DNA of 13,063 bases from a virus (IMGVR_UViG_3300021399_000141), one strand, 5' to 3'; numbered from the stretch's first letter, positions 1-13,063 are shown. A program made the numbers and translations. Notes: generated by a model from the letters alone, not told the origin.

Positions 1-1247
1 GCATATCGTTTGAACTCGTTAGAGTCGTGGAAAATCTGACATTCTTGAACAGCAGTATCCAACTGAACAAGCACCAGGGTCTCGGGTTTGAGCTGTAGTG
101 CTATGTTATAAACCTCTCCAAGCATATATCGGAGCATGTCGTCAGAGATGGATCCTGAGCTATCGATGAAGATGGTCATGTAGTCTACTGCGTCGAACTT
201 ATCGAAGTCTGCCATAGCTATACGAGCGCGACCATTAGGATCTCGTTGGGTAGCGAGTATGTTTTTGTTGGCGAACGCACGACGTCGATCCTGGGTATTC
301 AGAGCCCGACCTATGATCTTACGAAAGGCTTTTTTCCAATCGGTGTTTGTCTTCCAGAGATCGAGGATCTTACTGTAGAACTTTCCGCGGGCTCCGTGCG
401 CGTCGGTACGATTATCTTTTTGTGCCTGATTGATAGCAATGCGTTTCCATTCATTGGAGTTAGCATCGTCTGTCGGACCTTTATCGTAACCTTCTTTTTC
501 TGCAAGTTCATTACCCTCACGTGCATCCATGAATCCACCTGGTGTCTCAGGCATGTTGCTTCCGTATTGTCCAGCACAGTCTTCAGGTTTGACTTGTCCT
601 TCGTTCTTGTTAGGATCTGCTTGTGATTGACCTTTTTGACCTTCTTGAGATTGACCTTTTTGACTGTTATTGTTGTTGCCTGTTGAATTTCCTTTAGGAT
701 TATCGTCGTAGATACGCTCGTATGCCCATCCTGAATACTTGGCGTCAATGAGACCTCTAATCTTGTGAATGGTGGCAGCACTAAACAGACCCAGATCGAC
801 CAGTGTTTGGTTTACCTCGTAGTCCGCAGCGATGTTACTACGTTCAGAATCATGACCAGCTTGACGCCCCCTACGCATATGATCCAGCACACAGTGCATA
901 CATTCATGCGCCATGACAAATACTTTCTCTTCGAAAGTCAGATCGTTAGTAAATTGCGGATTGACAAACAGATGGAAACCGTCTGTTGCTTGTGTTTTGA
1001 TATGGAACGTATATACTGTTTGAAGTCTGTTTGCAAAAGCTGCGAACATAGGTTCCAAATGTATGAGTGCTGCTTTGGCTTTGGCCTGTTCTTGAAGGAG
1101 TTTGGCCATGTCGATACGAGTACCATCCAAGCAGACTATAGTATCATAGTCCTCCCAGCGTTTACCCTTATTATCGCGTTCCATGGTCTGACGTTCAGAT
1201 CCAGAAACGTATTTTTGACCGCCTGCTTCTTCAAATATATTTCTCAT
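1..1247 (-). CDS. Zincin-like metallopeptidase (DUF2201_N-type) fused to vWA-like (DUF2201-type) domain; 3' end runs off the window
   Basis: Manually translated, not in the ORF track. Open from ATG 1247 (MRNIFEEAGG) to the window edge, 415 codons with no stop. HExxH motif FVMAHECMHCVLDHMRR at 908-894, then NIAADYEVN, a Q/G/N-rich linker, and MIDAS motif IFIDSSGS (DSSGS 164-150). ATGA overlap with the upstream stop. Confidence 0.9.
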   Translation of the reverse strand, partial: MRNIFEEAGGQKYVSGSERQTMERDNKGKRWEDYDTIVCLDGTRIDMAKLLQEQAKAKAALIHLEPMFAAFANRLQTVYTFHIKTQATDGFHLFVNPQFTNDLTFEEKVFVMAHECMHCVLDHMRRGRQAGHDSERSNIAADYEVNQTLVDLGLFSAATIHKIRGLIDAKYSGWAYERIYDDNPKGNSTGNNNNSQKGQSQEGQKGQSQADPNKNEGQVKPEDCAGQYGSNMPETPGGFMDAREGNELAEKEGYDKGPTDDANSNEWKRIAINQAQKDNRTDAHGARGKFYSKILDLWKTNTDWKKAFRKIIGRALNTQDRRRAFANKNILATQRDPNGRARIAMADFDKFDAVDYMTIFIDSSGSISDDMLRYMLGEVYNIALQLKPETLVLVQLDTAVQECQIFHDSNEFKRY

Positions 1248-1561
1248 AGTACTTTAACTTCTATTGGTAGAATAGATCCCGTTACTGGGCCTGCTGGACT
1301 AACCAAAAGGGTAGGTGTGATCTGCAATCCTATCTCTTTGACATAAGCATCTACGGCATCGGCAATAGGCTGAGATAGTGCTGAGGATAACCCTTTGGCA
1401 CACAGTTTACCGAACGCTTCAGCTATGTCATGAGCTCCGTTTTCATCATTGACATCCGGAAAGGTACTTAATAAGGCATTCTCGAACACTTTGGCGACTT
1501 TGTCGCTTTTGAGGGCTATTTCGATATCCGTTTTAAGTTTTAGTTTGGCTACACTTAACAT
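1244..1561 (-). CDS. Hypothetical protein (105 aa), possibly a small virion/baseplate-associated protein
   Basis: Track ORF 1244..1615; the better start is ATG 1561 (MLSVAKLK), overlapping the upstream stop. C-terminal IADAVDAYVK...LVSPAGPVTG resembles small proteins I recall near spike/baseplate genes, but this is unverified. Confidence 0.6.
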   Translation of the reverse strand: MLSVAKLKLKTDIEIALKSDKVAKVFENALLSTFPDVNDENGAHDIAEAFGKLCAKGLSSALSQPIADAVDAYVKEIGLQITPTLLVSPAGPVTGSILPIEVKVL

Positions 1562-1905
1562 ACCAGGATTCCTTTTTTGTTGACGACGAGACTCAAGATG
1601 TCTGTGTCGTGACATTTGGATACATTGTCGAATATGGTAACAGACGTCCCCTCTGAAATAGATTCACAGAACCGTTGTAGACTGGAGTTGCAATTCACTA
1701 TGTTTACATCGACCAGTTCCTGGATCTTAGCAAAGCAATAATTCTTGAGATTGGATCTCTCAAATATCACATTATCGTATCGTCCTTGTGACACGTCCAG
1801 TGCATAGGCGTTGGCTTCTTCTATGGAAGAGACCACTCGGCAGGACTTACGCAGTTCTTGGAGTACAAAATCGGTTTTTATGAAACTACTCAGGTCTTGT
1901 AACAT
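1555..1905 (-). CDS. Hypothetical protein (116 aa)
   Basis: TAATG stop/start overlap at 1907-1903 and a 7-nt overlap with the next gene, so it is coupled within the operon. Confidence 0.65.
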   Translation of the reverse strand: MLQDLSSFIKTDFVLQELRKSCRVVSSIEEANAYALDVSQGRYDNVIFERSNLKNYCFAKIQELVDVNIVNCNSSLQRFCESISEGTSVTIFDNVSKCHDTDILSLVVNKKGILVC

Positions 1906-2267
1906 TATCGTTCAACAATGATTTGATTTTCGATATCCAGTACTTTGGCATCCGGTGCACATTCAGATATATAATGAGTAACAGTACCCACCTGGAATAC
2001 CTTGTTATCTACAATTCGAATGCATTTGTCGAGAGAGGTCATCTCGCGGATAGCGTCTTGAAGATTGTCTTTTTCAGATTCTATCACGAAATAACCAGTT
2101 TCAAACTCCACGGGTTTACCCTGCCAACCGAATACGTTTCCGTTGATATTGTAACTCTCTAACAGAGATGCCAAGCTTTGTTTGAACTTCTCTACTATAG
2201 CATTATATTCCAATTGTTGTTGAATGATGCTCTTTTGGAACATATTAGCATTAGGAAATTTAGTCAT
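1905..2267 (-). CDS. Hypothetical protein (120 aa)
   Basis: Start overlaps the upstream stop (ATGACTAA) and its stop overlaps the next start. Confidence 0.7.
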   Translation of the reverse strand: MTKFPNANMFQKSIIQQQLEYNAIVEKFKQSLASLLESYNINGNVFGWQGKPVEFETGYFVIESEKDNLQDAIREMTSLDKCIRIVDNKVFQVGTVTHYISECAPDAKVLDIENQIIVER

Positions 2268-3189
2268 AATCTGTTGTATTGAATATATTTTCTACATCGC
2301 GAGCAGCTTTTTCCAGCGACTCACAATCAATCTTCTTATCTCCATATGAAACAGCACCCAACCATCCGATAGGCTCACCATCATTATCACGAATCATTGC
2401 GAAACCTGTCTGATATACTCCGATGGTCTTCATGCGGCGATAGAGTGCATCACTCTGATCCAGGAACTCTGTGCTATCCACATCGAACACTGCTGCTGGT
2501 ACATGACACATGGTGTATGCAATGTCTCCGTAGGCTACGATATACTGGTTACGATAAAGAGGTGTGAACTCACGGTCTCCTTCCGCTAGGTGTAATGGAT
2601 TAGCAAACTCATCGGTGATGACATCGAACTTCACAAAGTGAATACCACGCAGATCTGTAGTGCCATTATGGAACTGTGCAATATAGACGTGGTCAGCATT
2701 CATAGCGTTACACCAGCGTCTTAGGCTCTTGGACAATAACCCTCCCTTAGACTTCAAAAGAACTCTGCTGGTTTGTTTTTTAGCTTCTTGGAGATCATGA
2801 TTTCGGGATTCTGTATAACACCTATGTATATTGTTCTCCATATCATCCACTCGCCTGCCTACTTTGTTTATGTTGTCATCCATCTGTGTCAAATCATCAT
2901 CTGTTTTATCCATGCGCTTATTAAGCTTTTCGATACTTTCGATCAATTGTTTCCTATTGTCGTCAGCATTGGTTTTGATGATATCCACTTTGGTTACTAC
3001 AGCATCGATTTTCGATACTACGGCATCCATATCGTGTTTGAATGCTTCTTTTAATTCAGAGGTATTATGATTTTTTTCCTTCTGAATAGAGTTTTCTTTC
3101 CATATGAGGTATGCTATGGCTGCTAGAAGCACTACAAGCACACCTATCCATCCATAGGTTTCTATTATGGCGTTTGCTGTTGTTTCCAT
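2260..3189 (-). CDS. Membrane-anchored coiled-coil + GAF-domain protein (possibly holin-like)
   Basis: N-terminal TM helix (WIGVLVVLLAAIAYLIW), heptad coiled coil (aa ~45-130) and a C-terminal GAF-like pattern (ADHVYIAQFHNG...MIRDNDGEPIGWLGAV...LEKAARDV). T4 holin T is also TM+GAF, but the holin function here is inferred. Confidence 0.7.
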   Translation of the reverse strand: METTANAIIETYGWIGVLVVLLAAIAYLIWKENSIQKEKNHNTSELKEAFKHDMDAVVSKIDAVVTKVDIIKTNADDNRKQLIESIEKLNKRMDKTDDDLTQMDDNINKVGRRVDDMENNIHRCYTESRNHDLQEAKKQTSRVLLKSKGGLLSKSLRRWCNAMNADHVYIAQFHNGTTDLRGIHFVKFDVITDEFANPLHLAEGDREFTPLYRNQYIVAYGDIAYTMCHVPAAVFDVDSTEFLDQSDALYRRMKTIGVYQTGFAMIRDNDGEPIGWLGAVSYGDKKIDCESLEKAARDVENIFNTTDYD

Positions 3190-3227
3190 TAAATTGTGCG
3201 AATCTTGTTACTTATAAAATAATCATT

Positions 3228-3803
3228 TTATTTGGATAGTAAAGATTCACCGTATCGAGCCATGAAGTAGGCGTCAGCAATATCATCCACCTTGACATAC
3301 TGTTCCGTTCCTATCATGTGTTTTTCGAGTTTTTGCCAGGCAGATATCATAATGTCTTTTTCAGCAGAGCCATTGCCTGTAGCAAACTTCTTATTCTGGG
3401 TAGGAGACACTATAAACACATTAGGAACTTTCGCTTCTATACATGCCATACGCACCATGTAGTTGAGACCGGATAGATCGATCAGGGCAGCTGACCCAGT
3501 ACTACCGAAAGAGACCCCTTCGATAGTCACTACGTCTGGTTTCCAGACTTCTAAGATGTTTTTGATGTGGCGTACAATATTATATATATTATATGTCTTC
3601 AGTTCTTCCTTGACATTGTAGTCTAATTTAGAGTCTACTGTGGTTTTTTCATATCGTATGAGTGCAAGATGTGCGTTGTTACATGATGTAGCTTTTTTAG
3701 TGAACTTAGGACTTATGATATAGTAGAAGCTTTGTAAACGGGAGGTATTGTATATACATACACCAGTTGAATTGATAGATAGGTCCAGACCTATGGTAAC
3801 CAT
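3228..3803 (-). CDS. ruvC: RuvC-like Holliday junction resolvase (phage type), 191 aa
   Basis: IGLDLSINSTGVC (catalytic D), VVTIEG (catalytic E), SPTQNKKFATGNGSAEKD and DDIADAY (catalytic D). True start taken as ATG 3803 (MVTIGLD) rather than the track's 3929. Confidence 0.88.
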   Translation of the reverse strand: MVTIGLDLSINSTGVCIYNTSRLQSFYYIISPKFTKKATSCNNAHLALIRYEKTTVDSKLDYNVKEELKTYNIYNIVRHIKNILEVWKPDVVTIEGVSFGSTGSAALIDLSGLNYMVRMACIEAKVPNVFIVSPTQNKKFATGNGSAEKDIMISAWQKLEKHMIGTEQYVKVDDIADAYFMARYGESLLSK

Positions 3804-3843
3804 TTTTGTGAACTTGTTTTTATAAAAATATAAGACAGCCCCG

Positions 3844-3852
3844 TTATTATTT
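3844..3852 (+). promoter_or_regulatory. Candidate phage promoter element TTATTATTT upstream of MoxR
   Basis: 20 nt before ATG 3873. The same core and spacing recur at other transcription-unit starts. Confidence 0.45.
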
Positions 3853-3872
3853 AGGAAATACATGTATTGATA

Positions 3873-5744
3873 ATGAGAAATATTCAAGAAAGTTTTGTGG
3901 GTGTTCAACCTCTTACGGATTATCTCCAATCAGAGTTGGACAATCACGTAGACGAAGGTCTTCGTGACGCCATTGATAGAGTCAAAGATAAGCTCGGTAA
4001 ACTGGCTAGACAGGTGGTAGCCTGGGGAAAAGGTATCGTAGCCAAACTACAGACCTGGTGGATGGTCACAGATGAAGAGGGTAACATCCTACCATGTTCT
4101 ACCCCGATGACCGCAGGACAGGCTTACAATGATGGTCTGATCAATAAGAAGTCCACGTTCGTCAGTCTAGGTAAGACCTCGGGTAAGTTAGTAGGTCGTA
4201 CAGAAGCCTTTACAGGTGCGCTCAAGATGTATCCGTCAACACTCGAATGGTGGAAGTGGCTATCCAAACGCGCTGTTCGCGAGTCTAATGAAGAGGAGTT
4301 CAAATCTCAGTTCCAACAGATCGATGAGGTGCAGATGGCAAATACCGATCCACAAGCCAAGTACAATGTGATCACTACCAACGAGAAACTTCGTCAGGTG
4401 ATCAAGAAACACGTAACCAGTCCGCGTACTGCTCGTCTGATGATCTGGGGTGCTCCCGGTATAGGAAAGACTGCGATCCTTAATGCTGTTGTATCAGAGA
4501 TATCCGCAGAGCAAGGTAAAGACTACGCGCTCATCTCCAAAACTCTTTCTAACGAGACTCCTGAAAACTTCATGCTGCCAAAATACACAGAGTCAGGTGA
4601 TCGAGCAGAGGATGTTCCAAAGACCTGGTTGCCTGTATGGCGCCCTACTGGTGATGCCAAACTGGATGCAGAACTCGATGCTAAATGTGGACGTGGTATG
4701 TTATTCATCGATGAGTTGTCTCGCGCTACACAACAGGTACTTAACGTGATCCTACCGCTGATCAACGAAGCTACTTTCAACGGATGGAAACTAGGATCTG
4801 GTTGGGCTATCGTATGTGCATCTAACCGGGACGAGGATGAGGATCGTGGTGGTCAGTCATCAATTGGTAATGCATTAGGTAACCGTTTCGCGCAAGTCTA
4901 TTACGAACCAACGGCCAAGACCTGGCGTGCCTGGGCCGACAAGCAAGGCTTCATGTCACCACTCCTTACTCAATGGTTGGATATGCCTGCTGGTGAAACA
5001 CTGGCTGGTGGTAAGTTCTTCTACTGGGACCCGAATGGAGATGATACGGCTGGCTCTGACATGACTCACATCATGTGCACCCCTCGTTCCTGGACTAACG
5101 CCATGATCGATCTCGCTGAGATGCACAACACCGGCTCGCTGGAAGGATTTAACATATTTGATCTAGACGCCGAAGATATCCTCTTCACCCTCAACAAATA
5201 CGTACCAGCTGCGGCAGTAGATGCCTTCTGGGCTTTCCTCCAGACTATTCGCAAGATCGGTAACTTCGATGCTGCTGTTCAGTCTGCTTGGCAAAATAGT
5301 GGAGCGGGACTCAAGATCGACGCTAAGGATCTGGTACACGTAGCTCTACCATTAGCACAGCTCGTAGTAACAGCGCACAAAGACAAACTGCCTACTCAAG
5401 AAGAGTTCGAGTCCTTGGCCAACTGGTTGGTAAAAGCCAACAACGAGCAACTCGCATCGTACGTACTCGATGTATTCAAGAATGTGTTCGCAGCAGACGT
5501 AGCTGACAGTGATACATCGCTTGGTCTGAATGACTTGAAGTCCTATATCTTCTTCCTCAAAAAGATGAACGATCGCAAACCGGAGATCTGGGGTAACATC
5601 CATGCCTTCGATGCCTTCATGAACGCCTGGAAAGTAGATCGCACTACCATGCCTGACTACAGCACTGGTATGTCTATTATCGCCAAGAAATATGGTGAAG
5701 CCTTCAAGACTGCATCCGTTGATGGGAAAGATGGGTTAGGATAA
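3873..5744 (+). CDS. MoxR-family (AAA_5-type) AAA+ ATPase with ~150-aa N-terminal extension, 623 aa
   Basis: Walker A GAPGIGKT (4449-4472), Walker B MLFIDE (4698-4715), sensor-1 IVCASNR, Arg finger ALGNRF and CTPRSW. Start ATG 3873 (MRNIQES). Confidence 0.88.
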   Translation: MRNIQESFVGVQPLTDYLQSELDNHVDEGLRDAIDRVKDKLGKLARQVVAWGKGIVAKLQTWWMVTDEEGNILPCSTPMTAGQAYNDGLINKKSTFVSLGKTSGKLVGRTEAFTGALKMYPSTLEWWKWLSKRAVRESNEEEFKSQFQQIDEVQMANTDPQAKYNVITTNEKLRQVIKKHVTSPRTARLMIWGAPGIGKTAILNAVVSEISAEQGKDYALISKTLSNETPENFMLPKYTESGDRAEDVPKTWLPVWRPTGDAKLDAELDAKCGRGMLFIDELSRATQQVLNVILPLINEATFNGWKLGSGWAIVCASNRDEDEDRGGQSSIGNALGNRFAQVYYEPTAKTWRAWADKQGFMSPLLTQWLDMPAGETLAGGKFFYWDPNGDDTAGSDMTHIMCTPRSWTNAMIDLAEMHNTGSLEGFNIFDLDAEDILFTLNKYVPAAAVDAFWAFLQTIRKIGNFDAAVQSAWQNSGAGLKIDAKDLVHVALPLAQLVVTAHKDKLPTQEEFESLANWLVKANNEQLASYVLDVFKNVFAADVADSDTSLGLNDLKSYIFFLKKMNDRKPEIWGNIHAFDAFMNAWKVDRTTMPDYSTGMSIIAKKYGEAFKTASVDGKDGLG

Positions 5745-5762
5745 GATTTCCTTGAGTATAAC

Positions 5763-5807
5763 AAAAGATCTCCTGAATACCTTATAAAGTATCCAGGAGA
5801 TTTTTTT
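5763..5807 (+). terminator. Rho-independent terminator after MoxR (possibly bidirectional)
   Basis: Stem atctcctgaatac / gtatccaggagat (13 bp, one A-C mismatch that is G-U on the minus strand), 8-nt loop, followed by a T7 run. Confidence 0.75.
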
Positions 5808-5820
5808 ATGCGATTATATC

Positions 5821-5855
5821 AAAAAAAAAAACCTGTACTTGCGTACAGGCTTTTT
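5821..5855 (-). terminator. Rho-independent terminator after the tail tube gene
   Basis: On the minus strand cctgtac-GCAA-gtacagg (GNRA tetraloop) followed by an 11-U run, just past the TAA at 5861. Confidence 0.85.
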
Positions 5856-5860
5856 GTGTG

Positions 5861-6454
5861 TTATGCTTCTTCCTCGTCACCAGCGTTCTTTTCATCCCAC
5901 CAGTCAGTACGGAACTTAACTTCGAGCTCGAGTGCCTCGTCAGCGGTGTAGTCGTAATCAGCAGAAAGAACTACTGAGCCAACCAGCATGACATCGTGCA
6001 TAAGTAGATCGTGCCAAACATCACCTACTCGGTTTGCTACCTTGAGGTGGAACCAGTCAGCACAGTAATCAGGTTTGAGCACACGCTCACCGGTAGCCAT
6101 GTTGTAGTTGAGGTTCTTCCAAGCGCGGAACAAACGATAGATATAGTTGTCGGTGCCGTTACGAAGGTTAAGAGAGAACTTAACGGTGAACTCGACGAAG
6201 GTTTCGCCTCCAAGTGTTGGTTTGATATATGAACGTGATGTACCCATGAACTTCTGTGCATCTGCTTCAGGTCCTTTATAGAATCCTTCCAAGCCCCCTA
6301 CTGTCAACACGTGCTCGGTGATAAGTGCTTCATCTTGTGCGAATTTTTGACGAAGTCTTTCAGGGATAGTGAAGTACATCTCAAATATCGCTTTGTGGGC
6401 GGGATCGTACTTGTTACGTCCAGCTTCACTATTTTGTATGTGTGGTAAAGCCAT
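5861..6454 (-). CDS. Tail tube protein (T4 gp19-like fold), 197 aa
   Basis: MALPHIQNSEAGRNKYDP...FEMYFTIP, EFTVKFSLNL, YRLFRAWKNL and the C-terminal LELEVKFRTDWWDE match the gp19 tube pattern. Start taken as ATG 6454, not 6520. Confidence 0.72.
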   Translation of the reverse strand: MALPHIQNSEAGRNKYDPAHKAIFEMYFTIPERLRQKFAQDEALITEHVLTVGGLEGFYKGPEADAQKFMGTSRSYIKPTLGGETFVEFTVKFSLNLRNGTDNYIYRLFRAWKNLNYNMATGERVLKPDYCADWFHLKVANRVGDVWHDLLMHDVMLVGSVVLSADYDYTADEALELEVKFRTDWWDEKNAGDEEEA

Positions 6455-6483
6455 ATTCTTTGTATTTTTTTTTGATATTTGAC

Positions 6484-6528
6484 TATATAATAAATACTGA
6501 AATCGTTTTGTGTTAGGCATTATTATAT
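6484..6528. promoter_or_regulatory. Divergent candidate promoter elements TTATTATAT for the tube gene (minus, within 6494-6484) and the fibre cassette (plus, 6520-6528)
   Basis: Plus copy is 19 nt before ATG 6548; minus copy is ~30 nt before ATG 6454. Confidence 0.45.
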
Positions 6529-6547
6529 TAGTAAATTGAATAAAGTC

Positions 6548-6694
6548 ATGGCAAATTTAACCATACGAAAGGGTACTGAAGCTGAATGGGAACGCTCGGT
6601 TCAAAACCCTGATGATATTGTATTTCTTACTGATAAACCACTGATCAAAACTCAGGGGCAGACTTATGGTGCTCCTCTCTGGGAGGGTGAATAA
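6548..6694 (+). CDS. 48-aa protein consisting only of the N-terminal module shared with the three downstream fibre genes
   Basis: Manually translated: MANLTIRKGTEAEWERSVQNPDDIVFLTDKPLIKTQGQTYGAPLWEGE*. IVFLTD...GQTYG aligns without gaps to IYFTTD...GEIYG. Stop is 11 nt before the next ATG. Confidence 0.75.
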   Translation: MANLTIRKGTEAEWERSVQNPDDIVFLTDKPLIKTQGQTYGAPLWEGE

Positions 6695-6705
6695 AATTAT
6701 GTTTT

Positions 6706-8058
6706 ATGGCAACCCAAGTAAAATTTAATAGACTACATACACTAGCAGAAGCTCAGCTTTCAACAGCGGATCAGAACACTATATACTTCACTACCGACAC
6801 ACATGAAGTGGTGATGAAAGGTGAGATATATGGTGCAAACTACATCTTGCCGGTCGCTTCTACAACAGATCTGGGAGGTGTCAAACTAGGTAGTGATACT
6901 GTACAAATGGTTGCTGCAAACACTCCTACTTCAGTAGCAGACAGGACATATGCGGTCCAAGTCAATTCATCAGGACAGATGGCTGTTAACATACCTTGGA
7001 CGAACTCATTACCGGTATGGGAGAACGAAATCAATAATAATGAGATTTGGTACACCAGTTCAGATGGAAATATTGTAACACCATATCAAACAAGTTCATT
7101 ACCAAAAATCGATACTAATACATATAGCGATGGTAAGGGTGTAATTAAATTCAAAGCAGATGTTACAAGTATAGGAAAATATGCCTTCTATAATTGTACC
7201 AGTTTGACCTCTGTAACAATTCCTGATAGTACCGCAAGCATTGGGGAGAATGCTTTCGCTCTTTGCAAAGGGTTAACCTCTGTAACAATTCCTGATAGTG
7301 TCATAAACATTGGAATGAGGGCTTTTTTCTATTGCAGTGAGTTGATCTCCATGACAATACCTAGTGGTGTCACACGCATTGAACAAGGTACTTTTATGGG
7401 CTGTACTGGTTTGACTTCAATGACAATAGGTAATAATGTCACAAACATTGGAATGAATGCTTTTACCGATTGTACTGGTTTGACTTCAATGACAATAGGT
7501 AATAGTGTCACAAGCATTGAAAAGAATGCTTTTAGCGATTGTACTGGTTTGACCTCTGTGGCGATAGGTAATAGTGTCGCAACTATTGGAGAGAATGCTT
7601 TTTATGATTGCACCAGTTTGGAATCTGTGACGATTCCTGATAGTGTTACAAACATTGGATCCTACGCTTTCCGTGGTTGTGCTGGTTTGAAATCTGTAAT
7701 AATTGGTAACGGTGTAACAGATATTGGCAATAGTGCTTTTAGCGGTTGTACAGGTTTGACATCTGTGACAATAGGCAATAGCGTCACAAGCATTGGTGAG
7801 AGTGCTTTTTATGGTTGTACAGGTTTGACATCTGTGACGATTCCTGATAGTGTCACAAGCATTGAACACCTCGCTTTCTGGGATTGTACCGGTTTGACCT
7901 CTGTGACATGCGAAGCGACAACACCGCCAACAATTGATTCATTCACATGGTATAATGTAACTAAGTCTATTCCCGTATATGTACCAGCAGATTCGGTTTC
8001 ATTATATCAGCAAGCACAGTATTGGTCTCAATTTACAAACATACAAGCAATTCAATAA
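6706..8058 (+). CDS. BspA/TpLRR (LRR_5) protein with fibre-type N-terminus, 11 LRRs; putative receptor-binding/adhesin protein
   Basis: 152-aa N-region containing the fibre motif LPVASTTDLGGVKLG and N-cap [10 protein letters not shown]...GKGVIKF, then 11 x 23-aa [23 protein letters not shown] repeats and C-cap TPPT...[19 protein letters not shown]. Confidence 0.88.
   Translation: MATQVKFNRLHTLAEAQLSTADQNTIYFTTDTHEVVMKGEIYGANYILPVASTTDLGGVKLGSDTVQMVAANTPTSVADRTYAVQVNSSGQMAVNIPWTNSLPVWENEINNNEIWYTSSDGNIVTPYQTSSLPKIDTNTYSDGKGVIKFKADVTSIGKYAFYNCTSLTSVTIPDSTASIGENAFALCKGLTSVTIPDSVINIGMRAFFYCSELISMTIPSGVTRIEQGTFMGCTGLTSMTIGNNVTNIGMNAFTDCTGLTSMTIGNSVTSIEKNAFSDCTGLTSVAIGNSVATIGENAFYDCTSLESVTIPDSVTNIGSYAFRGCAGLKSVIIGNGVTDIGNSAFSGCTGLTSVTIGNSVTSIGESAFYGCTGLTSVTIPDSVTSIEHLAFWDCTGLTSVTCEATTPPTIDSFTWYNVTKSIPVYVPADSVSLYQQAQYWSQFTNIQAIQ
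7162..7920 (+). repeat. Array of 11 x 69-nt LRR-coding repeats
   Basis: Exact 69-nt period. Identical blocks include 34 nt at 7402 and 7471, and 26 nt at 7744 and 7813. Confidence 0.92.
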
Positions 8059-8070
8059 AACAATATACAT

Positions 8071-8940
8071 ATGCCAACCCAAGTAAAATTCGATAGACTA
8101 CATACGTTGGCTCAGGCCCAGCTTTCAACAGCTGACCAGAACACTATATACTTCACTACCGATACTCACGAAGTGGTGATGAAAGGTGAGATATATGGTA
8201 CAAACTACTCTTTACCGGCGGCTACATCTTCAGTTTTAGGGGGTGTCAAACTAGGTAGTGATATTATTCAAACTGCTGAGGTGAACGAGGTAACATCCGT
8301 AGCTGACCGAACATATGCGGTCCAAGTCAATTCATCAGGACAGATGGTAATCAACGCGCCTTGGGAGGACTCATTACCTGTATGGGAGAATGAAATCAAT
8401 GATAATGAAATTTGGTACACCAGTTCAGATGGAAATATTGTGACACCTTATCAAGCAAGTTCATTACCAGAAATTGACACTAATACATATGGGGATGGTA
8501 AAGGTGTAATTAAATTTAAAACAGATGTCACAAGCATTGGGATACAAGCTTTCTATCGTCGTACTGGTTTGACTTCAGTAACAATCCCTAACAGTGTCAC
8601 AAGCATTGGACAAGAGGCTTTCTATGGTTGCACCAATTTGACCTCTGTGACGATTGGCAATAACGTCACGAGCATTGGACAACAAGCTTTCTATCGTTGC
8701 ACAGGTTTGGCATCTATAACAATTCCCAATAGCGTCACAAGCATTGGATATCAGACTTTCTATGGTTGCACCAATTTGACATCTATAACATGTGAAGCGA
8801 CAACACCCCCAACAGTTCAATCAAGTACATGGATTAGTGTAACTAAGTCTATCCCAGTATATGTACCAGCAGATTCAGTTTCATTATATCAGCAAGCACA
8901 GTATTGGAATGAATTTACAAACATACAACCAATCCCTTAA
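8071..8940 (+). CDS. BspA/TpLRR (LRR_5) protein, tandem paralogue with 4 LRRs
   Basis: Same 152-aa N-region and 45-aa C-cap as 6706..8058, with 4 x 23-aa repeats. Confidence 0.88.
8527..8802 (+). repeat. Array of 4 x 69-nt LRR repeats organised as 2 x 138 nt
   Basis: caagctttctatcgt at 8545 and 8683, and ctttctatggttgcaccaatttgac at 8618 and 8756; both pairs are 138 nt apart. Confidence 0.9.
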
Positions 8941-8968
8941 ACACACATAACGTTATAAACAGAACATC

Positions 8969-9000
8969 AAACAGGTGAGACTTCAGGTCCCACCTGTTTT
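8969..9000 (+). terminator. Hairpin/probable terminator between the LRR genes and the collagen-like gene
   Basis: aaacaggtgagac-ttcag-gtcccacctgttt (13 bp, one A-C mismatch), followed by a short T/AT tract. Confidence 0.6.
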
Positions 9001-9007
9001 ATTATAT
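8999..9007 (+). promoter_or_regulatory. Candidate promoter element TTATTATAT upstream of the collagen-like gene
   Basis: 20 nt before ATG 9028, directly after the hairpin. Confidence 0.45.
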
Positions 9008-9027
9008 ATTCAATATAACAGTTATAT

Positions 9028-11367
9028 ATGGCACTCAATGTAAAATTCGATAAATCTCGCAACTACGCTTATGCTATGGGCGATAGTGCAGAGTGTGGTA
9101 CTATATACTTTACTACAGATACTAATCAGATCATCGTTAACAAAAAAGTATACGGTGATGGTGAAGCTGGTCCTCAAGGTGTAGGACTTGAATTCAATTG
9201 GAGTGGGACAACCCTCGGTGTCAAACGTGAGGATGAATCGGAATATGAATATAGGGACTTGCAAGGTCCTCAGGGCGAACAAGGTCCTCAAGGTGATGCC
9301 GGTCCTCAAGGAACACAGGGCGAACAAGGTCCTCAAGGCGAACAAGGACCTCAGGGTGAACAAGGACCTCAGGGTAAACAAGGACCTCAAGGTGCCCCTG
9401 GTGCTCCTGGTATAGGTTTTATACCATGCTCTTGGTCCACATATGATCTGATAATGAGCAGCATTGTTTTACCTTTAGATGCGTCTGAAGGTGAGACCAC
9501 TGTCAATTTTGCTGTAAAGTATCCGGAGTTCTTGAGCAATGGTGGCGGTGCAAGTAGTGGATATAGTTTTATAGGTTATATAAACAATATTTACAATTGG
9601 TCCTCTCATAATTCAGATATAGTCGTATGGGAACAGTATTTTTATTACCTACAAAATGAAACGTTTGCACCAAATCCTTATCAAGAAGAAGGCGCGCACG
9701 ATGAAATCAGGGACGCTATGACTCGTGCTGCAGAAATATTTTACTCAGAATTCAATGCTATACCTGTCACCCCTTGGGGAGATTTTCCTGCATACGATGC
9801 AGAACCAGGATACTTCTGGTGGGGTGGAAACATGTTTGGTCGCGCCGGTCAAAATGGTGAGCAAGGAGAGACTGGTGCAACTGGTGTAGGTATATCGAGC
9901 ATATCTAAAACAGGTACATCTGGGCTTGTTGATACATATACTATAACATATACAGATGGTAGCACTTCTACATTTGAGGTAACCAATGGTGAGGATGGTG
10001 GTGGATATACAGCTGGAGATAATATCAGTATTGATTCCAATCTTAAGATTTCTGCAGAGCTTCCTAAAGAACAACATAAACTTATTTATTATGACCCATC
10101 TTTGGTAGGAAATCCATATAATGGATTGGTTGGTCAACAGCTGATGTACGAAGAAGGTATCATTGTAGATAATCCTGCGGATTTAGCAAGTTGTAAGTCT
10201 GATAATGATTTTACAATTCAGGAGATAGGGACTTCATGGCCTACAGAACTTATCTCTAACAACAAATATCTTAATTGGGGACATACAGAAATAAACGCAA
10301 ATGCTCTTCTTCCTGGAGGTATAACTTCTACAGATAATGGTTTTTGGTATTATAATCAAAATGATCATACAGTAGACGCCAAATTTAACGATGATTACTT
10401 TTCTCGAAGAGCTTGTTTATATAATCCTAATACTCCGTCCAATGTATTTCATGACGCTCTTTATGGATATTTTAATAGTTCATATCCTAATGATACTATA
10501 GGATGTGGTTTTATTGGTTTTGGAACTACCCCTACAACCGATTCTGATGGTACATGGTGCCCTACTGTAATACTTTCAGTAGATGCAGGTCCTGAATTAA
10601 AAGATAGAAGGTTTAGAGCGTTAAATATATATTTAGACGTTAAAAAACGTAAAGCAGACCCTTCTACTGATATTAGAGAAAAGTACTATCCTGTAACAGA
10701 GGCCACTGACACTACTCCACCTCAAGGAATAGCAACGGTTGGTAGTTTTGGAATTGTTGGGTGGCCTGATAGTACTCTGGTCAGCGGTTCAACAGTTGAA
10801 CAAGGAAAGTATGTGGTGCACAGTACTGATTTGATAACCAATCCATGGACAAGTGATTATTATGGGCCATCATATATTCGTATTAGAACTGAGAAGGTAG
10901 GAAATATAATTACCTGGAGATTTTCACAGATTCTTGTAGGAGGAATTACAGATTTGGCTAATCAAATTCCAGATTTGATAGATGGTGTCAAAGTACAACT
11001 AGACCTCGATAACTACAAGGTAAGAGTAAGATACCTTAACCAAGGTGTGTCTACCTGGGCAGAGTTTGATTGCAGCTCTTATTCCACATACCTAGATGTA
11101 CTCAAGAATGATGCTCACTTTATGCTACAGCAAAGTTCAACTGAACGTGGACGTATTTATAATATATCCTCTCTGAGACATAGAACAATTCTTGATATCA
11201 GTACTGATTTGGTATGGCAGAAAAGCGGCGATGATTGGTCTGTAGCAGCGGGTATTGCACCTCTTGACTTGTTTACAGGTTCCCATCTTAACTTTAATGA
11301 AGTGACCAAAAAACTGTGGTATTCTAACGGTAATCGTATCTATCAGATAGGTGGTTCATTCATTTAA
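9028..11367 (+). CDS. Collagen-like tail fibre/appendage protein, 779 aa
   Basis: Shared N-module ([19 protein letters not shown]), [17 protein letters not shown] motif, Gly-X-Y run, a second short GXY run followed by GISSISKT...[20 protein letters not shown], a YTAGDNISI hinge, and a ~430-aa beta-rich C-terminal domain of unknown identity. Confidence 0.8.
9265..9417 (+). repeat. Collagen triple-helix repeat, 17 Gly-X-Y triplets (mostly GPQ/GEQ)
   Basis: [51 protein letters not shown], with a 9/18-nt DNA period. Confidence 0.92.
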
Positions 11368-11370
11368 TAC

Positions 11371-11407
11371 AAAAAAAAAGACCTCGTAACGAGGTCTTTT
11401 TTGTTTT
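11371..11407. terminator. Bidirectional Rho-independent terminator between convergent genes
   Basis: A9-gacctcg-taa-cgaggtc-T6, a perfect stem with A and T tracts on either side. Confidence 0.9.
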
Positions 11408-11422
11408 CGATATCCTTACCGA

Positions 11423-11989
11423 TTACTCAGCTGCTGTCTCTTTCTTGGAACAGAGTTGAATACGGTTCACTACTGCGTTACGCATAGATGCCAAGGCGAT
11501 CAAGCCGGAACGATCTTTGACATACGCTTCGTGTGCACAGGTCATGAAGTTGTTGATGACGAGGATGTCCACCCACTCTGAATCCCCTTTGTACTTGAGA
11601 CCACCCAACAACCGGAGGGTGCTGTCGTATGCACCATAGGTGATAGTCTTGAGGTCTGCTTTCTTCCAGAGGAGCACCAGACCGTGGAGTCCGAGACAGT
11701 ATTGAAAGTCCTGCTCGATCCTATTGAGGTAGTAGATGATTTTCTTGGCGACATCGTTAAGGCTGTAGTGCTTGCCTTCGAAGTCTACGCCGGCAACGTT
11801 CAGTTCGTATTCTACTTTCTTGATGTACTCATCGTACTCAGCTTGCTCTGCATCGATCTCTTGTTCAAGCTTATTGAGTTCGTTTACATCGGTGATCTTG
11901 TCTACTTTTGCGGTGTACTCTTCTACACGCTTTTGAAGTAACTCTTGAGTTTCTTCGACAGTCTTGTCTTTGAATTCTTCTGTATCCAT
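11423..11989 (-). CDS. Hypothetical protein with acidic N-terminal coiled coil (188 aa)
   Basis: Long ORF with plausible composition, upstream TTATTAT element and downstream terminator. Confidence 0.8.
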   Translation of the reverse strand: MDTEEFKDKTVEETQELLQKRVEEYTAKVDKITDVNELNKLEQEIDAEQAEYDEYIKKVEYELNVAGVDFEGKHYSLNDVAKKIIYYLNRIEQDFQYCLGLHGLVLLWKKADLKTITYGAYDSTLRLLGGLKYKGDSEWVDILVINNFMTCAHEAYVKDRSGLIALASMRNAVVNRIQLCSKKETAAE

Positions 11990-12010
11990 ATATACTGTTT
12001 AATTAAACTT

Positions 12011-12019
12011 TCATAATAA
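12011..12019 (-). promoter_or_regulatory. Candidate promoter element TTATTATGA upstream of 11423..11989
   Basis: 21 nt before ATG 11989. Confidence 0.4.
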
Positions 12020-12042
12020 TATATCTACTCATATACAGAATT

Positions 12043-12510
12043 TTAGAGAACGATCAATAAAATCACACCAACTACTACTAATACGGATATCAGTCCGACC
12101 ATCCACTTGGTCCATTTGAATAGGTCGATGTACGGAATAGGATACATTACGAATAGGTAGTTATCGTAGTCGTCCAATCGTTCTATTTTATATGTCAACA
12201 GATCGAACAGATTGTTGGCTCGGATGAACCCTCGCGCGGCATTAAGACGCTCCATGATGAACTTTTCTACCGCCTGGTCAGTAGGATTGTCATTACCCAA
12301 TTCATACACCGTGGACGTCGGGTCGTATTTTCCTTCCACTACATGTGGGTTGATAATGGTGTATACTCGCCCGATCCAATCTTGTTTCAGTTCGACTCCG
12401 AACATCTTTGAAAGACCTTGTAGGATACCTTCTTCTTGATATACTTTTTGGAGGATTCTATTGTACCGAATAGACAGTATCAGATACTTGATGAAATTGT
12501 ATATTATCAT
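12043..12510 (-). CDS. Hypothetical membrane protein with C-terminal TM helix (155 aa)
   Basis: Start taken as ATG 12510 (MIIYNFIK) because the track's 12642 start overlaps the opposite-strand gene. C-terminus WMVGLISVLVVVGVILLIVL. Confidence 0.75.
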   Translation of the reverse strand: MIIYNFIKYLILSIRYNRILQKVYQEEGILQGLSKMFGVELKQDWIGRVYTIINPHVVEGKYDPTSTVYELGNDNPTDQAVEKFIMERLNAARGFIRANNLFDLLTYKIERLDDYDNYLFVMYPIPYIDLFKWTKWMVGLISVLVVVGVILLIVL

Positions 12511-12542
12511 TTGTAATCCTTTGATTTTGCAAATATCACGAC

Positions 12543-12558
12543 TTATTATTGATAATAA
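12543..12558. promoter_or_regulatory. Overlapping divergent TTATTAT elements (near-palindrome TTATTATTGATAATAA)
   Basis: Plus copy 12543-12551 is 20 nt before the sigma ATG 12572; minus copy 12558-12550 precedes ATG 12510. Confidence 0.45.
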
Positions 12559-12571
12559 TATATTGTATTCG

Positions 12572-13063
12572 ATGAAAAATTTTAGCCAGATAGTAATTGA
12601 TGAAGCAAAATTGCATGAAGCACACGCTGATGCAACAGCCATGTTACAGTCTGAAATAACCGACTATATTCGTAAGGTCAACAGAGTCATGCCTCAGAAT
12701 ATCAAGGATATCGCAGCCATTTCTCAACGTCTGAACCTTACTTCTGCCGATCAATTGGACAAAATACGTACTGCGAACAAGAGTCAGTTTGCTAAGGTTG
12801 CCAAAGAACTGAGTATCTCTGATGCTCAGGTTTCTGAGTTGCATGAGCTACTCAAGAAAGCCGGTAAAAGCATCCGTATGCTTCCTCAGTATCAAACAGA
12901 TAAAGAACGAGCAGAAATATTGGCAGGTCAGGCATCTCTCAGCGATATGACCATTGACTTGGAGACACCGGCTGGTCGTAACGCTGCTGTAAAGATGTAC
13001 ATGCCAATCGTTTATAAGATCGCAGATCAATATGTAGGTAAGAGTCGTCTAGATAGTCCATCC
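12572..13063 (+). CDS. Probable RNA polymerase sigma-70-family factor with N-terminal extension; 3' end runs off the window
   Basis: Manually translated, not in the track: 164 open codons, MKNFSQIVIDEAKLHEAH...GRNAAVKMYMPIVYKIADQYVGKSRLDSPS. The last ~30 aa match sigma region 2.1 (R-x-x-h-h-x-x-Y-h-P-h-V-x-x-I-A-x-x-Y-x-G). Regions 2.2-4 lie outside the window. Confidence 0.6.
   Translation, partial: MKNFSQIVIDEAKLHEAHADATAMLQSEITDYIRKVNRVMPQNIKDIAAISQRLNLTSADQLDKIRTANKSQFAKVAKELSISDAQVSELHELLKKAGKSIRMLPQYQTDKERAEILAGQASLSDMTIDLETPAGRNAAVKMYMPIVYKIADQYVGKSRLDSPS

Follow-up and report, generated by a model that had tools for sequence, protein, structure and literature searches.

A long-form phage sigma factor with a candidate capsid-targeting leader of the T4 type and its possible delivery from the virion

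The window and its sigma factor gene

The window, meaning the whole stretch of 13,063 nucleotides that was analysed, ends inside a sigma factor gene. An ATG at 12572 on the plus strand opens a reading frame that continues to the window end at 13063 and encodes 164 residues, with the N-terminus MKNFSQIVIDEAKLHEAH. An alternative, longer version of the ORF uses a TTG start at 12461; because all 88 homologues begin at the methionine of MKNF, this methionine, and not the TTG, is taken as the start. The other genes of the window encode a vWA/metallopeptidase, a RuvC-like protein, a MoxR-type AAA ATPase and a tail-tube-like protein, as well as fibre proteins, two with BspA-type leucine-rich repeats and one collagen-like. 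The features at the sigma locus are as follows.

12543..12549, plus strand: TTATTAT, 29 nt ahead of the sigma ATG and interpreted as a promoter element of the late/structural class
12572..13063, plus strand: start of the gene for a long-form phage sigma-70-family factor (residues 1-164 of about 466), truncated where the window stops
12572..12604, plus strand: leader MKNFSQIVIDE, residues 1-11, ending in I-x-E, a candidate capsid-targeting propeptide
12605..12619, plus strand: AKLHE, residues 12-16, a second possible protease site (L-x-E then Ala), like the leader end E-A-K-L-N-E-A of phage PAU
12647..12952, plus strand: N-terminal helical domain specific to the long form, residues 26-127, with a pLDDT of about 80-95 in two models
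12932..13063, plus strand: sigma region 1.2 and the start of region 2, residues 121-164, from VIA and Pfam, ending in region 2.1-2.2

A full-length homologue of 466 aa (L001:10001-11398) is 96% identical over the part present in the window. This protein is encoded by G001 (IMGVR_UViG_3300021255_002784 in IMG/VR), a complete phage genome of 197,528 bp with terminal repeats, which, fibre genes excepted, shares 88-91% identity with the window. We used G001 as a proxy for the window's own genome, and the T4-type head genes described below are located in G001, outside the window.

The window ORF is confirmed to encode the beginning of a long-form phage sigma-70-family factor. When the 164-residue window fragment was used alone, PHROGs and Pfam gave no useful match. 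In the full-length homologue, Pfam Sigma70_r2 aligns with residues 140-204 (32.1 bits, cut-off 24), and NCBIfam TIGR02937 covers regions 2 and 4 at residues 136-329 (51.1 bits, cut-off 42.9; profile positions 3-162 of 165). A profile built from the 88 homologues matches FliA, SigA and RpoS chains in the PDB, and the AlphaFold model of the full-length homologue (mean pLDDT 78) matches sigmaA chains in Foldseek with a probability of 1.0. Model residues 121-210 are placed by VIA on regions 1.2 and 2 of RpoS (Z 13.9, rmsd 1.9 A, 88 residues) and residues 120-346 on residues 111-613 of sigma70, with Z values of 12-14 for sigma70/sigmaS. Region 4 lies in the homologue, outside the window, and the structural alignments that include it extend to model residue 343-346 (sigma70 residue 613). 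The preliminary description had taken the ORF for a probable sigma factor with some 130 residues ahead of region 2, and both points hold: the family profile and the structural matches span regions 2 and 4, and the Pfam region 2 match starts at residue 140. A late sigma of the T4 gp55 type, made of region 2 only, was also considered and was rejected because region 4 is present, both in the TIGR02937 match and in the VIA alignments. Binding to the core polymerase and promoter-specific initiation by the long sigma are predicted from its family. The layout of the model is the following.

Model residues 1-21: leader helix, lone and predicted with low confidence
Model residues 133-207: region 2, in sigma-70 factors the part for core binding and the -10 element
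Model residues 209-256: acidic linker, disordered
Model residues 260-330: region 4, in sigma-70 factors the helix-turn-helix that serves the -35 element
Model residues 332-461: extra C-terminal domain, predicted with confidence

Residues 1-20 are predicted as a helix with a pLDDT below 50 that is not packed on the next domain in either of two independent models. The domain at residues 26-127 is conserved in all homologues. Its fold had no Foldseek match at E<=0.001, and the best hit of a wide VIA search reached a Z of 3.8; this lack of a match is no evidence of a new fold. Among cultured phages, neither megablast nor tblastn (164- and 466-residue queries) found a match to the sigma, and a profile search of five related cultured-phage genomes (PAU, PTm1, pT24, MA9V-2 and LR756500) found no orthologue.

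A second, shorter sigma of 211 residues accompanies the long one, being 29% identical to residues 135-344 of the latter. This paralogue lacks the leader, the domain at residues 26-127 and any other extra domain, and its gene lies behind a TTATATA-type promoter. Both sigmas are conserved in G001 and in two related genomes, G002 and G006, where the gene order sigma, small leader-bearing protein and third gene is also kept. The small leader-bearing gene follows the sigma gene after 6-20 nt in five of six relatives, and in G001 the gene adjoining the sigma begins M-Q-N-I-T-N-F-L-Y-E-N-L-N-E-A, which resembles the leaders of phage PAU.

T4-type head genes and a shared leader family

The G001 capsid protein belongs to the Gp23 family (PF07068, 1e-24), and a 475-residue protein of the same genome carries an N-terminal Peptidase_S77 domain of the gp21 type (35.7 and 34.2 bits in two runs). 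With a predicted capsid protein like gp23 and a predicted prohead protease of the S77 type, the phage, which is uncultured, has a head of the T4 type. The nearest cultured relatives of the capsid protein belong to Bacteroidota phages, namely Tenacibaculum phages pT24, PTm1 and PTm5, phage PAU, Chryseobacterium phage MA9V and the Prevotella Lak phages (PMC3738902). The capsid protein of PAU, a 'Sphingomonas' (Sphingobacterium) phage, is 34.5% identical to that of G001 and falls in the same clade.

Across this clade the capsid proteins have in common, at about residues 10-17 of their N-termini, the motif W-[SG]-x-x-[IL]-x-E with Ser, Ala or Glu after it, and more hydrophobic-x-E sites precede the conserved core. 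The G001 propeptide thereby resembles that of T4, having K-W-x-x-hydrophobic-hydrophobic-x-E where T4 gp23 has K-W-K-P-L-L-E at the equivalent place; T4 gp24 has a 10-residue leader ending in L-R-E-S. The PAU capsid-protein propeptide contains A-K-L-N-E-S. The G001 protease itself has L-V-Y-E at residue 9, and T4 gp21 carries L-I-E-9 (PMC9026906). The preliminary description had named a gp21-like protease and a matching site in the major capsid protein as things to look for, and this related genome has both the S77 protease and a gp23-like capsid protein with similar hydrophobic-x-E sites.

A short leader, M-[K]-[STN]-L-x-[EQD]-x-[IL]-x-E-[SAN], is found at the N-terminus of 27 of the 215 G001 proteins obtained by a crude gene call, against 5 of 1146 internal Met positions. 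Several of these five internal positions look like true starts. The consensus of the approximately 27 unrelated proteins is M-K-x-L-x-E-x-I-x-E-S/A. When the leader is stripped, blastp at 1e-3 sorts the 28 proteins, the sigma among them, into 27 clusters, and paralogy was rejected as the source of the family since a single similar pair is left. A cause at the nucleotide level, such as a recombination cassette or a translation signal, was likewise rejected on the codon variety of the leader in G001, where Ser3 uses both of its codon families and Leu4 five different codons; the latter indicates selection on the leader peptide.

The proteins that carry the leader in G001 include a nucleoside diphosphate kinase (NDK), a MATCAP-like peptidase, an RNA-ligase-like protein and a DUF5591 protein, and the protease region has nine leader genes immediately upstream of it. 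By comparison of orthologues the leader is a modular add-on: the G002 orthologue of the RNA-ligase-like protein has none and starts at the conserved core, while NDK orthologues have 13-20 additional residues ahead of the normal NDK start. Similar leader families occur in G002 (158.6 kb), in G006 (239.8 kb) and in PAU, where the leader takes the form M-K-[STG]-[LI]-x-x-L-Y-E-[AN]-(K-L-N-E-A). The GenBank record of PAU (JQ362498) has the note 'internal capsid protein' on five proteins, four of which (gp142, gp154, gp199 and gp270) bear the leader, and the 'scaffolding' protein gp152 and the adjoining gp153 bear it as well. Taken at face value, the depositors' notes are the one experimental-looking ground for regarding the leader as a capsid-targeting propeptide.

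The leader resembles the capsid-targeting sequence (CTS) of T4, known from IPI-III and from the propeptides of Alt, gp24 and gp23. Both are leaders of 10-16 residues that begin with M-K, carry aromatic or aliphatic residues at position 4 and again at 7-8, and have Ser or Ala after a Glu near position 10; removal by a gp21-type protease is what we propose here too. In T4 the CTS, with the letters MKTYQEFIAE (10.1101/2021.01.19.427310), is present on all internal head proteins and is removed by gp21 (PMC5694885). Its residues 4 and 7 serve targeting and residues 8 and 10 cleavage, and an Asp at position 10 blocks cleavage while targeting stays intact (PMC9026906). Proteins fused to the CTS are packaged and then delivered into the host, where the cargo is active in the infected cell (PMC9026906). 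There are also differences, as T4 has a handful of such proteins and G001 about 27 unrelated ones in one genome. Taking the family as a whole, we consider it quite probable that the leader acts as a capsid-targeting propeptide.

The N-terminus of the long sigma as a probable member of the family

The leader is conserved at the N-terminus of the long sigma in all 88 close homologues, as well as in about 100 representative long-form homologues, as the reading of the preliminary description requires. M1 is present in 88 of the 88 close homologues, F4 and S/T5 in 87 each and E10 in 77, with positions 7 and 8 hydrophobic. A Glu occurs at positions 9-11 in 87/88 and is followed by Ser, Ala or Val; in the window clade a one-residue insertion before it (I-V-I-D-E) places this Glu at residue 11. 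The most conserved positions of the sigma leader (4, 7, 8 and 10) are thus those that are important in the T4 CTS. The heptad aromatic-[ST]-x-hydrophobic-hydrophobic-x-E, which is rare (2-3 per proteome) and always marks the capsid-protein propeptide, is found at residue 4 in 73/88 of the sigma homologues. In its propeptide the capsid protein of the phage shows it as aromatic-S-x-I-I-x-E.

The two (I/L)-x-E sites noticed earlier in the window sequence are indeed there, I-D-E at residue 11 and L-H-E at residue 16. The second of them, AKLHE, falls at a gap in the alignment of the sigma homologues and counts as weak evidence because it is not conserved among them. As a tripeptide (I/L)-x-E is also common, and the sigma protein contains it 7 times.

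A profile search of the full library followed by 50% clustering yielded the approximately 100 long-form representatives, which include two forms, one of 450-490 residues and one of about 390 that lacks the C-terminal domain. At position 4 these have Phe in 50 cases, Leu in 26 and Ile in 13, and hydrophobic-x-E stands at the cut position in 83. The leader score lies above the 99th percentile of the background for 47/100 long-form representatives versus 1/21 short paralogues. Many representatives match the genome-wide consensus exactly, as in M-K-N-L-S-N-I-L-T-E and M-K-K-L-S-Q-L-I-N-E-A.

The window sigma itself is a moderate match to the family profile. It scores 5.6 bits with a matrix of the G001 leaders (24-34 for core members) and 4.3 bits with an HMM of the G001 and PAU leaders (17-25 for core members), mainly because it has Phe instead of Leu at position 4. 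From these low scores the sigma leader seemed to stand outside the family, a reading overturned by Phe4 orthologues, by a four-genome HMM and by the Leu or Ile at position 4 of the wider homologues. Phe4 also occurs in orthologues of core leader proteins, for example the RNA-ligase-like protein of G006 and the MATCAP-like protein of G002. With the four-genome HMM, built from 119 leaders with the sigmas excluded, the window sigma reaches 8.7 bits, a score that 17 of 4278 internal-Met windows (0.4%) also attain, and the true T4 CTS reaches 11.4 bits; the median leader-profile score across the sigma family is 6-8 bits. In G006 an unrelated protein of 219 residues agrees with the sigma at 9 of the first 11 residues and has no other similarity to it. 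Judging from these comparisons, the sigma leader is probably, not certainly, a member of the family, with the window clade as an atypical variant, and we regard it as fairly likely to be a working member.

Promoter classes and the possible delivery of the sigma

TTATTAT occurs 11 times in the window against 3.5 expected, a number reached in none of 200 shuffles (0/200), and the fibre gene at 9028 is preceded by one copy at the same 29 nt as the sigma gene. In G001 it stands within 100 nt upstream of 39 genes (7.6 expected), among which are those for the capsid protein, the protease, the sheath, the fibres and the tube. The element precedes the sigma gene in four of six relatives (G001, G002, G004 and G006) and not in the other two. 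Leader genes concentrate in TTATTAT units, 18 being inside and 3 not, versus 79 and 96 for other genes (Fisher p=4e-4). A different motif, TTATATA, is found upstream of 47 G001 genes (9.2 expected) that comprise replication and small early-type genes, and in 14 cases it is preceded at a distance of 22 nt by A[CT]TAAA, a box that often falls in the loop of a hairpin. The layout of A[CT]TAAA-N16-TTATATA is, as read from the motifs, bipartite and sigma-70-like. The Bacteroidota host-type -7 element TAnnTTTG showed no excess upstream of G001 genes (10 observed, 9.7 expected), and no third promoter class was found among the G001 upstream motifs. The promoter classes and the timing of the sigma gene are deduced from motifs and gene functions only.

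Judged from the same motifs, each sigma gene appears to lie behind the likely promoter of the other class, and two sigmas with two non-host promoter classes would fit a loop. The arrangement fits delivery of the long sigma, since such a loop can start only with a long sigma that enters along with the DNA. The assignment of either sigma to a promoter class is likewise made from motifs.

The sequence of events we propose would begin with late transcription of the sigma gene, together with the head and tail genes, from its TTATTAT-type promoter. The short amphipathic N-terminal leader would bind the scaffolding core of the T4-type prohead, so that the protein is enclosed, and the S77 (gp21-type) protease would cut the leader off after I-D-E11 or L-H-E16. 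The mature sigma would remain in the head and be ejected with the DNA, and once delivered it would guide the host core RNA polymerase to the non-host-like A[CT]TAAA-N16-TTATATA early promoters. One of these would drive the short paralogous sigma, which could then activate the TTATTAT class. The preliminary description had proposed that the leader loads the sigma into the head; sequence evidence, from the leader family, the T4-type head and the promoter element, now partly supports this, while binding to the scaffolding core, packaging, cleavage and ejection of the long sigma are steps that we infer. Because the sigma combines a leader of the head-protein kind with apparent expression alongside the structural genes, it may well be packed and injected, and we place its packaging in the head and delivery with the DNA a little short of an even chance. 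If it is packaged, an early action in the next infection is very probable. A closed two-sigma circuit that dispenses with the host sigma at every stage, with the long sigma reading the early class and the short one TTATTAT, is a more tentative suggestion that we hold to be rather doubtful, and the same applies to the extension that, throughout a large radiation of Bacteroidota phages, a delivered specificity subunit takes over the role of a delivered polymerase.

The long sigma could instead be an ordinary intracellular factor that works in the infection in which it is made, for example as a late or very late activator of its own TTATTAT class. Its N-terminal helix would then belong to the sigma itself, perhaps as an autoinhibitory or partner-binding element like region 1.1, and would resemble the leader since both are short amphipathic helices. 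We see this as a substantial possibility that nonetheless lacks the better part of the probability. Phage sigma cascades are well known, a sigma gene driven by the promoter class that its product reads would suit positive autoregulation, and the N-terminal 130 residues are conserved as one unit. The moderate profile score, the commonness of (I/L)-x-E, and the Phe4 of the window clade where the core leaders of the genome have Leu also agree with it. However, residues 1-20 are unpacked against the N-terminal domain in either model, and the best-conserved leader positions coincide with the key positions of the T4 CTS. The wider homologues with Leu or Ile at position 4, in which the leader merges into the genome-wide consensus, and the unrelated G006 protein that begins with nearly the same 11 residues also speak against a helix that is the sigma's own. 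Moreover, transcription from its own class only would need a bootstrap, and a third promoter class, which a sigma made late might read, was not found.

Even a true shared tag could have another outcome than delivery, such as activation timed by the protease, co-assembly at the site of head formation, or packaging with no role after ejection. The leader is also carried by the NDK, the RNA-ligase-like protein and the MATCAP-like peptidase, whose function in a capsid is unclear, and many G001 leaders have Asp at the position where Asp10 in T4 allows targeting without cleavage (PMC9026906). Against this stand the PAU annotations, in which leader-bearing proteins are entered as internal capsid proteins, and the behaviour of T4 CTS cargo, which is ejected into the host cell and works there (PMC9026906). 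The two sigmas, the two non-host promoter classes and the crosswise placement of the genes also fit delivery, and we hold an outcome other than delivery of an active sigma to be improbable for a true shared tag. A mere chance likeness of the N-terminus to the T4 CTS, with no special role, is very unlikely. Short motifs of this kind do arise randomly, as the 0.4% of internal Met windows with an equal score on the four-genome profile illustrates, but the leader is conserved at specific positions in the 88 close and about 100 distant homologues and is absent from the short paralogues.

Phage sigmas that redirect the host core polymerase inside the cell include T4 gp55 and SPO1 gp28 and gp34, and the 211-aa paralogue resembles these intracellular sigmas. 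Unlike them, the long sigma has regions 1.2, 2 and 4, two extra domains and a leader. To our knowledge no sigma of the gp55, gp28 or gp34 type has been reported in virions, and we found no report of a virion-packaged sigma factor in the literature, within an incomplete coverage of journals. T4 gp55 has only region 2 of these and recognises an isolated -10 element (PMC9026906).

By analogy, our proposal amounts to the CTS/gp21 system of T4 applied to a new cargo; a sigma factor is not known among T4 CTS cargo. PAU, whose proteins gp142, gp154, gp199 and gp270, noted as internal capsid proteins, have the same leader type in a phage of the same capsid-protein clade, differs from the window phage in having no orthologue of the long sigma. 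In function the nearest systems would be the virion RNA polymerases of N4 and of phiKZ/SPN3US, which are made late, packed in the head and injected to read non-host early promoters (PMC4496689, PMC7598289, PMC5694885). The strategy proposed here is the same, except that those phages carry whole polymerases and the phage described here would carry a specificity subunit for the host core.

In known phages a start of transcription that is free of host specificity means a whole injected RNA polymerase, as in N4 and phiKZ. If our proposal is true, an injected sigma would be a cheaper third route in which only the subunit that specifies the start site is carried, and this would explain the non-host-like early promoters in abundant gut and rumen Bacteroidota phages. 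The proposal is specific, concerns a feature widespread in a large phage radiation, and is testable by proteomics and a transcription assay. It would also mean that T4 capsid targeting, a laboratory tool for loading foreign proteins, serves a larger and more varied natural cargo that spans regulators and nucleotide enzymes. We note besides that the leader-bearing proteins include the NDK and other enzymes with no obvious need inside a capsid.

A shared leader across unrelated proteins

In the complete 197.5-kb phage genome G001 (IMGVR_UViG_3300021255_002784), which stands in for the genome of the window, the leader M-K-S/T/N-L-x-E-x-I-x-E-S/A is common to approximately 27 unrelated proteins genome-wide. 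Besides many small ORFs, it is carried by NDK, a MATCAP-like peptidase, an RNA-ligase-like protein and a DUF5591 protein. Nine of the leader genes follow one another immediately upstream of the prohead protease region. The family members nearest to the window, at G001 26371 and 26778, are located just past its left end.

Leader-like motifs also occur inside ORFs. The full sequence M-K-S-L-T-E-F-L-Y-E-S-L-E-K is found at residue 131 of the following protein, and a second mid-ORF case is present at residue 68 of G001 167701-168240.

G001 13590-14291, minus strand: DUF5856 protein, encoded downstream of the sigma gene at a distance of two to three genes

The motif within the DUF5856 protein suggests either that translation starts within the ORF or that two genes have been fused. 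In the 240-kb relative G006 (IMGVR_UViG_3300028832_000094), around ten small proteins have another, distinct N-terminus in common, M-S-I-F-S-x-N-I-T (for example at 2586, 4888, 6647, 159375 and 234871).

Among the long-form sigma homologues, two representatives, P0134 (747 aa) and P0152 (752 aa), have about 290 additional C-terminal residues, and a whole tier with a length of about 390 residues keeps the leader and N-terminal domain without the C-terminal domain.

The short sigma paralogue and a putative early-type cassette

A leaderless sigma paralogue of 211 residues, consisting of regions 2 and 4 only, is kept in all three genomes (G001, G002 and G006), and in G001 its gene is preceded by a TTATATA-type putative promoter.

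G001 155787-156422, plus strand: short sigma paralogue
G002 103967: orthologue
G006 221143: orthologue

A putative early-type promoter cassette recurs in G001, in which a conserved box, CA[CT]TAAAG, is followed by a T-run and then, 22 nt from the box, by TTATATAT. All 14 copies lie on a single strand (for example at 46219, 49017, 113963 and 155745, plus strand), and the box is frequently within a hairpin loop whose stem is variable, resembling the promoter-stem-loop cassettes of T4-type phages. One copy is the putative promoter driving the short sigma gene.

TTATTAT elements and fibre genes of the window

Against an expectation of 3.5, the window contains 11 copies of the putative structural-class element TTATTAT, among them those at 3844, 6487/6520, 8999, 12013 and 12543. 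It lies about 20-30 nt upstream of the starts of the AAA ATPase, tube-like, collagen-like fibre, 188-aa (minus strand) and sigma genes.

3-1247, minus strand: putative vWA/DUF2201 metallopeptidase
3867-5744, plus strand: MoxR-type AAA ATPase, with a TTATTAT element
6706-8058 and 8071-8940: two BspA-type leucine-rich-repeat fibre genes
9028-11367: collagen-like fibre gene
12043-12402, minus strand: small gene encoding about 120 residues that include a transmembrane helix at the C-terminus

The metallopeptidase and ATPase genes are near each other in a structural region. The small gene, divergent from the sigma gene, is kept in G001 and is absent from the crude gene call. Positions 6670-10143, covering both BspA-type genes and the initial portion of the collagen-like gene, have no nucleotide match in G001, and their flanks are 86-91% identical to it; by this comparison, the segment looks like an exchanged host-recognition cassette.
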